This document shows positions 1-64,000 of a stretch of 64,000 nucleotides of DNA, piece by piece (position 1 is the first letter of the stretch; each line of letters begins with the position of its first letter). The notes beneath the pieces were generated by a model. It had not been told where the DNA came from. It searched no databases and saw only the letters and a list, made by a program, of their open reading frames with translations. The stretch covers positions 4,402,001 to 4,466,000 of the forward strand of contig NC_135254.1 of assembly GCF_964204865.1 (NCBI RefSeq). The letters are read 5' to 3'. The position numbers and the translations under genes are program-made. The stretch is from Styela clava. Its lineage: Eukaryota.

Positions 1-122
1 TAAGAACTGCGCCTCGCATCATCCCTGGCCATGTTTGGAGTAAAAGGTGCCATACAAAAGAGGTGCAAAGAAAACTGTGCATAAAAAAATGGTTCTCCAA
101 ATTCATTCTATCAGCATTTTAC

Positions 123-245
123 CTTCGAAGAACCTGGTGAATTTTTTTTCTCTTCACTTCCTTCTACAGGTACTTTTACTTCTGTTGGCTTTTTATCAAA
201 GTCAGACAAAGCATCGTTCAGCAAATCATCTAAATCCGCATCCAT
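123..245 (-). CDS. PEX19: Peroxisomal biogenesis factor 19, first coding exon (gene continues off the left edge)
   Basis: Not in the ORF track. Reverse strand reads MDADLDDLLNDALSDFDKKPTEVKVPVEGSEEKKNSPGSSK then a GTAAAA donor (phase 0). LDDLLNDALSDFDK matches the N-terminal PEX3-binding motif of PEX19 (human LEELLESALDDFDK). Polypyrimidine-TAG acceptor at 266-268. Confidence 0.8.
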
Positions 246-815
246 TATTATTTAATTATTTTTGACTAAAAAGACACAAAAAGAAAATTACAGGAAAATA
301 ATTTAGAACTGATTCAAACTCAGAAAGTACATTTTGTAACAATGATCGGATCGTTGGTAACACAGATTGGAAATGACAACAAAATTACATGGCCATGAGG
401 AATTATAAAATGGGGTCTAGTCTCCAAGTGTGGTACACTGTCAGACTGTACACTATAGGAGACGCTATTTTTCAAAAGACAATAATGGCTTAGTTAAATT
501 AACACAATTTGACCTCAAAATAACCTGGGAGTCAAAAAGCGAAAAATAGCAGCACTGACACATTTATTTTCAGGCAAGAATATTCTGATCAGTCACGCCT
601 TGGTGGTTCCAAATCGTGTCAAAGTCTGAATGAAGCTGACCAAACCTGACATAAGTATCGCAGAACATACGGAAAATACACTCATATTTAAACATTTTGG
701 ATTCAGACAACAATTAATGATCTCAGGAGGATATAATTTCAAGTAGCAAAAAGGCTTTTATCCTGACTTTCAATTTCCTAAAAGGTTGAAATGTAATTAG
801 GTTTTTCAAAAATGA

Positions 816-1091
816 TTACTGTTTTTGAGAGCTCATTCTCTGCCTTATAAACTGGTCAGATTCTAAAAACCTTTCAGCACAGTTTGTGAGACATGTTTCT
901 TGTCTTCCAAGGCTGTTTCCAACTCTATCAACACATATATTCCAACAGTCTGATGTCAGTTTATTGACGATGACCTTCAATTGGTTTTGCGCTTCCATTT
1001 TCTGTTGTTCTTCTATCAGCATTCTTGCAAGATCTGGATTATTTTTCAGCTGTTCCGTGACATCCTGCAAAGCGTTTGCATCAAAATCCAT
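816..1091 (-). CDS. TIMM8: Mitochondrial intermembrane-space small Tim chaperone Tim8
   Basis: 91-aa single-exon ORF with twin CX3C motif (CWNIC...CLTNC) and Tim8-like EQQK...Q, ETCLTNCAERF. Confidence 0.9.
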   Translation of the reverse strand: MDFDANALQDVTEQLKNNPDLARMLIEEQQKMEAQNQLKVIVNKLTSDCWNICVDRVGNSLGRQETCLTNCAERFLESDQFIRQRMSSQKQ

Positions 1092-1639
1092 TTTAAACGT
1101 TTTTTCTTCACTTTAAACACGTAGAAGTAATCAATATTTTGAAATAATGCAGCAATAACGACAAAATATAACAGATTGCAGGTGAGTAAATCGCGTAGCG
1201 AGTAATGTTTTGCAATGAGGTGAAATATCCGATCGAGCGTTGGTATTGTGCAGGAGTGGCTCCGGATGAAATCCGGAACCTGCATGAAAATGTCTCCATA
1301 ATATATATTTATACTCGCAATTAATTCTGTTGAGCCTGAGATTTGCAAAGTTATGCATTTTTTTTTAAATTGTAGGGTACCAAATAAATTCATGTCTGGT
1401 TTGAAATCTATAGATTTTGAAGATTGCACACTTCGGGGGCACATTCTAGGGGTACATGTCGCACAACTGTATCTTAGACCAGTAAGGTCTTGAACATGTA
1501 TCTATCCCGTCTCTGTTTTACTGTTTAATTATTATGCAGACACTGTTACATTTTTGAGGCAAATAAACATACATACATACATTTTTCTGTTTCCTTATTA
1601 TAACGACCACGACTAAAATTGAATTTGCATATATATATA

Positions 1640-1925
1640 TATATCCAGGGTGGGAGGAAAGGAATGAGACGACTTAACGGCTTAATCATGTGACGAACCA
1701 CGGCCACTCGTCCGGTTACAATTCCATGTCGGGTATGGGATTAGTTAGTCAGTTATTTGTTTCGGATGCATGGACTTGGTGGTCGAGGAAGGCGTAACCA
1801 ACCAGTGGTTCGGTGAAAACCACCCTTATGTGAACAACCTACGGCAGCGAGAAGCCCAGCAATCCTTTATCCCCACACAGGGTAATCAGAAGTGCGGTTG
1901 AATTCCGAGCGCTTAGCCACACCGT
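1640..1925 (-). mobile_element. SINE copy (same family, decayed)
   Basis: Reverse complement of the SINE body (GAACCACGGCC..CGTCCGGTTAC..GTCGGGTATGGGATTAG..GCATGGACTTGGTGG). Confidence 0.8.
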
Positions 1926-3626
1926 CTATTTACCTATACCTACTTCAACTATATTTGGGAGCCCAAATGTGACAGTGCAATTCTGAAACGATATGCGCTT
2001 GTATGTCTTGCAGAAAGTGCTACTTGCAAGCACAATATTTACGAGACGAAGTTCATTTTACATACATTTATGCTGGAAATAATTTTTCATTGATCTAAAT
2101 GCTTTTTCTTGTTCCAATCTTTCAGGTGACGGAAAATGACAAGGAGGTAAACCAATACTAATAATGGGTTGAAATACCCCTTCTTATCATATCAGTCCCT
2201 CTTAAGGGTGAGAGGTAAATTACCATCACACCTCTGACTACAAGAGTTCATGGATTCAAATCCTGATCCACAGTGCTGCCTATTACTTCACCTTTGTAGA
2301 TTTGTTCACAAACTGCAACCATCGAGTCAATGCATGTGAAAAAGGTAATGGTGAACTACAGCAGTGCAAGATATGGTTGGGACTGTTAACCATATGGGAA
2401 GCTGATGTTTGAAAGATTTTATACCTCTTTTGAAGATAAATATAAAAATTCCCTTTTATCTACCTTATTTGTTTCGGCATCCCCATTAAAAAGCCCAAAA
2501 TCAACAGACCATGAAGCATATTAGCATAGCATTTTTAATTTAATTTTCACCTGCTATTAATAATTGCACATGCATATTTTTGTATTATCAGAATATGAAA
2601 TAGAATTGATTTGTTCTTTCACTGCACAAAAGCAATTGCATTAACATAATTAAAACCATAGAAATATATACTCAGTAACAATATTTATTAATAATCGACT
2701 ATATATGATACACTGTGGGTATAATTAATAGAATAAATGTAATGAGGCAAATTGGTGATAGCTGTATTATATTTAGTGCAATTTATGCAGAAATGGGATA
2801 GTTTGAAATGAAAAAAGGAATATGCTACAACTAAGTTTGTCTTTATTAAAAAATCTCGTAGATTTGCTCATTTCCACACGGGAGAAGACAGTATTTGAAT
2901 ATGCATAGTGAATATTGGGTGAAATTTCAGTCCATTATGAAAATGCAGTTACAGGTTTTCATATATTTTTTACACTTACAGAAATCATTGATATAACGAA
3001 AAAGAATTTTCGTAACAGGGTTTGATTTGTCAGCCTTATATTGGCGATGCCGACAAAGGTTGCGAGTGTTAATAAAATGGTTGACATATATCAAGAAATG
3101 ACTTCATAACGAAATGGAAATTGTGACAAGACTTTATGGACACCAACCCTGGCTCACAGAAATCACAATACATGCAAAAGTCTGATTCAAGTTATAATCA
3201 CAAAGTCTTAAAAGGCACTTGATCAAAAGTAAAATATACATAGGCACTACTCAACAAATATCAAAGGGCTGTCAACCAATGTAGAGTAAAGAGTTTACTC
3301 TGGGGAAGAAATTATTATTCCTAAATATTGAAGTTTAGCTCGGACTTTATAAATTAATATATTAAACAGTTAAACCATATATGAAACAGCACAAGAGTTA
3401 ATTTTATTAGTTAAAAAAAACAGTGAAATTCTAAATTTCATTTAACCACCACTTTGAAAAATCTTTTAATCATCTCAGATTCAAGCGGCTGCTATACAAA
3501 AAACAATTAAAGGCAAATACGCAAACAATAATTTTCACCATAAATTTCAAGCACCAAAATTGGGTATATTTGGAACTAACAGGTCCCCAGTTAAAATGAT
3601 ATACCCTGTTATAACATTACACCTTT

Positions 3627-3837
3627 CTAATTACAAGGCAATTTATATTCAATATAATCGGCATAATTTTCATTCAAATATGTTACCACAGCATTTTTTA
3701 GCTGCATCAAATCATTTTCACTATTATATATATTGATTGTGGGACGGATTCTAAATTGGTCGTTATAAACTGAAATTGTAACTTGGGTTTTGTGAAATTT
3801 GAAGATGTCTTTAGTCATCACGTCTGCTTCAGTGAGC
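3627..3837 (-). CDS. Alternative terminal exon C of the PLP enzyme
   Basis: T-rich TAG acceptor, phase 2, open frame LTEADVMTKDIFKFHKTQVTISVYNDQFRIRPTINIYNSENDLMQLKNAVVTYLNENYADYIEYKLPCN*; homologous to exons A and B; AATAAA about 220 nt downstream. Spliced product 407 aa. Confidence 0.75.
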
Positions 3838-3918
3838 CTAAAAAATAAAAATAATATTATTAGTTTAAATTTATTTAATAAAAAAATTTTCATGTTGAAG
3901 AACTGGGATGATTTAAAT

Positions 3919-4203
3919 CAGTTGTTCTCAAACGATGGGCCACAATTTTTTGAGGGGACGTAAGTTAATTGGAAATATAAATAGGTTAGATTTGATCTTG
4001 CTCGCCTTATTTTGGATATTTAGATTCTTTTATTTTGGTTATTTGTGTTTCATCCATATTTTCAACGTGTTTTTGAATAAAACATACTATCGCCTTACTA
4101 TCTGATATTTGAAGCTTATCGTTAGCTAGTATTTTTCAGGTGGGGCGCAAGACTTGACAAATTCTAAAAAAGGAGCGCGGCTTAAAAAGTTCGAGAACCA
4201 CTG
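3919..4203. mobile_element. hAT-type MITE
   Basis: TIRs CAGTTGTTCTCAAAC / GTTCGAGAACCACTG; perfect 8-bp TSD ATTTAAAT. Related copies at 12011-12329 and ~9904-10170. Confidence 0.85.
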
Positions 4204-6036
4204 ATTTAAATTGAGACCTTATTGATAGCAGAAAGATCAACTACCCCAGGTTTTAGCCCCGTGTAACCCATAGTGGGAGAAATAAGGTGAGCTTTGATAT
4301 GATAAATGGAAAGATTCAGCTTCAGAAGGTTGCTTATCTAAATCCTTGTTTAGAGCAAAGAAGCAAATGTATTTATTGTCTAGTTTTCTAGGTTCAATTT
4401 GGACTCTATAATTCGAAGATAAAGATTGATGAGGGTTCCTCTAATTGATGCTTTTAAAACTATACCGAATGACAAAGCAGATTTGAATGGCATGACTTCA
4501 TAACAGATGAATTTTAGACATTTTTTAGGCTTTTTCGTAAGATTCTTATTAGATGGTTGGTCCAACATCTATTAAAAACAGGTTATTCAGAGATGAGAAA
4601 AGAGAATAAAAGAAACCCTTTACAATTAAAAAACAATGATTCATGCATATTAAAGGTGAGGGCCAGGATTATTAATTACGAAAGTGAAAATTAATTTCAC
4701 ATTATGAAGTTCTAAAATCCATGCAGTATCCATTTTCCAGGAATAATATAAAATATGTTGTAGTATTCAACCTTTCAAATCACTGTTATAAAATAGGTAC
4801 CTAATAGTCAAAAATTTTGAATTTCAGAATTTCACTATAGAGTTTATTTAAAAATGAGATTTTTTCAAAATAAATTTCAAGGTATTTTCGAAATGTTCTA
4901 TCCTTAGTATGCAACAAAAAATGAAATTGCCATTTATCTTGATTTTTTTTGAGTTATGGCTCATTTTTGAACTTCAAAGAAGAATTTGTTATTAAAATAA
5001 TGCTTGTTATTATTACTGCATTAAGATATATACGTTGAATAAGATACATGAGCAGGACACCATAATCAATAGACTATGAAGCCTAATTCATAAATTATTA
5101 TGATACATGCAATGCAAGACAGTATACGAAATTACTTGAACATTTTGACAAATCATATCACAGACAGTGAGTGGGAAGGCGTCATGCTCATAGCAGGTCT
5201 TGGCAAAAACATGTAGCAAGAAAACAAGGCTTCCTATAAGTGTGCATGAAGTAGGTTGAGGCATAATTTTTTCAAACTTATTTGAAAAATATGTGGCCAA
5301 ACAATGACCCTCAGGAAAAATTTGAAAAAATAGAAGTAATGACATTTATGAGGCACTTTTTAACTTTACCTACTGATAGAAAGTTTGCGATTGATGCAGT
5401 ACTTTAAACAAATTGATCTATAAGTCGACTTTGTGTTAAACAAGAACTGAGCAGAGGTGTATGTTTAAGATTCTTTTCTGTGCAGTTTGTTTCTTAAAAT
5501 CCTTATTAATACCTTCCATCCAAAGTGATTGATATGGCTGGCAAAACACTTTTTTTTCATATTCAAAAATTGCCTCCAGACAAGCAGCCACCAAAATACA
5601 AAAAAGTGAAATTCTTCTAGAATAGAAGTTCTCAACTAGTCTCTTCTAGCTCACGTTTTAGCAAATTTTAAAATTAAAATTTACCCACCTATCTTTGTAT
5701 ACTGTCTATTTCATGACCGATGTCATAACGAATCCAAAATTTCAGACCATACCATTCTCACAAGATGGCAATTTAACAAAGCGAATAATTTGAACCAGGG
5801 ATGGCCAATACCTAATAATTCACTATTTTGAGTATGAAATATCGGATATATTCAAAAATAAATCAATAGTTTTTCTTAGTGTATGAAGGAATTTGTATAC
5901 AACGAAAAATGGAATTAACATGACGTACAGCTTTGACCAAGCATACCCAAATAGAAAATTTTCCTTGGTGGCTTTGGTAACTGCATATAGAATGGTTTTT
6001 ATTCAGCGTGAGAAATTGAATGCATGGAAAGGATTC

Positions 6037-6350
6037 TGGGAAATTTCGGCGTAGGAAATCTCGCCGCATAGGAAAATCCGCCGCAAGAGCATTTTGCTGT
6101 AAAACGAGTATTCGTGACAAAAACAATTAAGTTTTATTAAAAAAAGATTCGTTAGTCAGGAGCATACTCTAACCCTATAAACATAACTGTTTTTATCACA
6201 AATACTTGTTTTACAGCAAAATGCTTTTGCGGCAATTTTTCATGCAACAAATTTTCCTATGTGGCGACATTTCTTGCGACGAGATTTCCTATGGCGAAAT
6301 TTCTTGCGGCGAGATTTCCTACGACGAAATTTCCTGCTGTGAATTTTCCA
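6037..6350. repeat. Foldback element with ~15-bp subterminal repeats
   Basis: Arrays of GGAAATYTCGCCGYA on the left and their reverse complement on the right. Confidence 0.6.
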
Positions 6351-6525
6351 AACACACATGAAAAAAAAGCACTTTGAATCATTGAATGGTCAATGAATAT
6401 TTTCCGGGCATGGGAATCTGAATTAGTAGCATGTTTGAATACACCACATACGTTTTTTAATTTCAGTTGAGAAACAAGTCACCATGCACCACCATAGAAT
6501 TGAAAAATACTGAATTTACTTTATT

Positions 6526-6718
6526 CTACAGCTTTAAATGTTTCAGGTCTTCGTTAACAAATTTAACAACGCTTTCTTTGATAGCGACATAGTCTGCTTT
6601 GGAATTGTACACATTAAAGGACAAACGTAGAAATGTTGTTTCATTGCAATAATTGAAACATGCCTGCATCCCATATTTTGTATAAAAATCTTTCGTCAAA
6701 TCCCAAATTTCTTCAAGT
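6526..6718 (-). CDS. Alternative terminal exon B of the PLP enzyme
   Basis: TTTCAG acceptor, phase 2, open frame LEEIWDLTKDFYTKYGMQACFNYCNETTFLRLSFNVYNSKADYVAIKESVVKFVNEDLKHLKL*, AATAAA immediately after the stop; homologous to exon A. Spliced product 401 aa. Confidence 0.75.
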
Positions 6719-6949
6719 CTGAAACATGATTAATGTATGCTCCAATGATGGCTGTGGAATCACAAATGGGCTATTTTACTGTGAATATTATAGTATGTTC
6801 AGCTATGAGCCTTTATCTAATAGTGAAAAAGCACTATTTGAATTGCATTGTGGTGATTCACAATTCCTAACACATGCCACATCAGACAATAATTATCCGA
6901 CAATAATTCAGTTGCGAAATTATCCATTCCCCAACAAACCAACCCAAAT

Positions 6950-9900
6950 TTAATCCTGAGTTTTCATTTTCGATAAAACTTCAAGTAACGTATCTTTGAC
7001 TCTAACATAGTCAGTCTCTGTGTTGTAAATATTTGCAGAAACACGAATTGACTGAAATCCGTTAAAACTTGCCAGCATGATCACAATTCCGTTTTCTTTG
7101 TACAGTTTAACAAGCAACTGTGCAACTGCTTTGCGAGCGCTTATTGCATCTGTTGGAATGCTGAATTATGTAAAAGTTTTCAAATGTAAAAATTTTTTAA
7201 ATCCAAGTGCACTGGCTTGGTATTTGAAGCAGTAGACTTGGTTATTTTGGTATCGCCCATGACCACCATCTCACCCGAGTGTAATAATTGCAATAAGTGC
7301 AATTTATTTAAAATAAAGTACCTTCTTACACAGCAGTGGATATTCGTACAGTGATACCTCGGTAGTCGACTCGATACTAAACAATTCTGTAGTCGAACAA
7401 TTCTAGTAAAATATACTGGGTGGGCAAGATCCAATCTTCCAAATATTTTGATTTTTAATTAGCTTCACGTTCCCTCAGAAAACTGTCAACATCCCACCGT
7501 TTGACAACTATCTATATTCAACGCAACCACATTGGTACAAAAAAACAATGTACAATACATACTTTGCAGGTTTTTTCAAAGGCAATCTGATAGTTGTCAT
7601 GCAAGGAGCTCTCATGGAATCCGGAATGTCTAACTCTTCTGTGCCGAGGGCTTCACAGAGAATTTTAGCAGCAAATTTGGTGAGTTCTCTGCCATGAGCT
7701 TGAATGGCTTCCTGGAAAACAAGGATAAAATTTAAGAAGCATTAAAGATTGTGGTAGTCTAGTTTTTCCTGAGTTCCCTTTCCTTGTTGAACTGTGTGCT
7801 CACTATTTTTTCTTGCCATTTGTGTATAATAGATTTTCAGTGGCTTGGAAAAAATAAACTGCTGCTGGGCAGTGCAATGTTTCTCAAGCAGACAAAGAGA
7901 ATTAAAGAATTATATTGTTTTAGAGGTGGAAATTTTACTTCGTCCTATTTGCTAATATTTAGAATCATTGTAATACTTTTTTATACAAGTCACACATATC
8001 ACTAGAAATTTTGCATGAAAGATTGAACGAAGAAGTTTTTATGGTTCGTGGAGGATGAAGAGATCTAAAAAAGACAAAAGAAGGCGTGTATTGTGAAAGG
8101 CTTGGAACCCCTGAGTTAGCTTGTTGGGAAATGGGACTTAGTATGCTGGTGTCACAGGCAGGCAAAAAAATGCATAATTATAATATTAACTACAGTGGAA
8201 TTCAAAAAGTAGAGTCCTGGATGTAATTATACAGTAATCCTAGTTCAAAAATCGGGTCTAGTATAGTTTAGTACCACAAGTACTTCCGGTGGGCGTAGCA
8301 TACAATTTTGCATATGCTATTCCTAACCCCACCTGACTATGCCATCCAAAAATTACGTCACTACGACGTCACCATCACGTGATATGGCTTGCCGAGGTAT
8401 AATTACAATCGCCCAAAATGGCATCTGCGCTGCCGATAACGAACTCTCTAACGCCGATGATCTCTCTCCTATGGTGATCGTTGTGACAAAAAAACGAGAG
8501 AACTAGATTGCTCGATTTTGGGTGATCGTCTGCGCGTTTTGGACGACCATCCACATACTTTGCTGGGTCTTATTACGCACCTGTGACGTCCAAATGACGT
8601 AATTTTTCGGTGACGTAGTCAGGTGGGGTTAGGTTTGACATATGCAAAAATTGTTGAGCCAGGCCAACTAGATGTGGTACTAAACTATACCAGACCCACC
8701 CAGGGATTAATAAATTGAGTAGTCAATGCCGAACCAGAAATACTTTGGCCCTCCCAAAATATAACCTCACCAAACACCTACTAGTGTCTGTATAAATGTT
8801 TTATAAAAAAGAAACAATATTACAAAGAATAGTAGCTTTTGCAGGGCCTTCGAAGCAAAGAAGTAAATAGGTATATATAAAAACTAGCGCACTTCTGAGC
8901 TGAATATGCAATTTTGATTTAAGATAAAAGTTCTCACCAAGCCACCAATCTCTTTATAAAACTTAAGAGCGTGGGGAATACAGAAGTAACTTGAAATATC
9001 CCGGGTTCCAAGATTGTTAAACTGGTCGTCCAATGAGTGTTTGTATCCATGTGACGTCACTAGAGGGCGTAGCTGGCCGTGGAAGTCATCAGAAAACCAA
9101 ATAAATCCACATGAACGAGGCACGTAACACCATTTATGAAAGTTTGCTAAAAAAGATAAAAATATTTTTGAGCAATCAATTAATTAGCCTTTATCCTCAC
9201 ATATAAGCAGAGTTCAAAACTCAAAACTAAAGTTGCAAAACTAAGGGGTCGGCTTATATGCGCATAACTCTAACTGCATTGAAGAGTTTCAAAGTAAGAT
9301 GAATTTGAAGGATGAATGATTTAGAGAGGCTTCTTACCATTATTAATAAAAGTAAAACATTACAATAATTGTTATCATTTTTATTAATTCTCTTCTGCAA
9401 CCGGCAACTGTACAGCATGTTACAATTTGTAGGGTCGGCTGATATGCAAATTTTCATAAATTCATCCTTTCAGGAACGTTTTTATACAAGGATATACGGT
9501 TGTTTTTCGATCTCATAACTACTGGGAAAACGAATTTTCATGACAAAACCAGACCATTATAGCACATATAACTTGAAATAATGTTTCGATTATCGGAGTT
9601 CCTACAAACATCTTTTCAATTCAAAATTTCATTTGATCTAAATCTTTCGATGTCAGAATCCTAACGAATGACAAAATATTGAAATATTATTTCAAGCAAA
9701 CGATTAACTACCTGAATAAAAGTCGGCTCCAACTTCGGCAACATTGAGTTTTATTTGACCAGGTGCATGAGCGCCATCTATCAATGTTAGGACGCCTCGT
9801 TCACGACATAACTTGGTCAGTTTTTCAACAGGAAATATTATAGCTGACGGACTTGTTATGTGGTCTGAAATATTAAAATAGATAAATGGTATATACAATA

Positions 9901-12900
9901 TACCAGGGCCTTTTTTGGAATTTGTCAAGTTTCACGTCTCACCTCAAAAATAACTAGCTAAGAATAAGCTACCAATAACAGATAGAAAGGCGAGAGTAAT
10001 CTAGCAGATAATAAGAAAAATAAAAGGCACAACAGCTCTCTGAAATTTCTAAACAATAAAGAAATGTAAATATTCAAAATAAGCCCGGCAAGATCAAATC
10101 TGACAAATATTTTTATTTTGCTTCACGACCCCTCAAAAAATTGTCTACGCTCTACGGTTTAAGAGCAACTGGTATATACAAACATACAGTAAATTCGGGC
10201 TGATAAGTTCTGGTATTTCAATGTTTCAAATTAACACTTTACATGCAGGTAAATTTTGAAAAATCTATCATACATTTTATGTACTCGATCCATTCAAATA
10301 AATGTAGTCATGACAACAAACCAACGCACCTCCGATGCCCACTGATGGCTTGTTGGAAAGTACACATTAAGCACTCAAAAGTGCAAGTCAAATAAGACTT
10401 GAATAAGTAAGTAGTGGTTGGGAAAATGATATAGGCCTTTTTTGTGATAATATCGACAATGAACATGCCGTAAACTCACCCAGAACTGCAAGTTTGATCT
10501 TAGGATTTTCATCCAATGCTTTGCGGAAAACATCTACCAAATCATCCTCAGATTTTATGGGAAGTGGGATTTCAGCAGTGACAACTTTAACACCTGTTTG
10601 GAAAGAAATTTAAGGATTCGAGATAAGCATACGAGCTATAACATTAAATTGAAAAGTCGATGAAAAGTCCCGACATAGGCAACAAAATTGTGTGCAAGAT
10701 AAACAATATTCGTGCCACTTTGGTATGTGGTTTCAACGTTATAAAACCACTTTGGTTCGTAATCCCACTTGCTTAACATGATCGAAATTGGGCGCCCCCG
10801 AAGTATGTGCACCAAGATGGCGCACAACCTGAACCCTAACCTGGTACACATACTATGTTCAGGTTGTGCACCATCTTGATGCACATTTTTCTGGAGTTCC
10901 CAAAATTGCATAAAAACATCCTCATGGATTTCAGTTCCTATCACAGAGATCACATAACTGCTAAGACCGTATACCAAAGTCCCGATATTCTAATAAACAC
11001 TAATAATCAGATTCTTTGACTGTGGTATTCAAATATACAGGGTGTCCATAAAGTCCCTTTTACAAGTCTCAATTTTGTTATCAAGTAACAAAAGTTATGA
11101 AGTTCTCAATATATCTTAACCAGGTTTGTTGTTTTTTATTCAGTAATTGTTCAAGTATTTTTACTTCATTTAATACAACTGTGAGGGCCAAAACGATATA
11201 GCATCAGTAAATTCCCTTTGCAATTTTATAATTTGTGGACACCCTATTATTTTACAGTTCGATTTCGACATTCTTGTCACACATAGTGCGCAATAACAGT
11301 ACTTCTTCTTACCTTTGATAAAGTCCTCTTGTTCGTCAGCGATATTCTTAACTGCATTGTAAGTGTGAGTATGGATCAATATCTGATCTCCTGGCTCAAA
11401 TTTCAAGCATTTCACCACAGTGTTGATGCCTGAGAAATAATAATAAATTAAAATAGTTTTCTAACACTCAGCTAAGGGTAAGACAGTTGGTGCAAATTTT
11501 GCTCTGAACCTACTAAATTTAATTCTAATCTCAACAATGTCGTTGAGTTATTCTTAGCTGAAACATCAAAATTTGGTTAAGATAGGATTTACATATTTAT
11601 CCCGGGGGAGAGGAAAGTTGGTAAGACGGCTTAACCATATGGCGAACCACGGCCTCTCGTCCGGTTATCTGTCCATGTCGGGTATGGGATTAGTTAGTTA
11701 TTTTTGTTTTCGGAAGCATGGACTTGATGGTGGAGTAAGCCGTTTAAGTTGCGATAAAATCGGCCTAATATTTGACATTTGCAAACTTCAAACCTGTAGT
11801 CACATTGTCAACAAGCACCAAGTTCGATTTATTAACTCCAAGAAATTCCGCAGCAGCTGTGAGAGAAGCATCGTAGTATTTTTCCAGGTTGAATCGGAAC
11901 CAGAGGTCGGGCTGCGCTTCTTGCTCATATATGAACCTGAAATAAGTTGATAGTGTCATAGGATGGTCCAAAAAAAACAGAACCCAAGTCATCTGGAAAA
12001 TATTCTAGAGCAGGGGTTCTCAAATGATGAGGCGCGCCCCACAAGGGGGCCATGGATAATATTTTGAGGGAGCGCTAATTAAAAATTAAAATATTTGTTC
12101 GATTCGATATTGCCCCCTTTAATTTGGATATTTACATTCTTTTACTCTTTGGTTAGAGATTGTGATTCCATCCACGTATTTTCAACATGTTTTTCGAATA
12201 AAACATACTTTCGCCTTACTATCTGTTATATGTAGCTTATTGTCAGCTAGTTATTTTCGAGGTGGGGCACAAGACTTGACAAGTCATTAAAAGGGGGCGA
12301 GGATTAAAAAATTAAAAAGAGAACAACTGTTCTAGAGAGAACATAAATTTCAAACAGTCCTAGATTACTAAAACTTTTGGATACAATCATACACAAACAG
12401 AAATCAAATGTTAAATAAATATCCTTCAAAATTTATAAGTTCTCTTTTTTGAGTCACCCTGTCAGAGAGAATTGTACTTATACAATGGTTTACTTAAATT
12501 ATTTGCTTGGTGCAGGGGTGGGCAATTACTTTTCTGAGTGAGTCTGCTACAGATAACAGACTTGGTTACTGGGCCAGAGGCCTATTATGAAAAACTATGA
12601 ATAAAAACAGTTTACTTACAACTACTTGTCTGTCAGCTAGGCTACTGTTTGTATAATAATATTAAGCAGAATGTAACTATCAGCGTCATTATGATGTTAT
12701 TTTCATCTAGATTTTTAACAGAATTTATATCCATAAAACTATAGTTATAATTTCAGCAGCCCACACTGGACCTGGATGAAACATTTCGGTGGGCCAGATC
12801 TGGCCTGCAGGCGTAATTTGCCCACCCCTGGCTTGGGGGATAGGAGCTCACAGGGTTAAGATGATTTATCAGGAGCTCACAGGGTTAAGATGATTTATCA

Positions 12901-13919
12901 GGTTCGGATGCCATGGTGGTAAACTACAGATTACTGTTATGCTAGTTAGTGGTTCAAAATACCAGGCAATTGAAATGATAAACTACTTGTTACCTATCTC
13001 CTAATACCTGTCCTGGCATCTTAATTAATAATACTCTGCACAATTAGGCTTTATGGCAGGGGTGGGCAAAATTTTTTAGTATAAGAGCCGCATGTAGCAA
13101 GTCAGAAATATGTGAGAGCCGCATAATTTTTGAAATTAATAATATTAGAACGTAAGATTAGTCGTTTGACCGATTTAAATTAAATTCCACGCTACGATTT
13201 TCATACTAAAACAGAATTTGTCTTAATCATAGTAGAAAACTTCGTTCAACCGCATAATGATTTAAAAACTGTTGCGCTACAGTTTCTCATAGTTAAATTT
13301 GGATAATATATTACTATTGCTAGCGAGAAGAGCCGCATAAAAACCCTGGCGAGTCACATGCGGCTCGTGAGCCGCTGTTTGCCCGTTGCTTTATGGGCTT
13401 ATCTCTCCCCCCAGTAAAAATATGAAAATCCTGTACATTATTAATATACATTTAACTGAGTTACAATTGAGTGGCAAGGCTTTTCATATAGATTTAAAAT
13501 TCTATTCTACAAGGATATCAATAAATAATATTACATAAAATTACTGTCTTTGAGTATGCAAAATTATTTCAGTCAATATCATGTATTTCAGCATAAATGA
13601 GAGTTTTGATAATATCATAGTTTAATCATATATTACGGCACCGTTGCTTGATAACCAATATTACTAATTTTGTGTTGACCGTCATCCTGAAATGCCTTTT
13701 TTACATTGTGTATGCACAGTGTATTTTTAGCATTATGAAAAAGTGAACACTAATAACTGATAAATCCCAATATTCAAAAATGAGAACTTACTTGACTTTC
13801 TGTTCCACCACTCTCTTAGGAGTTGGCCCATAAGATCCATGGTTCACAAAAGCACATGATTTATCCAAGAGAAACTCATCCTTCATTTCATCTCCAAACT
13901 TTACGTCTTTCAAATCCAT
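6950..13919 (-). CDS. PLP-dependent aminotransferase class V / C-S lyase (Egt2 hercynylcysteine sulfoxide lyase / CefD / L-cysteine desulfhydrase-like), isoform with terminal exon A, 407 aa
   Basis: Exons 13919-13792, 11936-11794, 11429-11313, 10593-10480, 9864-9712, 9146-8938, 7711-7563, 7160-6950; all GT-AG and frame-consistent. Motifs FVNHGSYG, NVTTG, DHITS, LIDGAH, ANFHKW (PLP Schiff-base Lys), GTRD, IRVSANIYN. Confidence 0.9.
8254..8697. mobile_element. Foldback MITE with long TIRs
   Basis: GGGTCTAGTATAGTTTAGTACCACA / TGTGGTACTAAACTATACCAGACCC plus inner inverted repeats (CCTAACCCCACCTGACTA / TAGTCAGGTGGGGTTAGG). Confidence 0.75.
10790..10901. repeat. Short palindromic repeat family (CCAAGATGGCG / AACCCTAACCTGGTACAC core)
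   Basis: ~110-bp hairpin element. Related copies at ~19350, 21980-22180, 40338, 42700-42895, 43460-43670, 45377-45482, 45720-45860, 48836-49065 and 59352-59461. Confidence 0.7.
11038..11247. mobile_element. Tc1/mariner-type MITE
   Basis: TA-CAGGGTGTCCA ... TGGACACCCT-A; second copy at ~41455-41657. Confidence 0.7.
11579..11740 (-). mobile_element. 5'-truncated SINE copy
   Basis: AGGATTTACATATTTATCCCGGGGGAGAGGAAAG... is the reverse complement of the SINE 3' end. Confidence 0.8.
12011..12329. mobile_element. hAT-type MITE (same family as 3919-4203)
   Basis: CAGGGGTTCTC / GAGAACAACTG termini; perfect 8-bp TSD TTCTAGAG. Confidence 0.85.
12513..12830. mobile_element. hAT/Charlie-type MITE
   Basis: TIR CAGGGGTGGGCAA / TTGCCCACCCCTG; TSD GCTTGGTG / GCTTGGGG. 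Confidence 0.8.
12842..12899. repeat. Perfect 29-bp tandem duplication
   Basis: AGGAGCTCACAGGGTTAAGATGATTTATC twice. Confidence 0.9.
13057..13388. mobile_element. hAT/Charlie-type MITE
   Basis: CAGGGGTGGGCAAA left end, partly deleted right end, TSD CTTTATGG on both sides. Confidence 0.75.
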
Positions 13920-15140
13920 ATTTCCAATGCGATACCAAAAGATAGATTAGAAAATTTAGATATTACTTTGATCTAAATAAGTAATAAATTGCTATAATAT
14001 CACATCACAACAGAGAGAGAAATTTTGAATACACTGATAAAGTATTTTCTGCATGGTTCAAATATAAAATATATTATGTTTTATTTTTTTTACACAAGAT
14101 TTGACCCCAGGAAGTAATGACCCAGAAACTATTCAAGCATCATTGATTCCCAAAGGTGAAATAGCTTTCAATTCAGGTTTAATCAAAACAAGATTGCCCT
14201 CACGAGAAATTAGATTAGAGATAGAAGAGTAGCAGACAGCCACTGACACTTGTTACTCACATAATGATTTTTAAGTGTTTGTTTTCCATATAAGCTCCAA
14301 TAAAAACGGACAGTGAAATTGCTTCTCTGTTGGTTAGTTAGCAACAATATGCACTAATAATTTTATGTGCGTAAAAAAAGACTCCAAGAAGCAAGAAAAA
14401 ATAAAATAATAGCCGCCCAATAAGACAGCCCCCCCTAAAATCAGGTCAAAAAATTGGGTCGAGAGAAGCGACTTAATAACCAGGAAATACTGTTTATTGG
14501 TATAATCTTGGATAACTATCTTGACTGAAACACAAACTAAAACTTGCTGCTAAAATAAGTTGACTATTGCACAAAACAAAAACAAAAAAAATTAATCACG
14601 AATAACTTGTGCACAGGAATCACAAAAAAACTGCAAGTCTAAGTTCCTAGTAAAAAACCTAGAGAAGTTTTAGGTTTCTAAATAAAGTATTCAATATGGC
14701 CAAGAATTCGATGCAGTATAAAAAGAGCATGTTGGTTGTCCCGAATTGGCTTCCTACGTAACAAAAGTAAACTAGACCTTAAGACTGAGGTTTTATAGAA
14801 TTGCTTTAATATGATCTTCATTTTAGTCCAGAAAAAGAGGGCTTAATCATATGATAGTAAGTGAGTCTATAGTCTCGTCACCGGGTCGAGAATTACTAAA
14901 CAGTCCGATGCAAAAAATAGGGGGTAACAAAGAGGTGTCGGCTAATTGATTTGGATTCTAACACAAGCCTTTATTACCTAGACTTGCATACACATATTGT
15001 GAAAAATAGAAAAATGAGTATGAGGAACCACTTTCTAATATCAATCTCAAGTAGTTTGGATTATTTTTGTGTTGTAGAGGCAAAGAAAATCCAATCAATT
15101 CATCCTTTCATCGGCGAGGAATTCGTGCAATCTTTTCCCA

Positions 15141-15809
15141 TTATTGCAGAATATTTCTACTCTCAAAGACTTTATCCCGTTGGCTTTTTAGTTGTCGCTT
15201 CCACTCTACTTGTGCGTTTGTTAGTCGATTCATCATCATAGAACTTGTAGAACTATGCTGCCTCCGATGGCTGCGAAAGCGCATATTTTCGGCAGTTTCA
15301 GATGAAGTCGAGGGTCGATCTTCACTGACTAAATTCTGAGTTTCAACTCCTTGTTCTCGATTCCGCTTTTTACCGATAAAATCAACTAATCCAACAATTG
15401 CCAAATATGAGAATAATATTCCAATTAAAATCAGATACATCAGGACAACAACCTCCATAGTCTTAGTGCTTCGTACTTCATATTTACACTGACACAAGAG
15501 GCAGTATTGTTCCAGCATTACGCCAGATATATTTGCCCAATTCAATTCCGGAACGACAACATCTAAACAGTTACATTTTTCTTGAACTGCATCTTTTGTA
15601 TAAACCTTTCTCGGAATATTGAGAGCAATAAGTTGTTTGCAAGTGCAGCGACACCGAATGTCATTGAATTTTGCTTCTGCCGATATCTCACATAAAAGGT
15701 TACAAATAGTGAGTAAAAATAAAGTTAGTAACGACCCCTTAATAGTAGGCAACATGATTATTTGTCCGTTTAATACTATATCTAAAATATTCTGAGAAGA
15801 TGAAAACAT
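15141..15809 (-). CDS. TMEM9: Transmembrane protein 9 family (TMEM9/TMEM9B)
   Basis: Single-exon ORF: signal peptide, FNDIRCRCTC, CNCLDVV, YCLLCQCKYEVRS, one TM helix, C-terminal QVEWKRQLKSQRDKVFESRNIL. Start at ATG 15809 or ATG 15755. Confidence 0.88.
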   Translation of the reverse strand: MFSSSQNILDIVLNGQIIMLPTIKGSLLTLFLLTICNLLCEISAEAKFNDIRCRCTCKQLIALNIPRKVYTKDAVQEKCNCLDVVVPELNWANISGVMLEQYCLLCQCKYEVRSTKTMEVVVLMYLILIGILFSYLAIVGLVDFIGKKRNREQGVETQNLVSEDRPSTSSETAENMRFRSHRRQHSSTSSMMMNRLTNAQVEWKRQLKSQRDKVFESRNILQ

Positions 15810-16026
15810 TGTCAAGCAATGATACTAAATAAAGAATCAAGAATCCGGTATTCATTTTCACCAAGTAAAAATGTGTCTATGTGCCTAATTAGGTAACAAA
15901 CAAATCAAAATTATATACAAAGAGGTATGATATTACTGAATTACAACACCATTTGCAAATTTATATAGTTTTTATTAATTTTTAGACGCAGAAGCTTTAG
16001 AAATAGGATAAGATTTACATGTTATA

Positions 16027-17067
16027 CCCGGAGACCAGTCTGGATTTCATGGCCTTTTTGAACGAGAAATCGGGCGTGCAATCAGAAATTCCCGCGTGCA
16101 AATAAGAATTCCTGGCGTGCAATTATAGCTCACGACGTGCAAAACAACTGCACTCGCGTGCAACTGACTTTGACATCAGATACCTCTCAATACATCCGCG
16201 TAAAATTACCGGTATCGGATAAAAAAATACGTTGAATCAGAGAAAAAATGGACGTTTGACCTTTGACCCCAAACATTATTTCTACAGTTTGTCGCTAATT
16301 TTGAGAGTGTTTGTGCGACTTTGGATACCGGTACTGTTCAGTACATCCGCGTAAAATTATTGGATAAAAAATACGTTGAACCAGAGCAAAATGGACATAC
16401 TTTGTCATTAATTTTGGTAGTGTTTTTACGTAGAATTAATGGATAAATAATACGTCAAATTAGAGCAAAATGGAAGTTTGATTTTTGACCCCAAACATTA
16501 TTTTCATACTTTGTCACTAATTTTGGGAGTGTTTGAGCAACTTTAGATACCGGTACTGTTCAGTACATTCGTGTAAAATTATTGTATGAAAAATACGCTG
16601 AATCAGAGCCGTACTTGGCCATTGGTGCGGAGGCGATCTTTTCGTCCATAACTATTCTCACGGGATTCCTATTTCCTATCATTCAACACGATATGAACCT
16701 TTCCCCGAGCATCGACTTCCTTGTTTACTTCGTGACATTGGCCAATCAGCAAGATGCAAAAAAGGACGTAACAATGAGAGGAATTTTTCGCGGGTCAAAG
16801 GTTGGGGAAAGGTCCATGGTCTTTTTGCTTCGCAATATTTCGATCAGACCAAATCTTGCAAGCTGGTATTTGTCGACAATTGTGGAGTTATAATATTTTG
16901 GCATCTTTATATTACTGGATTATTGATTTTAAAACTATTTAAACCGATTTACATTGGTGAGCAATTGCAAATTTTCGGCGTGCAAAATTGATTTCGCTCG
17001 CGTGCATTTTTGCGGAGCGCTAGCGCCCTCGGGCGTGCACCTGCCATGGAATCCAGTCTGGCCCGGA
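16027..17067. mobile_element. Non-autonomous TIR element with internal tandem repeats
   Basis: Imperfect TIRs CCAGTCTGGATTTCATGGC / GCCATGGAATCCAGTCTGG, repeated CGTGCAA subterminal motifs, 3-4 internal ~90-155 bp repeats (16180-16610). Confidence 0.6.
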
Positions 17068-17149
17068 GATACAATCAATTTTTTTTTGGTCACTCTGAAA
17101 GAAACAAAACAACAACAAACAGACAAACAAAATGCAGAGGACCTGGGCA

Positions 17150-17950
17150 TAACTTAATAGAAAAGTTAAAAAACAGACGAGTGCGTGCCCGTCCACCAAA
17201 AACAGTCAAAAGAAAACAATAAAATCAAGACACGATGTAAAATCGAGCGATATCTTTCAAATTAATTCTTATGCGTGATTACAGAAAAAATTGATTGATC
17301 AGTGAAATTTTTTTACAAAACAAAAGTTAATCATGAGAAAATGAACTAGGCTATGTACAGTATGTGAGAAAGTGGCATGCATAGACTTGCTACAACAGAC
17401 AGAATCGTTAAAGCAGACATGTACAATTACAACCGTCTGCACTCCCGAAGGTAACAGGCATTCAACTTCTTATTTACAAAAATGTACCGGTAATGATTTA
17501 GAGCTTGCATTCTTGTGCGGCTGTTTTTGAGAATGATACCGGTAGCCTACATAAAATAATAACCTCCAGTCGAACGCTACCGGTACCGTACCGGTGCCGG
17601 GTACGGTATGCTGTGAAATGTAACTGAACTGTACCGGTAACTGTTCTCCATTCTGCACCCGATTCATTCTGGTAATTATGAATCAGTATCTCTTTGTATC
17701 GCAGTGTCAGCCTCCTAAGAGCCTTGTTTAAAATAAAAAAGGACAAAGCCCGTGTATAAAAAAAAACAGGCTATTCCAAATATCTTCTCAAAGCCCCGTT
17801 TGATCCCAAACTGTATTCGCGCAAAAGTACCTCAATTCGCGCAAATCTTCCAAAATGTTTTTATCATTTCGATCAAAGTCCTTATATTTCGATCGGCTGC
17901 TGGCGCCTCGAGAAGAAAGTGGTTGATAATGTGGTTAACTGGGGAAGAAG
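17150..17950. promoter_or_regulatory. Probable divergent promoter region between TMEM9 (-) and FGFR1OP2 (+)
   Basis: Locally CpG-rich, non-repeat stretch between head-to-head genes; no TSS data. Confidence 0.4.
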
Positions 17951-18385
17951 CCGTCTATATTGTTTTATTGCAAATTTATAATAAATGTTATCATAAACAA
18001 AAATACCTGAAACATTCACCCACTCGTGAAAACTTTTAAAAGGTCAGTTCACCATGAACGATTTGTGGGAATAATACCGTTAGTGGCGATAGAGATACAT
18101 TCTTTGTTTCCTCAAGTTACCAAATTTATGCCTGATGTCCTACATTCAGACCGTCATTTTTCTTATTTTATTGCTAAAAATGCATTTTCAATACATTTTT
18201 TTGGATAACTGTATTTTAGAGCAAAATATCTTTAGTTATATCATATATCTTGTTTTAAGTTATCAACATAGAAAACGATTTTTTGCAAAAAGTAAATTTA
18301 AAATCTGGCATATTGAAAAAGAAAAAAGGGTATTTTTTGAAGAGCAATCAGTCTAGTTTCCTTGTACATCGACTAGTTTGCAAAA

Positions 18386-21300
18386 ATGAATATCACCATC
18401 GAGTCGTTGCTTGCGGACGCTAAATATCTTGTTACAAGATTGAAGGTAGAGTATTTCAATGTTTTGACAGTTAATAAAGGCTTCTACATATAATTCAATC
18501 CTCTTGAGGCAGACTTCCGGCTTTTTTACTGATTCAGGTTTTGATATTTATCCCTGGGAAGGGAAAGTCAATAACTGGCTGACTAATCCCATACCCGACA
18601 TGGACTGGTAACCGGACGAGAGACTGTGGTTTGCCATATGATTAAGCCATGCTATTGTCTTTCTTCTCCCCCCCCCCCGAGATAAAAATGTAAATTCTAT
18701 CAGTCTATCCTAGTCCTAAGAAAGCTTAATTACATGGCGAACCACAGTCTCTTGTCTGGTTCGCGGGCCATATTGGATATGAAGCTCATTCAACCAGTTA
18801 TTAGTTTTCAGATGCATGGACTTGATTGTGTGGTAAGCTGTAACAGACCAGCGGTCACATGAACCGTTCTGTTTCTTCAGATATTAGAATACTGACTTGT
18901 GGCTATTGTATGTCAGTTCATGTAAAGGCTGGTTTGTTACTGCTTACTCCAATGTCCAAGAGCAGAAGTGCGAGTACCTGTAATGTTGAACTATAAATTA
19001 ACTTACGTTGATCAGTATTATAGTAGACTAATAGTGAAAAATATTGGTATGTCTGTATATGTATGTATGTATGTTTACTAATATATCAAATTCCTTCTCT
19101 GTTGGGAAAATTGTGATGTCATAGTCTTTCGAATCATTCTAAACCACTAAAAGGCCCTGTGAATGTACTAGTTAAATTAGTGATTTCTAATCTTCTCTCC
19201 TGGTCAGACCCAAGTATAATTTTATTAGTTTGAAAGCCACGAGCATCTAAAAATCTTTTGAAAGTTATTGCACCCTGGATTATGAACCAACTAAGTGATA
19301 TTTCGATCAGCCAGGGTTTATGCGGGCCACACAATTGAAACAAATTTTGGTACTCCTGTAGTATGTGAACCAAGATGGCGGAGCCAACATGCTTCTGGAG
19401 GTCACAAATTTTCAGTGCTTTCTAGCATGCACTATCGAAAGATTATTCTTTTATTTTCATCTATTATCCCAGGATCATGACAGCGCTGCTGAAAGTCTTG
19501 CCGAACAGGCTTCAACTCTCAAGAAAGAGATGGAAGCGAGAAACACATATCAAGAAAATTTGATTGAACTGAACAAAGTTGCTGGACACAGACCAAGGTC
19601 TACTTTAGTCTTAGGTAAGACAAATTTTTAAAAGAACCAGTGCTAGCTTTGCTCATGTTTTTAATGTGATATTTTTTATGATTATCTTTGCTTGCCTGTA
19701 TGATATTTCCGGACATGACGTGATCGTTTTTTTATCTTGTACTGAAATTTCAATTCGAAATTGGTAATTAAGAATTAATTATCTTAAATTAGTGGTTATA
19801 AGGAAGTGGTGGAAGTTATTATTAGTTTGGAATAGAAAAAAATGTAAATATTGTAAAAATGTATAAACCAGTGGTTCCCAACTTTTTTTGGTTTGCAACC
19901 TCCTTTGGTGGTTTACACATACCTCGCGACCCTCTGCCTCACTTTCTGTACTTTCCAATAAAATAAGCGGTAAAGTGAATATTGTGTAATTTAATTTTTC
20001 ATCAAGCTGCAGCTGTGATGGCTGGCATTGAAACCGCGTAGCCAACTGCGTAATTCGTGGTTTGAGTTTTTGACAAAGCTAATCTCAAGATGTATGATAA
20101 TCTTCACAAACTACAAGCCTACCCTGCAGTAGACCCCTTGGTATTGAAATCCTGTTCCACAGCATTGCTTCGAAGCCTGTGTGTTTACCGCGTCACGGCG
20201 CGGAAATGCAGACGAGTTCGTGTGGCGTCACAATGGTTAACATGCCATATACAACTCGCGCAGCTTGCCTCTTTCGGAGGCAAACGAGAGTCAATTCCAG
20301 ACTTCTTCTCGTTCTATTGGCAATATTTAACCTAGAGCTTTGTACTATTTTCTACTGTTTGGCAAGACCTTCGCGACCCCCTTGAAAACCCGCCCCGTCT
20401 CCAGGTTGGAAACCACTGTTTTAAACAAATGTGGATCTCAAATAATACTTCTGATAAAAAAAAAATTATGTTTGCTAAATTCACACTTTTATCTTCAAGG
20501 TATTCAGCAAGAAAATAATGCAATTCGGTCCCTACAACATGAGAATGATGAATTGCGACAAAGTTTGACCGACCACCAGAACGCATTGGAACTTATCATG
20601 ACTAAGTACAGACAGCAGATGATGAAGTTCACTAAGCACCAAAAGTATGTGGATCTTGTCAATGTATTTCATAATCTCAGTGAGAGGAAAGTCTGATTAA
20701 ATACATTTAATGCTGATAAATACATTTATTCCATTTATACTCAAGTCCATGCCCACAAAAACTAATCCCATACCTGAGGACATGGTTAGCCATATGATCA
20801 AGCTGTCTTATTGTCTTTTCCCTTCTCGTGGATGAATATTTAGGCTATTTTCTATCCTAATGTTGAAAAATAATAATGAACTTTCAATTGGCTTAAAATA
20901 TCAAAATCAATCAACTGTGACTAGAACCACTGGTTATAAACCAGTGGATTTTGAGTTGGGCCACAGAACTGATAAAAATTGCTAGTTTTATTTATATTAC
21001 AATAGTTAGTTTTGATTTTAGCTACAATCAATGACAATGCTGTTTACTGCTAATAGGTGGTAATTCCAATTCAAATAAAAAACGTTGAAGTGCCAGTTTT
21101 CGCAGAAAGATCTTGATTTCACTTCCAGTTTTCCCCTTGCAATAAAAAAGTTAATGGGCCACAAGAATATTTGGGCAATAAAAATGGGCCATGAAAGAAA
21201 AAAGATTGAGGACCACTGGTAGACAGCATTTATAATTTTATTTATATCTTCCACTTTCAGCATCCAGATCACTGAAAATGCTTATCAAGCAGAAAAACAA

Positions 21301-21919
21301 TATCAAGAAGAGAATATGGAGCTAATTGATAAGGTACTTTTAATTTTATAGTAGAAAAGATGAGCATCCTGATTAATCAAGATCAGTATATTATATATTT
21401 GCCCTGCAGGTGTACAAGCAGACACTACGCACTAATATCTGACGATATGTAATGAGCTACTAATATTTGAAGGACGGGACTCTTTCTTACTTGGCAATCT
21501 TGTCATTGTTAATGCTGCAGGTTTGACAAGAAATATTCAAGCACACAAATTCGACCACATGGTGGCGCTGAAGATTCAAGTTATTTCAAAACAAAAAAGG
21601 GTTGCAGTTTTATCTAACAAACATTGTTTATCTTTCTATGTTCCAGATTCACGAGATGGCTGCTGTGATGAGGCATGCTGCGGATGTCGACGATGAGCAA
21701 TATATCAGAGATTACGAAGAATTATCCCGATTGCAAACAGAAAATGACATTTTAAGAGAAATGCTGATGATATCTAAGAGTTCATTTGGATCAAGACTTA
21801 TAACCACTGAACAGAAAGATTCTGGAAAGACTGACAAACCAGAATATGAATCTGAAATGGTGCTCACTGACGATACTACTAGTGATAAGACAGTTATACA
21901 TGAGGGGGAATCCCCCTAA
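18386..21919 (+). CDS. FGFR1OP2: FGFR1 oncogene partner 2 / SIKE family coiled-coil protein (STRIPAK-associated), 230 aa
   Basis: Exons 18386-18445, 19473-19614, 20500-20644, 21261-21333, 21647-21919. MNITIESLLADAKYLVTRLKDHDSAAESL, HRPRSTLVLGIQQEN, LELIMTKYRQQM and IHEMAAVMR match the family. Confidence 0.9.
18530..18870. mobile_element. SINE fragments in opposite orientations in FGFR1OP2 intron 1
   Basis: CTAATCCCATACCCGACATGG...CCGGACGAGAG (+) followed by ATGGCGAACCACAG...GCATGGACTTG (-). Confidence 0.65.
19869..20418. mobile_element. hAT-type MITE in FGFR1OP2 intron 2
   Basis: CAGTGGTTCCCAAC / GTTGGAAACCACTG; TSD GTATAAAC / TTTTAAAC. Confidence 0.75.
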
Positions 21920-22321
21920 CACTACTCCCCAGACAGTTATTTTATTACAATAGGGAGGACGTTTATGTTCCTTCGAAGGGTACTCCCGTAGTATGTGTGT
22001 ACCAGGTTCATAATTCATTCAGATTTTTCTTATTTTAGTTTTATTTTGAGTTCGGGACTGTCTGTGTTAGCCAAGTGGATATACCCCTTGCCCATAGGTT
22101 TCAGTCCCTTTTCACAACTTGATGTAATGTAAGCGAACAAAATTAGTTACCTCCATATTGGTACACATACTTCCGGAGCGCCCCTTACTCTTGTTATTCC
22201 TTGTGTTTCTATCGAAACTCAGTACTAAGGAAATATATCTGGTTCATACAAAGTACTCTGCACAAGACTGTAGGCTGTCCAGGGGTTTTGCAGGTTTGTA
22301 TTGAAATCCTGTAGTCTATAT

Positions 22322-22633
22322 CAGGGCTACTCAACTGGGGGCCGCGGCCCGATTTCGGACCTTTCGGGTATTTGATCCGAACGCATAATTCTTCATTTTG
22401 GATCATTAGCCCACTTTTGAAGTTCATTTTATAAAATCACTTTTATAGATTTAAAAATATATATGAAAAGAACTATAACACCATAACAAACAATCTTGAT
22501 TACCTAATAATCATTAGTCGGCCGAGGAATCGTGTGCTTGAGGATGCCGAAATATAATGTCTGGAAAGTCCGGATCCAGATATTTTTGAAGTTTTGTATG
22601 CGGACCTCCGGTAAAAACAGTTGAGTAGCCCTG
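22322..22633. mobile_element. hAT-type MITE
   Basis: Perfect TIR CAGGGCTACTCAACTG; perfect TSD GTCTATAT; absent from the paralogous site ~44370. Confidence 0.9.
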
Positions 22634-22729
22634 GTCTATATTATTACATTTATCTTGTTTAAATATAATTAAATACACGGATATAATATAATGAGTGTGT
22701 TTCATGAGAGACTTTCATTTTCTCTACAT

Positions 22730-23016
22730 TAGAGCTAAGATCAATTCCGGCCCAGGCCCGTGGGTATGGAACCCGACCGGTGTCCGACTAATTAACTGGA
22801 TTTGCAGGCCCGAGCCCGAAGCAAACCCGAAATTTTATATTTTAATCAGGAGATCTCTGAATTGTCATTGCAAGAGTGTCGTGTTGATGGGGCAACTTCT
22901 GTTTTTTGCAGACCACGGTCTTTCGTGGCAAAAACGCTTCTTTTAACAAAAAAGTCAGCGACAGAACAGCCAGACCCGGCTCGAATTCCGGGTTCAGGCT
23001 TCAGATCTTAGCTCTA
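22730..23016. mobile_element. hAT (TAGAG-ended) MITE
   Basis: TIR TAGAGCTAAGATC; perfect TSD CTCTACAT; empty paralogous site ~44445. Confidence 0.9.
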
Positions 23017-23156
23017 CTCTACATCAAATTTCCGTTTCACATTTTTTGATTGTCATATTATAATGTATATTCAGTTACACAGGGGTTCTTAAGCCTTTGA
23101 AATGTTTATTGGGGTTCCTCTCCTTCAATTAAGGTTGAAAAATCTTTGCTCTAGAC

Positions 23157-23558
23157 CATGGGTGTGCAACCTTTTTTATTGGCGGGCCAAATACAAGTAA
23201 CTGGATGAAGCCGCGGGCCGCAACTTTATTTAATTTAGGCTTTCTGGTAGTTAGTTGCAAGCACAAAAATTGCCTATATTTGCTATTGATCTTACGGCAT
23301 TAATAGGGGTTCTTGCAGAAATAGTAGATTTAAAACGCATAAACTTCTGAAGAAACTGCTATTTAAATTTTTTGTTACACCGACTTTAAACGAATGCAGT
23401 GAGAAACACGTTTTTGTAATATAAATCGTGTATTTTGCTAGCTCGTTTTGCTAATATGACTGGTATGGGCTTTGTGACGAAAAAGAATAAATACTCGTTT
23501 TGCGGGTACACCATTCGAAATTGTTATTTCTCCGCGGGCCGCAGTTTGCACACCCCTG
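23157..23558. mobile_element. hAT/Charlie-type MITE
   Basis: CATGGGTGTGCAA / TTGCACACCCCTG; perfect TSD CTCTAGAC; empty paralogous site 44553-44560. Confidence 0.9.
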
Positions 23559-25727
23559 CTCTAGACAAGAAACACTCAGAACTCACAAACAGTACTATCA
23601 AAAAAACAGCAACAACACAAACAAACATGGTTCAAAAGCAAACCACACAAATAGACGAACTTCAACCCAACTACATCAGTTAGACCGACAGTTCGGAGAT
23701 GGTATGAATTAAATTACCATAGCATCTAAATCAGTTATAGAAAACTTAATTTTAAAATAAATTAAATTCTTGTGATCTTTATATTTACAGTTATACCTTG
23801 TATTGTTTGAAGAAGTTAGACCATGATCTAACGAAAGCTCACAAATATACTTACTATTTCGTTGAAAGAGATCATGTTATTATTATTTTCACTATTCGGT
23901 ATTCGTTAAGAATATTCGATTCGAAAAAAATATTCGATTTTGCCCACCCCTAATAGCGACGTAATCAAGTGATCGACTGTCATAATGGCGACCGCATTAA
24001 AACAGCGACTAACTCGTGTTCACTGAGTCGAATTTCCTGGTCGGTCGTTGGGAGGTGTGTTGTGTCACATTAAATTTAAGGTCGTTAGGGTTAGGGTTTG
24101 TCACTCGCTGGTTTAATGCGGTCGCCATTATTACAGTCACTATTTGGACCTACGGAAAAAAGTATTCAAGTATGAATCAATGGGCATTCGGGAATTATCT
24201 GCCACTAAAAGTATCGAGACTGACACAAAAATGCCAGTTAATTCAACATATTCAATTTTATAAAAACTTAATGGGAAAATAGAGTTTTAACAAATCTAAA
24301 ATATTGGCAATGCAAACATCCTATTAGCCTAGTGTTTGGACTTGGCTGCGTTGACATGTCTGATTAAAGAACCCAGGTCATATCCCCCCACCCAAGTTCA
24401 ATCACCACCTCACCCTGAGCGTTTTAAACAAGAATATTTCAAGTCCTTTCGGGCAATATAGAAGTTCCATATTCATCATTGTATGCTTGTTCAGGGCAAT
24501 GAAAGCCACAAAAATTATCGAAAAAGCCTCCAAAATATTAATTTTAGAAGCCACTGATATCTAACAATATGTGAGGAGGGAGCTACTATTTATTTGAAAG
24601 CATTAAATTCTTTACGGCTTGGCATTGCCTACCCAATCTTACACCCTGGGAGCACCTGAGACGTGTAATCTGCGATGCCAGCAGTTAAGTATTATGCTTT
24701 GACAGCCTAGGCCATTTTACTTATTTAATGATATGCCCATACAGGAATGGCACAAGTACGATTCTGAATATTAAATTGTCTCATAATTTTAATATTTTCA
24801 TCGGTTCATTATTTGTGATATTTGATCAAGAATATGATTTACACAATGGCTGCAATGGAATTATTGTTTTGTAGTTTCAATGAAGTTCAGTATCCTATGC
24901 AGTACAATCAGTGTTGCAGGAAATGTTAATTGTCTTCCACTCATGCATTTGATCTTCTTACTCTCCATGACTTTAGCTGAGAAAGGCAAAATAATTAATA
25001 CAAGAAGGAATGGGATAAAACTAGAATTTGTCAATCTGTGCACTATGATAGGGCAGTTTATTCAAACAAGGTATGATTTCTTATATCTATCCAAGCTCCG
25101 CTTTTTCCAAACTAAAAAAATTTTCTTGTCACTGGTAAAATCCCAATATGTCTGATATATATTAGTCATTTACAAATCAGTGGATTTTTGTACAAAGTCT
25201 TGTACAGAGGTAAAAGCGTAGAATAAAAAACTTTTATTTCTATATTGTTCAAATCAACATATCATACACATAGTTGTTTTGTCACCACTGTAATAGTGAA
25301 ATGGCAAAGAAACTACTTGAAATCAAAAAATGGATGGAGGTAGAAAAGTGGCCTTGGACTTAAATTTTCAATAAAAACTGCACAGCACACAGAATGTCTC
25401 ATTAAAGATTTGGATTTGCATTTTGGAAGCTTTTAAAACCATGTGATACTATCTATGACTTCTATAGTACTTTTTGATGTTCTTTGGGCCGGGCGTTCCA
25501 AATTAAACATTTGAATCAAATAGTAAATAATTGGAATTTGAAAAAACGTCATGTAAACATGCAACCCTTTGCCTACTTCCGATACCAATGCAAGTTCATT
25601 ACACAATTCAGTTTCAAATAATGATTATCTTGTTATTTCAGGAATTAAAGACAATTTACACGTATATGGATGCATGTTGGGGAAAGTGGGTACAGCGATA
25701 TTTTGCCAGAGTGTAAAATTAATAAAA

Positions 25728-28700
25728 TTATCTCACTGGTATTGAATCATCAAACTTAAATCCTTTTGCCTTCAATGCTTCTATCAGTTTTCTTGTATGG
25801 TCTGAATCTGGATATCCATTGCTGAAAAAAAAGCAATTTAAGAAATCTGTTCGAATAATTTGCGATTCGATTTCGAATATTTGGTTCGCTTGGACAGCCC
25901 CGTTTACAGGAGACAATAGTGCCAAGAATTGGTAAACATTGCGATACAAAACGAACAATTTTTTGCAAACACAATAATCAGTATTTGTCATTTATCAAGC
26001 TAAAGGATGTAAAAACCACCTAAAAACTTACTAAAACCTGCAAAAGTAATTCTTTATCTACATTTGGTGTAAGATTTCAAACTCTTCATAAGGAAACAAT
26101 GTTTCCGCAAATGTGAATGCTTTCCGAACATTGCTAAGATTTTGGAAGAAAAATCTTAACCTTTGAGAATGCTCATCGATAAGATTCTAAAATTCTGTTT
26201 TAAATTATATTCTTTTGTCACAGACATATCGAGCAAGCATGTGGTATTTTCCCTCCCACATCCAGTTAAAAATCTGTTTGAATTCATCAGCCTCCTTTCA
26301 AACTCATGTTCACAAAATAACTTACAAATAATCGCAGATTGATTGATTACCAAATTTGAGGCATAGGACGGTAATTACTAAATTTTTTGACATATTGGCA
26401 GAATTTTTGTAATACTGTTTGGGCTGGTTGCAAAAAACACCCAGCATAAATTATATTGTTAGGCCATAACATTAATATTTAGCTATCAGGCATAGCCAAC
26501 CTTGACTAATAGAATCCGCATTTGACTTTTAGTTTTCTATGATGCAAAAATTGTTAGCATATATTTGCAATCAATAACTTGAGACTGCTAAGCACATCAT
26601 TCCACTTTGCTAGTTGCATCAGCTAACCATAACATTGGTCAATTTAGTGACATTAATGAAGTAACAATTGTCACAAAAAATTTTATGACGAAACAACATC
26701 AAATGCGATTTTTTGATTACTCTCCGAATGCGACAAGGGCCACAGAGAATGAAGCTGCCCTGGGTTTGGACCACCCTGATCTAATATATTTATTAATAGA
26801 TAAGAGTCGTGGTCATAATGGTTGAGTGGTTATGTCTGGGATCTTTAGATCAGACCCTGGTAGATTATAAACATTGTCCAAATCAATTCCATATATTGAT
26901 GTGTTTAGTTTTCTTCTAATCAAAGTTCTCAAAAATTGAAATATTCAAAACAATTTTTAGAAACTTTTTCATGCCCTTTAGGCTTAGAAAATCTCGAAAA
27001 TTAAATACCAATGTCATTATCGACAACTAAATGTACCAGGGCGAATCCCATTTTATGTTTCGTTCCCACAAATTACGACTTGGCAACCAAAATCCGAACT
27101 TTAAATTGTGTTGTAGTTGCAATATGCAGGGATAACAAAATTTTAAAATTAATTTTATTCTTTCGTACCTGCCACCATTTTGTAAAGTGCCATAAATACC
27201 CATCAAGCATAAAACACACAAAGTACTTACATCTCTGATCTCCCAGTTTTATTAGTCTTATGAGGAAACTTATCGTTCCACACAATTTTTCCTCTTCTGT
27301 CACCAACTTCCTGAATCTTGAAAATCAATCCTGCATCGAATGCTTGATAGAGTAAGTTGTAACATATGTCTCCATCATAATCCCATGGCAAATATTCAGT
27401 GAATTCTTGAGCTTCATATGAAACTCCCTGAAATAACAAAACATTAACTAATTATCTTCCATAACTAATTATCTTCCAATTATCTTCCTGGGGATTTGTT
27501 GAAACTGATATAAATATGAGAATATCTATGAAGATTCAGCAAAAGTCAAAAAAATTACCATCAACATACTTGATATTTCCATTTTCAATAAATTACTTCA
27601 ACTTGACAACTCGATAACTCAGATATATATTGAAAACAGGACTTAGGAGGAGGCCTACTTATCAGCTATGTCATGATTTTACTGCACGATAAATGAACTA
27701 AATTCTATGAACATCTGTAATTAAACAAATAACAGTTCAATATTACCCAGGTTTCAACAAGCACGATCTATATATTTAACTGTGTTATGATATTTTTTTT
27801 ACAATGACAAACCATTCAAAGCTTCGATTTCAATTAGAACTGAATTCCATCAGCATATCCAGTTTAAATTAATTATTACTCATTTATTATTAATTATTAC
27901 CCATTAACAAAGCATGAACAAGACTCAATCCATATTAGCATTATACAAAATACTGCCTGATTCTCTATATTTCTGTGAGAAGCAATAACTCATGTGAGCG
28001 AATGCAAGCATTTAGCAATACTGCTTTCAAGCTTTTTGGCTGTGCAATGGCCTAACGGTCAACGTGTTGGACTGAACTATGCTGACATCACATATTGAAC
28101 ATCTCGGTTCAAATCTCCATGGCAACCACCTCACCCAGGGTGAAATGAGGTGGATAGGAAATGTGGAACCAAAAAATCCTAATCGTTTGAAATAATAATA
28201 TCTCTTTAAATGTCATGAGATGTCAATGGCTGCTTGTATAGGACCTTGTTCAGAACAGAAAGCATGAATAAGGACAGCATGAAAAAGTGATAGACAGTAC
28301 TATTACTAGGGATGTCTTTGTTATTTAATCAAAATAGCCATATTTGAAGAATTTATGAAACCAAAAAATATGACTGAAAACAGTTTATTTTCCATCGAAA
28401 GTTTTGTTCACATGTTCTATCAGGTCAATTTTGACATTCTAATGATTTTACTTCTTAATTTCGAAATAAGATATATATTTGTAACCAGTGGCACAGTCAG
28501 GGGTTTTTGGCGTCCCCCCCTTTTGAATTTTTTTGGAAACTGAAAAAATCGCCGATAACGCGTACCAATGCCTTCTGCTGAAATGGCGGATTGTTTTCAT
28601 CGGCGTGGCGTGTTATTTAGGCCGTAAACGCCTTTACATTGGTGTTTATTCTCTCTAAATCACAAATTTGGGCCACGGTAACGATGATAAATATTTTATT

Positions 28701-31700
28701 TTTGTACTTTATTTTTACACGGAATTGTGAATTCGGTGAGAGTTATTATACGTTCATCGACGGCGAGATTCTAAGACAAATTAAGGAGTAACTCCGTGAT
28801 CTGGATTTTTTGATGGAAAAGCGGCAATATAAAATACTGAAAATAAAACGATAAACAATATAAGTTTCGTCGAGTCCCGCAACAGTCTAAAAACGCTTTT
28901 CTAGGCATTGAAAATTGCAAAATTTTGTGCTTAGTCGTGGTTTAGAAACACATCGTCACTAAAATTGAAGCACGGTCAATTGTGGGTGGAATTTACGTTT
29001 TTATCGATTACTTTGAAATTGTCGTCGAAAATGTATGTGTTAACATTATACAAGGTTGGAAACGCGTCTTTTCCCCGGTTTGTGATGTTATATAAGATAA
29101 ATAATCTAAAGTACATTTGAACAATTTTTATTGTGCTGAAATAAAACTTTGTGAGATTTTACAGCAAATTTACAGATTTTTCGGAACGTTTTATCTTTAA
29201 AAATAATCGGTGTGGCAGCATTGCGATTGAGCGGGGTCAGTGTTACAGGTACATCTCAAATTTGTCGAATTCGCAAAAAAACGGAATTAAATTAATAAAG
29301 CAAGACATTTTAAATATGCCCCTACCAGTCATGAATTGACTACTTTGCACAAGAGAAAAATCATTTTTTGGTGAAAAAGTAGGCTCTTTTAACAAGTGGC
29401 GTAATCACGGCGACTGTTCGGCGTGGATTTCGAGGCGTTGAATTTGTATTTTTGATTTACTGGTATACTTTATATGTATATTGATTGTATGAAATAAAAT
29501 TGTACTAAACGGGATTTTATATCAGATATCGAGATTTTAATAACAGCGATAACGAGTTCGCAAGATTACAAAAATACGTATTAAAATTAAATACATCAGG
29601 CAGCTTATCTCATATTTTTACGTCCAAAAATCGCTGTTGTATTTTACTGTAGGAATATTTTTATTTTGACGTAAGAAGTCGCAACCGCGAGTTTCGTTGG
29701 ACACAATGAATTCAATATATAAGGCGGCTCTATTAACGGGCGCGTCATCGTAGTGACTGTTAAAGACAACACTGGGAATTTCCCAATTTGACCCAATCCC
29801 CCCCCCCTTTTGAAAATCCTGGCTGCGCACCTGTTTGTAACCACTCAATGAATCGATTCAAGAAATCCATAATTACAATAATTGCACCAAAGAATTATAG
29901 GATATCCAACTTTTAGGTTGTGGCCATTCCAGAATATTACTTTAAGCAAATTGTGATTCTTCATTCATTGCACTGGTATTTTATTCAAGAAAGATATTTC
30001 CATTGATTTATGTTAAAATATGTTGGAGTGGAATGGAGATTGATAATAGGAATAAAAAATTGATTAAGAATTTTGATTCCAGTAAATCTATAATTTATTT
30101 TCCAACCAACAATTAAATATGTTTCATAACTCACCTTCAGACTTCCAGCAGGAAATGAGTAGGTGATGGCAAGAGTCTCCTGTCCTTCATATCCTGGCAG
30201 TGATTCTCGCAACAAATCCCATAACATCCTGCCAACAGATGGTTGTTGGTTGATGATTCTTAGACCAAAAGTAGTTTGCCTTGAACACTGAGATTCTGCA
30301 CCTGGATTAATAAAACCATGAGTGAACCATGAGAAATGGCTGATTAAAGAGACTTAATGATATTCAAAAGGTGATGTAAAAAATATTTATTTAAAGAATG
30401 AAAGTTACGATATATATTACAGATTACACATCTGAGGTTCGAACCTAATACCCCACTCATGCCTAGTGTGTAATAAATTGGGTTGGCGACCCCCGAAATA
30501 TTCAAGGCGACCCAACTTGGGGTCGAGACCCACACTTTAGTGACCACTGCCTTACAGGGAAAAATCTGGTTCTTGAAAATAACATATCAATAGATATCAG
30601 TGGCTGCAAGTATATGCCCTTGTTTGAAACATATTAAAAAATGATTGTTTAAAATTTCTGAGATTATAATGTAAAAAAACAACACTGACATGGGCAGCTT
30701 AAAATATGTATTTATTCATTTATTTATTCAATAACATATGCCTCTATCAGGGGCGTCAGTTAGCCAAATTATTATCAAATTACTGTTATCGACGAATGTA
30801 TTTGGCTTGTTAATATGTTAATGGAAACTTTTTTGTGCTTGGGTGCATTAGCCATTAATTAAATGTGGAACCTGAAAATGCATTTGATTTCGAGTCTTGG
30901 TTTTTTACTTGAACACCACTAAGATTCTGCAACTAACCCTTTATAGCATAGATACTGTTTAGTATTCATAAACTCACAGGAAATGCCTGTGATAGAGTAA
31001 TAAGAAAAATCGATTAAAATTTGATCAATTCGAAAAAAAAATGAACAGGAGAACTTTCTCAAACAAATTTATCTTGACAACTGGCTTTAGCAACCTTGTG
31101 ATAAATGGACGTATATGCAGTGGAAACAGCAAATTAGTTTGATATTGAAAGAATGGCCCAATCATATGGAGAACCATGGCCGCTCGTCGGATTAATTATC
31201 AGTCCTTGTGGAGTATGGGATTAGATAGCCAGGTATTTATTTTCAGATGCATGTACTTGATGGTGGAGGATGTCACACCCAAACAGCGGTTACATAAACT
31301 ACCTTACGACAGCAATCCAACAGTCCTCTCATACATAATTAACTCACATGGAATTCAATCCTGTTGACCCACGCATGGTAATCAGAGGTGCGATTGTGAG
31401 CGTATTCCAAATGCTCAGCCACATCACTGAGCCAATTAGCAGTCTCTTCTGCATACAGCCCGCAATTACCAATAACAATTTAGAAATCTAGCAAACCTTT
31501 CTTTTCAGTTTTAAGCTTTTTAATCTCAATTTCCATTTTCAACTTTTCTGCTTGCACCCGCTTCATTTCTTTTTCATGCTTTCTTCGCAATCTTTCTGAC
31601 TCTTTTCTGACGTCCCGAATTTCTTTTCCTGTAATTATAAGACCCTCAATGTTGAGACAAGTTTAAACAAACTGCGAGTTTTAAAAATTAGAAAAAAAAT

Positions 31701-34700
31701 TGGAGGCCTAGCAATGTAAACATTTATTTTTATGTGGCAAACTTATAATATGACCTGCGCTTTGGTCACATATTTTATCAGAAAAAGTAAAGCTGTGTAC
31801 ATGAACAAATTGCAATTTCAGGTGATGTGGTGCTTTTGATGGCAAAATCAACAAAAAAATAAAAAGATACCCAAAACAATCGTCATATTTCTTTTTTCTT
31901 GTTCATTTTCATGTTTCATCTGCTTCATTTTTTCTTCAAGCTGTGTTTTCATTTTTTCAGACTCTCGCCAGACTTTCACAATTTCCGTTTTGTAAGTTTT
32001 TGGTACTGTGAGACCTGAAAGTATTGATATCATTCATTTACACATGATAATTAGTAATAAATGTCAGTCTGAAAATAACTGAAATTGATATGTCAAACAA
32101 ACTAGAGGATTCACAAACACTAATATATTCTGGATATAATTTAGGTTTCGGTTTGAATAATTCATGAGAATGAATGTACGATGATAAACTTTGGTTACAG
32201 TGTAACAAAATTAATCTTGGTCTACAACTTTCTGATATAATTTTTAAAATTTTATTCAAGTTGGAACTAACGCAGTGACATGTTACTTACTTAACTTGGG
32301 GTAAGGACAAACAAGTTGGCCACGAAAGTATTTATGCTTCCGAATTTGTTCGGTATTTGGACGATCCTGTGGTCGGAATCTGAGCATCCAACCAACCAAA
32401 TCCTCTAGATCCCCTTCTAATTTGCTCAGGTCACATCCTTGATATCGTTTGATATTGAGATTCCATGAATCTGGGTCATTACCGAATGGGTGGGAACCAT
32501 CAGTCGAAATGAAATGGATTACGAGTGCGGAAGAAAATATGTCCGATTGTTTAGAACAAATGTCAGAAAGGTATATTTCCGGAGCCCTCCAACCATCAGT
32601 GCCAACACGTAAAGTGCTCATTTTGGTTAAAAAATGTCCTTTTCTTAACTGTTTTCCCAAACCAAAGTCAATTATTTTGAGAATTCTACCATTGTCCGAT
32701 ACCAAGATATTATCTGGTTTGAGATCGCGATGTAGAACTTCGTTAATGTGGATATGATCGACAGCTTCAACAAATTGTTCTATTTGTTTATGTTTGACTT
32801 CGTCAGTCTTAGGCTTTGGATCGTCTTTGACAAAGTCTGTCAAGGTTTTAGATTTAAAGTATTCCATTGCGATGAATAAATGTTCTATTGGACCAAAGAA
32901 ATAAGTCCCAGATTGGAGGACAGTTATCACATTTGGGTGGGAACGAAGCTTTCGGATGATTTCCACTTCTTTCCTATTTTCATCGCTGAGTTTGATAGAT
33001 TTTATGGCGATTGTATCGAATCCTCGAGAACCTTTATGAGTCTGCAAGCCTCTGTAAACTTCACCATACTTTGCTAGTCTTTCATTATAAAGCAGCAACA
33101 GGTTATGATCGACGCGAATTGAATCTGTAAAACATAAAATAGTATGTCTTTGATAGATAATTTGAATTGTGTGTGAAACACATTTAGTACAAATCTAGTA
33201 TTTTTGTACATCTAAGCCACTGGGGGCTAAATACTAAATACACACATTTCCTGTAGCGCGAATGCCACATTATTTTCGCCTAAGAACAATCGCCACATGA
33301 AACTTCATATCATGGTGCAATTGCACACTCTATTGCTGTGTTAAAAAAAAGCCTGCCACAACGGGACATGTATGACGTTTTTTTAATAAATTATCTAACA
33401 ATGCATTGGTTTTATTTACTTATCATCAATATGAAGGATGATACTGTGTCTGTGTTATGGCCAAAATGTTATAATCAATTTGCAACTCCGTTGCCGAGTG
33501 GTACATTGTCCAAATAATAATCTGACGAGCGAGTACAAAAATTTAATCTCAGTGTAATGCATTTTACATGCAGCTGTCTATAGAAATATATTCTTTCGAA
33601 CGTGCACATCAAATTTAGTCTTGGCACAAGGTTTATTATTTTCCACTTGCTTCTCTAACACTGTAAACATTGTTTATAAAATGAGACTCATTACGTCATA
33701 CTACATGGCCCGCCAGTCTAGGTGGGCAAAATTTTTGGCCCCTGATCCAAAAACCGTGCCAACCCCTGATATAAACACTTACATGCAAAGTTTGTGTCCA
33801 GATCAGCCCAAAAGTTTCCTGGGAAAGGTAGAATCCACCCAAATCGTGTAAACTTACCTTCAAAATGGAATGGTATTTCTCCTTTAGTTTCATTTTCTAC
33901 TGCATCATTAGACGTTGCTGCCTTTTGCTTGGTTGTTGAGGTTTTTTCATATGTATTGCTGCTTCGATCAAGCGTAAAACCAGAACTTCCAGCAATACTG
34001 GTTTCTATATTGTCCCCTGTTGAGATAAAGCACAATAGTCAGATTGGTATTTATTTATTATTTACTGTAAAAAAAGTTTGGTTGAAACATGCTATTATTG
34101 TACAAAAACAATGAAATATCCTCCCTGAGTATTAGACAAATTAAGTACTACAGTTCTTTTTCAATTTTTAATGTTTTTTTTTATTTACCTATTTTTAGTT
34201 TTTCAATTAAGCTCCATTGTTACAAAAGGGGCATTTTCTTGGCTGTTGTTATTTCAGGCATGGCTGGAAGTAACTCCGTACGAGCCAAAGAATATGACAA
34301 ATAAAATTAACAAAATTTCACTATTTTGCATAAAATATCAACTAAAGGATATATGAAATGGTTATTGAATTGCAGAAAAATTTATTTGTACTTGTATTTA
34401 TTCACCCCAAATAAGGTAAAATGTCATTTATGTAATATTGACAAAAAGCAAATATTATGAAAATATGTTTTTATTTGTAGGCAATAGACATAAATAAGAT
34501 CCAATAATTAACCATTAAGAGGGCAGTCAACAAAACGATAATTTCTGGCAGAACTTATCCTCACCTTCCTTAATGGTTTGCTTGAAAACGAACGTTGGAG
34601 CTACCACAGTTCCATGTTTTTCTGAATGTTTTACGAGACTTTGGAAAATATTTTTACCAAATTCTTGTACCGTCCCAGGCATCGAAGACCTCGATACTTG

Positions 34701-34796
34701 TAATGCATTTCGAACTGAAATTTGATCGTCTGCATCTGAAAATTCTGTAGATTCATCTGAGGAATCGATTTCTCGTATTTTACCAGATTCAGCCAT
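25728..34796 (-). CDS. IRE1-like Ser/Thr kinase - coiled coil - Deltex C-terminal (DTC) domain protein, about 652 aa
   Basis: Exons 34796-34565, 34016-33858, 33124-32291 (kinase), 32014-31871, 31628-31497, 30301-30135, 27427-27231, 25821-25728; all GT-AG, phases compatible, no stops. Kinase: IAIK, HRDLKPDN, DFG, GTDGWRAPE, DIFS..GSHPFG. DTC: NQQP, SLPGYEG, ITYSF, YLP, AFDAGLIF, WND.PHKT, GYPD, LKAKG. Confidence 0.8.
28486..29833. mobile_element. 1.35-kb non-autonomous hAT element in an intron of the kinase-DTC gene
   Basis: CAGTGGCACAGTCAGGGGTTTT / AAAATCCTGGCTGCGCACCTG; perfect TSD TTTGTAAC; empty paralogous site ~51591; no transposase ORF. Confidence 0.85.
31150..31425 (-). mobile_element. 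SINE copy in an intron of the kinase-DTC gene
   Basis: Reverse-complement SINE; orthologous insertion at 52905-53215, so it predates the duplication. Confidence 0.75.
32291..33124 (-). CDS. Kinase-domain exon of the kinase-DTC gene
   Basis: ORF 32283-33098 extended to the acceptor at 33125-33127; complete catalytic core in one exon with phase-1 boundaries on both sides. Confidence 0.9.
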
Positions 34797-35772
34797 TTTA
34801 CCAATTATGGGATCAAAATATTAGATGATATGTTTTGAGTATCAGCCTTATCAGGCTGTGCTATTTAACCTAAAACAAAATATGATAATTAAAGTAATAA
34901 GTAATGAACAGTTATGATAAGTAATTGAACAGTATTCATCATAGTAATGACTTCATTTTTTGACAAAAATGGGAAGGGATATCGATATATATGACTATAC
35001 AAATTTATGTAAGCAACAATGAATCTAACAATTATTGTATTTTATTATTTCTGCTTCTGGTGTCCTAGTTTATTTGAAAAACAAATACCTTTGGGCTTTG
35101 GTTAGACAAAACATTCTGACATTACAGAAATACATTTGTGTTATTGTGCAGCAGAACACATGGTGTAGTCATGTTTTTTCTAGCTACAACATCCTTCCAA
35201 TATGCGCTCAAAAAAAGATAAGGAGTTAGCCTCCCCCTCAACACATAACACGACAAGTTTCCTTTATCCATATTTGGGTCTGGCCCTGCCTTAGTTATAA
35301 TTTATATGACATCTAGTAAATAAAATATTCTGCACTATTATCAATTAAAACTAGCTTGCAAACCACAGAGCAATAAATGATTGTTCCACCACAGTTTGCA
35401 AACTGAAAATGCTCAGGTAGATATATAAAATCGATGAATATTGCAGTGCTCAAAATGAATATAAAATCTTCAATTTATTTTGACTGACTCAGATGACCTT
35501 ATGGTCGTATCGCTCCCTCCAGTCTATACCGAATTAACTTTGTGTATATTGTATATATTTTTTTGCTTGTTTCTGGTTGACAAAACAATAAATCTCTCTC
35601 TCTCTGATTGGATTTCGATTGATGTGTTATTGACAAAATCAAATAGCTTGTTGCAGCAATAACTTGAAATAGGCCACGCTGATGTTGAGGCAAATGTTGC
35701 CAATATATGATTAAAATTTAGGAATTTAAAACGTACTTTCTATAAAGATACCGGTACCTATACGGAGAAGGT

Positions 35773-36138
35773 GGCGCGGCGGTGTGGCTCAACGGGCTAA
35801 GCGTTAGGAATACGCTCGCCACCGCACCTCTAATTACTCTGCGTGGGTTCGCAGGTTCGAATGCCATGCAGGGATGGTTATGTGCGAGAGGATTGCTGAA
35901 CTCCTCGCCGTCGTTGGGTGGTTCATGTAACCGCTGGTCTGTTACGGCTTCCTCCACCAGGACCACCACCAAGTCCATGCTTCCGAAAACAAACAATACA
36001 GTAAAACTAATCCCATACCGGTACCCGACTTGGAATGGTAACCGGACGAGAGGCCGTGGTTCGCCATATTGAAAAGCCATCTTATCGGCTTTCCTCTCCC
36101 CCGGGATAAATATGTAAATCCTATCCTATCCTATCCTA
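35773..36138 (+). mobile_element. tRNA-derived SINE, full length
   Basis: A-box-like TGGCTCAACGGG, B box GGTTCGAATGCC, 3' (ATCCT)n tail; near-identical copy at 62281 and about 8 decayed or partial copies in the window. Confidence 0.85.
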
Positions 36139-39030
36139 AGGAATGCGCCATTCCACTTTTTCAAACCTGTTGCTAACAACCAATGACATTTTTTGCGCAG
36201 ATGTCTCGCACATTTCAAATTTATTCATGCAAATTATTGCGTCATTACAGCTAAAAACTCGCATTTATTTATTTTCAAGATTATATATCTGGAGTTTTTA
36301 AAATGTGGATCGTATAAAATTGCGTTGACACGTCTTCTCAAATCTCAATTCATATTGTGTTTCAATGTCAATATCAAATTATAAAAAATGACGTGCTTTC
36401 AGCCATTCACGTGCAAGCAAATTTATGATACACTAAGGTCGCAAGGTGGCGGTCAACACCGATCGACCTTGGAAAGTGATACCTGACTCGTGTCTCCGCT
36501 GAAAAAAATTCACGATAAAACGGGATTTTCATATTTATCCCAAGATAAAAAATCCGAATGACGACAAATAAGCCGAATAACGTCTCCGAGATAGTAATCC
36601 ACGTAAGGTATAGGAATAGTCAACCACCGGACTACTACCCCACTACTTGGTCACGCTGTGCGTTCGGGCACGGTTTTAAATACTTTCATCGCCTTTTAAG
36701 CTGATAAGGAATAAAGGTAGAAAATAGAATCCACTACAAATCATTTACCTGTATTCAGAACTCAGGTGATCACTGATAATTCCAAACTAATTATATAATA
36801 AGTGATGAACTGCATTATCAATAACATATTTAATTGTGGATCATACATAGATACTCCATTTCTAATTCATATTTATAAAAATCTTTATGAATGTTGGTAG
36901 CCACCATACAGTATTCAGTGATTGTCACTGTGTTTTTCCATGCTTTCATTTCGTAAATTAATTTACCTAATAACCTTTTTATATTGTTAAACTCATTGTG
37001 TTACAAGTGAGCTGTATATTTAATTGTGGATAATGCATAAATATTCGAATCCTTATTCAAGTATGTATAAATACTTATGAATGCTGGTAGCAAATAAACA
37101 ATATTCATCGATTGTTATTATTTTCCCCCTGCTTCTTCATGTGAACTAATTAAGGTGCCAAAAGGAGTCAAATGATACTTTTACGTCATGCACTCCATTA
37201 CTGAATCTGTGATGATATTATTTTCTTGTCCCTATCTTTCAATTTTTGATCTCGGTCTGTGTCCAATTAAAAAAAAAAGGTTTTTTTAAATCTTTGACTG
37301 TTTTAATTCTTTCATTGGACATGATCGGTTACATAGGTACATGACCACTCAAAATCCTAAATTGCCCTTTGATAACTTTAATAATAATAACTTTAAATTG
37401 CCGACTCATTAACTCATTTCTTTATCTTATATATATTTTATTTAATCCCGTTTGCATTTACCCATGGTACTATATTATGCCATGATAACCTTATATACAG
37501 CATTTACAAAAGGGTCGGGAGCCTAGATGACCTTAATCGGTCCTGCACAACGACCCGCACAAAACAATAATCAATCGCTGTTTATTACTGATGAAATATT
37601 TTCTTTATTATATTATTATCTATTATTGTTTATATTAGTGTTGATTTTGTTTTTGTGGCAATAAATCTCACACTCACACTCACTGACGATTCTTATGGCG
37701 ACGGTATCACCATCAGGGGCGATAGAGAGATGTTTTTTGAACGAGATGTTTTTGAACGAGTTCGCCGACTTAGCTTTAGTGAAATATTTCCGGTATCTGT
37801 TAGAATACCGGTACTGTCCAAATTATCAACTTGGCAAGTGAATTTGTTAGAAAAATATTTTATATCTGACAAAGCAGGAAAATACGAAAATAACACACAT
37901 CCGGAAGGCTGTCACCTTCCTTGCTAGTATGGCTATCGGGACCGGCACCAGGAAAAGAAAAGTTATCAAGTAATTAATTCCATGCTGACGCTTGATATTT
38001 GGTCACAAGATTGAAGGTATAATATTTTAAAAGTTCTAAATCAAATATATAAAATATTTGTTACTGCAAGAAGGTTTATAACTTGCAGGTTGTGGTACAG
38101 AATATTATGGAAATACAGTACGCAGTTTGTTTTTCGCCAAACCTAAATACTGAAATACAGAAATAACAATTTTTATTGAATAGTACACCAATTAAAATCC
38201 CATGGGTTGGGATGAGACAGAAAAATATGTCCGATGGACAAGGCTGGTTTTTGGGTAGAATGGATCAAATGCGCATGAAATGTAAAACTTGTACGGTACT
38301 TGAAGACTTGTCGTAATTTAATGTTAATAAAATCAACATTTCTTTTCAATGCGCCGTGATTTGTATCAATTAAAGTGATTGTGTGGGGAGTTTGAAAACA
38401 AGAAGTTCAAGATATATTTCTTATCATTATTCTCTCCATTCCAGGACTATTGAGGTTTCCCAAACTGCTTTCAACTCAGCCTGAAGCACAATTCAAGGAA
38501 GTTTGATTGAAATGAATAAAGCTGCTGGACACAGACTCTACTCTAGTCTTGGGTATGAAAGATGTTTTATATCAAGATTTTCTAACTCATGTTTTCACTC
38601 TTTGTATTTGTGACATTCCATGACAAACACTTGAAACTGAATAATTAATGCAATGAAAACAAAATAAAATTTAAATGGTTTGAAGTATCTTTGTCCAAAA
38701 TGTTTTGGCTGAAACAACTAAATCAATTGGATCAATAACCTTGCAATTAATATGAATTTCTTTCCCTTCTCCTGTTTTAGGTTCTGTACTGTTATTGTCC
38801 AACCTTACTTTTCCTATTCTAATCTATCATAGTTGGGTCTGATTCAGGATATTGAAATTTTAAGTATGAAAACCTTGCATTCATATACTTTTTTGGGGTG
38901 CTATCATATTATTGGCCCACCAGTGAGCTAATCCTAAGTAAGGATTAGTTGGATGAAGCAATAGCAAGACATTACACACTGCTGTAATGGGCTGGTTTGA
39001 ACTTCTAGATCAGTCCTAATCAGCCTAGTC

Positions 39031-40229
39031 CAGTGTTTCCCAACGCGAGTCCGCGGTCTCAAATGAGTCCGCAGAGCGTTTGAACGAGTCCGCAACGAGC
39101 CAGAAATTTACTGCGGGCCGCAAACGTCTTTGCGAAACTTATCCATTAGCCAAGTTACGATTTACGTTAAAATTTACATAAAACATAAAAAGCAAGTTTA
39201 TTCACATACAATTAATCGAGTCAATAATTACTGGATACTGACTAGGACTGGGCATATATTCGACAATTAAACTATTAGAATAGCAATTTACTATTCGAAA
39301 ATTTGATAACAGGTGAAGCGACAGGTCACTTGCGCGTCGCTTAATCAAATGATTGGATTACACAACTCACTTGCGGATTCCCGACAAAAACACAAGTCGG
39401 CACACGCGTGGATAGCTAAGTGGCGTTTCTCGCGAGCTCGAGCAGCGAGGAATAATTATTTTTTTTCTGGTGTCAATGGTGGCAACCTAAATTTTCTAAA
39501 TGGAAAAGCGGAAATACAAAATATCAAAAATAAAACGTAAAACACCATAAATTTTGTTTTATGATGGTCCGCGACCGATTAAAATCGCTTTTTAGACATT
39601 GCAAATCGCAAAATTTCGGGTGCTACCGTAGTATATGTATCAGGGCATTTCCCCCTAGGATTCTTTGCTTTACTGCCTCCACATTGGTATGTACAGTACT
39701 GGAGCGCCGTAAGTGTTGTACGAACAGCTCAGATTTGTCGAATTCACAAAAATACGAATCAATACAAAATATAATCGGGCACTTTACCACGCATTTTTGT
39801 GTCCACGGATTGTCATAGTATTTTCTGAGTAGTATTGCTTTTATTTCGTTAACAGAACAGCATATTATAATGATCACAATTAAATTAATATTAAAGCAAG
39901 ACGATGAATACTTTTTTCGATTTACTAATATACTTTAATTACGTTTTTAATAGGTACTAAATCAAGATGTACTTTCTGAAAATTTATAACAGATAACAAA
40001 TTCTCAAGTTCGCAAAAAATATTTAACAAAACTAAATATAATCGGGCCATATATTCTCACATTAATATGTTCGCAAATTTTTCTGATTTCAAAATTTGTT
40101 AAAATTCTGTTGTGTTTGGTTTTATTACTTCTTCATACAGGATACGGTTGCAATAAACGCACGTTGAATCCGCAAAGGTTTTTGCCAGTGAGAAAATAGT
40201 CCGCGACCAAAAAAGGTTGGGAAATGCTG
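39031..40229. mobile_element. 1.2-kb non-autonomous hAT element
   Basis: CAGTGTTTCCCAAC / GTTGGGAAATGCTG; TSD GCCTAGTC / GCCTAGTA. Confidence 0.8.
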
Positions 40230-41454
40230 GCCTAGTATCAAGCGAATGTTTCATGGGTGCTTGTCTACTGTTTTGCTCAGAGATCAGAAATAAAAACCTT
40301 GATTAAATATTTGCATTCTGCATGAAATAAATTGCAGGTACTCCTCTAGTATGTTCTGGTGTCCGCCATATTGGTCCGCATACTACAGGAGTACCAAATT
40401 GTACTGTAAATAAATTGCATAAAATACTATGTGGTAAATAAATTTGCATTTTTAATTTCAAGGTAGCAAGAATATATTGCGATCCGATCTCTGCAACATG
40501 AAAACAATGAATTGCGACAAGAAAATTTTATTGAACTGAACAAAGTTGCTGGACACAGACCAAGGTCTACTTTAGTCTTAAGTACGACTTTTTTACAAGA
40601 ACCAGTACTAGCTTTGCTCATTTTTTACTGCAATATTTATTCTATTATCTTTACCTGTATGATATTTTCGGGCATAAATGTTCGATTTTTATTTTTACTG
40701 AACACTGGAGCCCGGCCCACCAAACCAGTCAGTGTGGCCCTTGTCAACACTCAAATTTCCCCATCAAGCATAAAATCTGAATCTAACAGTTATGTTAAAA
40801 AAGCTGCTCATGTGGGTAAAAATACATGTTTTCATTGTTTTGACTTGTGTCTTTATTATTGGAACGCTGAGCAACAGTCGTATTCTTTTGTCTTTCTCGC
40901 TTTGTTTTTTTGTGTTTCCCGGCTAATTGTATGAAGTTGGTTGTATGGCCAACCGAAAAAAAATGTTGCACACCCCCCTTAATAGTAAAAAAAATAATAA
41001 AATGTAAATCTCAAACAAAGTTATGTTTGCCAAATTCCCATTTCTGTCTCCAAGGTATTCAGCAAGAAAATAATGCAATTCGGTCCCTACAACATGAGAA
41101 CGATGAATTGCGACAAAGTTTGACCGACCACCAGAACGCATTGAAACTTATCATGACCAAGTACAGACAGCAGATGATGAAATTTACAAAGCACCAAAAG
41201 TATGTGGATCTTGTCAATGTATTTCATAATCTCAGTGAGAGGAAAGTCTATTGTTTTACTATAAAATGGCTGTATCATTACTAATAAACATTTAATTGAA
41301 GTTCCATTCTTTCAGAATACCTTATGGTTCTAATACGAACAATCCTATTTCCCGTAGAAATGGCAAATTAAGGTTTTATCCTAGGTTTTGGCCAGTTCAG
41401 TGCAGCGGCTCCAAAAGTTTACATTCAAATACGACAGTCTATATAATATATGTC

Positions 41455-41657
41455 CAGGGTGTCCATGAAGTCCCTTTACAATTTCAATTTTGTTGTGAAG
41501 TCAGTTCTCAATATATCTTAACCATTTTTTTTTCAAATCGGTAATTGTTTAAGTATTTTTACTTCATTTAGTACATCTGTGAGGGCCGAAACAATATATG
41601 GTATCGATAAATTTCTTCCCAATTTTGGAAAATTTTACGACTTCATGGACACCCTAT
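41455..41657. mobile_element. Tc1/mariner-type MITE
   Basis: CAGGGTGTCCATGAAGTC / GACTTCATGGACACCCT; internal sequence matches the 11038 copy. Confidence 0.7.
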
Positions 41658-44600
41658 ATATTGTTTGAATGATATCGAATACTTGTACTTGTATTTAGAA
41701 CAAAATATACTTTTTATCAGGTTTAACATTATTATCAGACCTGCTACACTTTAAATTTACTATGTTTTGCAAGTATTAGTGTATTGTACTGGGGTACCTT
41801 GAGCCTATGGAATGTTCCAATGGGGTTCCACTCCACCAAAAAGGTTAAGAACCAGTGGATTAGGCATATTGGAGCGACAATTCTAAAAGCTAAGAAGAAC
41901 ACATTATAGCATGGGGTGTGCAACCTTTAATACAGGAGGTCCAGATAGAAATAACTGGGGGAAACCTGTTACGGCATTGTAAAGTCGTAGGCATGTATTA
42001 ACTAGACTCAGGTATTGGCTTCGCAACGCACAGGGATTGGAATTACTCGCACGTACCAAATTGAATTTAATTAAAAACTGATTTCGCGGTCTGTACACCA
42101 TTCAAAATTGCCACTCTTGTGGGCCGCATTTGGCCCATGGGCCAGTCGCGGGTTGCGCACCCCTGCATTATAGTATTTGTAAATTAATATTAAAAATCAA
42201 GAGCTGTATAGCTGGATAATATTCACAAAGAATAATTATGATGTTTTTCTTGGATTCAAATATTTCAACAAAATCAATGAACCGTGACTTAGCAGCATTA
42301 ATAATTTTATTTATATCTTCCATTTTTAGCGTCCAGATCACTGAAAATGCTTATCAAGCAGAAAAACAATATCAAAAAGAGAATATGGAGCTCATTGATA
42401 AGGTAACAGGACCAAGGTTACTCTAGTCCACAGTTACGTTGCAGTGCCCTGGCCCACAATTCTGGTCCCACGTTTTAGTTTATCACAAATTTGATAATGG
42501 GGATTGGTTTTGATGTAAAAGAACATATTAGTTAAGTTATTAGTTCCATAACTAAATTCATTAGGTATTGCATGCTAAAAATCCCGTAATTGCGGCAAAT
42601 ATATGCAAGATTAACCCTCTGACTTCCACAAAATGGCAATTTGTGGGAGTAACCTTGCGTAACATTGAGCATTTTTCTGTATAACCTTATAGTAGAAACA
42701 GTGTGTACCAATATGGATGTAACTAATTTTGTTTTCCTATTTTACATCAAGTTGTGTAAAGGGAATGAAAGTTATGGGCAGGGGGTATATTCACTTGGCT
42801 AACACAGACAGTCCCCGAACTCATAATAGAACTAAAATAAGGAAAATCGGAATTATGGCCTAACCCTAACCTGGTACACACACTACGGGAGTATCAAAAT
42901 AAGCATCCTGATTAATTAAGTTCAGTTTATTATATATTTGCCACTGATATCCAACAATATGTAATGGGCTACTATTGTTGGAAGGACTGGAACCTTTCTT
43001 ACTCGGCATTCTGTCATTAGTAATGCTGGAGGTTTGACAATATTTATTCAAGCAATATACATCATCCACATGGTGGCGCCAAAGGTTCAAGTTATTTCAA
43101 AACAAAAAAGGTGGCAGTTTTATCCTAAAAGACATTAAATTATCTTTACATGTTCAGATCCACGAGATGGTTGCTGTGATGAGGCATGCTGCGGATGTTG
43201 ACGATGAGCAATATCTCAGAGATTACGAAGAATTATCCCGATTGCAAACAGAAAATGACATTTTAAGAGAAATGCTGATGATATCTAAGAGTTCATTTGG
43301 AGGATTCTGAAGAGACTGAAAAACAAGAGAATGAATCTGAAATGGTGCTCACTGACGATACTACTAGTGATGAGACAGTTATACATGAGGGGGAATCCCC
43401 CTAAGACTACTTCCCAGACAAATATTATATTACAATAGGGAGAAAGTTTATGTTCCTTCAAAGGGTACTCTCGTAGTATGTGTACCAGGTTCATAATTCA
43501 TTCAGATTTTTCTTATTTTAGTTCTATTACGAGTTTGGGGACTGTCCATGTTAGCCAAGGGGATATACCCCCTGCCCATAGGTTTCAATCCTTTTACACA
43601 ACTTGATGTAATGTAGGCGAACAAAATTAGTTACCTCCATATTGGTACACATACTTCCGGAGCGCCCCTTGCTCTTGTTATTCCTTGCGTTTCTATCGAA
43701 ACTCAGTATTGAGAAAATATATCTGGTTCATACAAAGTACTCCACACAAAGCTGTAGACCTGGGTTTTCCAAACTGGGGCCTGCGGACCTCCGGGTGTCA
43801 GTGATGACTGCACAGGGGTTCCGCAACTATATGGAAAGAGTCTGATCTATCTTTAATGATTGGCTTTAACTAGAAAGCCTTGCATCTTTTTGGTTGAGCG
43901 CTGCAGACGAATATCCATCGCTCTCAAAAAGGCAATGATAATTTTATGTGCGAGGCAGCAGTTCTTGCCAATATGACAAAATACGGGTTGAGACTTGCAA
44001 TAGAGTTGAACCTACGAGTTTGCTTGCCACAAATTGCTTCAAAAATTGATAAATTGTGCAGTGAAAAGTAACCTCATCCATCATATTAACATTGTTTGTG
44101 TTGTTCATTCTTCCTCGCTGGTTTGACATAGAAATCGATATGGCTTATTAGCATGGGGGTTTGTCAAATACAAGATAAACAAACAGGGGTGCGCATTTCG
44201 AAAAGTTGGAGAAAATACTTGTATGTTCCTTTTGTGTTTAGCTCAGTATTGGGAAAATATATCTGATTAATTCAATGTAATCCACACAAGGCTGACATTG
44301 ACAGTGATTTATAACCGGGATTCCTTCCGCCAGTACAGTCCAGCGGTTTGCGTTTAAATCCGATAGTCTATAGTAATAAATCTATATTATTAAATACATG
44401 AATAATATAATAAGTGTGTTTCATGAGAGAGTTTCATAATTCTGCATCAAATTTCTGTTTCACATTTTTTGATTGTCATTACACTGGAGTTCCTTAAGCC
44501 TTCGAAATCTTAACTGAGGTTCCGCTCTTCCATGGAGGTTGAAAAACCACCGCTCTAGACAAGAAACACTAGAAAGAGGTTCAATGTAGCGTCCCTAACA

Positions 44601-47600
44601 TTTGGGAATGGGGCATGATCTTCTCATAAAAGTGGTTCCACATTGTGCTCATGCATCAACCTTTACATCCTTATCACCGACCTTGGGCCCAAAGTCAGGG
44701 ATTTTAAATGGAGTTCGTTGGTATTGGAGTCTTGAGTCATAATTTGAAAAAAGTGGCCCGAATTCGAGATTTTTGGAGACGCCTGTGATTTTGTTGTTCT
44801 CGAGTCCTAGTTGATAGATTTTTGTCAATTTCAAATTATCTGAAATTCTGGGAGTCCAAATTCGGGTCTGTTTTTGTCAACACTGGAGCAGTTTCTCAAA
44901 CGAATGTTTAACTGAATAGAACCTTTATAAAGAAAAAGGAAAATGCAAAGTTGGAATATTGCACATCTGTGACACGCTGTTTTAGCATTATGAGGTTTTA
45001 TAGCAATTGGGGGTTGATGAGAACAGGTAAAATCGCCCTTGTTTCAGTAGGTGGAATTCTATAGCTAGTTTTACTTCCTGACGAAAGCAGTGAATTGTTT
45101 TTCATTTTATAGTTATTATCATACTGTGGAATGAAGTTTTATTTTGGTAATTTTGATACTTCCAGAATTAATTAAATGGTAATTCAACCCCTGAAAATGC
45201 CTGGAATGACTTCATTTTAAAGCCTCGCTTAGTATTTGGCTCAAACAGTGTGTTAGTGAACCCAAAGCCTCGCGCGAAGATTGAGAGTATATTTGCAACA
45301 TTGCCCAGAGCTTAAGCCAATTGGAGGATAGGATTTCTGGACTCCTTGCTATGGCATAGTATTTGTGTTGCCAGACCTCCTGAAGTATGCGCACCAAGAT
45401 GGCGCACAACCTGAACTCAGGTCGTGTACCAGGTTAGGGTCCAAGTTGTGCAACATCCTGGTGAGCATACTTCAGGAGTACCATGTAGGGTACCACTGTC
45501 ATGAGAATTTCCCCTTATTTGAGTGCTAATCACTTTTCTGCGTGTTGCATGTCTGGTACGAAGTCCACGAATAAGTTTTTTTTCACTTTAACTAAAACAC
45601 AAAGTTTACATTGAAATGAAGGAACATATATTCTCTCCCAATTTTTCATGTTGTTGGTAAAGTTGCTTGTCTACAGCAGTGTTTCCCAAACTTTTGCACA
45701 GGTAAAATACAAATACTACAGGAGTCACTTGGCTAGTCCCCAAACTCATAATGAAACCAAAATAAGGAAAATTAGGATCGAATTATGGTCTAACCCTAAC
45801 CTGGTACACACACATACTACGTTCCGGTGTCCGCCATCTTGGTTCACATACTTTTGGAGCGTCTACAACTGGGCCACATCCCCCAGGCGGTAATAAATTG
45901 GTTAAATTGGTTTCTAGGACTTGGGAGAATAAAAAATAAGCTGTCTCCCATCTTAAACTTGAGTGGTGGATTCATGTGAAGAAAATAATCTCAGCTTGAT
46001 AATCAATTTTGCAAAATGAGACATTATATAATATTGATTTGAATCAAAAACTCTTGAATACAAATTTAAAACGTAAGGTAAAAAAATTAAAAGTATATAA
46101 AATATTTTACTTGAATAATAACTCAGTGGTATTTTTTATTTGAATAGTTTGTATATACGGCAATGGCTTGATTGCATAAATTGTTATAAAAAGTATTAAC
46201 ACATTCGTTTATACTAAATTTGTTTGAGAACACATAGAATACACTTGAGCACATAGCCAATTAATTTTGATGTGCAAAAGTATACGAAGTCACATATTTC
46301 CATTGAATTATTTTGATGGAACTTTTGGTTCGTATATTGTCAGATGGTTTGGTTGCGTAATTATAAAAATAATATATAAAAATGCTATTGTATGGAATAT
46401 TGATTGATATATACAGCGGTGGTTGAGAATTAGGCGATCAGAACAATTGTATAGATCTATTGGAATGTGGTGTCATTGACTTACGGAATAAGTATACAAT
46501 AGGCCATAATAGTATACAATAAAAGTAATATATTAAAATGTATAAGGACGACATTGAGAGTTATACATACTTAGATTAATAATATATTTAGTTGTGATTA
46601 ACAATCAGTACCCAGGGCAGAAATATAAAATTTAAACAGATAATCAATCTATACAGCCTTATCCATGAGCTCAATAACACAGGGTTGGATTGGACATTTT
46701 TCAAATCAAATCAAGACTTGAATAATTAATTTTTGGTTGAAGTACGCCCCAATTGGCATTCAGGTATAACCTGCCACAAATTATCAGAACAGTTTTGTAG
46801 TGTACGGACTGACACAAAAATGCCAGTTAATTCAACATATTTTAATTTATGGAGAGTTTCGCTGATTGATTCTACTAAATATAGTATATCGACAATGCAA
46901 CCATCCCAAATAGCCTAATGCAGGGGTCGGCAAACTACGGCCCACAGGCCAAATGCAAATGTTGCCACAACAACATCATCCTTCACAATGATACTAAGTA
47001 AACAATGTTTTGTGGAGTAATATATTAAAAAACTCCACATACACTTCTTATTGTGGCAGGCTTTTAACGAAGCATAAGAAAGCAAATGCACCATAATTTT
47101 ATGTTTAATGAAGCAATTATAATAAGGGCAGAAACATTGCGGGCCGCCACGCAACCGGAAATGTGTATATTTGGCCTGCAAGTACATAAAGTTCGCCGAC
47201 CACTGGCCTAATGTTATGAACTTGAATATGTTGGCATCGCATATTAAAGCATTGAAGTCATATGACCACCACCTCACCAGAGTGTTGTATACGGAGCTAA
47301 ACAGGAATGTTTCAAGTTCTTTTGTGGAAAATAGAAGTTCCATATTCACGATTGGATGCTTGTTCAGAACTTCAGACTATCGTTCAGGGCAATTATTGCC
47401 GCAAAAATTATCAAAAAATGCCCCAAAAATATTAATTTTGAGCAGCCACTGGTATTTAACGACATGTAAGGAGATAATATTTGTTTTCTTTTCGGTTCGA
47501 CATTGCCTACCCAATCTTACACCCTGTGGGGTGGGGGGCGTGAGATTGGAACCTGAGACGTGTAATCTGCGATGCCAGCAGTTAAATGTTATGCTTTAGC

Positions 47601-48610
47601 CGCCTAGGCCGTTTCACTGTTCGATGTTATGCCCATACAGAAACGGACAAATACATTTTCTCAAAATATTCGCATTTTCATCTTATGAAATAATTGATCA
47701 AGAACATCTTTGCACAATGGCTATAACGGTAATACTGTTTTGGCCTTTGTTGTAGTTTTGATAAAGGCGAGTTCAACATCTCGGTTCAGTATCCTGTGCA
47801 GGACGCAGTGGAATCCGATTTACTGAAAGTGAAAAGAAAATGTGACAGTAATCAAAAATATGTAGTAGCAGTGTAAAAAGAATTCATACAACAGCCAATA
47901 GAACAAAACTAGAATTTGTCAGTATGTACACTATGATAGGGCAGCTTATTCAAACATGTTATGTTTTTGCAATATTTATTATATCTATCCGAGCTACACA
48001 TTTCTCTAACTACAAAACCTATTTCTTGTCGCTGGTAAAATTACAGTGTCTCTGATAAATATTAGTCATTTACATATCAGTGGATGCTTGTACAGAGCCT
48101 TGTTCAGAGGGAAAAACGTGGAAGAAAAAACATTTCTTTATTATTTATATCTCCATATCCTACACATTGTTTTGTCACCACTGCAATAGTGAAATGGCAA
48201 AGCAACTGATTGAAATCAAAAGAACTGAGTGGATGTAAAAGTGGACCTTGAACCTATATTGTCAATAAAAACTGCCCAGCAGATAGAGTGTCTCATTGAA
48301 GATTGCGCTTTTGAATTTGCATTTTAAAACCTTACAAAATCCTGTTATTGTGACATCATATGTGACAGTAGAGCACTTTATGATGTCTTTAGGGCTGGGC
48401 TTTTCAAATCGAATTATTAGAATCGGAGAAAATTTCATGTAAACAAGCAACTCTTTATGTACTTCCTATACCAATGCGAGTTCATTACTCAATTCAGTTT
48501 CAAGTGATGATTATCCAACTTGTTATTTCAAGAATTTGAGACTATTCATATAGATGCATGTTGGGGAAAGTGGGGAAGCAATATTTTGCCAGAGTGTCAA
48601 ATGAATAAAA

Positions 48611-51600
48611 CTATCTCACCCATATTGATCCATCATACTCAAATCCTTTCGTCTCCAATGCTTTTTTCAGTTTCATTGTATGGTTTGGATCAGGATATCC
48701 ATTGCTGAAATAAAAAAGTATTCATGAACTTAGTTTGAACATGTTTATAGAAATATGATGGAAATTTGGTAAGTTTTCGGTTTAACAATAAAGAGTATTG
48801 AAATACAGAATTGGGTTCTAGGAATAAAAAATATTCGGCGCTCCTGAAGCATGTGAACCAAGATGGTGGACACCGGAATGTGGTATGTGTACCAGGTTTA
48901 GATACGACCATAATTTTATTCCAATTTCCTTTAGTTCTATTACGAGTTTGGAGACTAGCCAATTGCTCCCGTAGTATTTCTACTTGAAATTATAGCCTAA
49001 CCCTAACCTGGTACACATACTACATTCCAGTGTCCGCCATCTTGGTCAAATACTTTGGGAGTACCAAAATTTCGTCTGAGCAATCGAGAAAAAGTCAAAA
49101 CATTTAAATTTATCATGAGTGACCATTTTAGTTTGTGTTAGAAAATTTGTACGCCAATGTATGTCAGAAATTTCGACTTTTGCTTCAAAATTAAGAAGCC
49201 TAAAACTAAAAAAATAATTGAAAAAATACAACTCTAGTTTTGAATTGATACCAAAAAAATGTCAAAATTAACTTCGCTCCCTGCTCACCTCACAGGTTAT
49301 TACAATTTCAGATGAAATGAAAATCATACTAATTTATAAAGTCATGGCAAATAATCTCCTGTACACGATGACCAGGCAGTTTAATTAACATAGTTGGTCA
49401 GAGTGAATTATAAGAATACCATTGATTTGATAAGTCTGTCAGAACTGCTTGTATGGAGCCTTGCTCAGGGTGAAGTATAACAATAGCATTGGTACCAATA
49501 CCATAATTTAGATATCTAATCTATTTAATATATACAAGTCGTAGTCTTAATGGTTGAGTGGTTGTTTGGGATCTTTGGATCAGACCCTGGTAGTTTAGAA
49601 ACAATAAAGTGCCTTTAAATGAGTAAATCATCTTCATATAGAGATAGATGAGTTCAGTTTTCTTCTGAGCAAAAACAAGAAAAAAACGACTGGATAAAAC
49701 AAAATAACTTTTAGAAAGCAATTTTATCCAATATGCCTTTTATGCTTTGCAAATCGTGAAAAATAAATTCTAATATCCTTATTGGTGAAATTTATTCCCT
49801 GTAATTTTATTTAGCTGTTAAAATTAGACTCCCAAAAGAACTGTGATGTAGTGCAAAACGAAGGGATAACAAAATTTTAAAATCAGTTTTATTCTTTCCT
49901 ATTTCCTAACATTTTAGGAAGTAAATACCCACCAAACATAAAACACACAAAGTACTTACTTCTCAGGTCCTCCAGTTTTATTAGTCTTATGAGGAAACTC
50001 ATCGTTCCAAACAATTTTTCCTCTTCTGTCACCAACTTCCTGAATCTTGAAAATCAATCCTGCATTGAATGCTTGTCTGAGTAAGTTGAGACATATCAGT
50101 CCATCATCCCACGGCAAATATTCATTCTTCAATTCTTGAGCTTCATATGAAATACCCTGGAGAAACAAACATAACTAATCATCTCTCATACCTGGGGGTT
50201 TGTTAAACTGATATAAATATCAGAATATCTATGAAAGTTTAGCAGAAGGTAAAAATTTTCTAACAAAATACTTGGTGTTTCTAATAGATTAATTCAACTT
50301 GACAACCCAACAACTTATTTAAACATTGAAATCAGAAATTATAAGGAAGCCCGCTAAATATTTAGCTTGTCGTGATTTTACTGCACCATTGAATCAAATT
50401 CTAAATTAAACATAGAAGAACTAAATTCTATGAACAACTTAAATTTGAATAAACCATGAGTTTAATATTACTTAGTAAGTTTCAACAAGCATGATCTATA
50501 TATGGCTATGTTATGATTTTACTGCACAAATGGCTTCTATATTCGAACTTCTTCTCAATAACAAACCTTTCAAAGCTTGGATTTCCTCAAACAGCATACC
50601 AGTTTAAATTAATTATAGATGGACAAAGCATGAACCAGAGTCAACCCATATAAGCATTATACAAAATACTGCCTGATTCTGTATATTTCTATGAAAAGCA
50701 ATAACTCATGTGAGTGAATGCAAACATTTAGCAATACTTCTTTCAAGCTTCTGGACTGTGCAATGGCCTAACGCAGTGGTTACCAAAGGGTGTACCTCGG
50801 TGCACTAGTGTTACGCAACAATAGAGATTGACACTGCTTGCTGCAATTTCCCGAGCTGCAGTTTATTTATCTGTTGAGTTTGTTTGAAGTTTCAAAATAA
50901 AATCAGGCAGAGAAAAGTTGACATTAGGCATATATGTTTACAAACATAAAGTACACATTAATGATCACAATATTGAATTTTATCCAAATCTTTTTTCATT
51001 AGTGCACCATGCCACCGTTAGCAGTTTTTTTCCTAATAATTCAGCGCCGCACAACAAAAACGAATATAATAATATCTCCTTAAATAGCTCTGTCTAAATA
51101 GCTCAAATTTCATTAAATATAAGATATGACAGAAATAACGTTTTATCCTGGGGAGAGAAAAGCCGATAAGAGACGTAATCAAGTGGCGAACCACAGCCTC
51201 TCATCCGGTTACCAGTCTATAACACGTAAGAGATTGTTTAGCCAGTTATTCGTTTTCGGAAGCATGGACTTGATGGTGGAGGAGGCTGTAACAGACCAGT
51301 GATTACGTGAATCAGCCTACTAAATATTTGTGACTGCTTGTATAGGGCCTTGTTCAGAGCAAAAGGCATGAATAAGCATCGCATAAAAAAGTAACATGAC
51401 AGTACTATTATAAGGGATGTCTTTGCCATTATATCAAAATCACCATATTTGGAGCATTTATGAAATCAAAGGGTATGAAAGAAATTTTTCTATTTTCCAT
51501 CCGTGTTTTTGTTTACATCATGTTGTATTTAGTAAATTTTAACATATATAATATAATGATTTTGCTTCTGAATTGACAACAAGATATATATTTGTGACCC

Positions 51601-62610: not shown

Positions 62611-64000
62611 GCTTGACTCTAGAAGTTTAAATAACAAATAATTGTCAACTTTACTTGATATGCCCATGCATGGAGTACTGCTGCCACATCTGGGCTGATA
62701 ATCGTATGACTTTTCTAAAGTATATTATCCGAACTTAACAACAGTTATTTTAATGAATGAAACTCATTTAAACATTTGGACTTCACAATATTTGGAACCT
62801 AACTTCACTAGAAATGCAAACAGTGGATAATGGAACTTATAATACTACTGAGTGTTACCATTAAAATTTGCCTGTTTATTGTGTGTCTGGATTTCAGAGT
62901 GAGCCATAAAACAGGTTCTGACAAATAGATTTTTAACTTTTGTATTAGTCAACACATTTATTTTGACAGATTTTAAATCCATTAGAATTAGGACTGAGTA
63001 TTAATTTAGTAAAAACATTTGCTTTATATTGTTATATATTTAATATACATATCGTAACTAAAAAGAACCATGTACTAGAAGAAGTGTAACAATTATTATT
63101 CATAAATAATTAATTTATAACAGATAACCCACTTTTGGCCGCCCATTTTATCAGTATCCAATAATCAATAATAACTAATAACATGTAATTATCGAATAAG
63201 CACAAAGCCATGTTTAAACTCCACTGATATCTCACAATATGTATAAAACTACTGTTATTTGGGAGGTCCACAGTCTTTTCGGTATAACATTGTCTACCTA
63301 ATTTATTACACTCTGGTGAGGTTGGGGGCATGGCAGAGGCAAGGCTAATGCTTTAACTGCTAGGCCAGCGCGCCACCCTATTCTGATAACAGTCATTTGC
63401 AAATGCACTGAATTTGGGTGTGTCATATGATGTACAATGACTTTAAAAATAAATGGAACAAAAGCATGCAAACTTAATTTGCACAAATCACTGATGCATG
63501 GAATAATGGGCTAATGCTAATGTGACTGAACCAAAACTAGAGTCAAAATTAGAAAGGTTTTCTATTTTCTCTTTCCTCCACATTTTAAAACATACCTAGA
63601 CATGAGCATTGACTAAATAAATATTTTTTCTCAAGAAATATTTCTTAAAGCAAGATATCGCGTAATCATTTATTCAAAAAAATACTGATCTCTGAGCAAA
63701 GATACGAGGAACTACAGAAGTGCCATTAACTATAAAAAAAAATAGGGTGAGGTATCACTTTGCTCAATGTTGTATAAATAAAACAAAAATTCAGCTTGGT
63801 ACAGGGGAAAATGTTGCCAACACATTGTATAATGTTTAAAATGACCTTCATGTAAAACAAGATTTAAATTACATATGTCAATGCAACTGAAAATTTCATG
63901 ACTCAAACTCTATTTGTGAATCAAAACAGCAGTAACTTGACTGCTGACTTTGTAGTGACTCGACTTGTGACAAGAAGTTTGAAATTTGTTGATTAAAACA

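What the first reader, a model, noticed from the sequence alone, without database searches (positions are those of the whole stretch)
3627..7711. One PLP enzyme gene with three interchangeable C-terminal domains encoded by tandem alternative last exons
Seen: exon 7 ends in phase 2 (AA|GT at 7563). Three downstream exons (7160-6950, 6718-6526, 3837-3627) each have a good acceptor, phase 2, an open frame and their own stop, giving 407, 401 and 407 aa. They are highly divergent but keep the motif IRVSANIYN / LRLSFNVYN / IRPTINIYN followed by D(Y/L)xxxK. No copies of exons 1-7 lie between them. Known: in class-V PLP enzymes the Arg of this RxSxxxYN strand binds the substrate carboxylate, and the small domain shapes the active site. 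Inference: splicing selects substrate specificity or localisation from a shared PLP-binding core. Open frames despite deep divergence imply selection on all three.
Basis: partly seen in the sequence, partly recalled or inferred. Interest (0 to 1): 0.8.

Follow-up and report, generated by a model that had tools for sequence, protein, structure and literature searches.

The report
Three swappable tail exons, one lyase
A sea-squirt gene for a vitamin-B6-dependent sulfur-cleaving enzyme carries three old tandem copies of its last coding exon and splices any one of them on, giving three enzyme versions that gene-prediction databases already list but nobody has studied.

Summary
On the minus strand, exon 7 (7711-7563) ends in phase 2. 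Three homologous exons, A (7160), B (6718) and C (3837), each finish the frame with their own stop, giving 407, 401 and 407 aa.

The gene is Styela clava LOC120332696, a class-V PLP enzyme. Its closest solved relative is the fungal ergothioneine C-S lyase Egt2.

RNA-type contigs show these joints:
- exon 7 to C in 4 of 4 runs;
- exon 7 to A, and exon 7 to B, in 1 of 4 runs;
- A to C, from a GT donor 6 nt after A's stop.

So A is a stop-carrying cassette exon, not a last exon. C is the default terminal exon.

All three tails match a profile of the family's tail (53, 53 and 34 bits) and keep the one invariant tail residue, an arginine. C is the most derived tail and carries most of the amino-acid polymorphism.

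All three isoforms already exist as NCBI predicted proteins. No other species showed alternative tails. A switch of substrate or localisation remains untested.

This is a new member of a known kind, C-terminal substitution derived from tandem exon duplication. The scan has noted duplicated last exons in two other genes of this genome (NOS, ABCG).

The parts
13792..13919 (-). Exon 1 with the start ATG (13919-13917); ends in phase 2
   Evidence: Read; tblastn of P0151 residues 1-43 maps to 13919-13791 at 100%
11794..11936 (-). Exon 2
   Evidence: Read; tblastn
11313..11429 (-). Exon 3
   Evidence: Read; tblastn
10480..10593 (-). Exon 4
   Evidence: Read; tblastn
9712..9864 (-). Exon 5 (core of the Aminotran_5 match)
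   Evidence: Pfam PF00266, E 6.5e-08
8938..9146 (-). Exon 6 with the PLP lysine (NFHKW; K223 invariant in 65 sequences)
   Evidence: the spliced joint 8937/7710 is seen in 4 of 4 runs
7563..7711 (-). Exon 7, the last shared exon; it ends AA|GTATGT in phase 2
6944..7160 (-). Tail exon A, 217 nt. It is a cassette exon with stop TAA at 6952-6950 and a used donor GT at 6943-6942. It is the family-typical (ancestral-type) tail and gives the 407-aa isoform (P0152).
   Evidence: Joints 7563>7160 (two alleles) and 6944>3837 in run X9; one contig spans exactly 6943-7160. Family profile score 53.4 bits. It is the best match of the other species' tail (P0153: 41 bits).
6526..6718 (-). Tail exon B, coding part, with stop TAG at 6528-6526. 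AATAAA follows directly at 6525-6520, then GTAAAT. It gives the 401-aa isoform (P0273).
   Evidence: Joint 7566>6718 in run X9 only. Family profile score 53.5 bits. The NCBI model XP_039255943.2 is identical to the window's reading. Poly(A) hexamers.
3351..3837 (-). Tail exon C, the default terminal exon. Coding 3837-3627, with stop TAG at 3629-3627. The 3' UTR is covered by contigs down to about 3351, with ATTAAA at 3470 and AATAAA at 3408. It gives the 407-aa isoform (P0151).
   Evidence: Joint 7563>3837 in 4 of 4 runs. One 1438-nt contig of X5 runs C-e7-e6 and onward. Also.

Best explanation
This is the single Egt2-like class-V PLP C-S lyase gene of the sea squirt Styela clava. Its last coding exon was duplicated twice in tandem long ago; the copies are now only 20-30% identical in protein.

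Each copy encodes the same structural module, the final helix, beta-hairpin and helix of the small domain. That module carries the one invariant tail residue, an arginine. In related enzymes this arginine is held to bind the substrate's carboxylate.

Each copy has an acceptor in the same phase and its own stop codon. So whichever copy is spliced onto exon 7 sets the C-terminus, and anything downstream becomes 3' UTR.
- C has the longest pyrimidine tract and its own poly(A) signals. It is the default, with A and B skipped.
- A is a cassette exon. Its stop sits 6 nt before its donor, and it is spliced on to C.
- B is used at least occasionally. It is probably a terminal exon with its own AATAAA.

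Shown: the exons, their homology, the junctions and the existence of three protein models.

Inferred: the three enzymes share the PLP core but differ around the substrate pocket or dimer surface, so they differ in substrate preference or kinetics. Also inferred: the enzyme is the C-S lyase that acts after the sulfoxide synthase OvoA, which this genome also encodes.

My confidence is about 0.85 in the splicing architecture and about 0.3 in tuning of the substrate pocket. The figure given is for the whole statement.
For: Frames, stops and splice sites.

Homology of the three tails to each other and to the family:
- 7 invariant columns among the three tails;
- family profile scores of 53.4 (A), 53.5 (B) and 34.0 (C) bits;
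- only these 3 of 1616 ORF pieces hit;
- searches of the whole genome.

Splicing (4 runs from 3 studies, Logan contigs):
- e6>e7 in 4 of 4 runs;
- e7>C in 4 of 4;
- e7>A in 1 of 4 (two alleles);
- e7>B in 1 of 4;
- A>C in 1 of 4.
All of these have GT..AG ends.

There is no poly(A) hexamer between A's stop and B, whereas B and C each have them.

Database models for all three tails:
- P0151 = XP_039255935.2 (tail C);
- P0273 = XP_039255943.2 (tail B);
- P0152 = XP_039256074.1 (tail A).

Family:
- PF00266;
- Egt2 is the best solved relative, E 3.4e-42;
- Foldseek TM-score 0.87 to Egt2 and 0.84 to LolT;
- K223 and the tail arginine (R377 in the A isoform, R369 in the C isoform) are invariant in 65 sequences.

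Both folded isoforms give the same helix-strand-strand-helix tail at high confidence, with mean pLDDT 95.7 and 93.8.

Arginine role: passages of PMC3343029 say that Arg379 of CsdB probably recognises the substrate carboxylate and is conserved among cysteine desulfurases.

OvoA: seven collinear exon matches to TIGR04344 on C13, covering profile positions 36-443 of 444.
Against: - A and B junctions were seen in only one run (X9). Each rests on contigs with 27-29 letters on the shorter side, and the B junction rests on a single contig.
- The runs are only guessed to be RNA. Low-depth contigs also cover the introns, so unspliced RNA or DNA is present.
- Contigs cannot give isoform proportions, tissue or stage.
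- The most used tail, C, is the least family-like. It replaces the nearly invariant Ser after the arginine (RPT instead of RxS). It also carries 5 non-synonymous against 1 synonymous difference between haplotypes, which fits relaxed constraint as well as adaptation.
- One allele of B has lost its stop (P0275, 422 aa).
- No alternative tails were found in the nearest other species (P0153 cluster, 3 members) or in Ciona (3 members).
- A word-based search with tail C found only S. clava's own proteins (2 hits from 5 candidates).
- No enzyme activity, substrate or localisation was tested.
- I did not verify structurally that the tail arginine equals CsdB Arg379.
Confidence: 0.65

Rival explanations
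1. Only one isoform matters. C, the default, is the working enzyme. A and B are leftover duplicated exons picked up by occasional noisy splicing and by automatic gene models.
For: e7>C is the only tail junction found in 3 of the 4 runs. A and B junctions come from one run at low contig depth. One B allele has lost its stop. No other species shows alternative tails.
Against: - The duplication is old, with 20-21% identity of A to B and C. Yet A and B still score 53 bits against a family profile built without them, the same as the true orthologue's tail (54.6).
- They show 1 of 69 and 0 of 63 amino-acid differences between alleles whose C tails differ at 4 of 69.
- A, not C, is the tail closest to the nearest other species.
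- The A>C joint uses a proper GT donor 6 nt after the stop.
Confidence: 0.15
2. The isoforms are real, but A is the catalytically canonical enzyme. C is a fast-evolving tail under relaxed or altered constraint, whose role is not a new substrate. It could instead change stability, dimer partner or activity level, or make a weakly active form that tunes enzyme output through splicing.
For: - C scores 34.0 bits against 53.4-53.5 for A and B.
- C has Pro-Thr where the family has x-Ser after the invariant arginine.
- Between haplotypes, C shows 5 non-synonymous to 1 synonymous difference, against 1 to 4 in exon 7 (Fisher p 0.08).
- C shows 4 of 69 amino-acid differences against 3 of 338 in the rest (p 0.018).
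- With the SufS profile, only the A isoform aligns through the tail.
Against: - C keeps the invariant arginine and the Y-N pair.
- C folds with pLDDT 96-98 in the same topology.
- C is the junction found in every run, which is odd for a mere attenuated form.
- The numbers are small, and the differences come from only two or three haplotypes.
Confidence: 0.2

Closest known systems
C-terminal substitutions derived from tandem exon duplication (homologous alternative exons, as catalogued for human genes in PMC8373072; I read passages only)
   Same: Adjacent homologous exons of equal phase replace one another, so the isoforms keep the fold but differ in one structural module. That paper states that C-terminal cases arise through alternative poly(A) use or exon skipping, and that just over half of its events lie at transcript ends.
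   Different: - There are three copies rather than two.
- They are in a tunicate metabolic enzyme.
- One copy (A) is a cassette exon whose own stop lies 6 nt before its donor, so A and C can sit in one mRNA. This is not strict mutually exclusive splicing.
- No conservation outside the species has been shown so far, whereas most human cases are ancient.
Egt2, the hercynylcysteine sulfoxide lyase of Neurospora crassa (PDB 5uts, 5v12, 5v1x)
   Same: It is the best solved relative by sequence (E 3.4e-42 over residues 6-333) and by fold (TM-score 0.87, 26-27% identity). It is a class-V PLP enzyme, and NCBI names the gene 'hercynylcysteine sulfoxide lyase-like'.
   Different: - Identity is only about 27%.
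- Egt2 is 501 aa, with insertions.
- HMMER did not align the tail region.
- No activity is known for the animal proteins.
- The sulfoxide synthase gene found in this genome matches the ovothiol enzyme (OvoA profile). I did not search for an ergothioneine synthase.
LolT, a PLP-dependent Mannich cyclase (PDB 8dl5, 9aza, 9azb)
   Same: Equally close in fold (TM-score 0.84, 28-30% identity) and in sequence (E 2e-38 to 4e-40 over residues 7-242).
   Different: LolT has a different chemistry and comes from a fungal alkaloid pathway. This shows that closeness to Egt2 does not fix the reaction.
Bacterial OvoB, the ovothiol sulfoxide lyase
   Same: It is a PLP-dependent C-S lyase acting after OvoA. The S. 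clava genome encodes an OvoA-like gene.
   Different: PMC8433421 (passages) reports no OvoB-like sequence in metazoans except Hydrozoa. It uses Egt2 sequences as an outgroup to OvoB. I did not compare this protein with an OvoB sequence.

Membership tests
Aminotransferase class V (Pfam PF00266), fold-type I PLP enzymes | Significant match to the family profile | tested here: met
   Exon 5 alone scores E 6.5e-08, 32.4 bits, against a cut-off of 21.5. PF00266 is precomputed for P0151, P0152 and their relatives.
Aminotransferase class V (Pfam PF00266), fold-type I PLP enzymes | Schiff-base lysine in the H-K motif | tested here: met
   NFHKW in exon 6. K223 is invariant and H222 nearly invariant in 65 aligned sequences. 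That this lysine binds PLP is inferred from the family.
Aminotransferase class V (Pfam PF00266), fold-type I PLP enzymes | Conserved C-terminal arginine (carboxylate recognition, CsdB Arg379 type) | tested here: inconclusive
   An arginine is invariant in the tail in 65 sequences (R377 and R369) and is present in all three tails. Equivalence to CsdB Arg379 (PMC3343029 passages) is inferred, not superposed.
Egt2 / EgtE ergothioneine C-S lyases | Sequence or fold membership at equivalog level | tested here: not met
   NCBIfam TIGR04343 (EgtE) scores 51 bits against a cut-off of 400. No NCBIfam model passes its cut-off. Egt2 is only the nearest solved relative, at 26-27% identity.
Egt2 / EgtE ergothioneine C-S lyases | Cleaves hercynylcysteine sulfoxide; partner sulfoxide synthase present | not testable with these tools
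   Activity needs an assay. An OvoA-type synthase gene is present. An Egt1/EgtB-type gene was not searched for.
Alternative C-terminal exons derived from tandem exon duplication | Adjacent exons homologous to each other, with the same phase and the same structural element | tested here: met
Alternative C-terminal exons derived from tandem exon duplication | Each alternative seen joined to the shared upstream exon in RNA | tested here: met
   e7>C in 4 of 4 runs, e7>A in 1 of 4, e7>B in 1 of 4 (a single contig). The evidence is weak for B, though an NCBI model exists.
Alternative C-terminal exons derived from tandem exon duplication | Alternatives conserved in other species | tested here: inconclusive
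   Nothing was found in protein databases.
Strict mutually exclusive exons | Never two of the set in one mRNA | tested here: not met
   The joint 6944>3837 puts A and C in one transcript.

The most novel reading that the evidence does not exclude
Marine invertebrates make ovothiol, but their C-S lyase has not been identified. PMC8433421 found no OvoB-like sequence in metazoans outside Hydrozoa. This Egt2-like family occurs in molluscs, echinoderms, hemichordates and tunicates, and S. clava also has ovoA. The family could therefore be that missing lyase.

In Styela, one gene would then yield three splice-selected isozymes. Their exchangeable module carries the carboxylate-binding arginine and reshapes the substrate pocket. 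The dominant C module would be under diversifying rather than relaxed selection. That would be a splice-level route to new substrate specificities for thiohistidine or other sulfoxide conjugates.
Probability: 0.12. Interest if true: 0.65.

Novelty: new member of a known kind. Interest (0 to 1): 0.35.

Why it matters
If the three tails change what the enzyme accepts or how fast it works, this is a compact natural experiment. It has one PLP core and three interchangeable active-site-adjacent modules, chosen by splicing. That is rare for metabolic enzymes and easy to test by expressing three proteins.

It also flags an uncharacterised animal enzyme family as a candidate for the unassigned lyase step of ovothiol synthesis.

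Against that, alternative C-terminal exons derived from exon duplication are a recognised class. The three isoforms are already in NCBI's predicted proteins. Nothing here shows a functional difference.

Tried and rejected
- Alternative tails in other species. I found none.
  - A full-length search with P0001.
  - A region search with tail C, which gave 2 hits from 5 candidates, both S. clava.
  - A full-length search with the nearest other species' protein P0153, which gave 28 hits and no second isoform.
  - Cluster members of P0153 and of Ciona P0160 all share one tail.
  - Oyster and mussel 'isoforms' (P0162, P0163, P0181, P0165, P0166) differ along their whole length, not in the tail.
- A correction to my own notes. 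After I noted that no tail-B isoform was listed. That was wrong. It sat inside the 90% cluster of P0152 and appeared.
- A fourth or decayed tail copy, or copies of exons 1-7 downstream. None found.
- Docking/selector RNA pairing. One search found 84 inverted pairs in 4.1 kb. The pairs 3881-3904/7175-7198 (75% complementary) and 3988-4006/7419-7437 (84%) bracket A and B. They are short, AT-rich or inside repeats with very high contig depth, so I do not rely on them.
- Targeting signals. I see no clear peroxisomal-type end in ...TQD, ...LKL or ...PCN. This is my reading; no tool was used.
- Pfam on the single tails found nothing significant.
- Literature searches.
  - 'hercynylcysteine sulfoxide lyase' plus 'alternative splicing': 0 papers.
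  - 'Styela clava' plus 'alternative splicing': 22 papers, 10 listed, none on this gene by title.
  - 'SufS' plus 'R376A': 0 papers.
  - 'ovothiol' plus 'tunicate': 9 papers. PMC4768315 passages mention no tunicate lyase.
  - PMC11507941 held neither search term.
Those of PMC8433421 and PMC8373072 might list relevant sequences or events.
- Depths are not used to rank isoforms, as the tool advises.

Full report
WHAT IS THERE.
The region lies in a minus-strand gene of an AT-rich animal genome (GC 0.31-0.39). I read seven shared exons:
- e1 13919-13792
- e2 11936-11794
- e3 11429-11313
- e4 10593-10480
- e5 9864-9712
- e6 9146-8938
- e7 7711-7563

Together they are 1013 nt, which is 337 codons plus 2 nt. 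Exon 7 ends AA|GTATGT.

Three downstream exons start right after an AG, at 7160 (A), 6718 (B) and 3837 (C). Each completes the split codon and stays open for 69, 63 and 69 further codons up to its own stop.

IS IT MORE THAN CHANCE.
- I built an HMM from the tail region of 134 full-length homologues, leaving out S. clava. It scores A at 53.4 bits, B at 53.5 and C at 34.0. The tail of the nearest other species scores 54.6, but that sequence was in the training set.
- The same HMM was scanned over all 1616 six-frame ORF pieces of at least 25 aa in the window. It hits only these three exons (E 1.5e-15, 1.3e-15, 3.5e-09); the next hit is E 0.3.
- In the whole 377-Mb genome, tail A as query finds only itself, B and C. 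Tail C finds itself, B (E 0.007), A, and two weak hits elsewhere.
- tblastn of the full proteins finds each of exons 1-7 once, with no copy between or after the tails. Exon 6 has only one distant paralogue elsewhere in the genome (32% identity).
- An open frame of 64-70 codons has a probability of about 0.005-0.007 at the local composition.

WHOSE GENE.
An exon-6 search of 1.84 billion representative proteins returned a 407-aa protein identical over the exon (P0001). A search with that protein names the organism and gene: Styela clava, 'hercynylcysteine sulfoxide lyase-like', LOC120332696.

The database proteins map to the tails as follows:
- P0151 (XP_039255935.2, isoform X1) equals the window's exons 1-7 plus tail C.
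- P0273 (XP_039255943.2, isoform X2, 401 aa) equals exons 1-7 plus tail B.
- P0152 (XP_039256074.1, 407 aa) carries tail A.
- P0275 (XP_039256067.1, 422 aa) carries tail B with the stop replaced, reading 21 residues further.

The last two come from a different accession series and differ at a few core residues. I take them for another haplotype copy in an older assembly; that is an inference.

So all three tails are already present in NCBI predicted proteins. I found no paper on them.

FAMILY.
- Exon 5 matches Aminotran_5.
- The best solved relative of the whole protein is the Neurospora ergothioneine C-S lyase Egt2 (E 3.4e-42, residues 6-333). The Mannich cyclase LolT entries come next, then cysteine desulfurases and C-DES.
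- No NCBIfam model reaches its cut-off. EgtE scores 51 bits of the 400 needed.
- The AlphaFold models of the C and A isoforms are confident (mean pLDDT 95.7 and 93.8).
- The C model matches Egt2 at TM-score 0.87 and LolT at 0.84.
- In a 65-sequence alignment, 12 columns are invariant. They include K223 (the HK lysine) and one tail residue only, the arginine (R377 in the A isoform, R369 in the C isoform).
- Passages of PMC3343029 state that Arg379 of CsdB probably recognises the substrate carboxylate and is conserved among cysteine desulfurases. That the tail arginine here is its equivalent is my inference. The SufS profile aligning through the A tail supports it.
- In both models the swapped part forms the same elements, helix, two strands, helix. 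In the A isoform these are H343-361, E366-370, E373-379 and H386-405. In the C isoform they are H339-353, E358-362, E365-369 and H378-395. A has an 8-residue longer, less confident linker.

IS IT SPLICED.
The look-up of sequencing runs gave 13 runs of one organism. Nine have small contig sets guessed to be RNA, and four have genome-sized sets. I laid four of the nine (X1, X2, X5, X9, from three studies) on 3300-9200. They behave as RNA: the e6>e7 joint (8937/7710, GT..AG) is in 4 of 4 runs.

Tail junctions:
- e7>C (7563>3837) is in 4 of 4 runs. In X5, one 1438-nt contig runs from the C exon through e7 and e6 and onward.
- e7>A (7563>7160) is in X9 only, in two allelic forms. One carries a synonymous change at 7565.
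- e7>B (>6718) is in X9 only. It rests on one contig with 27 letters on the shorter side.
- A>C (6944>3837, GT..AG) is in X9, together with a 218-nt contig that spans exactly 6943-7160.

So exon A is an internal exon of 217 nt. Its stop lies 6 nt before its donor, and in those mRNAs exon C is 3' UTR.

This agrees with the poly(A) hexamers. There is no AATAAA or ATTAAA in the 231 nt between A's stop and B's acceptor. B has AATAAA directly after its stop (6525) and ATTAAA at 6461. C has ATTAAA at 3470 and AATAAA at 3408, and contigs cover C's 3' UTR down to about 3351.

B also has a GTAAAT 6 nt after its stop, at the same spacing as A's donor. No B>C joint was listed, and the NCBI stop-loss model reads through that GT. 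I therefore take B as a terminal exon, without proof.

Caveats:
- Contigs keep only the commoner variants, so absence in three runs is not absence.
- Low-depth contigs also cover the introns, as unspliced RNA or DNA.
- Depths cannot rank isoforms.
- Tissues and stages are unknown to me.

SELECTION.
The duplication is old. A is 21% and 20% identical to B and C, and the DNA barely aligns. Even so, A and B remain as family-like as a real orthologue.

Between the alleles available, the amino-acid differences are:

| Part | Amino-acid differences |
|---|---|
| Tail B | 0 of 63 in three alleles (one allele has lost the stop) |
| Tail A | 1 of 69 |
| Tail C | 4 of 69 |
| Rest of the protein (P0001 vs P0151) | 3 of 338 |

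For tail C against the rest, Fisher p is 0.018.

SNPs listed in the RNA contigs are four non-synonymous and one synonymous in C, and one non-synonymous and four synonymous in exon 7. Adding the further change seen in P0001 gives 5:1 against 1:4 (p 0.08). These come from two or three haplotypes only.

C also replaces the nearly invariant Ser after the arginine (RPT). The other species' tail (P0153, 56% identical overall) matches A best (41 bits), then B (32), and does not match C at E<=10.

The picture:
- A is the ancestral-type tail.
- B is a well-kept copy.
- C is the most derived and least constrained, yet it is the default in the RNA sampled.

'Selection on all three' is therefore only partly borne out.

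HOW IT LIKELY WORKS.
The first tail exon joined to exon 7 ends translation. C has the longest pyrimidine tract before its AG, and A and B have shorter ones, which fits default skipping. Regulated inclusion of A, or use of B, then swaps the arginine-bearing module. In the A form the stop is 6 nt from the last exon junction. By the usual 50-nt rule of nonsense-mediated decay that should spare it; this is established for vertebrates and is an inference here.

Whether the tails change substrate choice, kinetics, dimer pairing or stability is open. I see no targeting motif at any C-terminus.

CONTEXT.
- The genome encodes an OvoA-type sulfoxide synthase. Seven collinear exon matches to TIGR04344 lie on C13:2422300-2427873, covering profile positions 36-443 of 444. 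Their bit scores sum to about 423 against a cut-off of 400 for one protein, which is a rough sum.
- PMC8433421 (passages) reports no OvoB-like sequence in metazoans except Hydrozoa.
- The relatives of this gene listed are from bivalves, gastropods, echinoderms, hemichordates, tunicates and an annelid, followed by bacterial 'isopenicillin-N epimerase'-named proteins.

That this family supplies the animal lyase step is a lead, not a result.

COMPARISON AND VERDICT.
PMC8373072 (passages) describes C-terminal substitutions derived from tandem exon duplication as a recognised class, made by alternative poly(A) use or exon skipping. This locus is a three-copy example in a tunicate enzyme. It has the twist that one copy is a stop-carrying cassette exon.

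The joined spliced sequence was not built or searched by me.

Earlier notes of this scan report duplicated last exons in two other genes of this genome (NOS and ABCG). I did not test them.

Interest is moderate to low: real, tidy and experimentally attractive, but of a known kind and already in annotation.

Noticed in passing
G000:C13:2422300-2427873 (minus strand; loci L011-L014): An OvoA-type 5-histidylcysteine sulfoxide synthase gene. Seven collinear exon matches to TIGR04344 cover profile positions 36-443 of 444. So the sea squirt probably makes ovothiol-type thiohistidines. A separate single match lies on C2:23327714-23328379.
   Followed up: partly
window 6526-6528 (stop of tail exon B), compared with protein P0275: One database allele (XP_039256067.1, 422 aa) has a sense codon in place of B's stop and reads 21 residues further, through the GTAAAT that follows. 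This is a stop-loss polymorphism in an otherwise invariant exon.
   Followed up: partly
window 3619-3621: Contigs of two runs (X2 record 8, X9 record 22) end exactly at 3621. That is 6 nt after C's stop and just before a GTAATG. This is the same stop-plus-6-nt-plus-GT layout as exon A, and it gives the same 217-nt length. Other contigs read straight through. It may be an optional 3'-UTR intron or only a graph break.
   Followed up: no
window 6039-6334, 3891-4284, 7437-7470 and 8225-8815: Intronic repeats with very high summed contig depth in all four runs.
- A nested inverted repeat of GGAAATTTCGxCG-type units at 6039-6134 / 6179-6334.
- A short inverted pair at 3911-3933 / 4189-4211.
- A palindromic element around 8300-8660.
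They are probably small transposable elements present in many transcripts.
   Followed up: no
window 15141-15755 (minus strand): An intronless 204-codon ORF just upstream of the lyase gene. By eye it has a hydrophobic N-terminus, a cysteine-rich stretch and one further hydrophobic segment. It was not searched.
   Followed up: no
G000:C6:18726404-18726562 (L002): This is the only other match to exon 6 in the genome (32% identity, E 2.4e-4). It is a distant class-V paralogue, so the Egt2-like gene is single-copy.
   Followed up: no
same genome, other pieces (scan notes s1-822876, s1-826080): Earlier notes report a duplicated alternative last exon in the NOS gene and in an ABCG gene of this genome. 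Duplicated terminal exons may recur in S. clava.
   Followed up: no
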